Positions 1 through 4,217 of a stretch of 4,217 bases of DNA are shown here, piece by piece. The stretch lies in the IMG/VR virus record IMGVR_UViG_2609459830_000018, positions 1-4,217 of that record; one strand, written 5' to 3'. Numbering within the stretch: position 1 is the first letter of the stretch; each line of letters begins with the position of its first letter. The notes under the pieces were generated by a model. That model did not search any database. It saw only the letters and a program-made list of their open reading frames with translations, and was not told where the DNA came from. The stretch comes from a virus (Duplodnaviria; Heunggongvirae; Uroviricota; Caudoviricetes). Made by a program: the position numbers and the translations under genes.

Positions 1-280
<280 letters not shown>

Positions 281-513
281 CCACTACACTTTTCAGCGTG
301 GGTTATTGAAGCCTGCAGAAGAAGGCTGGCAACAGATGCAACGCATCTGCGTACGGCCAGCATGACAAATAACGAGAAATGAACGTTCGGTTACAGGAGC
401 AGGTACCCACTGTCCTCCAACAATATTTCATCTTCATACCCGGCGGAACAAGACTTACCCAGCCGGGATGTACAGAATAACAACAGAGTGATAATTAATT
501 TCTGATGAAATAA

Positions 514-840
514 TCAGGGTGCAGAAGGACTAAAGATAAACGTTTTCTTCACGCCTTTACGCGGCCTGTCCTTCTCAAATCGCCATTTTGCCATCGCCTT
601 TACAACCTGCTCATCAAACAGATGGTGCGGCTCTGAACGGATAAACTCAATTCGGGTGACAGTACCATCAGCACCAATATCAAACTTCACATCAACCCGT
701 CCCTTTATATAATTTGCCGCTGCATAGGCCGGATATTGTGGTAATGCCTTCACCAATTGTCGGGGCATATCTGTTTTATGTTGCGTACAGCCCATAACCA
801 GAGAAGACAACAAAATAATTAACGGAAGATTTCTTTTCAT
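514..840 (-). CDS. Outer-membrane lipoprotein consisting of a TonB C-terminal-domain-like fold (about 108 aa)
   Basis: Minus-strand ORF. N-terminus MKRNLPLIILLSSLVMGC has a basic n-region, hydrophobic core and lipobox-like VMGC with Thr at +2. The mature part ...LPQYPAYAAANYIKGRVDVKFDIGADGTVTRIEFIRSEPHHLFDEQVVKAMAKWRFE matches the remembered TonB_C motif pattern (YP..A....I.G.V.V.F.I...G.V.......S.......D..V..A...WRF). Start chosen at ATG 840 (GGGAA 5 nt upstream); in-frame alternatives are ATG 846 and GTG 855. Confidence 0.65.
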   Translation of the reverse strand: MKRNLPLIILLSSLVMGCTQHKTDMPRQLVKALPQYPAYAAANYIKGRVDVKFDIGADGTVTRIEFIRSEPHHLFDEQVVKAMAKWRFEKDRPRKGVKKTFIFSPSAP

Positions 841-856
841 TTTCATTCCCGGCACA

Positions 857-877
857 GATAAGAATAAGTCTTATTCT
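857..877 (-). promoter_or_regulatory. Perfect AT-rich dyad (AGAATAAG-T-CTTATTCT, 861-877) overlapping a candidate -10 (TAGAAT, minus strand 878..873) just upstream of the lipoprotein gene; possible operator, loosely Fur-box-like
   Basis: Directly visible 8-1-8 perfect inverted repeat 11-31 nt upstream of the start codon. By hand alignment the 19 nt at 857-875 (GATAAGAATAAGTCTTATT) match the Fur consensus GATAATGATAATCATTATC at 13 of 19 positions. The -35 is weak. Confidence 0.35.
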
Positions 878-1178
878 AACAATGCCACCCTGTCGGTCAT
901 CAATCCTCTGCTTGATGGCAACGACAATTATCCGACTTAAATCACAAATCAGACACATAACAGGGCTTGCGAGGTAACACATCGTCCGGCTTCTTCCACC
1001 ATCGCACCGGACAGGCGACTATGAGGGGCAACGCCGCGCTCCGTTAACGCGGTAAACCCCGGTGTGTATCGTTTTTGATTATCCCCGCACACTCGCGAAG
1101 AGGAGTCTCCCGGTCGGGCTGCGGTCTCTGTTAATGCGGGAATACGGCGACAATACCGCGCATGGATAATAAGGTCGC

Positions 1179-1403
1179 TCAACACACTGGCTGTAATGCA
1201 GCGGATACCATGCGGCATTTAGCGGCATTCATCGTACACTCAACGGTTAGCTCTTCATTCGTGGCATTCACCTGAAAGGTCCGGGAGTGTAATTGCGTAC
1301 ATTTACCACTGAACGAACCTTCAACAAGAACACGACCACGCTGCAAAATACGGAACAGAATTGTTCCCTGAAAAGGCTTTACGGTTACCAGTAATTTCTT
1401 CAT
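1179..1403 (-). CDS. Hypothetical 74-aa protein, translationally coupled to Rz (ATGA overlap)
   Basis: ATG at 1403..1401 overlaps the Rz TGA stop (1402..1400). GGAGGA sits immediately upstream. No hydrophobic segment and no domain I recognise. Confidence 0.45.
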
Positions 1404-1900
1404 ATATCCTCCGGATAATAAAAAGCCAGCTTAGTGCACTGAGTGCGGATATATTCCTGCGCCCCTTCCAGCTGCTTCTGCATTGTCATCAACCGTTCTC
1501 TGAGGATGAAATAATCCCGTTCAGCGGTGTCTGCCAGTCGGGGGCCGGTTGCATTATCCACGCCGGAGGTGGTGGGGGCTTCACGCACGGAGCCTGGACA
1601 GGTGGCGTTGATCCGCAGGCGCTTACGACCAGCGGCAACGTCAGCGCGAAGAGTTTCATTTTCAGCTCTCGCATCGGCTAATTCCCTCGAGTATTTTGCA
1701 TCGAGCGCAGCAACATCGCGCTGGCGCACCTGCATATCAGTAATGGTTGCGTTCGCCAGCTTCAGTTCACTGGCTTTGTTATCGCGCTGCGCTTTGTAGG
1801 TAATCGCGTTATCACGGTAATGGTCTGTTGCCATCCACAGCGCACCACAGGCCACCAGCAGAATAACGATAAACGCGGAAAGCATTCGGTTTATGTTCAC
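1400..1900 (-). CDS. Rz: i-spanin (Rz), inner-membrane spanin subunit
   Basis: Translation ...[45 protein letters not shown]...VAAGRKRL...[34 protein letters not shown]... is near-collinear with lambda Rz as I remember it. N-terminal TM segment present. GTG start at 1900 overlaps the upstream ORF's TGA (GTGA); ATG 1885 is an alternative. Confidence 0.9.
1489..1674 (-). CDS. Rz1: o-spanin (Rz1), outer-membrane lipoprotein, embedded in the +1 frame of Rz
   Basis: Translation [61 protein letters not shown] has a lipobox (VSAC) and the proline-rich [26 protein letters not shown] core characteristic of lambda Rz1. It lies entirely inside Rz in another frame, the classic embedded architecture. Confidence 0.9.
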
Positions 1901-2028
1901 CCCAGCAGCCCCGACGAAGACAACATCATCCAGGCCATGGAAAGAAAAAGAGCAACCAGCATTAGTGAAAATGAAATGCCGACAATTACACAGAGGATCT
2001 TCGCCAGCGTTATGAGTTTGTCTGACAT
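1897..2028 (-). CDS. Small single-pass membrane protein (43 aa), function unknown
   Basis: ATG 2028..2026 is preceded by a strong SD (GGAGGA, 6-nt spacer). The stop TGA overlaps the Rz GTG start. Product [43 protein letters not shown] is dominated by one hydrophobic helix. Confidence 0.55.
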
Positions 2029-2042
2029 GCTTAATCCTCCCT

Positions 2043-2225
2043 TCACGATTTCAACGCAATGACCAGTTTTGCCAGCCCATACAGCATCGGGGACACAGCA
2101 ACACCGACCGCCACCCACTTAATGGCAAAAGCCAGTGCTCTGCTGATGTCATCAGTTACAGGCGCTTTCAGTTCAAGGCCGTTTTTCATGGTCAACCTCA
2201 ACAGAATTCGTTTATACTTCGCCAT
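2043..2225 (-). CDS. Small membrane protein (60 aa) with basic N-terminal region and C-terminal hydrophobic helix, function unknown
   Basis: ATG 2225..2223 is preceded by AGGGAG. Product [60 protein letters not shown]. Stop is 14 nt upstream of the next gene's start. Confidence 0.5.
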
Positions 2226-2258
2226 GTTCTCCCTTGCCTTACTCAAGGTCAGAAACAC

Positions 2259-2296
2259 AAAACCCCGCTTGGTGCCAACAAACGGGGTTTTTACTT
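2259..2296. terminator. Bidirectional rho-independent terminator between the endolysin gene and the small membrane protein genes
   Basis: AAAACCCCG (2259-2267) pairs with CGGGGTTTT (2283-2291), with an inner TTGG/CCAA pairing. It is followed by a T-run on the plus strand (TTTTTACTTTTATT) and on the minus strand (TTTTGTGTTTCT). Confidence 0.6.
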
Positions 2297-2381
2297 TTAT
2301 TCACTTACGTTTCGCCAGTTCGCAGGATTTCATGTTATCCGCCCGCGTGGCCATGCCTTATTTTTCAGCAAAATATTCTGC

Positions 2382-2915
2382 TTATCTGTCGATACCCCAG
2401 CACGCCAGCGCGCTCTCCTGGTCACGACGGGATACCTGACCGTAGCAGTTGTTTGAACGAATACGGCAGTCTCTGCCACCGTCCTTAATCCACCAGCGAA
2501 TCGCCTCACATGCTCCCCTGCGATCACCAGCATTAATTCGTCTGTAAAACGTCGACGGGAAACACTTACCGGGACCAATGTTGTACGGACAGAATGACGC
2601 GATCCCCGCTTTCTGGGGTTCGGTCAATGGCACTTTGATGTTTTTCTCCACCCATGCCAGCGCCTTATCACGTTCGATGGCGTTAACCTGGTCGCATTTC
2701 TCCTTCGACAACTTCATGCCCGGGACGACAGGTTTACCATCCACCAGAATGGCACCGCGACAGATGGTCCAGATACCCGCGCCATCACGGTATGCCGTGG
2801 TGTGGTTACCTTCCTTTTCATCCAGAAACTGGTCGAGAATGTCAGGCGCAGGCGCACCAGCGGCAATCAGCGCCAGAACGGCAGCCGACAGGCCGTATTT
2901 GATTTTGGTGTTCAT
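2382..2915 (-). CDS. R: Phage lysozyme (T4-lysozyme-like muramidase) with N-terminal SAR (signal-anchor-release) type domain
   Basis: N-terminus MNTKIKYGLSAAVLALIAAGAPAPD is a Gly/Ala-rich weakly hydrophobic segment. Catalytic-triad context E..(8)..D..(5)..T is present in EGNHTTAYRDGAGIWTICRG. Overall collinearity with P1 Lyz / phage 21 R type endolysins as remembered. Paired with a pinholin upstream. Confidence 0.88.
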   Translation of the reverse strand: MNTKIKYGLSAAVLALIAAGAPAPDILDQFLDEKEGNHTTAYRDGAGIWTICRGAILVDGKPVVPGMKLSKEKCDQVNAIERDKALAWVEKNIKVPLTEPQKAGIASFCPYNIGPGKCFPSTFYRRINAGDRRGACEAIRWWIKDGGRDCRIRSNNCYGQVSRRDQESALACWGIDR

Positions 2916-2951
2916 GGATATATTAAATATTCAGCCGCTGTCCCTGGCCCA

Positions 2952-3509
2952 CTAAATACGCACTTTAAGATAAGTCAGCCCCGGATGAAGCCAGTAAGCC
3001 GGCACTTTTTTAAAGGGGGGAGTATTAAAATCACGAAGAAGAGCCTCCCGCACAATTGCATCCTTATCAGCACCACTGGCCAGCGCTTCAATCTCAGCGG
3101 CTACCTGAAGATATCCCATGCAACGGCCAACGCGCTTCATCAGCCCCTGCTTTTTATTGTTCTTCAGGTAATCAATGGCAAATTCAATGAGCTCCTCACT
3201 GTGCTGGTGCAATGGAGGTGTTACTTTCCCATTTTCTGAGATGGTTATTTTCCCGGCATCACCGGATACAACAAAGGATGGCCGGTTACACTCCCATTCC
3301 AGGTTACTGAAATTATCATTATGAATACTGAAACACTCTGAGAGATTTCTGCTCATCACTTTCCGACAATAATCGTCAAACGCAGCAAACTGCTCATCGC
3401 GGCGTTTTTTTTCATCTTCAGAAGGCATCAGCGTCGACAGTTTTTTATTCAGTTCAGCAATTTCATTTTCCAGACGACTGAAGCGCTGATTCATTTCTTC
3501 ATGGTTCAT
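2952..3509 (-). CDS. Hypothetical soluble protein (about 185 aa) inserted between holin and endolysin genes
   Basis: ATG 3509..3507 has GGGGAG 8 nt upstream. The ORF begins 4 nt after the holin stop and ends 36 nt before the endolysin start. N-terminal about 45 residues are charged and heptad-like (coiled-coil-like). No TM segment or signal peptide by eye. No family recognised. Confidence 0.6.
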   Translation of the reverse strand: MNHEEMNQRFSRLENEIAELNKKLSTLMPSEDEKKRRDEQFAAFDDYCRKVMSRNLSECFSIHNDNFSNLEWECNRPSFVVSGDAGKITISENGKVTPPLHQHSEELIEFAIDYLKNNKKQGLMKRVGRCMGYLQVAAEIEALASGADKDAIVREALLRDFNTPPFKKVPAYWLHPGLTYLKVRI

Positions 3510-3512
3510 CAC

Positions 3513-3719
3513 CTAATCTCCCCGGGCAGCCTTGCGACGGTCCTCTCTGATTTTGAAATACAGGTTAGTCAGATACGTCAGCAGGCCAAACAGCAGACTC
3601 CCCAGCACACCTATCGCCACCCACTGGGACGGAGAGACTTTGTCCAGCAGCTGCAGTAACCAGTATCCCGTCCCCACCGCTGACGTGGTGTATGACACAC
3701 CCGTTGTGATTTTTTCCAT
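3513..3719 (-). CDS. S: Class II holin (pinholin), phage-21 S-like
   Basis: Product [68 protein letters not shown] (68 aa, two hydrophobic segments, charged C-tail) is near-identical in pattern to the S21/EssD pinholin as I remember it. Sits directly upstream of the lysozyme and spanins. Confidence 0.85.
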
Positions 3720-3764
3720 CTGATGTATGTCTCCGTCACCGCCGACAGAAAATGAAAGTAAAGG

Positions 3765-3799
3765 AAAACAAAAAGCCGCCAGTGTCGCCCACTGACGGC
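3765..3799 (-). terminator. tR'-like rho-independent terminator in the late leader upstream of the holin
   Basis: On the minus strand GCCGTCAGTG-ggcga-CACTGGCGGC (10-bp stem with one G-U pair) is followed by TTTTTGTTTTCC, about 45 nt upstream of the holin ATG. The position matches the lambdoid pR'-tR'-S arrangement. Confidence 0.55.
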
Positions 3800-3863
3800 C
3801 AACGCCGGGAGCCGTGATTATGGCATTCAGGCTCTGCTAAAAATGCCAGATAACATTCCGGCT

Positions 3864-3872
3864 CCCCCCCCC
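3864..3872. repeat. Homopolymeric C9 (G9 on the coding strand of the late operon) tract in the late leader
   Basis: Nine consecutive C residues read directly from the sequence, between the candidate late promoter and the tR'-like terminator. Confidence 0.9.
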
Positions 3873-3880
3873 TGATTCAG

Positions 3881-3907
3881 GTTATAAATGACACAATATC
3901 TTGACAA
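3881..3907 (-). promoter_or_regulatory. Candidate late promoter (pR'-like): -35 TTGTCA (3907..3902), -10 TATAAC (3886..3881), 15-nt spacer
   Basis: Best sigma70-like hexamer pair on the minus strand between the upstream ORF and the tR'-like terminator. The spacer is short, so the assignment is weak. Confidence 0.25.
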
Positions 3908-3977
3908 CACCCATCACTGTCTGTCAGAAAATGTACTGCCAGATATAAGTATCATGTGAAACCCAACTATCCTTCTT

Positions 3978-4020
3978 AGCCAGTACTTCTCCGACGAAAG
4001 TCAGTACTGGCTGTTTTTTT
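3978..4020 (+). terminator. Plus-strand rho-independent terminator facing into the 3' end of the upstream minus-strand ORF
   Basis: AGCCAGTACT (3978-3987) pairs with AGTACTGGCT (4003-4012), a perfect 10-bp stem with 15-nt loop, followed by G+T7 (4013-4020). The minus-strand side lacks a T-run. Confidence 0.5.
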
Positions 4021-4021
4021 A

Positions 4022-4217
4022 TTATGCTGCCGGTGCATTTATCTCCAGCACCAGACTTTCTATCTCAACGCCATACGCTGCATTTTTTGTAACATCCGTC
4101 AGCGTCAGCGCATTCAGCCCCAGTGTCAGACTGTCTTTTATAACCTGGAATGCCGGGCCAGCCACTCCATTCAGTTTCGGAGTAACCGTGGCACTGCCGG
4201 CGGTGAACACCAGCTCC
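4022..4217 (-). CDS. 3' end of an unidentified protein-coding gene (continues beyond the right edge of the window)
   Basis: Minus-strand frame is open to the window edge, ending ...ELVFTAGSATVTPKLNGVAGPAFQVIKDSLTLGLNALTLTDVTKNAAYGVEIESLVLEINAPAA with stop TAA at 4024..4022. Composition is protein-like and rich in small/beta-favouring residues. It does not look like a Cys-rich Q antiterminator tail. Confidence 0.4.
   Translation of the reverse strand, partial: ELVFTAGSATVTPKLNGVAGPAFQVIKDSLTLGLNALTLTDVTKNAAYGVEIESLVLEINAPAA

Follow-up and report, generated by a model that had tools for sequence, protein, structure and literature searches.

Genes and features of the locus

The window, i.e. the whole stretch of 4,217 nucleotides that was analysed (positions 1 to 4,217 of IMG/VR record IMGVR_UViG_2609459830_000018), contains on its minus strand a phage lysis cassette followed by a small gene for a lipoprotein with a TonB C-terminal (TonB_C) domain (Table 1). 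The genes for holin, SAR endolysin, Rz and Rz1 all lie upstream of the lipoprotein gene on the same strand, and about 340 nt separate the latter from the preceding ORF (positions 1179–1403). In the preliminary description of this DNA the gene had been placed downstream of the lysis cassette; this position was confirmed, and the gene was found in a self-contained prophage moron occupying the slot that follows the lysis genes. We tentatively consider it to be a lysogenic-conversion moron behind the lysis cassette of lambdoid prophages, expressed from a putative extended -10 promoter of its own. The element at the other end of the moron carries an IS3 family transposase annotation in many contexts, and the match of the window to the carrier locus L001 starts at position 288.

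The minus-strand ORF extends from 514 to 855 in the ORF listing, and its real start is the ATG at position 840, which is also the start used by PGAP in the identical locus L001 (WP_000828070.1). An alternative ATG at position 846 reads ATA in 13 related loci, and the equivalent of the ribosome-binding site is annotated in phage 21. The encoded protein, with the N-terminus MKRNLPLIILLSSLVMGC followed by TQHK, consists of a lipoprotein signal peptide, a linker of about 8 residues and a single TonB C-terminal domain. A literature search retrieved no paper on this TonB_C lipoprotein of 108 residues, and its annotation is at the domain level only.

Table 1. Features of the window, with their positions, strand and the basis of assignment
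Feature	Position	Strand	Basis or remark
3' end of IS3-family element (insertion in a ylcI/ynfO-like gene, on the downstream side of the moron)	1–287	plus	Pfam rve_2, rve_3
Moron	288–990 (about)	minus	Carried by loci such as L001 and L002; missing from Stx2a phage L100, which is otherwise collinear (BLAST)
TonB_C lipoprotein CDS, 108 residues (stop 514–516, start ATG 840–838)	514–840	minus	ORF listing, PGAP start, Pfam, dN/dS
TonB C-terminal domain, residues 26–104 (strand, α1, β1, β2, α2, β3)	529–765	minus	Pfam, TIGR01352, AlphaFold2, Foldseek
Lipoprotein signal peptide MKRNLPLIILLSSLVMG and predicted lipidated Cys18 (codon 789–787); Thr19 is residue +2	787–840	minus	Read from the sequence
Ribosome-binding site (GGGAA), 5 nt before the ATG	846–850	minus	Read from the sequence
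Perfect 8-1-8 dyad AGAATAAG-T-CTTATTCT	861–877		Overlaps the -10 element and the likely transcription start
Putative extended -10 element TGTTAGAAT (TG 881–880, TAGAAT 878–873)	873–881	minus	Promoter scan
Candidate -35 element ATGACC, 16 nt from the -10 element	895–900	minus	Promoter scan
Rz i-spanin	1400–1900	minus	Pfam Phage_lysis, E=3.4e-49
Rz1 o-spanin lipoprotein, embedded in Rz in another frame	1489–1674	minus	ORF with lipobox VSAC
SAR endolysin of the phage 21 type	2382–2915	minus	Pfam Phage_lysozyme, E=1.4e-24
Class II holin (pinholin) of the phage 21 type	3513–3719	minus	Pfam Phage_holin_2_1, E=8.9e-33

Lipoprotein signal and TonB C-terminal domain

The product had earlier been read as a lipoprotein signal peptide joined to a TonB_C domain, and the lipobox, the Pfam match and the AlphaFold model all agree with this reading. 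The predicted cleavage site between MKRNLPLIILLSSLVMG and the Cys (LVMGC) fits the lipobox pattern [LVI][ASTVIM][GAS]C on inspection, and the lipobox Cys is invariant across 29 aligned family members. The residue at position +2, Thr in this protein, is one of Ser, Thr, Ala and Val throughout the 29 homologues. Lipidation and sorting to the outer membrane are predicted from the lipobox and the +2 rule; since Asp at +2 occurs in no family member, the outer membrane is the default prediction, and the earlier proposal that Thr at +2 predicts this location therefore stands.

Residues 39–106 match Pfam TonB_C (PF03544) with E=5.8e-15 and 55.9 bits (cut-off 24.6), and the match to TIGR01352 (E=2.5e-15) reaches 56.5 bits (cut-off 27.1). 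The closest sequences in the PDB are TonB C-terminal domains of enterobacteria (E about 1e-16). The AlphaFold2 model has a pLDDT above 95 over residues 28–104, and its top Foldseek matches are 1u07 and 2gsk_B, with an rmsd of 1.1 Å over 81–83 residues and a probability of 1.00, so that the TonB_C fold is seen both in the HMM searches and in the predicted structure. Structures in which TonB domains are bound to transporters (2gsk, 2grx, 6i97) are the nearest, while domain III of TolA is a weak match (ranks 18–28).

The protein shares its fold with the C-terminal domain of E. coli TonB (about residues 150–239; 1u07, 2gsk, 2grx), with 39% identity over 79 residues. Alignment to TonB shows that the counterparts of Y163, P164, G174, F180, G186, F202, W213 and F230 are kept, thus including the YP motif and conserved aromatic residues, while Y215 is replaced by Phe, Q160 by Leu and R166 by Tyr. 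Strand β3, with which the Ton box pairs at the periplasmic face of the barrel in the FhuA-TonB complex (PMC11658791), is intact. In contrast to TonB, the phage protein has no N-terminal transmembrane helix, no region for coupling to ExbB/ExbD and no proline-rich spacer, and it is predicted to be anchored by lipid to the outer membrane, whereas TonB resides in the inner membrane; with its anchor on that side, it would be unable to transduce energy. Only the C-terminal 80 positions of the TonB equivalog models (NCBIfam, PRK10819) match, with 50–73 bits compared to cut-offs of 265–448, which together with the lipoprotein signal peptide at the N-terminus rules out that the protein is TonB proper.

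Distribution and chromosomal relatives

Among 5426 complete E. coli genomes, 418 carry the subfamily to which this gene belongs and 1225 carry a sister type with 71% identity, which is also found in phage 21; jointly the two would reach up to about 30% of the genomes if the sets do not overlap. Carriers include phage 21, Stx1a phages, JLK-2012 and ev017, as well as the type strain, and a Klebsiella phage has a homologue of 40% identity in the same slot. The gene is under purifying selection, with a dN/dS of 0.14–0.21 as measured against the sister subfamily. Many alleles of the sister type (subfamily 2) are frameshifted ahead of β3, i.e. P0012 (130 members), P0013, P0018 and P0019, which suggests that the gene is dispensable in many lineages.

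Small lipoproteins of the same architecture and size were identified on the chromosomes of Raoultella, Klebsiella, Serratia, Erwinia, Pantoea and Rahnella, where they are labelled only as "TonB family protein". They have 35–52% identity to the phage protein and share with it the motifs SEPxHLFD and KWRFExxKP, but they occur outside phages, as single genes in ordinary chromosomal neighbourhoods, and no partner gene was found to co-occur with the family. Family tree analysis groups the phage proteins with these small lipoproteins (44–52% identity) and not with enterobacterial TonB (39%), and recent capture of the 3' end of a host tonB gene was rejected on this basis.

The chromosomal genes also differ from the phage copies in having strong predicted Fur boxes upstream. 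In a scan with the 19-bp Fur consensus, in which the known Fur box of stx1 was recovered as a positive control, matches of 14–17/19 were found directly upstream of the homologue in 11 of the 15 chromosomal loci, and across 222 kb of these loci sites of at least 15/19 are nearly confined to that position. These predicted sites would tie the family to iron starvation. Phage copies score 10–13/19 at the equivalent position, and with the box eroded in this way iron probably has little influence on expression in the lysogen. Judged by sequence relationships, the phage protein is a descendant of this chromosomal family of small lipoproteins preceded by predicted Fur boxes, a membership that is newly recognised here.

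The promoter region

The putative extended -10 element is conserved, reading TGTCAGAAT in subfamily 2 (L003) and TAAAAT in L004, whereas the candidate -35 element is variable in close relatives (ATGGCC, ATGCCC, ATGATC). The preliminary description had drawn attention to a perfect dyad in this region, taking it for an operator, and to a loose resemblance to a Fur box. The dyad is indeed perfect, overlaps the -10 element and is the sole perfect 8-1-8 dyad in the window, but its role as an operator is weakly founded. A dyad of this kind occurs by chance in 21% of Markov-1 windows, so that for the window as a whole its presence does not exceed chance, but in only 0.3% of given 80-nt stretches. The dyad is kept in most loci of subfamily 1 (6 of about 84 have a single mismatch), but its right arm is absent from the sister subfamily and from phage 21, even though the -10 element is kept in the sister subfamily. 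In the 46 kb of the carrier phage Lys8385Vzw, including the immunity region, no second copy was found with up to 3 mismatches, and an operator for the phage repressor (CI/Cro) was therefore rejected. A role as an RNA hairpin was excluded, since a loop of 1 nt is impossible and transcription is predicted to start within the dyad itself.

As to the Fur box, two further sites in the window match as well as the dyad does (13/19), and 44% of shuffled windows attain this score, so that in the phage copy the resemblance is at chance level and was not accepted as evidence. What keeps the idea alive is position: the site coincides with that of the strong Fur boxes of the chromosomal homologues, the left part (ATTG..AGAAT) is common to both, and GATAAG-AATAAG-T-CTTATT has the 6-6-1-6 layout of a Fur box. 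The iron link gains indirect support from the boxes predicted at the equivalent position of the homologues. Weighing the perfection of the dyad, its overlap with the -10 element and predicted start and its rarity in comparable 80-nt stretches against the missing right arm, the mismatches in some close relatives, the frequency of such dyads in random windows and the single copy in the carrier phage, we consider it unlikely that the dyad is a working operator for the gene, bound by Fur in an iron-responsive way or by another dimeric regulator. Most likely, it is a sequence of the promoter region with at most a putative role as an operator. Downstream of the gene, a Fur-like site of 15–16/19 was observed in L003, L004 and phage 21; as it adjoins cosQ, it is probably part of cos.

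Possible function in relation to TonB

The best explanation, to which we assign a probability of about 0.4, is that the TonB_C domain, tethered to the outer membrane, competes with TonB for Ton boxes and gives partial protection to the lysogen. We infer Ton-box binding, competition with TonB and a benefit by exclusion as follows. Linked to its predicted lipid anchor by about 8 residues, a complete TonB C-terminal domain would sit under the barrels of TonB-dependent transporters, where its likeliest activity would be that of the same fold in TonB, i.e. binding of the Ton box by β-strand addition to β3. The targets would be the transporters, or TonB-dependent colicins that are already in the periplasm. 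Bound in this way but not connected to ExbB/ExbD, the domain would be an unproductive competitor of TonB and would dampen TonB-dependent steps, and the lysogen would gain partial protection from TonB-dependent phages, group B colicins and siderophore-microcins.

By analogy, such a decoy is plausible because engineered periplasmic fragments of TonB inhibit the Ton system. According to one report, periplasmic TonB 33–239, 103–239 and 122–239 inhibit the Ton system and ferrichrome transport (bioRxiv 10.1101/2020.01.05.895219). Like the phage protein, these fragments are exported TonB C-terminal domains uncoupled from the motor, described there as dominant-negative for Ton-dependent transport, and they may be its closest mechanistic model. 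They are, however, soluble and overexpressed laboratory constructs, whereas the phage protein is natural, 39% identical to TonB and, by prediction, lipid-tethered. In favour of the decoy are also the TonB_C fold with its retained residues, the predicted localisation, the purifying selection and wide spread, and the putative promoter of its own. On the opposing side, none of the PADLOC defence models matches the protein. Alignment of J from the carrier phage with phi80 J covers the N-terminal and central parts but not the FhuA-binding C-terminus, so that self-exclusion by way of a TonB-dependent receptor is not indicated.

A broader version appears rather doubtful, namely that the protein is a natural "anti-TonB", a domain tethered to the outer membrane which would occupy Ton boxes, uncouple the transporters from their energy source and provide prophages, among them phage 21 and Stx1 phages, with a generic shield against all TonB-dependent phages, colicins and microcins and not against the users of one receptor only; the chromosomal relatives would then form an endogenous, so far unrecognised modulator of the Ton system of Enterobacterales. 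A purely inhibitory reading of the family is weakened by the strong predicted Fur boxes of the chromosomal homologues, which would be co-induced with the Ton system in iron starvation; one would hardly expect this of a protein that only inhibits, and it rather suggests cooperation or modulation. In addition, if about 30% of E. coli genomes encoded a constitutive general blocker of TonB, this would come at a cost in iron uptake, and the frameshifts ahead of β3 in many subfamily-2 alleles also speak against a decoy.

It is on these predicted Fur boxes that an accessory or modulatory role in iron uptake, which we consider unlikely for the phage protein, would build. The tethered domain, induced in iron starvation, would then aid the Ton system, possibly by pre-engaging or parking Ton boxes so that TonB is spared, by promoting the release of TonB, or by recruiting periplasmic binding proteins to the transporters, and a prophage copy would supply this function to E. 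coli, which itself has no chromosomal copy. The occurrence of the homologues as single genes in ordinary neighbourhoods and the clustering of the phage proteins with them, rather than with TonB, fit such a role, but the Fur box is mostly lost in phage copies, the family has no co-occurring partner gene, and in the report cited above all engineered free TonB C-terminal domains tested were inhibitory and none stimulatory.

Less probable still is a function of the lipoprotein in the envelope or in virulence that has nothing to do with Ton boxes, the fold being reused for binding to peptidoglycan, another outer-membrane protein or a host factor, with a gain for the lysogen like that from Bor/Iss, e.g. 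in serum or stress resistance. [quoted passage not shown] Finally, it is highly improbable that the lipoprotein assists late lysis at the outer membrane in the manner of a spanin, as its match to phrog_1267 (E=2.6e-42), labelled "Rz-like spanin", and its orientation with and position directly behind the lysis genes in E. coli and Klebsiella phages are outweighed by the complete Rz/Rz1 pair already there, the predicted promoter of its own and its distance from the preceding ORF, homologues in non-phage chromosomal contexts, and a fold that is TonB_C and not spanin, the phrog label probably being a positional mis-annotation.

Relation to phage exclusion lipoproteins and implications

Competition with TonB, the preferred reading, would place the protein next to other small phage lipoproteins. 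Llp of T5 and Cor of phi80, N15 and HK022 are located at the inner leaflet of the outer membrane and act from the periplasmic side on FhuA, blocking phages, colicin M and ferrichrome. Llp, which binds FhuA at its periplasmic face and thus works in the compartment predicted for the TonB_C lipoprotein, is a functional analogue of the proposed decoy. They have no relationship in sequence or fold to the TonB_C lipoprotein, and they are specific for FhuA, of which they remodel the plug and loops. In addition, cor of phi80 is located behind J, whereas the gene described here lies behind Rz. In contrast to Llp and Cor, a TonB_C domain could act on many transporters, since the Ton box that it would bind is generic. 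Bor/Iss of lambda and phage 21 is likewise an outer-membrane lipoprotein encoded by a moron between Rz and cos and expressed from the prophage, but the protein is unrelated and is encoded on the opposite strand; as phage 21 has both bor and the TonB_C lipoprotein gene, the two genes are not alternatives.

If the protein competes with TonB, it would represent a new principle of exclusion, in which energy coupling is blocked rather than a single receptor. This would bear on the hosts within reach of TonB-dependent therapeutic phages, on the warfare waged with colicins and microcins in the gut, some of the microcins being triggers of Stx prophage induction, and on the uptake of siderophore-antibiotic conjugates. 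If, on the other hand, the protein aids iron uptake, the chromosomal family preceded by predicted Fur boxes would be a missing accessory of a system that has been studied for 50 years.

The TonB_C lipoprotein

The open reading frame obtained by mechanical calling spans 514-855 and begins with GTG. The true start is the ATG at 840, since PGAP uses this codon in a 100%-identical locus (WP_000828070.1, 108 aa), a GGGAA Shine-Dalgarno sequence lies 5 nt upstream of it, and the ATG between the two, at 846, is not conserved, 13 related loci and the sister subfamily (71% identical at the protein level; loci L003 and L004, and phage 21) having ATA there. The N-terminus of the product, MKRNLPLIILLSSLVMG-C-TQHKTDM, has the parts of a lipoprotein signal: the n-region is basic, the core hydrophobic, and the lipobox is followed by Thr at +2. 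Among 29 aligned family members the lipobox Cys is invariant and none has Asp at position +2. The preliminary description of a real gene joining a lipoprotein signal to a TonB_C-like domain is borne out by this lipobox and by matches to Pfam TonB_C (E=5.8e-15) and TIGR01352 (2.5e-15), the domain occupying residues 26-104. Matches to the TonB equivalog models are confined to their last ~80 positions, and the top matches of phmmer against PDB sequences are enterobacterial TonB C-terminal domains (E ~1e-16).

Structure prediction had been named beforehand as able to overturn this assignment, and it returned the TonB_C fold. The AlphaFold2 model, built from the 29 family members, has a mean pLDDT of 86, exceeding 95 across the whole domain, and shows the order strand, alpha1, beta1, beta2, alpha2, beta3. 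Foldseek superimposes it at an rmsd of 1.1 A (81-83 residues) on the C-terminal domain of E. coli TonB (1u07) and on TonB as found in the BtuB:TonB complex (2gsk_B); TolA domain III ranks far below the TonB structures. Alignment with E. coli TonB, whose numbering is used here, shows identity at the counterparts of Y163, P164, G174, F180, G186, F202, W213 and F230, with Y215 replaced by Phe, Q160 by Leu and R166 by Tyr. Both score and fold place the protein in the TonB_C domain family. It is not a TonB proper, as it has neither a membrane anchor nor a proline-rich spacer and scores far under the equivalog cut-offs.

Genomic context and distribution

Every phage gene of the window lies on the minus strand (see table). 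The gene follows the lysis cassette, separated by a gap of ~340 nt from a 74-aa ORF that may, from its partial match, be a truncated remnant; in the Stx1 phage Lys8385Vzw the slot of this ORF is filled by a Rha-family regulator. In L001, an otherwise 99%-identical locus, a gene for a YdfR family protein replaces the 186-aa ORF, which indicates a second exchangeable cassette within the lysis operon, and shorter versions of the two small membrane ORFs are annotated as hypothetical proteins by PGAP. At the other end of the window, an IS3-family element interrupts a ylcI/ynfO-like gene; the match of the uninterrupted locus L001 starts at 288, and the IS end is also present in 2237 of 5426 E. coli genomes. 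The nine-C run (nine G on the gene strand) could be variable in length.

Features of the window surrounding the TonB_C lipoprotein gene
Feature	Position	Strand	Match or remark
Nine-C run	3864-3872		non-coding, upstream of holin gene
Class II holin, phage-21-type	3513-3719	-	Pfam Phage_holin_2_1, E=8.9e-33
186-aa ORF between holin and endolysin	2952-3512	-	phrog_1085 (labelled unknown function); no Pfam family
SAR-type lysozyme	2382-2915	-	E=1.4e-24
Two small hydrophobic membrane ORFs, endolysin-Rz interval	1897-2118, 2043-2258	-	phrog_4906, phrog_1115 (labelled unknown function)
Rz	1400-1900	-	Phage_lysis, E=3.4e-49
Rz1, embedded in Rz	1489-1674	-	
74-aa ORF directly after Rz	1179-1403	-	matches phrog_2571 at positions 100-172 of 291 only
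TonB_C lipoprotein gene	514-840	-	108 aa
ylcI/ynfO-like gene remnant	~288-382		interrupted by IS3-family element
IS3-family element, 3' end	1-287	+	transposase gene 3' end and element end; downstream of moron

Of 5426 complete E. coli genomes, 418 contain the 601-bp region, in every case as part of the chromosome and with the annotation 'TonB family protein', and 1225 contain the sister subfamily (at least 99% identity in 1203), the E. coli type strain being one of these 1225. By tblastn, 15 records of sequenced phages carry the gene. Carriers include Stx1a-converting phages, Lys8385Vzw, JLK-2012 (from O55:H7), Perceval, the PhiR phages, ev017 (where it is a 'partial tonB-like membrane protein encoded within prophage CP-933N') and the classic lambdoid phage 21, whose CPT_21_73 is annotated 'TonB C-terminal domain protein'. 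The position is constant, with the gene in late-gene orientation between the lysis cassette and HNH/terminase genes or cos. The Klebsiella phage ST13-OXA48phi12.4, also among the 15 records, carries a 40%-identical TonB_C lipoprotein in the same slot after its lysis genes (L108 3968-4336). A near relative sits on the Raoultella planticola chromosome outside a phage context (L090), indicating more than one move between phage and chromosome. In phage 21 the gene lies just past bor; the two are therefore not alternatives. In collinear phages without the gene, such as the Stx2a phage L100, similarity to the window ends below ~985, which delimits a moron at ~288-990.

The dN/dS ratio between subfamilies (0.14-0.21) indicates purifying selection on the protein. 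Many deposited alleles of the phage-21-type subfamily (P0012, with 130 sequences, P0013, P0015, P0018, P0019 and P0021) are frameshifted near residue 90, before beta3, which is replaced by unrelated sequence; the gene thus decays in some lineages, and these frameshifts may come from cryptic prophages in decay or from a site where slippage recurs. Between cos and the TonB_C gene, some prophages of this subfamily encode an extra secreted protein of 163 aa that belongs to no Pfam family (L003 888-1379, minus strand). Near this region lies a site matching the Fur consensus at 15-16/19 (L003 1473-1497, L004 1579-1603, L107 4536-4560); as it adjoins cosQ in phage 21, this site probably belongs to cos and is no Fur box.

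Predicted promoter, dyad and Fur-box matches

The perfect 8-1-8 dyad of the preliminary description, AGAATAAG-T-CTTATTCT at 861-877, is unique within the window and does overlap an extended -10 (TAGAAT, 878-873, preceded by TG), with a weak -35, ATGACC, 16 nt upstream. Its statistical weight is modest: such a dyad occurs somewhere in 21% of first-order Markov windows of equal size, and in only 0.3% of comparable 80-nt stretches. In the sister subfamily the extended -10 is kept as TGTCAGAAT or TAAAAT and the dyad lacks its right arm. Among ~84 close relatives the dyad is mostly intact, with one mismatch in six, and its flanks vary at a similar rate, a pattern of conservation that argues for the putative promoter over the dyad. 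Searching 46 kb of carrier-phage sequence, immunity region included, with up to three mismatches allowed gave no second copy, so a CI/Cro operator was rejected. As to the resemblance to a Fur box, the dyad matches the consensus GATAATGATAATCATTATC at 13/19, as do two further sites in the window, and 44% of shuffled windows reach this score. The dyad itself is real, but neither its "operator" nor its "Fur" reading is supported by the window's own evidence.

An exhaustive HMMER search identified many proteins of ~110 aa with the same architecture (35-52% identity) in Raoultella, Klebsiella, Serratia, Erwinia, Pantoea, Rahnella and one genome labelled Salmonella. In a neighbour-joining tree of the domain the phage proteins group with these small lipoproteins, apart from the enterobacterial TonB C-terminal domain (39% identical), which rules against a freshly captured tonB 3' end. 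The chromosomal relatives are single genes in ordinary neighbourhoods (lacZ/lacI, DUF1440 and a MlrA-type regulator; SLT_2 transglycosylase and NhaB; MFS transporter and LysR-type regulator; EAL/GAF protein and GNAT acetyltransferase). Immediately upstream of the start codon, 11 of 15 chromosomal loci have a Fur-consensus match of 14-17/19, those with 15-17/19 being from Raoultella, Klebsiella, Serratia, Erwinia and Pantoea (L085-L089, L091, L093, L096, L104/L105). The site is a perfect 9-1-9 palindrome, ATTGATAATTATTATCAAT, in Raoultella lignicola, matches at 17/19 in Serratia grimesii, and at 16/19, 18 nt before the true start, in Pantoea agglomerans. Only one other site in 222 kb of chromosomal loci (both strands) reaches at least 15/19. 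Since stx1 is Fur-regulated, its Fur box in Lys8385Vzw served as positive control, and the same scan recovered it (16/19, 128 nt upstream of stxA). Copies carried by phages have lower scores, namely 13 for the window, 12 for the Klebsiella phage and 10 for phage 21, and the left box part ATTG..AGAAT is common to the phage promoters and the Raoultella genes. The chromosomal family looks like a candidate member of the Fur regulon. These comparisons suggest a family that was ancestrally iron-repressed, whose phage copies would have retained the -10 while the Fur box eroded, the dyad of the window's subfamily occupying its former place.

Proposed role

The gene specifies a lipobox-bearing secreted protein with a tether of ~8 residues and a complete TonB C-terminal domain that retains the residues used by TonB and the beta3 edge; it has a predicted promoter of its own and a wide distribution. 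We propose, at a probability of roughly 40%, that the protein would acquire a lipid anchor and be directed to the outer membrane, where its unproductive binding of Ton boxes would dampen TonB-dependent entry, be it of phages, colicins or microcins. In the FhuA:TonB complex, beta3 of TonB is the strand with which the Ton box pairs, straight under the barrel (PMC11658791). When TonB 33-239, 103-239 or 122-239 is exported to the periplasm, Ton activity is inhibited, and an ompT-signal fusion abolishes ferrichrome transport (bioRxiv 10.1101/2020.01.05.895219). Llp of T5, an inner-leaflet lipoprotein of the outer membrane, closes FhuA to phages, colicin M and ferrichrome by acting from its periplasmic side (bioRxiv 10.64898/2026.03.26.714494); the likeness to the Llp/Cor group is functional only, with membership in neither sequence nor fold. 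No sign of TonB-dependent receptor use was found in the carrier phage, whose J protein lacks a phi80-like C-terminus.

The main counter-argument to a blocker is the Fur-box association found here: a family tied to iron starvation alongside the Ton system would be more natural for a helper or modulator of that system, a role we regard as unlikely. An envelope or virulence role unrelated to Ton is less likely again. A lysis role, suggested by the label 'Rz-like spanin' (lysis category) of PHROGs family phrog_1267, which holds the lipoprotein, is very improbable, as Rz and Rz1 are already present and homologues live outside phages, and for the same reasons the label is best explained as positional mis-annotation. 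The members of phrog_1267 are TonB_C lipoproteins, and PHROGs-based pipelines will spread the spanin label.

The existence of the gene is not new, its domain-level annotation going back to those of EDL933 and phage 21. A literature search that covered subscription journals thinly found no paper on what the gene does, nor on TonB_C lipoproteins anchored in the outer membrane, so that absence is not proof. As a TonB_C protein the product would have its anchor inverted, and it may be an exclusion lipoprotein directed at a new target. It is widespread, also in textbook and Shiga-toxin phages, and the clear mechanistic hypothesis has laboratory precedent and can be checked by standard assays; the Fur-box link of the chromosomal family is a second, independent question.

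Follow-up and report, generated by a model that had tools for sequence, protein, structure and literature searches.

Many phages of Escherichia coli carry a short set of lysis genes, and the locus considered here raises the question of whether a set in which extra open reading frames (ORFs) separate the canonical genes is exceptional, and of what those ORFs may do. The window, the whole stretch of 4,217 nucleotides of viral DNA that was analysed, was subjected to an ORF check which established the minus-strand order S-A-R-B-C-Rz-D, with Rz1 embedded in Rz. This cassette is very probably an ordinary lysis set of an E. coli lambdoid late operon, of the kind found in the Shiga toxin (Stx) phages H-19B and 933W, with passengers that reassort. 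Its features are as follows.

1179-1403, minus strand: ORF-D, 74 aa, predicted soluble all-beta protein, a small beta-sandwich in a confident AF2 model
1400-1900 (GTG start) or 1400-1885 (ATG start), minus strand: Rz, i-spanin (PF03245, E 3e-49)
1489-1674, minus strand: Rz1, o-spanin lipoprotein (PF06085, E 1e-21; lipobox VSAC)
1897-2028, minus strand: ORF-C, single-pass membrane peptide, 43 aa (phrog_4906, E 2e-23)
2043-2225, minus strand: ORF-B, 60 aa (phrog_1115, E 3e-42)
2259-2291, minus strand: terminator-like, GC-rich hairpin of 13 bp, followed by UUUUGUGUUU
2382-2915, minus strand: R, SAR endolysin of T4-lysozyme fold, 177 aa (PF00959, E 1.4e-24)
2952-3509 (alternative GTG start at 3512), minus strand: ORF-A, 185 aa (phrog_1085, E 2e-111)
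3513-3719, minus strand: S, class II pinholin of the phage 21 S family, 68 aa (PF04971, E 9e-33; phrog_9876/20 'holin')

The lysis genes and their junctions

A reading of the sequence alone had proposed that all four canonical lysis functions are present and apparently intact, and that extra ORFs lie at the S-R and R-Rz junctions and at the 3' end of Rz. Both points were confirmed, as S, R, Rz and Rz1 were found on the minus strand at the coordinates listed, with ORF-A between S and R, ORF-B and ORF-C between R and Rz, and ORF-D after Rz. The PF04971 match spans the full length of S, in which only the second transmembrane segment passes the Kyte-Doolittle threshold of 1.6. S lacks the dual-start motif for antiholin and holin, which reads MYQM or MKSM in relatives, and it has a single start because, in an alignment with relatives of 71 aa, the upstream Met codon of the longer form is ATA in the window. 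The N-terminal SAR segment of R, rich in Gly and Ala, is YGLSAAVLALIAAGA (residues 7-21), while the catalytic triad E35-x8-D44-x5-T50 falls within EGNHTTAYRDGAGIWT, which starts at residue 35. Rz and Rz1 represent an embedded two-component spanin, as PF03245 and PF06085 are both matched, cysteines are present in both proteins and Rz1, whose mature part is proline-rich, lies wholly inside Rz in the +1 frame. For Rz in relatives PGAP picks the ATG that corresponds to position 1885 of the window, while the final 12 codons of the gene belong to the ORF-D module, the boundary of which is at 1435.

The phage 21 module draws on the same protein families, with a P21 S-family holin, a lysozyme of the SAR type that bears the E-8-D-5-T triad, and a two-component spanin of embedded architecture, and the mechanism is therefore presumably shared. 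By analogy, the pinholin would build up and then depolarise the inner membrane; the SAR endolysin, until then membrane-tethered, would be set free to cut the murein, and the Rz/Rz1 spanin would finally take away the outer membrane. In phage 21 the second holin start yields the antiholin. Unlike phage 21, the window has a holin with one start codon only, and its core units are separated by 561 nt, 353 nt (to the GTG of Rz) and 0 nt, with four extra genes. The phage 21 lysis module has been described as comprising five genes (PMC12315714), and the holins of Stx phages are P21-family pinholins partnered by SAR endolysins (PMC8136144, PMC10462455).

The junctions differ considerably in their spacing. 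The TAG stop of S is followed directly by a GTG (3512) and 3 nt further by an ATG, either of which may start ORF-A; ORF-A and R are 36 nt apart; R and ORF-B are separated by 156 nt, within which the hairpin is located; ORF-B and ORF-C are separated by 14 nt; the stop of ORF-C overlaps the GTG of Rz (GTGA); and the start of ORF-D overlaps the stop of Rz (ATGA). The proposal that tight overlaps integrate the additional ORFs into lysis-gene translation thus held for the starts of A, C and D, which are coupled to the preceding stop, but no more than three of the six junctions are this close. A comparison of upstream sequences found no Shine-Dalgarno site upstream of R, and ORF-A may have captured the ribosome-binding site within the 3' end of S which in 933W would serve R directly.

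A simple consensus scan, which could miss real promoters, found no sigma-70-like promoter on the minus strand within 1179-3719. In the absence of promoters of their own, A to D are therefore probably made only within the Q-antiterminated late transcript, and it is from the sequence that we infer both their co-transcription and their status as passengers. The hairpin is the sole one in the cassette and lies upstream of ORF-B, not downstream of any passenger; it sits at the left border of the R-Rz slot, and homology with other prophages stops just beyond it, at about 2227. Scans for other RNA features returned no tRNA and, from Rfam, nothing beyond two sub-threshold hits, and a structured RNA considered in the spacer from ORF-D to the gene of a TonB-like lipoprotein (960-1178) obtained a fold z-score of +0.73.

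Three slots with exchangeable contents

The lysis regions of Stx-type lambdoid phages and prophages (H-19B, 933W, Stx2-86, PhiR12, JNE132847 and Qin) exhibit the same slot structure and the same alleles, with holin identities of 92-98%, and differ from the window only in the combination of modules. In the JNE132847 prophage the order S-A-R-B-C-Rz-D recurs unchanged, with DNA that is 94% identical; Qin of K-12 (essQ-ydfR-rrrQ-rzpQ) has an S-YdfR-R arrangement; and the published phages Stx2-86 and PhiR12 have a gene in the S-R slot, PhiR12 also carrying B and C. By contrast, the S-R slot of 933W is empty (S and R are 4 nt apart), Ant occupies its R-Rz slot and bor follows Rz, while in lambda S, R and Rz overlap. 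The compact lambda cassette, the S-R adjacency of 933W and a compact Salmonella cassette demonstrate that the core genes can adjoin.

At least 80% of the cassette was matched in 524 of 5426 genomes, and among complete E. coli genomes the exact order was found at 100% coverage in JNE132847 and three others. The passengers are more widespread, with ORF-A present in 811 genomes, B plus C in 2023 and ORF-D in 1133. A survey of 80 viral contigs carrying a near-identical endolysin found no case of S beside R or of R beside Rz, and both inner slots were always filled, the cassettes of this endolysin lineage being interleaved at 73 of 73 and 72 of 72 loci. The supposedly unusual density of accessory genes was consequently not borne out, since every surveyed cassette of the lineage is interleaved and the exact order already occurs in complete genomes. 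The modular architecture is already known, and the layout, albeit real, is common and annotated in many genomes; what would make it a characterised variant is present for the gene order but not for the extra genes, which have no annotated function.

The contents of the three slots reassort, as 23 combinations were observed in 58 complete loci. Homology to other prophages breaks at gene borders, namely at 3505/2921, about 2226/1907 and 1435/1164. Positions 2229-3722 of the window are 98.7% identical to prophage L004, and positions 288-2921 are 99.5% identical to prophage L001, both matches covering the whole of R (2382-2915) together with the hairpin that follows; judged from these alignments the window is a simple recombinant. 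Homologous recombination within conserved core genes would swap the modules. The R-Rz slot contains small membrane peptides of the single-pass type in changing sets (here B and C), the S-R slot contains one family in different domain forms (here an ORF-A free of YdfR), and the slot after Rz contains ORF-D. The earlier suggestion of an accretion hotspot is upheld in that the junctions are exchangeable slots with reassorting contents, but the S-R slot is not open-ended, as it is filled by domain variants of a single family, i.e. YdfR, a YdfR-A fusion or A alone.

The cytoplasmic protein ORF-A combines a coiled-coil N-terminus with a C-terminal domain that is conserved and, as judged by alignment, is the C-terminal module of the long proteins of the YdfR/DUF1327 family. 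Its homologues of 287-296 aa have an N-terminal PF07041 domain, and the alignment of ORF-A to these fusion proteins is confined to the region C-terminal of DUF1327. Most relatives carry YdfR or the YdfR-A fusion in the S-R slot, rather than A alone, and a search with ORF-A among 1.8e9 representatives found only 42 clusters. Its AF2 model, derived from a 20-sequence alignment, is of low confidence (pLDDT 56), and PDB profile searches with ORF-A and ORF-D yielded no match. ORF-B is basic at its N-terminus, its one transmembrane helix (Kyte-Doolittle maximum 1.88) is C-terminal, and its homologues in E. coli, E. marmotae and Salmonella are always located between R and Rz. ORF-C comprises little beyond one helix (maximum 2.89); many variants carry it upstream of Rz, and in Stx2-86 it is left without annotation. 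Both B and C are members of a group of small membrane peptides with a single pass. ORF-C was also considered as a copy of the N-terminal helix of Rz, for which the alignments were no better than shuffles. Homologues of ORF-D occur in Salmonella as well as in E. coli.

What the passengers may do

As A to D are short, are all annotated as 'hypothetical' and match no family in Pfam (B and C tested at E <= 0.01; for ORF-A this includes DUF1327, PF07041) or NCBIfam, they might be reading frames that arose by chance, or decayed remnants, within a non-coding spacer. A frameshift in ORF-B of one genome and a pN/pS for ORF-C as high as 0.73 in one comparison would agree with this; nevertheless, it is very improbable. 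A, B, C and D all look like real genes: they match PHROG families strongly (E 2e-23 to 2e-111), they are preceded by correctly spaced GGAG-type Shine-Dalgarno sites, they are conserved across genera with conservative substitutions, and the fold modelled for ORF-D is confident. The pN/pS values of the accessory ORFs range from 0.15 to 0.73 (0.27-0.54 for ORF-A and 0.17-0.20 for ORF-B), below 1 wherever synonymous differences exist. Literature searches on genes inside the cassette brought up descriptions of the core genes only, and those with the protein accessions gave nothing.

Real genes in exchangeable slots could be cargo of the moron type, which would benefit the lysogen or block competitor phages in a manner unrelated to lysis. 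Like lambdoid morons such as lambda bor, the passengers are inserted at gene borders (where related phages have the two genes side by side), are variably present and deviate in GC content, with 44.8% for A, 46.2% for D, 47.0% for C and 49.2% for B as against 54-55% in S, R and Rz. The same slots elsewhere carry an antirepressor, a DNA methyltransferase and Bor, and, outside the cassette, distant ORF-A relatives are located between Q and the holin gene, adjoining HicAB. Classical morons have a promoter and a terminator of their own, whereas a consensus-only scan detected neither around any of the four passengers; with starts that are coupled to the genes upstream, A to D behave as late-operon genes and not as autonomous units. 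In addition, PADLOC gave no match at E <= 0.01 for A to D or for the TonB-like lipoprotein. YdfR of K-12 reportedly interacts with the catalytic half of RNase E, and perhaps also with RNA (PMC13232886), which would suit such cargo, but the interaction is carried by YdfR residues 1-72, the DUF1327 part (PMC13232886), which ORF-A lacks. On balance this role is possible, though rather unlikely.

Alternatively, one or more passengers, most plausibly B and C, might be lysis regulators within a six- to eight-gene lysis system, tuning pinholin triggering, SAR-endolysin release or spanin activity. Single-pass membrane peptides lie between the SAR endolysin and the spanin at 70 of 72 loci, peptides that are ORF-C-like or end in 'IRWW' adjoin the Rz start, and ORF-B holds the R-Rz position in Salmonella too. 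A small membrane ORF is found upstream of Rz in almost every variant, and B and D adjoin Rz likewise in Salmonella, in cassettes whose holin belongs to another family; such constancy of position could mean a functional linkage to the spanin and not passive carriage. A precedent for control of SAR endolysins is provided by small membrane-anchored proteins encoded beside them, namely the releasin gp25 of Mu (PMC9239132) and LydB, LydC and LydD of P1 (PMC9025707). To these the window's peptides show no sequence or family relationship, as neither B nor C matches DUF2730, the releasin family (Pfam, E <= 0.01), and the anchor of ORF-B is C-terminal, not N-terminal. The absence from the window's holin of the second start that gives the antiholin in phage 21 would leave room for a regulator, but the same B plus C pair accompanies both 68-aa and 71-aa holins and therefore does not compensate for the lost start. 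A derivation of the ORF-B helix from pinholin TMD2 was rejected, as the local alignment (z 4.6) was unsupported by profile comparison (hhalign probability 3.9%). Slot content furthermore reassorts freely with other modules, lambda lacks any insert between R and Rz, and the only gene that 933W carries there is the antirepressor gene, ant. Regulation of lysis by the passengers consequently appears improbable.

A broader proposal, which we regard as doubtful, is that the always-filled slots are not passive: the R-Rz peptides (B, C and the related 'IRWW' type) would be a fast-diversifying family that tunes the action of pinholin, SAR endolysin or spanin, and the S-R family (YdfR, the YdfR-A fusion or A) would be a conserved fifth component that, late in infection, acts on the RNA metabolism of the host. 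If true, a common cassette type would have regulatory layers that are absent from the phage 21 paradigm.

Significance

The finding that the cassette is a typical lambdoid lysis set with reassorting passengers matters little as such, as the locus is a further permutation of the modules that hundreds of E. coli prophages carry. It does expose a gap, in that four 'hypothetical' families, each present in 15-37% of complete E. coli genomes, persist within a well-studied set of phage genes. The genomes and phages that carry them include Shiga-toxin phages and, because the release of Shiga toxin depends on this cassette, a passenger that altered the timing of lysis would have medical relevance.

Gene content and layout of the lysis cassette

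In silico analysis based on an ORF listing, translation and Pfam, PHROG and NCBIfam scans placed the cassette on the minus strand in the order S-A-R-B-C-Rz(Rz1)-D, in which four extra ORFs (A to D, here termed passengers) are interleaved with the core lysis genes:

3513-3719, minus: pinholin S (PF04971, E 9e-33)
2952-3509, minus: ORF-A (phrog_1085)
2382-2915, minus: SAR endolysin R (PF00959; N-terminal segment YGLSAAVLALIAAGA; triad E35/D44/T50)
2043-2225, minus: ORF-B (phrog_1115)
1897-2028, minus: ORF-C (phrog_4906)
1400-1900, minus: Rz (PF03245)
1489-1674, minus: Rz1, embedded in Rz (PF06085, lipobox VSAC)
1179-1403, minus: ORF-D (phrog_2571)

The interleaved order and tight junctions reported by the sequence-only reading are both present. 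An ATG lies 3 nt past the S stop, and the stop codons of C and Rz each overlap the next start, namely the GTG of Rz (GTGA) and that of D (ATGA). Three junctions are looser (A-R 36 nt, B-C 14 nt and R-B 156 nt), with a 13-bp terminator-like hairpin inside the R-B gap at 2259-2291. A search for sigma-70-like promoters on the minus strand inside the cassette found none, and owing to this and to the coupled starts the passengers are probably co-transcribed. Their GC content is 45-49%, as compared to 54-55% for S, R and Rz.

Each passenger matches one PHROG family that has no assigned function (E 2e-111 to 2e-23) and has a GGAG-type ribosome-binding site that is normally spaced from its start. Homologues, which for ORF-A are confined to E. 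coli and for ORF-B and ORF-D extend to Salmonella, are numerous and show conservative substitution patterns. Against orthologues in other prophages, A, B, C and D gave pN/pS values of 0.27-0.54, 0.17-0.20, 0.30-0.73 and 0.15-0.51, respectively, and the core genes S, R and Rz values of 0.06-0.19, 0.02-0.15 and 0.31-0.38. Because the counts are small, these serve as indications only. All four ORFs are very probably genes, and their reading as chance ORFs is effectively excluded.

Slot contents, recombination and prevalence

The exchangeable intervals, or slots, were surveyed by mapping 15 query proteins on the best 80 IMG/VR loci with an endolysin at least 95% identical to that of the window, a sample which covers one endolysin lineage only and may include near-duplicate prophages. 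The S-R gap measured at least 382 nt in all 73 loci and contained YdfR (36), a YdfR-A fusion (22), A alone (13), A then YdfR (1) or unidentified content (1). The R-Rz gap was at least 309 nt in all 72 loci, 70 of which carried sets of small membrane peptides (sm45+C+B+sm28, 23 loci; sm45 alone, 20; B+C, 20; Ant+C, 5; B+sm28, 2). After Rz, 31 of 65 loci had no tested gene, 21 had D, 10 a TonB-like lipoprotein and three had both, and the 58 complete loci displayed 23 distinct combinations. Interleaving is the norm for this endolysin lineage. The passengers, and chiefly the membrane peptides among them, may play a part in lysis, as is suggested by the constant place of these peptides beside the spanin and by precedents such as the releasin of phage Mu (PMC9239132).

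Positions 2229-3722 are 98.7% identical to the OkiPb01713 prophage (L004) and positions 288-2921 are 99.5% identical to the PS1Thumoskin9 prophage (L001), the two matches sharing all of R plus the hairpin behind it; on these alignments the window is a recombinant. Homology to prophages with other slot contents ends at gene borders, with breaks at 3505 and 2921 flanking ORF-A, about 2226 and 1907 flanking B+C, and 1435 and 1164 flanking D. The final 12 Rz codons come with the D module itself, which creates the ATGA overlap.

While the slots are real, the suggestion that such a density of accessory genes is unusual did not hold, as the arrangement is very common in E. coli and is already known and annotated in public genomes. 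The cassette is matched by 444 phage records, mostly Stx-converting phages. Of 5426 complete E. coli genomes, 4979 match part of it, 524 match at least 80% of its length, and four carry it collinearly with 100% coverage. Counted singly in the complete genomes, A is present in 811, D in 1133 and the B+C segment in 2023. The annotation of JNE132847 (holin, hypothetical, lysozyme, hypothetical, hypothetical, lysis protein, hypothetical) is exactly S-A-R-B-C-Rz-D. Related orders are essQ-ydfR-rrrQ-rzpQ/rzoQ in K-12 Qin, S-YdfR-R-Ant-Rz-bor in Stx2-86 and S-DUF1327-R-B-C-Rz in PhiR12, whereas in 933W R directly follows S, then Ant, Rz and bor, and the lambda cassette is fully compact. Public annotation overlooks some of these small genes, among them an ORF-C-like frame in Stx2-converting phage 86 and ORF-D after Rz in Stx2_95 (L002); missed or further small genes lie at about 4345-4490 in comparison locus L011, at 5686-5772 in L004 and at 3370-3507 in L005.

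Translation starts, individual passengers and flanking features

In every variant the gene behind S begins 3-4 nt past the S stop and uses GGGGAGA inside the S 3′ end, this gene being R in 933W, ORF-A in the window, and YdfR or ORF-A elsewhere. Upstream of the displaced R (..AATATATCC ATG; 2916-2951, minus) no recognisable Shine-Dalgarno sequence was found, and since GGGGAGA (3510-3530, minus) serves the gene directly behind S, slot occupancy should alter R translation relative to S. Two ancestral ATG starts read ATA in the window allele (3720-3728 and 1886-1900, minus): one is the upstream Met of the 71-aa holin, so that the 68-aa form alone remains, and the other is the MNR start of Rz, whose translation must begin at GTG 1900 or at ATG 1885. 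With GTG as the start, an arginine is retained ahead of the membrane helix; PGAP picks ATG in relatives.

The full length of ORF-A aligns to the C-terminal portion of proteins of 287-296 aa with a DUF1327/YdfR N-terminus. Residues 1-72 of K-12 YdfR, a part absent from ORF-A, are reported to bind the RNase E catalytic half, and YdfR perhaps also binds RNA (PMC13232886). An ORF-A profile search returned only 42 clusters among 1.8 billion representative proteins, and its AF2 model was poor. Distant Salmonella relatives have an N-terminal domain, a coiled coil and a conserved C-domain in that order, the first giving no Pfam match and by eye showing a DUF1327-like sequence pattern. In two of these the gene lies between the Q antiterminator and holin genes, adjoining the toxin-antitoxin pair hicAB, and the sole contig extending past the holin has a compact lysis cassette, suggesting that the ORF-A family is late-operon cargo not tied to the S-R junction. 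In the Salmonella contigs (L012-L014) the next gene after these relatives is often a small one on the reverse strand, DUF1883-type or unassigned.

In ORF-B a basic N-terminus precedes a C-terminal helix, and ORF-C is hardly more than one helix. ORF-B is related to a 28-aa peptide preceding Rz in other prophages (z 6.0) and keeps its R-Rz place in Salmonella prophages with a different holin family; a resemblance of its helix to pinholin TMD2 was not confirmed. Other prophages have further small membrane peptides ending IRWW directly 5′ of Rz, one being a paralogue of the ORF-B helix. ORF-D, also directly behind Rz in Salmonella, has a confidently predicted small beta-sandwich fold (pLDDT 90) with generic structural neighbours only.

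The TonB-like lipoprotein (514-840, minus; 108 aa; GC 44%), variably present after Rz, is made up of a C-terminal TonB domain (PF03544, E 5e-15), with a lipobox VMGC, and has its own promoter-like site (873-900, minus). It could be a periplasmic TonB decoy blocking TonB-dependent phages or colicins; its PHROG 1267 label 'Rz-like spanin' looks like a mislabel, and a literature search for it found nothing. Positions 1-287 (plus) encode the C-terminus of an ISEc31-like transposase of the IS3 family, adjoining prophage DNA at base 288, whose equivalent in L001, the closest prophage, lies inside the YlcI/YnfO gene, so that the IS interrupts the interval between the lysis cassette and the HNH/terminase genes. 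Just past the esterase stop and antisense to the late operon, a strong hairpin at 3977-4020 (plus; AGCCAGTACU...AGUACUGGCU then U7; fold z-score -3.2; Rfam sub-threshold only, ncr982, E 0.31) could terminate an antisense transcript. The 300-nt gap from the end of the esterase (DUF6645/NanS-p-like) gene to S contains two terminator-like hairpins on the coding (minus) strand (3774-3800 and 3845-3862), and the DUF1378 and DUF826 ORFs of other Stx-type prophages are absent from it.

A lysis system with probable exchange points at its gene borders

Alternatively, the passengers may represent conversion or defence cargo. None of A-D matched the PADLOC models or is named in the literature searched, and papers on the Stx-phage lysis region treat core genes only (PMC8136144, PMC10462455). 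From family membership of the core proteins we infer a phage 21-type lysis mechanism, and the locus is best read as a lysis system of this type in which the gene borders would act as exchange points for late-operon passengers.

Follow-up and report, generated by a model that had tools for sequence, protein, structure and literature searches.

What does a 74-codon open reading frame encode whose start codon overlaps the stop codon of the spanin gene Rz, and does this position make it a lysis gene? The ORF lies on the minus strand at positions 1179-1403 of the window, the whole 4,217-nt stretch of Caudoviricetes DNA analysed here (IMG/VR record IMGVR_UViG_2609459830_000018), with its ATG at 1403-1401 and a TGA stop at 1181-1179 according to the ORF list and the sequence. 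A previous sequence-only reading had noted that the ATG overlaps the Rz stop as ATGA with GGAGGA just upstream. Both signals are present on the minus strand, the ATGA at 1400-1403 and the Shine-Dalgarno sequence at 1407-1412, which lies 3 nt before the ATG and inside the extended Rz frame. That reading took the overlap as a sign of coupling and the ORF as the last gene of the lysis operon. We instead favor the view that the ORF is an exchangeable cargo gene of the late operon and not a lysis protein, with a probability of roughly 55%.

The 74-aa product is already known in RefSeq and PHROGs as a hypothetical protein of unknown function. RefSeq WP_000735651.1 ('hypothetical protein') is identical to it and is annotated in E. 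coli PS1Thumoskin9, where window positions 900-2000 recur with 100% identity, and the PHROG_2571 profile HMM gives a significant match (E 1.6e-27, residues 1-73 on profile positions 100-172) that places the protein in this family. Pfam, NCBIfam and PADLOC, the latter covering defence systems only, hold no family for it. The earlier description of a protein with no recognisable motif is accurate for Pfam and NCBIfam, but the protein belongs to PHROG_2571 and is annotated in RefSeq. Literature searches by accession, lysis cassette, Stx phage, prophage sRNAs and anti-defence returned nothing on the ORF or on the conserved element that follows it.

The ORF is preceded by a lysis cassette on the same strand. 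An S21-type holin gene (pinholin, 3513-3719) is followed by a 186-aa ORF (2952-3512) matching phrog_1085 and phrog_36381, both of unknown function, and by the gene for a Phage_lysozyme-family endolysin (2382-2915) whose N-terminal hydrophobic stretch resembles a SAR domain by eye. A strong terminator-like hairpin with a 13-bp stem and a T-rich tail is located just after the endolysin gene (2259-2291, minus strand). Two small minus-strand ORFs matching phrog_1115 and phrog_4906 (2043-2258 and 1897-2118), the latter of which looks hydrophobic, precede the i-spanin gene Rz (1400-1885, minus strand, RefSeq start, 'lysis protein'; Pfam Phage_lysis, E 3.4e-49; stop TGA at 1402-1400), in which the o-spanin gene Rz1 is embedded (1489-1674, minus strand; Pfam Rz1, E 1e-21). 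Parts of this region vary among prophages. In closely related prophages a YdfR-family gene replaces the 186-aa ORF, residues 13-61 of which (the N-terminal helix) are 67% identical to the C-terminal helix of P0062, a remote relative of the 74-aa protein, and an antirepressor gene is found in place of the two small ORFs in related prophages.

Several features are also located beyond the ORF. A lipoprotein gene with a TonB C-terminal domain (514-840, minus strand; Pfam TonB_C, E 5.8e-15; lipobox LVMGC) follows on the same strand, and in relatives the late operon runs on into the terminase genes after the ORF region, so that the ORF does not close the lysis operon as the sequence-only reading had proposed. 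The only signal near the lipoprotein gene is a promoter-like site with an extended -10 (TG) at 900-873 on the minus strand. RefSeq names the product 'TonB family protein' whereas the PHROGs family is called 'Rz-like spanin', which is probably a mislabel. The gene may be a moron that is active in the lysogen and disturbs TonB-dependent uptake of phages or colicins. At the window edge (1-280), a 68-aa plus-strand ORF (74-280) resembles the C-terminal part of an IS3-family transposase, as read by eye from its translation, and more transposase-like sequence enters from the edge beside it. This suggests an IS insertion in the window copy just beyond the TonB-like gene because the otherwise identical prophage in locus L001 carries a YlcI/YnfO gene there. 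An Rfam scan of the whole window with E-values up to 1 gave two chance-level matches elsewhere and none at the ORF or at the conserved element.

The 74-codon ORF is a real gene under purifying selection. Open frames of this length are unremarkable in the window, which contains 20 stop-free stretches of at least 74 codons compared with about 10 in shuffles, and the case for more than chance therefore rests on conservation. The median dN/dS, computed on six representative sequences, is 0.27 in the ORF frame (range about 0.27-0.34), whereas the two alternative sense frames give 1.29 and 0.76. A value as low as that of the ORF frame is obtained for one antisense frame, as expected from the coincidence of wobble positions, but this frame is not open. 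Variable sites in the same six sequences are distributed 17/14/30 over the three codon positions. Copies of the ORF are open in all 155 fetched loci (68-89 aa), with length differences that are multiples of 3, and every one of the 104 distinct sampled contexts holds an open copy; some copies start with GTG in place of ATG. A purine-rich Shine-Dalgarno-like run precedes the start by a few nt in 52/52 distinct upstream sequences listed, and this run is GGAG except in two variants with GGGGG and GGAAG. Loss of the frame among relatives had been named beforehand as the outcome that would speak against a gene. The reverse was found, and the Shine-Dalgarno sequence together with the retained frame bears out the notion of a genuine same-strand protein gene.

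The gene is widely distributed. Of 5426 complete E. coli genomes, 1244 contain its DNA, in as many as six copies each, and all annotations listed for it there are 'hypothetical'. A profile search of 1.8 billion representatives returned 45 proteins with an E-value of 0.001 or lower, which for the most part represent the E. coli protein in fragmentary or elongated form. Distinct relatives among them share 24-41% identity with the query and include proteins whose sources name Salmonella and Yersinia (prophages). Scanning genome contigs with the family alignment gave 36 pattern matches, none of which was confirmed by tblastn, for which reason the protein searches served to establish the species distribution. 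Positions that are invariant or nearly so in the family are M1, K2, V6, F17, Q21, G33, K34 and V45.

It is very unlikely that the ORF persists as a remnant, functionless or in decay, of largely defective prophages and owes its apparent conservation to recent divergence alone. Most E. coli copies are indeed more than 90% identical, the window prophage carries the IS3-family transposase fragment, and damaged alleles exist. A truncated 64-aa allele lacking the last strand is common and occurs on 207 contigs, which indicates that some lineages tolerate damage to the gene, and rare frameshifted singletons of the family (e.g. P0010, P0015 and P0018) include the fusion forms P0010 and P0018, found on 16 contigs and 1 contig. 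Decay is, however, difficult to reconcile with homologues in other genera that at 24-41% identity retain both length and predicted strands, with a confident AlphaFold fold, with substitutions biased to the third codon position and in-frame indels, and with an open copy in all distinct sampled contexts. We also considered the ORF together with an overlapping 89-aa ORF (949-1218, phrog_6954, 'Rz-like spanin') as the remnant of a longer gene. This was rejected because the phrog_6954 match falls on a conserved element that contains 1-nt indels and is mis-annotated in various frames, and because P0010 and P0018, the forms in which the two are fused, are rare frameshift variants.

If the ORF is a gene, the ATGA overlap could reflect a conserved coupling with Rz. 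To address its origin, we compared the 60 nt preceding the ORF in the different loci and counted Rz C-termini per distinct context. In 49 of 60 distinct Rz-linked contexts, Rz ends 22-23 nt before the ORF ATG with QCIK* or QCIN* (...YIRTQCIK*). The overlap is found in the other 11, including the window, all of which read CTG or TTG at the position of this stop; in another 25 contexts, the 520 nt preceding the ORF contain no Rz end. Lambda Rz ends in ...EQCR*, which identifies the short form as ancestral. In the window, CTG at 1427-1429 stands where the ancestral TAG stop was, and the relative L085 has TTG at this position. Because the ancestral stop now reads CTG or TTG, Rz is nine residues longer (LAFYYPEDI, 1403-1429, minus strand) and ends at the TGA that overlaps the ATG. 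The overlap is a lineage-specific by-product of Rz stop loss and not the ancestral arrangement. The two genes share the stop/start overlap of a coupled pair (ATGA, 1403-1400) and lack its conservation among relatives, with 49 spaced against 11 overlapping contexts, so that the earlier interpretation of ATGA as coupling does not describe a conserved design.

Translation of the ORF is most likely driven by its own Shine-Dalgarno sequence, to which the overlap may add termination-reinitiation in the window lineage. RNA folds predicted around the ORF start do not exceed shuffles in stability (z -0.64, -1.02 and +1.48), and the local hairpin predicted over the Shine-Dalgarno sequence and AUG is weak (z -0.64). 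Obligatory coupling via RNA structure was rejected on these grounds. An ATGA overlap combined with a strong Shine-Dalgarno sequence can thus arise from a lost stop codon, and an overlap alone is therefore no evidence of a functional link between genes. In the present case, it says nothing about a link between the ORF and Rz.

The DNA that borders the ORF on its other side indicates what kind of position it occupies. An apparently non-coding element of about 180 nt (985-1165, minus strand), delineated by blastn against the loci and by alignment, starts about 12 nt past the ORF stop and forms the right-hand border of the ORF slot. Its length is about 130-180 nt across loci and it contains the invariant core GAGTGTGCGGG.ATAATCAAAAA.GAT..ACACCGGG. 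The element is present in 398 phage records, with copies that include L160 9459-9621 (Sakai Sp5), L157 7529-7709 and L003 6158-6276 and are 79-95% identical, others included. Annotations of the element read 'hypothetical protein' in some cases and 'Rz-like spanin' in others, and it underlies the phrog_6954 match of the 89-aa ORF. The 1-nt indels in its alignment indicate that it is probably non-coding. A nested hairpin predicted for it shows hardly any covariation, and its stability is ordinary (z +0.09 to -1.98). The element may serve recombination at a module boundary, mark a 3' end or act as a processing signal.

The same element follows bor in Sakai Sp5 and is located upstream of terminase genes in other prophages. 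In Sp5, Rz/Rz1 is followed by bor on the opposite strand, the conserved element and the terminase genes, and in the window it is followed by the ORF and the same element. Since both genes sit between Rz/Rz1 and the same element, the ORF and bor appear to be alternative cargo in one slot after Rz. The lambda region searched contains bor and neither the ORF nor the conserved element. It had been stated before that lambda carries an oppositely oriented bor at the position of the ORF, and this is correct for lambda as well as for Sakai Sp5.

Family members are found both inside and outside of this slot. Close homologues with 55-99% identity occur in E. coli and Salmonella after Rz in lambdoid prophages, beside different head and packaging modules (Nu1/A/W/portal_2 or Terminase_4/TerL/HK97-like) and different holins. 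A family member is located right after Rz in 76 of the 104 distinct contexts, and 67 of the 104, the window lineage included, hold the conserved element. The family also occurs in Stx2c, Stx2a and Stx1a phages. In locus L102, the ORF follows genes for a peptidase-type endolysin and a lipoprotein, both read by eye from translations, with no Rz within 520 nt. All remote homologues found match PHROG_2571, and their positions are diverse. P0100 follows a cassette of holin_8, holin_3_7, a GH108 endolysin and a spanin-like gene, while the 280-aa member P0070 follows Rz and a DUF4406 gene. P0062 and P0091 lie between the Q antiterminator and holin genes, and the Yersinia member P0068 lies in an early region with genes for a Ser/Thr kinase, ParDE, ERF and an integrase. 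P0063 and P0072 are located just upstream of Nu1, where they overlap the end of a 204-aa gene and are followed by a gene with an Acb2/Tad1 hairpin domain. The domain is either stand-alone or fused to unrelated N- or C-terminal regions, as in P0070, P0062, P0072 and P0069. Viral contig L111 carries two tandem paralogues after Rz, a 68-aa stand-alone copy at 3001-3207 and, about 0.9 kb downstream (about 3870-4090), the same domain in a P0070-type 280-aa protein. The PHROG_2571 family is mobile and not tied to Rz.

This distribution bears on the proposal that the ORF is a dedicated accessory or regulator of the lysis cassette that modulates, for example, the pinholin, the SAR endolysin or the cytoplasmic N-terminus of Rz, and that is kept beside Rz because the two proteins work together. 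The frequent position right after Rz (76/104 contexts) would fit such a role. We nevertheless consider it unlikely, as several unrelated holin and endolysin types accompany the family without a constant partner, and members are found upstream of the holin or in the early region. Many prophages with Rz, including lambda and Sp5, lack the ORF, and a 1,101-base query spanning Rz matches 4526 genomes while the ORF is found in only 1244. The 74-aa protein also has no membrane span or signal peptide and therefore cannot reach the periplasmic parts of the spanin. None of the features of lysis proteins (membrane span, SAR or signal sequence, lipobox, muralytic domain) was detected in it, and no Pfam match was obtained. 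The protein is probably outside the lysis machinery. Because the overlap is not conserved and members occur away from lysis cassettes, position is not proof of a lysis gene, and the earlier lysis-gene reading is not supported as it stands, given members away from any lysis cassette and other relatives with no Rz within 520 nt.

A second gene accompanies some members of the family. In 19 of the 104 distinct contexts, the family member is directly followed by a PHROG_4280 gene that starts about 40-80 nt downstream, for example in L003 (5001-5471), L005 (5001-5397), L102 (3001-3481), L165 (5001-5524) and L163 (5001-5534). This gene encodes a protein of about 68-81 aa (MFVE.DLKADPDNQGWVLGW...) with weak similarity to DUF7457. 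The pairing is kept in remote members (25-45% identity) and at different prophage positions, which indicates that PHROG_2571 and PHROG_4280 travel as a mobile pair. The window lacks the partner. The ORF could accordingly be the orphan half of a mobile two-gene module, for example one resembling a toxin-antitoxin or sensor-effector system, that has lost its other half. The spacing, the varied positions and the sequence divergence of the pairs, as well as the toxin-antitoxin genes that are frequent neighbours, are compatible with this scenario. It is nonetheless improbable, since the partner is almost always absent from the 67 contexts with the conserved element, in which the ORF still looks selected. 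In addition, neither protein matches a known toxin, antitoxin or defence model, and a consensus scan found no promoter or autoregulatory feature.

The protein itself is predicted to be an all-beta sandwich of about 8 kDa located in the cytoplasm. AlphaFold2, using only 20 sequences, gave a model with six beta strands and one short helix (pLDDT 89.7, pTM 0.75). Its hydrophobic stretches are too short for a signal peptide or membrane span (Kyte-Doolittle maximum of 0.82 over 19 residues) and the sequence contains no lipobox. The low maximum hydropathy and the predicted soluble fold are consistent with the small soluble protein proposed in the sequence-only reading. A profile search of PDB sequences with the family gave a chance match (E 0.32), and Foldseek returned nothing below E 0.08, with generic beta-sandwich similarities only. 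Membership in a known defence or anti-defence class is not indicated, as neither sequence nor fold matched PADLOC (defence only), Pfam or the PDB. Three further candidates were rejected. Homology to the FNIII-A domain of lambda J or to the tail tip (gpJ) was not supported by hhalign. Cys35 and Cys56 as a functional motif were discarded since both are replaced in remote members, as was a conserved charge, given a pI of 5.0 to 9.7 across the family.

Taken together, we propose the following model for the cargo gene. The ORF would occupy a slot between the last lysis gene (Rz/Rz1) and a probably non-coding conserved element that precedes the packaging genes. It would be made late from the Q-antiterminated pR' transcript together with S, R and Rz, for which the basis is a consensus scan that detected no promoter-like site between 1400 and 1900 on the minus strand, a type of scan from which weak or non-canonical signals could escape. 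With the same limits, it detected no terminator after 1179; a sigma-70 promoter directly upstream and a terminator directly downstream are the marks of a classical moron, which is expressed from the prophage. Ribosomes would start at the Shine-Dalgarno sequence of the ORF itself, while those translating Rz would read nine codons on through this sequence, end on the TGA overlapping the ATG and possibly reinitiate. The protein may act as a binding module with an accessory or host-interaction role for the phage, as suggested by the fusion of the same domain to unrelated N- or C-terminal regions.

What such a role might be is suggested by the neighbours of remote members. Immediately downstream of P0063 and P0072 lies a gene with the Acb2/Tad1 hairpin domain (PF24729, 63 bits against a cut-off of 27). 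These hairpin genes (L169 6314-6598, L170 3316-3600 and L168 863-1147) are located just upstream of Nu1 and have DUF4406, N6_N4 methyltransferase and HicB genes nearby. The three loci are metagenome and sequencing-run contigs on which no lysis gene was identified, and the region just upstream of the terminase gene appears to carry anti-defence cargo in them. Overall, N6_N4 methyltransferase, DUF4406, HicB, HigB and ParE genes are found in the neighbourhoods of family members. Because remote members adjoin an Acb2/Tad1-type gene amid methyltransferase and toxin-antitoxin genes, counter-defence is the most likely specific role among accessory roles, a suggestion that we regard as tentative and for which the Acb2/Tad1 neighbourhood comprises two distinct remote contexts. 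Late expression would set the ORF apart from most known anti-defence genes, which are expressed early. A more speculative proposal is that PHROG_2571 represents a new phage family for counter-defence or host modulation, a minimal beta-sandwich binding module that would act alone or with PHROG_4280. On that proposal, which we hold to be just as speculative in this respect, the family would be located in cargo slots flanking the lysis cassette, next to Acb2/Tad1 sponges, methyltransferases and toxin-antitoxin genes.

As the evidence stands, the ORF is an ordinary conserved hypothetical cargo gene of lambdoid late-operon variable slots. It merits attention as a very common gene that about one in four complete E. 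coli genomes contain and that also occurs in Shiga-toxin phages, where it would be expressed with the lysis genes that release the toxin. New findings of this analysis concern how the ATGA overlap arose, how far the family extends and how mobile it is, its predicted fold, its pairing with PHROG_4280 and its proximity to Acb2/Tad1. Should the family prove to be counter-defensive or host-modulating, it would add a widespread member to the phage accessory repertoire, and the slot between Rz and the terminase genes would be a place to look for more such genes.

The closest positional counterpart among known systems is bor of lambda and of the Stx2 phage Sp5, which is likewise a small non-essential cargo gene in the slot directly after Rz/Rz1 and in Sp5 directly precedes the same element of about 180 nt as the ORF. 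Bor has its own promoter and is expressed in the lysogen. In contrast to bor, which is located on the opposite strand and encodes an outer-membrane lipoprotein according to its annotation, the ORF lies on the strand of the lysis genes, and no lipobox, signal peptide or promoter-like site was found for it. By tblastn it also has no sequence similarity to bor or to the rest of the lambda region searched, and by homology, lipoprotein signal and orientation it falls outside the Bor class. With ATGA-coupled gene pairs, the ORF and Rz share the ATGA and a Shine-Dalgarno sequence inside the upstream gene. Here, however, the overlap stems from loss of the upstream stop and is absent in most relatives, and no stable RNA structure was found that would force coupling.

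At the protein level, the resemblance to XepA of Bacillus PBSX is no better than dozens of generic beta-sandwich matches and involves a matched chain of 276 residues. XepA is an exported two-domain pentamer in a Gram-positive host. The full-length match to PHROG_2571 is of a different kind, although the profile has 291 columns and the 74-aa protein corresponds to the bare domain. The profile is longer because it includes 280-aa proteins, P0070 among them, that carry further regions flanking the domain. Similar to Acb2/Tad1 sponges and other small phage anti-defence proteins, the 74-aa protein is small, predicted to be soluble and encoded in a variable prophage region. Its likeness to the sponges is otherwise one of neighbourhood only, through the hairpin gene that adjoins remote family members upstream of the terminase gene: the window protein is predicted to be all-beta and has no sequence or fold similarity to them, whereas the Pfam domain of the neighbour is a hairpin.

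Follow-up and report, generated by a model that had tools for sequence, protein, structure and literature searches.

A bidirectional terminator hairpin and two tiny membrane-peptide genes as late-operon cargo between the endolysin and spanin genes of an Escherichia coli lambdoid prophage

We analyzed a stretch of 4,217 nt (the window) that corresponds to positions 1 to 4,217 of IMG/VR record IMGVR_UViG_2609459830_000018 (Caudoviricetes). The host replicon is an E. coli lambdoid prophage, and the module described here is cargo within its late (lysis) operon: a hairpin able to terminate transcription both ways, and, behind it, a compact chain of genes that encode tiny inner-membrane peptides. 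The gene order on the minus strand is S21-type pinholin, a 186-aa ORF, SAR endolysin, hairpin, ORF-A, ORF-B and Rz/Rz1. An earlier note, made from the sequence of the window, had described a lysis cassette that departs from the canonical layout, and all of the elements that it named are present on the minus strand. The features of interest are:

2382–2915, minus strand: SAR endolysin R (Pfam Phage_lysozyme, E = 1e-24), the upstream neighbor of the slot
2259–2291, minus strand: intrinsic-terminator hairpin AAAACCCCG...CGGGGTTTT (terminator scan and folding), the 5' boundary of the small-gene module
2189–2218, plus strand: candidate antisense sigma-70 promoter TGGTCA-18-TATACT (promoter scan), inside ORF-A codons 3–13
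2043–2225, minus strand: ORF-A, long form, 60 aa (ORF list; RefSeq WP_001151823.1; phrog_1115, E = 3e-42)
2043–2189, minus strand: possible short form of ORF-A, 48 aa, with a putative start at Met13 (MKNGLE...) and a separate Shine-Dalgarno (SD) sequence, GAGG, 6 nt upstream
1897–2028, minus strand: ORF-B, 43 aa, predicted N-in single-pass membrane peptide (ORF list; RefSeq WP_001280932.1; phrog_4906, E = 2e-23)
1894–1900, minus strand: GGGGTGA junction (from the sequence), where the ORF-B stop TGA overlaps a candidate GTG start of Rz
1400–1900, minus strand: Rz i-spanin (PF03245, Pfam E = 3e-49), the downstream partner of the chain
1489–1674, minus strand: Rz1, embedded in Rz (Pfam E = 1e-21)

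ORF-A extends from an ATG at 2225 to a stop at 2043 and ORF-B from an ATG at 2028 to a stop at 1897. Both are preceded by a good SD, as had been proposed: AAGGGAG just 3 nt from the ATG of ORF-A, and GGGAGGA 7 nt upstream of ORF-B. Hydropathy and flank charges indicate that both are membrane peptides, each with a single long predicted helix. The transmembrane segment of ORF-B (residues 11–29) is very hydrophobic (Kyte-Doolittle 2.9), and the earlier description of each product as essentially one hydrophobic helix suits this peptide; it does not suit ORF-A, in which basic, hydrophilic residues 1–24 (flank charge +5), disordered in an AlphaFold2 model, precede the helix formed by residues 25–59 (AlphaFold2), with a membrane core at 38–56 as judged by hydropathy.

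The family of ORF-A is small and confined to prophages of Enterobacteriaceae; its members share the pattern MKNGLE-x-DAPVT-x-EIS followed by one membrane helix. A profile search against 1.84 billion representatives returned 22 proteins, all of them from this family, and a scan of a genome collection with a single-sequence query returned no relatives. Judging from the sequences, ORF-A may be produced as long and short isoforms that start at Met1 and Met13, respectively. Met13 is at least 90% conserved across the family alignment, is preceded by GGAGG in divergent members and is the annotated start of many database entries, and the first ATG is missing in several members, where GTG or TTG is used instead.

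ORF-A and ORF-B are real genes, as the earlier note had supposed: RefSeq annotation as coding sequences (both “hypothetical”), PHROG matches and pN/pS values below 1 place them beyond chance. The pN/pS ratio is 0.07–0.36 for ORF-A, and 0.38 for ORF-B relative to its most divergent copy. Within ORF-B, the first 29 codons, which encode the membrane helix, are under purifying selection (pN/pS 0.14–0.46), with replacements that are conservative even at 55% synonymous divergence, and the C-terminal tail evolves near-neutrally; broken copies number 5 of 85. The same S21-R-A-B-Rz order was found in 67 fetched loci, so that conservation in related prophages, which the note had put forward as a check, is borne out.

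Roughly one in three complete E. coli genomes (1788 of 5426) carries both ORFs, at up to 11 places per genome, and ORF-B was found in 276 sequenced phage records, mostly of Stx phages, in most of which it is unannotated. The R-Rz junction is a variable slot that holds differing mixes of mini-membrane-peptide genes or, in Stx-type prophages, an antirepressor gene (ant), and its content has undergone shuffling, truncation and, in some cases, frameshifts. The K-12 Qin genes rrrQ and rzpQ overlap directly and have none of the small ORFs between them; the module is hence inserted between genes that are adjacent in a related phage. The lambda cassette, likewise, is not known to contain these small genes. 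Since cassettes without ORF-A and ORF-B exist and work, any role of the two peptides must be dispensable. Small proteins of K-12 Qin (YnfS and others) were considered as counterparts, and proved to be different genes in other places.

The hairpin has a stem of 13 bp and is followed by a T-run on both strands. On folding, the sense orientation reaches −18.9 kcal/mol (z = −3.6) and the antisense orientation −15.7 kcal/mol (z = −3.2), and the antisense-side T-run is at least equal to that of the sense side, being clearly better in loci L086 and L096. The terminator scan, the folding of both strands and the two T-runs thus bear out the earlier claim of a bidirectional terminator between R and Rz, as a prediction. 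In related loci, compensatory changes preserve the stem at 3 of 10 consensus pairs. The hairpin accompanies the ORF-A family in all contexts examined, namely cassettes with four different holin types, where ORF-A lies between the endolysin and Rz genes, as well as sites after tail-fibre genes and at prophage ends, and in every one of these contexts it lies 30–60 nt upstream of the first small ORF. ORF-A and the hairpin accordingly move as a unit between intergenic sites of late operons. A second small hairpin that would mask the first SD in the window is not conserved in L083 or L100 and was dropped. No Rfam family matched above threshold in the window; a rimP-leader hit on the plus strand (2227–2301; 25.6 bits versus a gathering score of 47) is most likely the terminator hairpin.

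At the other end of the module, the GGGGTGA junction recurs in 65 of 67 scored copies. The overlap from which the earlier note had deduced translational coupling of ORF-B to Rz is therefore present, whereas the coupling itself is likely but not certain, because RefSeq places the Rz start at a later ATG, 15 nt further downstream (window 1885). In E2348/69, the junction feeds another downstream gene, A'. ORF-B adjoins Rz downstream of A, X or ant cargo, among others in Sakai Sp9 (ECs_5722) and in the 276 phage genomes, and it directly precedes Rz whichever cargo lies upstream; P27-like cassettes keep ORF-B though Rz does not follow.

The pinholin of the window has no in-frame start upstream of its ATG and lacks a dual start, as had been noted, and on this ground the peptides had been suggested to act as an antiholin in trans. 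This rationale is not supported. Among 80 fetched loci with a readable holin, 69 carry an M-x-x-M dual-start pinholin and 11 the start-less form of the window. ORF-A also follows endolysins paired with an HP1-type holin (PF16080) or a lambda-S-type holin (PF05106), and the endolysin of a two-holin/M15-peptidase cassette; after tail-fibre genes, it lies away from any holin. A constant link to one cognate holin, as for the separate-gene antiholins P1 LydB, P2 LysA and T4 RI, is thus not seen for ORF-A.

Nor was homology to holin or antiholin families, for which the earlier note had proposed a search, detectable for either peptide: with an E cutoff of 0.1, Pfam holin families gave no match for either ORF; with one of 10, these families, PF04971 included, gave none among 17 ORF-A family members; and ORF-B could not be aligned to S21. 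Neither peptide combines a membrane segment with a highly charged C-terminal domain in the manner of a holin, the C-terminal flanks being ALKS (+1) in ORF-A and 14 residues of charge 0 in ORF-B. A BLASTP match of ORF-A to pinholin TMD2 covers 16 residues (E = 0.001 for that single pair); comparison of the two families with hhalign gave a probability of 0.9% (E = 0.058, 11 columns), and we regard the match as short and compositional. A database chimera (P0119) that appeared to link ORF-A to the pinholin, and fusion proteins of ORF-B and A', are artefacts of gene calling on variant or frameshifted loci.

A consensus scan, which may miss a weak or unusual promoter, returned no minus-strand promoter-like site near 2225–2420, and no sense promoter was found between R and ORF-A either in the window or at the equivalent place of five other loci. 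Expression is therefore probably by way of Q-antiterminated late transcription. We tentatively propose that ORF-A and ORF-B are late-expressed membrane peptides that serve as non-essential tuners of lysis, carried as late-operon cargo, a reading that we hold to be possible rather than probable. With no sense promoter between the hairpin and ORF-A, both genes would be silent in the lysogen, and they would be transcribed solely when Q-modified RNA polymerase passes the hairpin during lytic growth. Ribosomes finishing ORF-B would use the overlapping GTGA to reinitiate on Rz. The two peptides would enter the inner membrane in an N-in orientation, when and where the pinholin, the tethered SAR endolysin and the Rz anchor do so, and could there adjust: (i) the timing of depolarization, (ii) the timing of endolysin release or (iii) the amount or activity of the spanin; ORF-B may act chiefly via its link to Rz.

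Extra small membrane proteins have a precedent in lysis by pinholin and SAR endolysin. Lcc6 of the Shewanella prophage LambdaSo, a single-pass protein of ~65 aa with no known domain, is essential for lysis (bioRxiv 10.1101/2024.01.23.576932). LambdaSo resembles the phage considered here in being lambda-like with a pinholin and a SAR endolysin, and Lcc6 acts at the holin step. However, the membrane segment of Lcc6 is N-terminal and precedes a cytoplasmic tail of 43 aa, opposite to the order in ORF-A, and Lcc6 is encoded far from the lysis genes; the profile search, which gave ORF-A relatives alone, revealed no relation in sequence. The Mu releasin gp25 (DUF2730) is membrane-tethered and acts on SAR endolysins with basic residues in a short cytoplasmic N-terminus (PMC9239132). 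The endolysin of the window, the N-terminal segment of which is weakly hydrophobic and rich in Gly, Ala and Ser as judged by hydropathy, likewise starts MNTKIKYG, but the releasin is longer and anchored at its N-terminus, DUF2730 gave no match here, ORF-A has no N-terminal anchor followed by a cytoplasmic domain, and ORF-A also accompanies endolysins without a SAR domain. P2 LysA is an extra membrane protein that alters lysis timing; its gene directly follows that of the endolysin and lies between the endolysin and spanin genes. P1 LydD, another extra membrane protein, is encoded by the endolysin operon, immediately downstream of the endolysin gene, and alters lysis timing as well (PMC9025707). 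Both LydD and LysA differ from the present peptides in being larger and multi-pass or holin-like, with no sequence similarity detected to ORF-A or ORF-B.

Lysis of the host by holin, endolysin and spanin is a textbook pathway of lambdoid phages that is usually treated as complete, and Mu releasin and LambdaSo Lcc6 illustrate that unrecognised small membrane proteins can be lysis factors, essential in those two cases. The peptide family described here lies inside the lysis cassette of roughly one in three complete E. coli genomes, and ORF-B, mostly unannotated, directly precedes the spanin gene of hundreds of Shiga-toxin phages. Should the peptides alter the timing of lysis or the output of spanin, they would affect burst size as well as when and how much Stx is released; should they prove to be exclusion or toxin modules, they would represent a common, overlooked class of prophage cargo.

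Observations that speak against lysis tuning are the absence of homology to any lysis protein, the occurrence of ORF-A relatives at a distance from lysis genes, either behind tail-fibre genes or at prophage ends, and the near-neutral tail of ORF-B. Accessory cargo also accounts better for the shuffled, truncated and frameshifted content of the slot than a finely adjusted part of the lysis machinery would. A second, more doubtful explanation is that the genes are lysogen-benefit morons, encoding inner-membrane superinfection-exclusion or host-modifying peptides in permissive late-operon slots. HK97 gp15 is an inner-membrane moron that blocks DNA entry, lambda bor is a moron of a lambdoid phage, and a classical moron comprises a promoter of its own, located upstream, and a terminator on the downstream side. 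The module resembles these in being inserted between genes adjacent in related phages, bounded by a terminator and exchanged among phages. The alternative presence of an antirepressor gene in the R-Rz slot is classic moron behavior, and the terminator flanking of ORF-A relatives after tail-fibre genes and at prophage ends, the high copy number and the shuffled modules point the same way. In contrast to a classical moron, however, the terminator here lies upstream and an upstream sigma-70 promoter of the module's own was not found. One or two terminators stand directly upstream, and a sense promoter between hairpin and start codon is absent in every context, so that expression of a moron from the repressed prophage is hard to explain. 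PADLOC at E up to 1 matched neither ORF-A nor ORF-B, nor the related mini-ORFs X, Y, Z and W or the neighboring ORFs without an assigned function, and the constant position of ORF-B before Rz, where stop and start codons overlap or lie close together, would not be expected of an exclusion gene.

It is unlikely that the module is a switch like those of type I toxin-antitoxin systems. In such a switch, ORF-A would be a membrane toxin, and a cis-antisense RNA of ~75 nt would mask its translation start in lysogens; massive late transcription would titrate this RNA, and the peptide, once made, would aid killing or lysis. The RNA is predicted from the candidate plus-strand promoter and would cover roughly 2226–2300, spanning the ORF-A ribosome-binding site and ending at the hairpin, where the antisense-side T-run is at least as good as the sense one. 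A promoter-like match with the TATACT −10 element recurs at the homologous place in a Salmonella locus (L091) and in a tail-fibre context (L086), is kept in L100 and is improved to TTGTCA-18-TATACT in L101; still, the promoter has 9 of 12 consensus matches, about chance level per window. Folding of plus-strand 2226–2305 gives z = −3.2. Synonymous divergence is two to three times lower in ORF-A codons 3–19 than in codons 20–60, a comparison of small counts (2–3 synonymous changes), and the conserved block also contains the Met13 start and its SD, which may be the cause of the conservation.

The ORF-A peptide is small, hydrophobic, multicopy and tandem-duplicated, and the sizes of the two products (60 or 48 aa, and 43 aa), with one membrane segment each, suit type I toxins, which are below about 60 aa. 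Neither peptide, however, matched the toxin families Hok, Ldr, TisB, Ibs, ShoB, Zor or DinQ in Pfam or NCBIfam, an Rfam family for the RNA is lacking, and the toxin mRNA would have no promoter of its own. The closest parallel is hokW-sokW of Sakai prophage Sp5, in which a small membrane peptide aids phage-induced lysis and is repressed by an antisense RNA (PMC8621323). With the hairpin and the predicted antisense promoter, the arrangement here would be comparable, but ORF-A has no similarity to Hok, its antisense RNA is predicted, and it lies without its own promoter inside a late operon. The Sakai Hfq-crosslink table (PMC4104026) comprises 63 peaks; none of the three for which positions were looked up (EcOnc33, EcOnc12 and EcOnc03) lies in an R-Rz slot. 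The two cassettes inspected, those of Sp6 and Sp9, contain ant and ORF-B but neither the hairpin nor ORF-A, and no ORF-A copy was located in Sakai, so that this comparison has no bearing on the predicted antisense RNA. A joint reading, to which we likewise give little credence, would make ORF-A a dual-start membrane peptide locked in lysogens by a cis-antisense RNA and ORF-B a co-translated controller of the i-spanin. The ORF-A unit may then be a portable toxin-switch plugged into late operons, sharpening or accelerating host killing, and the bidirectional hairpin may double as the terminator of the antisense RNA.

ORF-B could also be mainly a translational device, an inactive leader that would bring ribosomes to Rz after cargo broke an ancestral R-Rz overlap, which we consider a rather remote explanation. 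The direct overlap of R and Rz in Qin agrees with it, as do the near-neutral C-terminal tail and the position of ORF-B between cargo and Rz wherever cargo is inserted, the stop and start codons again overlapping or lying close together. A leader would have no need, though, of a conserved 26-residue hydrophobic helix or of purifying selection on the first 29 codons, and would not be expected to be retained in P27-like cassettes, where Rz does not follow it.

Finally, it is very improbable that the peptides are trans-acting antiholins that would bind TMD2 or TMD1 of the S21-type pinholin, delay triggering and replace the S21-71 isoform: the start-less pinholin of the window, the M-Y-Q extension of the pinholin in most relatives, without the Lys that makes S21-71 inhibitory, and the 16-residue BLASTP match argue for this, and the failed family-level alignment, the prevalence of dual-start pinholins beside the pair and the occurrence of ORF-A with three other holin families, or with no holin nearby, argue against it.

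Across Pfam, NCBIfam, PHROGs and PADLOC, the sole matches of the two peptides are PHROG families without an assigned function, and searches of the literature with the protein accessions, locus tags and PHROG identifiers returned nothing on either ORF. The ORF-A/ORF-B pair also occurs in phage records with laboratory strains in the host field.

The earlier note placed a bidirectional terminator and two tiny membrane-protein genes between the endolysin and spanin genes at 1897-2296, and this layout is correct with two amendments, which concern the hydropathy of ORF-A and the start of Rz. The features of the window are:

3800-3774, minus strand: terminator upstream of the holin (terminator scan)
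3719-3513, minus strand: S21-type pinholin, 68 aa (PF04971, E = 9e-33)
3512-2952, minus strand: 186-aa ORF of unknown function (phrog_1085)
2915-2382, minus strand: SAR endolysin, R (PF00959)
2291-2259, minus strand: hairpin (terminator scan and folding)
2225-2043, minus strand: ORF-A, 60 aa (ORF list, PHROG match)
2028-1897, minus strand: ORF-B, 43 aa (ORF list, PHROG match)
1900 or 1885 to 1400, minus strand: Rz (PF03245)
1674-1489, minus strand: Rz1, inside Rz (PF06085)
1403-1179, minus strand: 74-aa ORF overlapping the Rz stop (ORF list)
within 855-514, minus strand: TonB-C lipoprotein (domain search)
1-280, plus strand: tail of an IS3-family transposase (domain search)

Both small ORFs are genuine rather than spurious: they are annotated in RefSeq as hypothetical proteins, match PHROG families of unknown function (ORF-A, phrog_1115; ORF-B, phrog_4906), are under purifying selection and are widespread in E. 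coli. A 330-nt query spanning both matched 1788 of 5426 complete E. coli genomes, among them ATCC 25922, E2348/69, ST131 and O157:H7 strains, with at least 80% of the query covered in 1039 and up to 11 places in one genome. The pN/pS of ORF-A is 0.07-0.36 (19 synonymous and 14 non-synonymous differences from a Salmonella copy); for ORF-B it is 0.38 in comparison with the most divergent copy, where synonymous divergence reaches 0.55. Most of the queried stretch is found in seven phage records, four of them 96% identical over the full stretch; since their host fields read K-12, E. coli C or ECOR13, we take the module to be present in working phages. By tblastn, ORF-A occurs in only 12 phage records and ORF-B in 276, mainly Stx1- and Stx2-converting phages (e.g. 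vB_EcoP_24B and Min27); among the ORF-B matches listed, the majority of phage records have no gene annotated there.

The slot between R and Rz is variable, and the recurrence of the pair in related prophages, which the earlier note had named as a check, is evident from its arrangements (X, Y, Z and W, other mini-ORFs; A' and A'', ORF-A relatives; ant, antirepressor gene):

K-12 Qin: slot empty, R and Rz overlapping
Window and 67 fetched loci: hairpin-A-B
L094: hairpin-X-B
E2348/69: hairpin-X-B-A'-Y
L096: hairpin-Z-A''-W-Y
L095: ant-X-B
Sakai Sp9 (ECs_1785, ECs_5722, ECs_1786): ant-B

X, Y, Z and W likewise encode peptides of 28-49 aa with one helix each, Y being a shortened ORF-A relative (phrog_4493, E = 4e-6). 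The module of the window consists of a hairpin and tightly spaced small membrane-peptide genes, in a chain that ends in Rz/Rz1. The hairpin, AAAAC(C/G)CCG...CGGG(G/C)GTTTT, lies 30-60 nt 5' of the first small ORF in all contexts examined, and its stem is preserved through compensatory changes. On the antisense side its T-run is of the same quality as on the sense side, and of better quality in the related loci L086 and L096. Sakai Sp9 has an ant-type cassette, whose similarity to the window ends exactly at the hairpin start. A scan from the endolysin gene to ORF-A in the window and five other loci found no sense-strand promoter-like site, from which we infer that transcription of the small genes depends entirely on antiterminated late polymerase; ORF-A and ORF-B are probably expressed in the late phase only. 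The 3' untranslated region of the endolysin gene holds another conserved inverted repeat, 5' of the main hairpin (window about 2326-2348, minus strand, imperfect; L091 3857-3878); in Salmonella it reads GGCGGATAACA...AAATCCGCC.

We tentatively favor ORF-A and ORF-B as non-essential proteins that would tune lysis at the membrane; both probably lie N-in in the inner membrane. The functional explanations are not all mutually exclusive, and the two proteins may well have different roles. Among the defining traits looked for, a sequence relation to holins, releasin or known type I toxins, the steady linkage to one holin family expected of antiholins, and the upstream promoter of classical morons were not found. 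Phage lysis operons with accessory small membrane proteins are a known theme, which the module varies; it is real, widespread and so far unstudied. Its nearest functional precedents are Lcc6 of LambdaSo, Mu releasin, P1 LydD together with P2 LysA, and hokW-sokW of Sakai Sp5; ORF-A and ORF-B are unrelated in sequence to all of these. Searches of Pfam, NCBIfam and PADLOC gave no named family for ORF-A, ORF-B or the other mini-ORFs, and the 22 proteins that an ORF-A profile retrieved from 1.84 billion representatives all belong to its own family. The likeness between the ORF-A helix and pinholin TMD2 was not upheld by a profile-profile test.

That the pair is an exclusion-type or other moron seems somewhat unlikely; the contexts of ORF-A and the lack of a classical moron's upstream promoter bear on it. 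The ORF-A family is found between endolysin and Rz in S21 pinholin cassettes, in an HP1-type holin cassette of Salmonella (L091) and with a lambda-S-type holin and a non-SAR endolysin (L101). It also lies 3' of the endolysin in P27-like cassettes with two holins, an M15 peptidase and no Rz (L083 2778-2960; L085 2778-2960), 3' of tail-fibre genes, where an extra terminator precedes the hairpin, and at one prophage end. ORF-A is portable together with its hairpin. The P27-like cassettes further carry a 60-aa lipoprotein (LLAGC lipobox, phrog_7528) 3' of ORF-B and a 93-aa Cys-rich ORF (phrog_33497) 5' of ORF-A. Tandem ORF-A paralogues of 64 and 55 aa, 1 nt apart, follow a double terminator in L088 (3856-4168) and L089 (165-528); in L088 a DUF1353 gene comes next, at the prophage end.

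A type I toxin-like switch is unlikely, and no relation to known families of type I toxin was found; the observations closest to it concern the 5' part of ORF-A. The claim that each protein is essentially one hydrophobic helix fails for ORF-A, half of which is hydrophilic: a basic stretch (residues 1-24, flank charge +5), disordered in the AlphaFold2 model, is followed by a single helix (25-59) with the membrane core at 38-56. Met13 is conserved in at least 90% of the family and preceded by GAGG (GGAGG in divergent members), and Salmonella copies have GTG or TTG in place of the first ATG, yet the amino-acid pattern of the basic extension is still recognizable at 40-45% identity; translation may therefore begin at either start, to yield proteins of 60 and 48 aa. 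Codons 3-19, which hold the Met13 initiation region, show a synonymous divergence 2-3 times below that of codons 20-60, on small counts (2-3 versus 17-19 synonymous changes). Their opposite strand carries a promoter-like TGGTCA-18-TATACT, found again in L091, L086, L100 and L101. Together with the hairpin, this predicted promoter would yield a candidate antisense RNA of ~75 nt over the first ORF-A ribosome-binding site.

We regard a role of ORF-B as a pure translational leader as quite improbable: its codons 1-29 are constrained (pN/pS 0.14-0.46). The last 14 codons are nearly free to change, and 5 of 85 copies are frameshifted. ORF-B is constantly adjacent to Rz, directly 5' of it irrespective of the gene that precedes ORF-B. 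Its GTGA overlap with Rz, proposed earlier, stands as a junction, with GGGGTGA forming the last codons in 65 of the 67 scored copies; RefSeq places the Rz start at ATG 1885. GTG 1900 is probably the true start, because it yields MNINR..., similar to the MNR... with which other Rz alleles begin, and adds the positive charge expected ahead of a signal anchor. In related loci, ORF-B ends either in the overlapping GTG of Rz or with a Shine-Dalgarno sequence and ATG within 7-9 nt. In E2348/69 the GTGA starts A' instead, indicating that the overlap serves as a coupling device, and ORF-B is probably translationally coupled to Rz. In Sakai Sp9, where ORF-B (ECs_5722; L098 2327-2473) lies in an Stx-type cassette, the ant stop overlaps the ORF-B start (TGATG) and Rz follows 7 nt past the ORF-B stop, so that ant, ORF-B and Rz are linked in a single chain, with overlaps or short gaps between the genes. 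The 74-aa ORF (phrog_2571, unknown function), which overlaps the Rz stop via ATGA and agrees in position and length with a 225-nt hypothetical CDS of L001 (WP_000735651.1), is a further coupled member of the gene chain.

An S21-specific antiholin is very improbable. The earlier note correctly saw that the window pinholin lacks an upstream start, and proposed that the pair compensates; this is unsupported, since the pair mainly accompanies dual-start holins in the fetched loci (M-x-x-M in 69 of 80 readable holins, mostly MYQ-M) and ORF-A is not tied to pinholins, occurring with other holin types and in tail-fibre contexts. At 3720-3731 (minus strand) the window reads ATA CAT CAG ATG and most relatives ATG TAT CAG ATG, a MYQ-M dual start without Lys; the classical MKS-M occurs in a few. 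The window allele has lost its upstream start via a single ATG-to-ATA change.

Finally, the 186-aa ORF fills the pinholin-endolysin gap, beginning right after the holin stop, where close relatives have a 114-aa YdfR-family gene, which makes the S-R junction a second variable slot. The lipoprotein at 514-855, at the position of lambda's bor, is TonB_C by Pfam and NCBIfam; its PHROG label 'Rz-like spanin' (phrog_1267) looks doubtful. The C-terminal part of the transposase (rve_2/rve_3) occupies 1-280, the point from which intact relatives run on into YlcI/YnfO, HNH endonuclease and terminase genes, so an insertion sequence interrupts or truncates this prophage. Pas sRNAs (PasA/C/D1) reportedly adjoin the holin operon (bioRxiv 10.64898/2026.05.13.724894). 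Within 3720-4020, upstream of the pinholin, the 3800-3774 hairpin and one seen by eye, with a T-run, near 4015-3975 flank a spacer of ~170 nt; nine consecutive C (G on the minus strand) occupy about 3866-3874, and an ORF ending about 4022, just upstream, occupies the position of an esterase-family gene in relatives.

Follow-up and report, generated by a model that had tools for sequence, protein, structure and literature searches.

A DUF1327-less architecture of YdfR-family accessory genes between the pinholin and SAR endolysin genes of an E. coli lambdoid prophage

The gene located between the pinholin and SAR endolysin genes of this prophage represents a DUF1327-less architecture of the YdfR-family accessory genes. 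As part of the late operon of the prophage, it is a functional coding gene, and the encoded protein is soluble, cytoplasmic and built of two modules, an N-terminal helical hairpin or coil (module B) and a C-terminal orphan domain (module D). The YdfR-family slot that it occupies lies within or beside P21-type lysis cassettes and is a locus of shuffling. Patterns of fusion and fission among its relatives indicate that the gene is evolutionarily tied to DUF1327, and we tentatively suggest that module D acts on the same host pathway as this domain.

A complete gene directly behind the pinholin gene

The window (the whole stretch of 4,217 nucleotides analysed here) covers the late (lysis) region of an EHEC-type lambdoid E. 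coli prophage. The relevant genes are all on the minus strand:

2952–3509, minus strand: the gene under study, 185 aa, B-D form, ATG at 3509–3507, stop codon TAG at 2954–2952; PHROG 1085
3518–3523, minus strand: Shine-Dalgarno sequence GGGGAG, 8 nt 5' of the ATG and within the last holin codons
3513–3719, minus strand: phage-21-type class II holin (pinholin, S), 68 aa, single-start allele; PF04971, E 8.9e-33
2382–2915, minus strand: SAR endolysin (R, R21-type lysozyme), 177 aa; PF00959, E 1.4e-24
2043–2258, minus strand: small ORF between endolysin and Rz
1897–2118, minus strand: second small ORF between endolysin and Rz, with a clearly hydrophobic stretch; the pair corresponds to PHROG 1115 and PHROG 4906
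1400–1900, minus strand: Rz i-spanin, end of the lysis cassette; PF03245, E 3.4e-49
1489–1674, minus strand: Rz1 o-spanin, embedded in Rz; PF06085, E 1e-21
1179–1403, minus strand: 74-aa ORF starting at the Rz stop codon; PHROG 2571, hypothetical protein in relatives

The coordinates 2952–3509 given for a 185-aa ORF in an earlier, sequence-only reading of this DNA are right, with the gene running from 3509 to 2952 on the minus strand. That reading had described a complete ORF with a Shine-Dalgarno site of its own directly behind the holin stop codon, and both the GGGGAG sequence and a 3-nt spacer are found: the pinholin stop codon TAG (3515–3513) is separated from the ATG by the codon GTG alone. 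This GTG (3512–3510) is in frame, and a start there would give 186 codons. The proposed gap of 36 nt between the stop codon of the gene and the endolysin ATG is likewise present (2916–2951). The holin 3' end CGGGGAGA followed by a nearby ATG recurs in five relatives with other slot alleles. The gene is translationally coupled to the pinholin gene. There is no promoter-like site on the coding strand inside or just 5' of the ORF, so the gene is most simply read as co-transcribed with S and R. An Rfam search of the region gave no match.

The endolysin starts with MNTKIKYGLSAAVLALIAAGAPAP, an N-terminus of the R21 SAR type; in the translation, this segment is hydrophobic and weakly charged. A 13-bp GC-rich hairpin (2291–2259, minus strand) lies directly after the endolysin gene, 5' of both small ORFs; relatives have annotated ORFs of 43–60 aa in the endolysin–Rz interval.

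A member of the YdfR family without DUF1327

The gene is catalogued already but uncharacterised. It had been called unrecognised, which does not hold, as RefSeq has the protein as WP_001364645.1 (hypothetical protein) and it is a member of PHROG 1085. It matches the PHROG 1085 profile with E 2e-111, residues 1–185 aligning to positions 117–296 of 296; the alignment covers only part of the profile because the long homologues carry an N-terminal DUF1327 domain before the sequence shared with our protein. In these proteins of 287–296 aa, which are encoded in the same slot and are named “YdfR family” or “DUF1327 domain-containing” in some sources, almost the whole of our protein (98% coverage, 85–87% identity) follows DUF1327, with its start aligning after that domain. 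The gene is not independent of YdfR: it corresponds to the long YdfR-family proteins over roughly their C-terminal two thirds and lacks only DUF1327. The comparison with DUF1327/YdfR proteins that had been recommended was the right lead.

By contrast, PF07041 (DUF1327) itself does not match the protein even at E 0.1–1, and the gathering threshold of 25 bits is not reached. The gene has the location that goes with the PF07041 family, between a class II holin and an endolysin gene. Because the protein lacks DUF1327 but is a clear member of PHROG 1085, it constitutes a new architectural variant. Searches of Pfam and NCBIfam returned nothing at the score cut-offs and only noise on the coiled coil; PADLOC (PADLOC-DB 2.0) returned no defence family at E up to 0.1, and only noise-level PbeC matches (E 0.01–0.02) on the long relatives. 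When all 32 family members were scanned for named domains, DUF1327 was found in the long forms, and there was no consistent weak match. Thus, the earlier statement that the product has no nameable domain stands, and no confident match to a well-characterised family emerged. A literature search found no published work on modules B or D. What is new is the dissection into modules, the ancient linkage of A and D, the orphan fold of D and its recurrent convergent partner.

Among known systems, the closest are the long YdfR-family proteins (287–296 aa), such as P0033 and P0007, and gp05 of Stx2 phage 86, which are encoded in the same holin–endolysin slot. The long proteins share B and D with our protein, which differs from them in having no DUF1327, in its divergent first 17 codons and in its start directly behind the holin stop codon. 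K-12 YdfR (103 aa, DUF1327/PF07041) is encoded in the corresponding slot of the Qin prophage (essQ-ydfR-rrrQ), as the sequence-only reading had correctly stated. As K-12 YdfR consists of module A alone, the two proteins have no residues in common; they belong to one family in the wide sense because they are alternative parts of the long form.

A helical hairpin joined to an orphan domain

The proteins of the family are assembled from module A (DUF1327), module B (helical hairpin/coiled coil), module C (an optional insert) and module D (approximately 115 aa), of which our gene encodes two:

3330–3509, minus strand: module B, residues 1–60; two long helices, 3–27 and 31–61 (AlphaFold2)
2955–3302, minus strand: module D, residues 70–185; orphan domain of three short strands and four helices

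The AlphaFold2 model based on an alignment of 32 diverse sequences has a mean pLDDT of 83.1 (82–96 in D) and a pTM of 0.60; a model based on only 11 close sequences had a pLDDT of 48.8 and was not used. In the model, a disordered linker (57–67) is followed by the three short strands of D across residues 79–97 and helices at 101–117, 123–144, 151–161 and 178–184. The first helix of B has a leucine-zipper-like heptad pattern (F10, L13, I17, L20, L24, L27). The protein has no membrane segment (maximum 19-residue hydropathy 0.75) and residues 3–61 are predicted to be helical, in agreement with the soluble product with a coiled-coil-like N-terminus described from the sequence alone.

Module B is not confined to this context. 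It also follows DUF1327 in PHROG 2091 and in phage PhiR12_2, and in P0132 (181 aa) it is found behind a domain that has its homologue in the window's 74-aa ORF (1179–1403). Because of this latter fusion, B ties several small late-region domains together. With DUF1327, D and (in P0132) the domain of the 74-aa ORF as its fusion partners, B is a plausible pairing element.

The motifs of module D include H-x-H, GRCMGYLQVAAEIE, (D/N)xPPFK and W..PG..YLK.R, and L115, G128, R129, L134, Q135, A137, P165, K167, W173, P176 and Y180 are invariant down to 27% identity. Using the model of our protein as query, Foldseek found no meaningful neighbour in the PDB (best E 1.9) or in BFVD (best E 0.36), and searches of the PDB sequences with the single sequence and with the profile gave chance matches only. 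We rejected the idea that D is a diverged copy of DUF1327 (hhalign probability 0.15%), and the charge and pI of D, considered as a hint at nucleic-acid binding, are unremarkable (net charge -2 to +5 across the family). D is conserved in relatives with as little as 27% identity, is modelled with confidence and lacks a structural neighbour, and it merits a family definition of its own.

The slot is a site of module shuffling

To survey the slot, 80 IMG/VR loci were chosen by similarity to the window holin, regardless of slot content; 71 of them had both S and R. The slot contents in these 71 loci were as follows:

Empty, with gaps of 7, 37 or 95 nt: 25 loci
DUF1327 only: 27 loci
B-D (D-containing): 6 loci
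A-B-D (D-containing): 4 loci
A-C-D (D-containing): 2 loci
B-C-D (D-containing): 2 loci
A-B: 2 loci
B alone: 1 locus
Opposite-strand gene only: 2 loci

The earlier proposal that the S–R junction is a slot for cargo genes is supported. The slot is filled in approximately two thirds of the related cassettes. The accompanying statement that S and R are normally adjacent is correct for the 25 cassettes with an empty slot, but adjacency is not the rule in this holin lineage.

Overall, the architectures seen in this same slot are A, A-B, A-D, A-B-D, B-D, and B-C-D together with a separate A gene. A 114-aa A-only allele is present on a backbone with flanks 98.2% identical to the window; phage PhiR12_2 has A-B; and gp05 of Stx2 phage 86 (268 aa) is A-D with part of C (A-C-D). 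In other loci, including that of an Stx phage, B-C-D is followed by a separate 75-aa DUF1327 gene. In three loci with this last variant (L013–L015), a 95-aa gene on the opposite strand (4902–5189, minus strand; PHROG 10490) precedes the endolysin gene, and it has a weak, partial PADLOC match to PDC-S51 (E 2.5e-5). The distance from D to R is 36–45 nt in the B-D and A-B-D loci.

When the nucleotide sequence of the window is compared with A-B-D alleles, homology extends through the holin gene to ATGAA and stops there; it is weak from codon 18, and from codon 39 onwards the window is about 97–99% identical to the long form. Because homology stops after ATGAA and resumes at codons 18 and 39, the B-D form is a mosaic allele; this mosaic junction led us to reject the notion of a simple or fresh 5' deletion of a long allele.

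Occurrence, selection and distant relatives

Intact 185-codon copies were found 43 times in public loci, with 26 distinct nucleotide sequences. The Nei-Gojobori dN/dS ratio over the whole gene is 0.25, against 0.22 in residues 70–185 and 0.48 in residues 1–60. By megablast, related DNA is present in 811 of 5426 complete E. coli genomes (approximately 15%), matching over at least 80% of the length in 278 of the 811; the annotation in the 25 best matches is “hypothetical protein”. The form lacking A is also present in Stx2a-converting phages, in the same slot wherever gene order was checked. The ORF is conserved in related prophages. In four loci (L058–L060 and L098), module B of the B-D gene has a frameshift, visible as split tblastn matches in two frames, which shows occasional gene decay in some prophages.

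The family is small, because a profile search of 1.84 billion representative proteins gave 42 matches; the Salmonella relatives came from a profile search of the larger collection. Relatives at 27–40% identity (Salmonella, metagenomic assemblies) keep D, and in most of them the N-terminus is still DUF1327-like (hhalign probability 91%, E 1e-6). Because the distant D-carrying relatives mostly retain this domain, A plus D is the ancestral combination, and the ancestral architecture comprised a DUF1327-like domain, an optional coil and then D. Relatives with coil plus D or with D only exist as well (P0137, P0141, P0155). In Salmonella and other contigs, the D gene lies upstream of the class II holin gene, between Q and S. 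Thus, the association is with the late operon and lysis region and not with the S–R junction itself.

Discussion

Based on these observations, the explanation that we favour, as a tentative one with somewhat less than an even chance of being correct, is that D is a late-expressed cytoplasmic binding or effector module on the DUF1327 (RNase E) pathway and not a lysis component. In this explanation, D would be an autonomous cytoplasmic module that, late in lytic growth, acts on the host pathway addressed by DUF1327, the domain to which it is usually fused. In the window prophage, D would work alone, or it would be paired via the B coil with DUF1327-B proteins supplied by co-resident lambdoid prophages. 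The gene would be cargo of the lysis region, outside the lysis machinery.

In K-12 YdfR, the DUF1327 domain reportedly binds RNase E, in its catalytic N-terminal half, and YdfR co-purifies with RNA; the reported binding of RNase E and RNA maps to residues 1–72 (PMC13232886). Because the only experimentally studied module of the family binds RNase E, D becomes a candidate for a partner or effector through which host RNA metabolism would be controlled in the late phase. The relatives with coil plus D and with D only count in support of the autonomy of D, and fusion and fission within E. coli count in support of the linkage of A and D. Co-residence with DUF1327 genes is plausible because these are present in at least 3647 of the 5426 E. 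coli genomes. On the other hand, the region of YdfR that interacts with RNase E (residues 1–72) is absent from our protein; as it lacks precisely the module that has been studied experimentally, the link to RNase E is one of guilt by association, and D has no relative in fold or sequence to hint at RNA or protein binding. Overproduction of YdfR in K-12 also changed few transcripts (PMC13232886). The separate DUF1327 gene in L013–L015 has no B coil, which makes pairing via B less convincing. Finally, the constant closeness to cassettes with a class II holin and a SAR endolysin also fits a role in lysis.

Such a role would be that of a cytoplasmic factor that is made together with the pinholin and binds the charged C-terminal tail of the holin, or the cytoplasmic, membrane-tethered N-terminus of the SAR endolysin, and in this way advances or delays triggering. 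This fits with the translational coupling to S, only 3 nt from stop to start, and with the frequent occupation of the slot in the window's holin lineage. Down to about 30% identity, all relatives with readable neighbours have a class II holin gene no more than a few hundred bases away, and most also have genes for a spanin and a lysozyme-type endolysin as neighbours. A possible analogy is offered by T4 RIII, P1 LydB, P2 LysA/LysB and the Mu gp25 releasin, which are non-essential and encoded in or near lysis cassettes, as the protein studied here would be. P1 lydB and P2 lysA/lysB are accessory lysis genes, while T4 RIII is, as our protein, a small cytoplasmic helical protein and acts on the cytoplasmic domain of the holin T. 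In contrast to this group, our protein is distinguished by having no membrane segment, and in the Pfam and PHROGs searches no lysis families were seen beyond holin, endolysin and spanins. Unrelated modules (A only, B-D, a lone opposite-strand gene) interchange on the same S/R backbone, the slot is empty in 25 of the 71 cassettes, and the distant relatives lie 160–530 nt from S, sometimes with an intervening gene on the opposite strand. Moreover, what the slot contains bears no relation to the dual-start motif of the holin. This motif, ATG-x-CAG-ATG (S21 71/68 type), is present in 128 of 154 related holin starts; the window holin has ATA CAT CAG before its ATG (3719–3728, minus strand) and is, therefore, single-start, a variant shared by 25 other loci. 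We also rejected the idea that B-D replaces the antiholin: the window holin is single-start, yet start type and slot content are uncorrelated. Altogether, we regard regulation of lysis timing as unlikely.

The same interchange of modules can be viewed from a different angle, because conflict loci typically exchange alleles while the backbone stays constant and shuffle domains rapidly. D could be the late half of a defence, anti-defence or addiction pair, the other half being a convergent gene of approximately 105 codons (PHROG 1853) that runs opposite to the late operon, presumably under a promoter of its own:

L007, 3358–3672, minus strand: PHROG 1853 gene
L009, 5785–6102, minus strand: PHROG 1853 gene
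L181, 585–902, minus strand: PHROG 1853 gene
L182, 436–759, minus strand: PHROG 1853 gene

This gene lies convergently and directly 3' of the D gene in Stx2 phage 86 and in Salmonella prophages, and in two unrelated metagenomic contigs it has the same arrangement and overlaps the D gene; the partner proteins are 26–49% identical. The 95-aa opposite-strand gene of the other slot variant, with its weak PDC-S51 match, points in the same direction. The PHROG 1853 partner is, however, missing from the window and from every B-D and A-B-D locus, so that the window copy would have lost it or would use one encoded elsewhere in the genome. Moreover, neither D nor PHROG 1853 matches a family in PADLOC, Pfam or NCBIfam, our gene is without a promoter of its own, and the dN/dS ratio of 0.25 gives no sign of diversifying selection. 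A conflict pair is accordingly improbable in our view. In one locus (L122), the PHROG 1853 gene is alone in the slot, and the PHROG 1853 proteins have no match among the PDB sequences.

Elements of these explanations can be combined, such that D, as an undescribed fold, and PHROG 1853 form a conserved two-gene module for conflict or late control that recruits RNase E via DUF1327; we consider this combination quite improbable. Such a module would have one half expressed from the late operon and the other in the opposing direction, and it would be a novel type of system for phage-host or phage-phage conflict or for late control; the window would carry a reduced, effector-only version.

Finally, the possibility that the gene is a functionless, decaying leftover of a long YdfR gene without its 5' part, to which the missing N-terminal domain, the few frameshifted relatives (L058–L060, L098) and the interruption of the window prophage by an IS3-family element lend some colour, is very improbable given the 43 intact copies with 26 distinct sequences under a dN/dS of 0.22–0.25, the conserved start context and Shine-Dalgarno site, the use of the same A-less N-terminus (MNHEEMNQ) by 213-aa B-C-D proteins, the divergent first 17 codons that leave no simple deletion scar, and the occurrence of the A-less form in Stx2a-converting phages.

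Regarding its genomic setting, the gene resembles the morons of the late operon (bor, lom, stx, nanS-p): like these, it would be dispensable cargo in a Q-dependent late transcript, lies near the lysis genes and varies between otherwise similar phages. Classical morons usually come with a dedicated promoter and terminator, and their site of action is the lysogen or the animal host. By contrast, our gene has neither a promoter nor a terminator of its own and is translationally coupled to S.

The gene represents one combination from a small shuffled set of parts, DUF1327, a coil and an orphan domain. Related DNA is present in approximately 15% of complete E. coli genomes, and Shiga-toxin-converting phages carry related forms of the gene. 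If the protein influences lysis or late expression in these phages, we speculate that it could affect the timing of toxin release.

Flanking genes of the window

Beyond the lysis region, the window contains three additional genes or gene ends:

514–855, minus strand: TonB_C lipoprotein gene, at the position where lambda has bor; PF03544, E 5.8e-15
74–280, plus strand: 3' end of an IS3-family transposase gene; the annotation of the DEC5D match shows an ISEc31-like element
4022–4217, minus strand: 3' end of a DUF6645/SASA (NanS-p-like) esterase gene, identified from the homologous locus

The IS3-family element sits downstream of the TonB_C gene, where related prophages have ylcI/ynfO, an HNH endonuclease gene and terminase genes; because of this insertion, the window prophage is interrupted. 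The label “Rz-like spanin” that PHROG 1267 attaches to the TonB_C lipoprotein looks like a mis-annotation. In most relatives, the interval between the esterase and holin genes contains DUF1378 and DUF826 genes, which are absent from the window and from L100. In the window, a terminator-like hairpin (11 bp followed by a T-run; 3774–3800, minus strand) lies between the DUF6645/SASA esterase gene and the holin gene.

Follow-up and report, generated by a model that had tools for sequence, protein, structure and literature searches.

The C/G homopolymer at positions 3864-3872 of the DNA analysed here (4217 nt, hereafter the window) differs in length among closely related prophages, and we consider it probable that it is a hotspot of replication slippage in non-coding DNA, the length of which is close to neutral. 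The run, C9 on the plus strand and G9 on the minus strand, which is the strand of the late genes, lies inside a spacer of 302 bp between a nanS-p-like sialate O-acetylesterase gene and the holin gene S. This spacer would be functionally dense, with the gene for the small RNA PasA and a terminator before S as its established or well-supported elements, and the run would be a slippage-prone site in a stretch of it that is locally unconstrained. Gain or loss of G residues would leave the predicted RNA fold, the reading frames and the known promoter spacers unchanged; since extra Gs are predicted to stay unpaired and neither a spacer nor a frame is altered, lengths from G4 to G10 would be tolerated and the length of the run would drift. 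The suggestion that run length is nearly neutral leans on this predicted structure.

The run can be read directly, within ...ccggctCCCCCCCCCtgattcag... on the plus strand, so that the nine-nucleotide homopolymer described in an earlier note on this DNA is real. It is the longest homopolymer in the window, followed by a run of eight T residues at 3405-3412. Under a first-order Markov model of the window, 0.015 C-runs of at least nine residues are expected by chance, or approximately 0.022 if C- and G-runs are taken together, and with so low an expectation the run is unusual and modestly non-random, yet not extreme. No ORF of at least 30 aa in the window covers it. The run also lies outside the spacer between the -35 and -10 elements of both candidate promoters in its vicinity, that of PasA on the plus strand and a weak match on the minus strand. 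It lies outside the small RNA PasA, occupying -72 to -64 relative to the 5' end of PasA (a distance of 64 nt), and 64 nt ahead of the intrinsic terminator at 3800..3774 on the minus strand.

The gene content of the minus strand identifies the window as the lysis end of a lambdoid prophage resembling H-19B, phage 434 and the Stx1 phages. The upstream gene of the spacer (4022..4217, minus strand), of which the window holds the 3' end with the last 62 or so codons before it runs off, is a nanS-p/yjhS-like gene of the SASA family of sialate O-acetylesterases, as annotated in matching DNA from H-19B-like Stx1a phages, phage 434, YYZ-2008 and E. coli genomes. It is followed on the same strand by S (3513..3719), encoding a 68-aa holin of phage-21 class II (pinholin type; Pfam PF04971 Phage_holin_2_1, E = 8.9e-33), by an ORF of 186 aa without a Pfam match (2952-3512), by a phage lysozyme gene (2382..2915), by Rz with an embedded Rz1 and by a gene for a lipoprotein with a TonB C-terminal domain (TonB_C; 514-855), the last four genes being named from domain matches. 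Positions 1-280 hold the 3' end of an IS3-family transposase gene on the plus strand, which probably truncates the prophage there. The place of the 186-aa ORF, between the holin and endolysin genes, is taken in relatives by a shorter gene of the YdfR family, and the T8 run (A8 on the coding strand) falls within this ORF as a possible frameshift-prone site. The TonB_C lipoprotein gene sits where bor is found in many lambdoid phages.

The spacer and its flanks are 92-95% identical to matching DNA in H-19B, 22 Stx1a-converting phages, YYZ-2008, phage 434 and phage 2B8. Matches are also present in 699 out of 5426 complete E. coli genomes, where the median copy number is five; no complete E. coli genome contains more than about 80% of the window. 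The best relative in IMG/VR (L092) is 99.7% identical over 1897-4217 and stops approximately 110 nt past the window. When species-representative genomes were scanned for the spacer, E. albertii gave the sole match.

The earlier note had placed the run in the leader of the late operon, between a candidate late promoter and a tR'-like terminator, among pause and Q-engagement signals. The gene immediately upstream of the spacer is nanS-p, not Q. In H-19B the order is Q, stx1A, stx1B, approximately 2.8 kb of unannotated DNA and S; some 4.5 kb separate the end of Q from S, and at its S-proximal end the unannotated DNA corresponds to the 3' end of nanS-p in the window. E. coli 14EC017 has a spacer 100% identical to that of the window, and in this strain 5.9 kb, with seven other genes and nanS-p, lie between the end of Q and S. 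Directly after Q in this strain (L123, 3402-3494) there follow TTGATT-16 (with TG)-TAAAAT, then tgccctAACGATggg, which has an AACGAT motif straight after TAAAAT and is similar to the pause element of lambda pR', and then a hairpin with a T7 tail. By these sequence features the Q-adjacent site is the genuine late leader, with a canonical pR' and tR' 5.7 kb upstream of the run, and the spacer with the G-run reads as an intercistronic region deep within the late transcription unit. The window itself ends inside nanS-p, and this reading of the Q side leans on synteny in every annotated relative. With nanS-p immediately upstream and the genuine pR' and tR' beside Q, the model of a leader with Q engagement does not apply to the run.

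The resemblance that suggested a leader is a local one. As in the lambdoid late leader (pR', qut/pause element and tR', giving the 6S RNA of lambda and StxS in Stx phages), promoter-like hexamers, a short structured RNA of about 100 nt, an intrinsic terminator and the lysis genes follow one another. The part of the earlier description concerning a terminator-like hairpin was borne out, the terminator at 3800..3774 being placed as expected of a late leader (100-200 nt downstream of the promoter), whereas the 'candidate late promoter' amounted to a weak consensus match, with no site returned by a promoter scan of 3500-4217. Unlike a late leader, the spacer is not beside Q and has no proven pause element; the putative transcribed start, G9-AGCCGGAATGTTATC, contains -10-like hexamers at chance level only, e.g. 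AATGTT (3/6), and a Q-binding element is not of a kind that can be recognized from sequence. No late leader of another phage, e.g. phage 21 or 82, was found to be homologous to the spacer, a distant-mode search of the phage collection returning 28 records of the H-19B, 434, Stx1a and 2B8 types only. An analogy with IpeX of DLP12 was discarded because K-12 nmpC is on the opposite strand, which puts ipeX on the Q side, and K-12 DLP12 was likewise set aside as a relative of the spacer, the similarity being confined to the holin and Rz. Given this evidence, it is extremely improbable that the run lies in a pR'-tR' leader and alters sigma-dependent pausing or the loading of Q.

The second claim of the earlier note, that the tract is prone to changes of length, was supported. 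In complete E. coli genomes the same allele, GnAGCC, occurs with G7 in 16 records, G8 in 321, G9 in 9 and G10 in 1, counts that are approximate since they derive from exact matches to 67-70-nt queries, with one place, the best at 99% identity or more, taken in each record. O157:H7 normally has G8 (EDL933, TW14359 and EC4115), which makes the G9 of the window a rare +1 variant. Strains assembled with G7 include SS17 and SS52, and those with G9 include 2571, F6321 and 14EC017. In several O157:H7 genomes G9 stands at chromosome coordinates close to those at which other O157:H7 genomes have G8, at what may be the same locus, and strain 472 has G10 where records with neighbouring accession numbers have G8. 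A pattern scan yielded 122 copies, from 119 IMG/VR loci and three phage records, in which the immediate flanks were fixed by the pattern; between these invariant flanks there were 20 different alleles, the commonest being GGGGAGGCC (61 copies) and GGGGTTGGTC (16 copies), and the lineage with the AGCC suffix was represented by G4, G6, G7, G8 and G9. Tract length also varied between copies with identical flanks, so that it is not invariant among related prophages, a check that the earlier note had proposed: on the 280-nt background of the window, G7 was found in L092 and G9 in both 14EC017 and the window, and another identical 280-nt background occurred with both G8 and G9. Twenty metagenome contigs and E. 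albertii showed the same spectrum of alleles, including the interrupted GGGAGGGAGCC.

The run is part of a hypervariable patch of 17 nt (3859..3875), in which substitutions as well as indels lie between invariant flanks. In an alignment of 82 unique copies, 35% of the columns of the patch (3875..3859) were variable, compared with 2-8% in the rest of the block 3935..3720, 15% in S and 40% in PasA. The 215-nt block from PasA to the start codon of S (3720-3935) is thus far more conserved than either S or PasA. When copies were re-sampled with an anchor placed beside S, the flanks of the patch were intact in 139 of 143, so that their invariance is not merely a product of the search pattern. The alleles of the patch are shuffled among sequence variants of PasA and, as there are several prophage copies per genome, recombination between prophages probably adds to this shuffling, besides new mutation. 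A mosaic recombination junction was considered as the cause of the variability and rejected, because the only locus with different upstream DNA (L151) proved to have an insertion inside the G-run.

The spacer element upstream of which the run lies is the gene of an Hfq-dependent small RNA, PasA, validated in enteropathogenic E. coli (EPEC) E2348/69 (Pearl Mizrahi et al., 2021; PMC8550237). Table S6 of that report places PasA on the minus strand of NC_011601.1 from 743499 to 743415 (85 nt, the major form), with a minor form of 236 nt from 743499 to 743264, between E2348C_0688 and E2348C_0689 in the orientation '> < >', and gives EcOnc51 and EcOnc52 as the homologs in enterohaemorrhagic E. coli (EHEC). 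Expression and Hfq dependence are documented only for E2348/69 (northern blot and RIL-seq) and, by Hfq-CRAC, for Sakai. Alignment of the E2348/69 locus with the window (alignment A2) placed an 85-nt PasA homolog at 3936-4020 on the plus strand, antisense to the late genes, with a Rho-independent terminator and a U7 tail. The locus of the window shares with the published one (PMC8550237; Tree et al., 2014, PMC4104026; Zhu, Shabalina and Storz, 2026, bioRxiv 10.64898/2026.05.13.724894) the spacer between sialate esterase and class II holin genes, the antisense orientation, the aligned 5' end and the terminator architecture with its poly-U tail, and on this sequence evidence it belongs to the PasA/EcOnc51-52 family. 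Pairing in the terminator stem is kept in the window by a compensatory change from C-G to U-A, and in two pairs of the 9-bp consensus stem both partners have changed while the pairing persists (alignments A2 and A3). No mention of the G-run or the variable patch was found in the sections of the three reports that were covered.

Compared with E2348/69, there is hardly any difference in the block that extends to the start codon of S, whereas the window copy of PasA has an altered seed and lacks a module of approximately 150 bp. The proposed seed is GCCAGUACUU in the window and GCCAGCACCU in E2348/69, with two substitutions of which one is compensated in the stem. The module, which carries a second hairpin, lies between the nanS-p stop codon and PasA (its junction is at about 4021 in the window) and is present in E2348/69, 434 and H-19B (L125 2766-2915, L001 and L002) and absent from the window and 2B8; as it supplies the terminator of the 236-nt form, long PasA cannot be made here. 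A promoter for PasA is predicted from the sequence at 3901..3930 on the plus strand; it would consist of TTGACA, a perfect match, at 3901-3906 and TG-t-CAGAAA at 3922-3930, with a +1 near 3936, in agreement with the published 5' end, and this segment is nearly invariant (7% variable columns). A search of the whole window against Rfam at E <= 1 gave no match to PasA, the two sub-threshold hits, ncr982 over the PasA terminator and rimP, being chance ones. Esr41 was rejected as the identity of the plus-strand hairpin RNA because it is located in SpLE1.

The other spacer element is the intrinsic terminator just upstream of the holin ribosome-binding site (3764..3800, minus strand), which consists of an 11-bp stem at 3800..3774 with 7 G-C pairs followed by TTTTTGTTTT, is annotated as a terminator in the phage 434 record OL657226.1 and is conserved in all copies. 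By analogy with the moron architecture of lambdoid phages, it would most plausibly serve to stop Q-independent transcription, from moron promoters or by read-through from nanS-p, ahead of the lysis genes, and polymerase modified by Q at pR' would read through it. Ahead of this terminator the late-strand RNA is predicted to form a stem-loop (3807..3866), in which GGGAGCCG (3866..3859) pairs with the invariant CGGCUCCC (3814..3807) and the outer stem encloses an inner hairpin, GGCAUU (3847..3842) with AAUGCC (3827..3822), the terminator hairpin coming next. Only the last three Gs of the run take part in the predicted stem, together with the following AGCCG, and the other Gs form an unpaired 5' overhang. 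The same architecture was obtained in the minimum-energy folds for the window, E2348/69, H-19B and 2B8 (RNAs of 111-114 nt; z -3.2 to -4.3), and the predicted energy was alike, at -31.3 kcal/mol, for G6, G7, G8 and G9. Pairing in the outer stem is kept by 17 of the 20 patch alleles; over the alleles the predicted stem energy ranges from -20.5 to -31.3 kcal/mol, a spread of approximately 10 kcal/mol, and the G4TTGG(T/C)C alleles are without the stem. This spread in predicted stability fits either weak constraint or functional tuning. As the 3' arm CGGCUCCC never varies, the stem is not open to a test by covariation, and its existence is suggested by the modelling.

Slippage with little consequence has to be weighed against readings in which the length of the run matters, and against the view that the differences are artefactual. 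Our preferred reading is tempered by several points, namely that the block around the patch is much more conserved than the neighbouring genes, so that the DNA here is hardly indifferent and something could be tuned by a variable element within it; that transcription from a weak promoter-like match would begin exactly at the run; and that some of the one-base differences may be errors of assembly. The match in question is a sigma-70-like one on the minus strand (3879..3907), TTGTCA at 3907..3902 (5/6 to consensus, and probably the -35-like hexamer of the earlier note), then 17 bp and TAACCT at 3884..3879 (3/6), with TATAAC at 3886..3881 as an alternative -10 at 15 bp. TTGTCA overlaps back to back with the TTGACA of PasA on the plus strand. 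Hexamers and spacing would give a +1 at 3873-3871, the start of the G-run, so that the run would fill +1 to +9 of an unannotated late-strand promoter, divergent from that of PasA, and could be subject to reiterative transcription; this much of the earlier note's idea is allowed by the geometry, and in its favour the -35 region is nearly invariant and the predicted RNA has two stem-loops and then the terminator (z = -3.4). Run length would then determine how much productive transcript is made, over a leader of approximately 108 nt to the terminator, or how much basal read-through reaches the lysis genes. The -10 element matches at only three of six positions, however, and the AT-rich stretch supposed to hold it may just as well serve the PasA promoter as its UP-element region. 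The consensus scan gave no promoter, a result that is not decisive, as PasA is expressed and yet its promoter is missed by the same scan. The entries of Tree et al. (2014; PMC4104026) include no late-strand Hfq-bound RNA beside EcOnc51/52. According to the published RIL-seq tables for EPEC, a sense RNA from the spacer is nearly always the first partner of its chimeras, as targets are, has no U-tract longer than 4 and maps upstream of the putative start. We therefore regard a divergent promoter with reiterative transcription at the run as distinctly unlikely, and the more specific proposal, that lengths from G4 to G10 set the ~108-nt sense leader and basal read-through into the holin-endolysin cassette, as improbable. 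Such a slippage-controlled divergent promoter, if it existed, would give each prophage copy a level of spontaneous lysis, or of interference with PasA, that is inherited yet open to mutation.

Miscalling of a true G8 could likewise underlie the G9 of the window and the minority of G7, G9 and G10 elsewhere, while the run itself exists. Homopolymer miscalls in long-read assemblies give rare lengths around a dominant true one, and a dominant mode with rare one-step neighbours fits slippage and fits such miscalls as well. G8 is overwhelmingly modal, its neighbours are rare and roughly symmetric, and the G10 of strain 472 stands against G8 in neighbouring accession numbers. On the other hand, G4, G6 and G7 with the AGCC suffix and the interrupted GGGAGGGAGCC occur in independent assemblies of isolates and metagenomes, several O157:H7 genomes have G9 at similar coordinates, and homopolymer miscalls cannot account for the substitution variants that occur on identical flanks. 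The wider series of lengths, the substitution variants and the metagenome data together indicate that the site is genuinely variable, and it is unlikely that artefact explains the length differences, although the caution of the earlier note about a site sensitive to sequencing or assembly stands for one-base differences and is not mutually exclusive with slippage. Another possibility is an effect at the level of DNA on PasA, in which the length of the run at -72 to -64 would shift the helical phase or the distance of upstream sequences or bound factors. The position of the run relative to the published PasA 5' end would permit this, and in EPEC PasA is strongly dependent on conditions, its base mean being 3879 under activating and 230 under non-activating conditions in the tables of PMC8550237, so that some upstream regulation is likely. 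No known or recognizable regulator site was seen upstream, however, and the patch alleles are shuffled among PasA variants, and we consider such an effect very improbable.

The slippage reading, in which the run is a spacer homopolymer of the kind seen in many genomes, gives it little functional weight, and it is probably of little functional consequence. The run resembles the simple-sequence contingency loci of Neisseria, Haemophilus and Campylobacter in that it is a slippable G/C homopolymer, 8-10 nt long, with length polymorphism between close relatives, with the reservation that one-base differences may be assembly errors. In contrast to those loci, it lies neither in an ORF nor between -35 and -10 elements and so fails their defining positional feature; the predicted RNA structure is independent of its length, and no on/off phenotype is known. 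Reiterative transcription at initiation controls pyrBI, codBA and upp in E. coli and, at a G-run, pyrG in B. subtilis. The homopolymer would resemble such leaders if the weak minus-strand promoter were real. Here, however, the start is a predicted one, no nucleotide-sensing logic is evident and no such RNA appears in the available Hfq-CRAC and RIL-seq tables.

In practical terms, the run can serve as a marker by whose length the several near-identical prophage copies of EHEC and EPEC genomes differ, and it is a place at which assemblies are likely to disagree. The corrected map is the more useful outcome, as the spacer holds the PasA gene and a terminator that would shield the lysis genes, rather than a late promoter, and in models of late transcription and lysis control in Stx phages pR' is to be sought beside Q. 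Should PasA or basal holin expression turn out to depend on the length of the run, the run would act as a simple, mutable control of how the prophage behaves.

Some further observations concern the spacer and the lysis cassette. The sense RNA of the spacer in E2348/69 (NC_011601 743494-743512, plus strand; approximately 3923-3941, minus strand, in the window) is found in chimeras with the small RNA PasB, with 19 fragments under activating and 798 under non-activating conditions in the published RIL-seq tables, which hints that the nanS-p 3' UTR/holin 5' UTR is itself the target of a small RNA. A small RNA partner on the sense strand was considered and rejected, since there is no EcOnc entry for it beside EcOnc51/52 in the published list and the sense RNA in RIL-seq is target-like towards PasB. 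The insertion in L151 (approximately 455-1902; IMGVR_UViG_2711768068_000018) is a mobile element within the patch, ...TCAGGGGGGG | element | GGGGCCGGAATG..., with a transposase-like ORF of 398 aa that we assign to the IS110 family by eye only, and it indicates that the patch can serve as an insertion target. Finally, there is at 2259-2301, between the endolysin gene and small downstream ORFs, a hairpin rich in G+C, AAAACCCCG...CGGGGTTTTT, which has U-rich runs on either strand; it is the site of the sub-threshold match to the rimP leader in Rfam and looks like a bidirectional terminator within the lysis cassette.

Follow-up and report, generated by a model that had tools for sequence, protein, structure and literature searches.

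The plus strand at positions 3936–4020 of the window (the whole 4217-nt stretch of viral DNA analyzed here) probably carries the gene for a trans-acting, Hfq-binding small RNA (sRNA) of the PasA/PasC family, named EcOnc51 in EHEC; we place the probability of this reading at about 85%. The element is already known, and a published family is thus rediscovered here, not a new one found. The presence of the gene is based here on homology, synteny, and conservation of structure and promoter motif; the accumulation of an RNA of about 85 nt, its Hfq dependence, and its RIL-seq partners come from published homologues and would extend to the window allele by analogy. The window contains the following features:

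74–280 (region 1–280), plus strand: 3′ end of an IS3-family transposase (rve_2/rve_3)
517–840 (ORF 514–855), minus strand: lipoprotein with a TonB C-terminal domain (TonB_C; PF03544, E 5e-15), labelled 'Rz-like spanin' in PHROG
1400–1900, minus strand: Rz
1489–1674, minus strand: Rz1 lipoprotein, embedded in Rz
2382–2915, minus strand: lysozyme (PF00959)
2952–3512, minus strand: phage protein, 186-aa ORF (phrog_1085, PHROG category unknown function, E 1e-111), with no Pfam match
3513–3719, minus strand: class II holin S (PF04971 Phage_holin_2_1, E 8.9e-33; RefSeq annotation)
3862–3845 and 3800–3774, minus strand: two terminator-like hairpins with T-runs (terminator scan)
3901–3930, plus strand: candidate promoter (invariant motif, and geometry fitting the PasA/PasC 5′ ends)
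3936–4020, plus strand: probable PasA/PasC-family sRNA gene, 85 nt (covariance model, and alignment to PasA, PasC, and EcOnc51)
3977–4020, plus strand: intrinsic terminator, likely Hfq-binding 3′ end (folds and compensatory pairs)
3979–3988, plus strand: predicted seed GCCAGUACUU (homology to the PasA seed), overlapping the terminator 5′ arm
4022–4217, minus strand: 3′ end of a sialate O-acetylesterase (nanS-p / SASA family; RefSeq annotation of near-identical loci)
4044–4054, minus strand: CUGGUGCUGGA, the reported PasA pairing motif (RIL-seq chimeras), in the esterase coding 3′ end

In the proposed mechanism, the sRNA gene would be a small insert in the late operon of a lambdoid prophage of the Stx type, and its transcription would run opposite to that of the late genes. 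Host RNA polymerase would start near 3936 from TTGACA / TGT-CAGAAA and stop at the hairpin and U7; the stem-loop and U-tail would bind Hfq, and the sRNA would pair with mRNAs through GCCAGUACUU in the terminator 5′ arm, one target being CUGGUGCUGGA in the 3′ end of the neighboring esterase mRNA.

Gene Neighborhood

On its minus strand, the window carries a lambdoid-prophage lysis cassette. Over the 518 bases around the sRNA, identity to many E. coli chromosomes is at least 99%, and there the flanks of the same locus are annotated as 'SASA family carbohydrate esterase' and 'class II holin'; phage records (Stx1a phages, H-19B) label the esterase yjhS, 9-O-acetyl-N-acetylneuraminic acid deacetylase, which is the same as nanS-p. 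The gene order in the closest genome is Q antiterminator, several morons, esterase, and holin, with Q located about 5.6 kb upstream of the sRNA locus. Thus, the sRNA stretch is the esterase–holin spacer inside the late operon, and not the late promoter region. Late transcripts of the lambda 6S RNA / StxS type start at pR′ directly downstream of Q, run on the late-gene strand, and end at tR′; a pR′-proximal transcript of this kind was rejected as an identity for the RNA, which is opposite to the late-gene strand and, in the closest genome, far from Q.

The two terminator-like hairpins on the late strand, the stronger of which consists of GGCCGTCAGTGGGCGACACTGGCGGCT followed by TTTTGTTTTC, lie between the sRNA gene and holin S and are kept in the E2348/69 and Sakai loci. 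Judging from their sequence, they would halt esterase transcription short of the lysis genes unless RNA polymerase is Q-modified, and the nanS-p mRNA would gain a 3′ UTR, about 250 nt long and antisense to the sRNA, that includes the full sRNA complement.

Other features of the neighborhood are recorded here in their own right. A C9 homopolymer (3864–3872) is located just upstream of the sRNA promoter region and may be slippage-prone; its equivalents at the PasA, PasC, and Sp12 loci, which differ in length and composition, are CCTCCCC, CCAACCCC, and CCACCCCC, respectively. A 13-bp hairpin (AAAACCCCGTTTGTTGGCACCAAGCGGGGTTTT, 2259–2291) that lies shortly downstream of the lysozyme gene and has A and T runs on both sides resembles a terminator of the bidirectional kind within the lysis cassette; its plus strand gives a rimP-leader Rfam match of 25.6 bits against a gathering score of 47, probably by chance. 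The genome closest in the sRNA region has a shorter 'YdfR family' gene in the slot of the 186-aa ORF, which indicates that the lysis cassette is mosaic. At least 80% of the whole window is covered by three complete genomes only, and the best among the matches listed span 288–4217; the left-end IS junction is thus an uncommon one.

Assignment to the PasA/PasC Family

The E. coli O127:H6 E2348/69 homologues PasA and PasC were found by Northern blot and RIL-seq to be Hfq-dependent RNAs of 79–85 nt, with expression under virulence-activating conditions (PMC8550237). The major form of PasA (NC_011601.1, minus strand, 743499–743415) is 85 nt and the minor form (743499 to 743264) is 236 nt; the gene lies between E2348C_0688 and E2348C_0689 in the orientation '> < >', its Northern probe is GCCAGCACTGACTTTCGGTGGAGAG, and its entry carries the remark 'homologues identified in EHEC (EcOnc51/EcOnc52)' (PMC8550237 Table S6). 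PasC is encoded at 1290909–1290832 on the minus strand of E2348/69 (PMC8550237 Table S6). EcOnc51 was found by Hfq UV-crosslinking (CRAC) in O157:H7 Sakai (PMC4104026 Table S2); in our literature search, this name was found in supplementary tables only and not in article main texts. [quoted passage not shown]

A covariance model built from eight published or related copies, with the window left out, finds 3936–4020 on the plus strand over its full length (model positions 1–85) with 93.8 bits and E 7e-19; the next best match in the window scores 6 bits, and the family match is on the plus strand only. The 5′ bound of the gene was set by homology, and the 3′ bound coincides with the last U of the U7 tract. 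The window sequence CTGCCAGATATAAGTATCATGTGAAACCCAACTATCCTTCTTAGCCAGTACTTCTCCGACGAAAGTCAGTACTGGCTGTTTTTTT aligns gap-free with PasA and EcOnc51, the PasA Northern probe and seed (PMC8550237) match the window hairpin except for paired substitutions, and the Hfq-CRAC interval of EcOnc51 (Sakai Sp12, 2237479–2237555) covers the homologue of the window RNA. The window has the family structure (a 10–11 bp stem and U7, z = -4.0, with covariation) as well as the family synteny, '> < >', with the sRNA (plus) between esterase (minus) and holin (minus).

When the whole window was searched against Rfam with E values up to 1, the only matches were two sub-threshold chance ones, ncr982 (28.5 bits, with a gathering score of 50) and the rimP leader mentioned above; AsxR, AgvB, STnc100, and other prophage sRNA families were absent from this result, and the sRNA family itself has no Rfam entry. 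The sRNA gene is also unannotated in RefSeq under every one of the matches listed. With neither a RefSeq annotation nor an Rfam family, the gene is missed by automated annotation.

PasA (prophage PP2) shares with the window RNA its position and orientation between SASA esterase and holin, its promoter block, its length of 85 nt, and its terminator architecture, including the CGAAAG loop region and the GUUUUUUU tail; the two RNAs are 82–89% identical. Relative to PasA, the window allele has one stem pair changed from C-G to U-A, a stem extended by a tenth pair, a 3-bp inner helix, and seed GCCAGUACUU in place of GCCAGCACCU, and the 5′ 40 nt differ. Furthermore, the PasA locus has a second sRNA-like module 168 bp on, ahead of the esterase stop; in the window, only one module is present, and it lies at the stop. 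PasC (prophage PP5) is likewise a single module abutting the esterase stop, with a junction (TTTTTTTATTATGCTGCC) identical to that of the window, the same promoter, and a nearly identical first 26 nt (CTGCCAAGTATAAGTATCATGTGAA vs. CTGCCAGATATAAGTATCATGTGAA); its terminator, however, is different and shorter (GCCAGCGUCC...GGGCGCUGGC), and the RNA is 78–79 nt.

The closest relative of the window RNA body is EcOnc51 of Sakai Sp12 (AAUCCAACUAUCCUUCU vs. AACCCAACUAUCCUUCU), which has the same synteny; in contrast to the window, its seed and stem are of the PasA type (C-G pair) and its locus has two modules. EcOnc51 probably corresponds to the variant that Zhu et al. (2026) call 'PasA-2', as deduced from a paper whose alignments are images. 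AsxR and AgvB (Rfam RF02703 / RF02702) have the same design and niche, being very short, Hfq-bound, and convergent at moron sites downstream of pR′; in these lambdoid-prophage RNAs, the 5′ part varies, whereas the 3′ part with the terminator is conserved (Tree et al., 2014, PMC4104026). However, they show no sequence or structure match to the window (cmscan, E up to 1), and they sit 3′ of stx2B or equivalent, whereas the window sRNA is located between esterase and holin.

Seed, Predicted Targets, and Mode of Action

The PasA seed GCCAGCACCU was predicted from target motifs and, unusually, forms the terminator 5′ arm (PMC8550237 Fig. S5). The window seed is identical to it at 8 of the 10 positions, both changes being C to U; PasC also differs at the seed position. 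The pasA targets listed include E2348C_1246 (site CUGGUGCUGGA) and E2348C_0688 (site CUGAUGCUGGA), neighboring esterase mRNAs (PMC8550237 supplementary file 9). With duplex energies compared for the short seed and site alone, the predicted duplex with CUGGUGCUGGA has -12.5 kcal/mol for the window seed vs. -16.9 kcal/mol for that of PasA, pairing being retained by G-U wobble. An RNAduplex calculation for the full-length sRNA against the esterase 3′ end was discarded, because a duplex of the whole molecule is unrealistic and 81 of 300 shuffles were as good.

Due to the two C-to-U seed changes, the PasA targets may not apply to the window allele. By analogy with its homologues, the window sRNA is expected to act in trans with Hfq, with a target range that is possibly shifted. 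A bolder proposal is that the window allele is functionally distinct, either because the seed changes retarget it or through a cis role on nanS-p or lysis-gene dosage after induction; this is tentative and, in our judgment, unlikely, and neither retargeting nor a cis role is known to have been described for any Pas RNA.

It is also quite improbable that the RNA is mainly cis-acting, by way of RNase III processing or by interfering with transcription between nanS-p and the lysis genes. The RNA is complementary along its full length to both the esterase 3′ UTR and the late transcript made under Q antitermination, its gene is convergent with the late operon, and, with late-strand terminators beyond the sRNA gene, the esterase 3′ UTR would hold its complement; in addition, RIL-seq recorded a plus-strand 'pasA.E2348C_0689.IGR' RNA, as well as PasA chimeras with neighboring esterase mRNAs (PMC8550237). 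However, the reported contact between PasA and the esterase mRNA involves a short motif that lies within the coding 3′ end and beyond the overlap; PasA has 41 RIL-seq partners, core-genome genes among them, which is typical of trans-acting behavior (PMC8550237); and a cis effect is not known to have been reported.

Candidate Promoter and Likely 5′ End

The motif TTGACA-N10-CTGTCTGT is invariant in every copy of the sRNA, including the diverged second module present at some loci (see below), and would be expected by chance 0.04 times in the window. In the window, CTGTCTGT occupies 3917–3924. The candidate promoter would consist of a perfect -35 TTGACA (3901–3906) and an extended -10 (TGT-CAGAAA), separated by an 18-nt spacer (15 nt + TGT), with TG at 3922–3923 and CAGAAA at 3925–3930. 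The latter hexamer is a poor consensus match, was not called by the promoter scan, and is GAAAAA in the second module. An inspection by eye of CTGTCTGTCAGAAAATGTACTG for a LexA-type or other operator gave no convincing match.

The mapped 5′ ends of PasA (743499) and PasC (1290909), which rest on RNA-seq coverage and Northern size in E2348/69 with no mapped primary start (PMC8550237), both fall on the CTGCC that matches window position 3936. This position is about 6 nt from CAGAAA, and the start site is thus placed near 3936 as the likely one. The correspondence of the 5′ ends implies an RNA of 85 nt, to which TATAAG (3944–3949) is internal. A longer transcript may be cleaved to give the 5′ end of mature PasA (Zhu et al., bioRxiv 10.64898/2026.05.13.724894).

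The initial annotation had proposed a transcript of about 60 nt starting near 3956 from CTGTCA / TATAAG and lying antisense over the late promoter, a version that we consider very unlikely as a whole. The hexamers are located as claimed (CTGTCA at 3921–3926 and TATAAG at 3944–3949, with a 17-nt spacer), TATAAG is present in the PasC allele too, and a second start is conceivable, as heterogeneous 5′ ends are known for another prophage sRNA (Tree et al., 2014, PMC4104026). However, both hexamers are weak and were not called by the consensus scan, and CTGTCA is a poor -35 beside the perfect, invariant TTGACA 20 nt upstream. The role of -10 claimed for TATAAG is made unlikely by its place inside the transcript and by its disruption in PasA (TATAGAAG) and its replacement by CATAAG in Sakai Sp12, yet both of these RNAs are expressed. 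Moreover, the PasA and PasC 5′ ends are about 20 nt further upstream than 3956, for RNAs of 85 and 79 nt, and the late promoter is elsewhere, Q and hence pR′ being about 5.6 kb away from this nanS-p/holin S spacer in the closest genome. What stands is a short, non-coding plus-strand RNA antisense to the late genes, as detected for the homologues PasA, PasC, and EcOnc51, with a length of 85 nt by homology in place of about 60 nt.

Terminator Hairpin and Stem Covariation

Both the sequence and the ORF list bear out the strong plus-strand terminator of the initial annotation, a 10-bp perfect stem plus T7 with no plus-strand ORF. The stem is formed by AGCCAGTACT (3978–3987) and AGTACTGGCT (4003–4012), with all 10 bp paired; in the fold, an extra U3977-G4013 pair is possible, giving a stem of 10–11 bp. 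The 15-nt stem interior holds a 3-bp GAC/GTC helix and a GAAA tetraloop (3993–4002). The stem is followed by G4013 and then T7 (4014–4020) on the plus strand, and the TAA stop of the esterase (4024–4022, minus strand) is one base from the sRNA U-tract. The plus-strand fold has -18.7 kcal/mol (z = -4.0), and none of 200 shuffles is equally stable. From about 3720 to the window end, the ORF list holds no plus-strand ORF of at least 30 aa; a small plus-strand ORF was considered and rejected, as there is an ATG-TGA and one 5-codon frame and nothing else. A consensus terminator scan of the window did not pick up the hairpin, because it allows loops of 3–8 nt and the hairpin loop is longer.

The minus-strand version of the stem also folds (-18 kcal/mol), but a U-tract is absent from that strand, on which the stem is followed by AAGAAGGAUAG (AAGAAGG); the hairpin thus differs from bidirectional terminators with a U-tract on both strands. 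As U7 is present on the plus strand only, the terminator is oriented for plus-strand transcription.

The covariation alignment comprises 11 distinct alleles, which are few and related, and the evidence from it is modest though consistent. Six pairs of the outer stem are invariant across the 11 alleles, and the inner pairs covary: columns 49–71 change from C-G to U-A in the window allele only, columns 50–70 alternate between G-C and A-U, and at columns 51–69 C-G, U-G, and U-A are all present. Over the full stem, 86% of cells are paired, vs. 22–55% with the 3′ partners slid by 1–3 columns, and five pairs carry double changes, a level reached by none of 500 shuffles; three to four of the stem pairs have double changes that are compensatory. 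Among the alleles compared, the 3-bp inner helix is present in the window allele alone. Because the 85-nt stretch recurs across E. coli genomes and the stem pairs covary, the hairpin is real and no chance feature.

That the hairpin is a structural spacer element only (an insulating or bidirectional terminator, or a stabilizer of the nanS-p mRNA 3′ end) and that this allele makes no functional plus-strand RNA is scarcely credible: such a hairpin does follow the esterase stop in every arrangement, here with one base between, and its stem does fold on the minus strand, but that strand lacks a U-tract after the stem and has its own terminator-like hairpins (3862–3845 and 3800–3774), the U7, upstream promoter motif, and 42-nt body are all conserved in the plus-strand sense, and the homologues accumulate as Hfq-dependent RNAs (PMC8550237). 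An explanation of the hairpin as a shield against convergent transcription, offered as an alternative in the initial annotation, is unneeded, because the homologous RNA is known to accumulate; the hairpin may have an insulating effect as a secondary one.

Module Arrangement and Distribution

At loci of the PasA and Sp12 types, two modules stand in tandem at a distance of 168 bp. The second module shares the TTGACA-N10-CTGTCTGT motif with the first and has another body and a PasC-like terminator abutting the esterase stop; in three of our extracted loci, it lies at L002:2755-2915 (minus strand), L004:684-790 (plus strand), and L005:599-700 (minus strand). It corresponds to EcOnc52 in Sakai Sp4 and, by coinciding with the 3′ end of the minor form of PasA (236 nt), accounts for that form. 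By its sequence, the second module looks like a diverged tandem paralogue; according to Zhu et al. (bioRxiv 10.64898/2026.05.13.724894), pasA copies are not products of tandem duplication.

The window is without a second module, and the sRNA is joined to the esterase at TTTTTTTATTATGCTGCC, as in PasC. This arrangement is consistent with the loss of one 168-bp unit via recombination between terminators, and an indel of about 145 bp relative to Stx1 phage records matches the single-module state. The alleles are mosaics of 5′ bodies and terminators, with one locus (L071) combining a PasA-type body and a PasC terminator. In Sakai Sp4, IS629 is inserted directly upstream of the second-module promoter (L005:731-800) and replaces the first (PasA-type) module as well as the holin side of the spacer, a case of IS-mediated remodelling.

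Of 5426 complete E. coli genomes, 686 carry the sRNA family, the median copy number being 5. The exact window allele occurs in 76 records; the alleles seen most often in complete genomes share 89% identity with it. Among species-representative genomes, the family is otherwise found only in E. albertii. A scan of viral contigs with the promoter pattern (14 specified bases) gave mostly chance matches, from which only loci with GCCAG...CTGGC-U-tract were kept; the corresponding scan of genome contigs gave one true locus (E. albertii) and 16 chance matches.

Significance of the Window Allele

The map of this stretch is corrected from a late promoter to an esterase–holin spacer, and a bare terminator without a gene in front can reliably flag an sRNA gene, even in raw sequence. 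The family to which the sRNA probably belongs is enriched in EPEC/EHEC prophages, is abundantly bound to Hfq, and shows contacts with virulence-gene mRNAs in RIL-seq. For this family, the window allele supplies a clean natural compensatory pair that backs the terminator structure, and its seed variant is usable for testing target specificity. If the window allele is indeed functionally distinct, stem-compensated C-to-U changes in the seed could direct the sRNA to another set of mRNAs.
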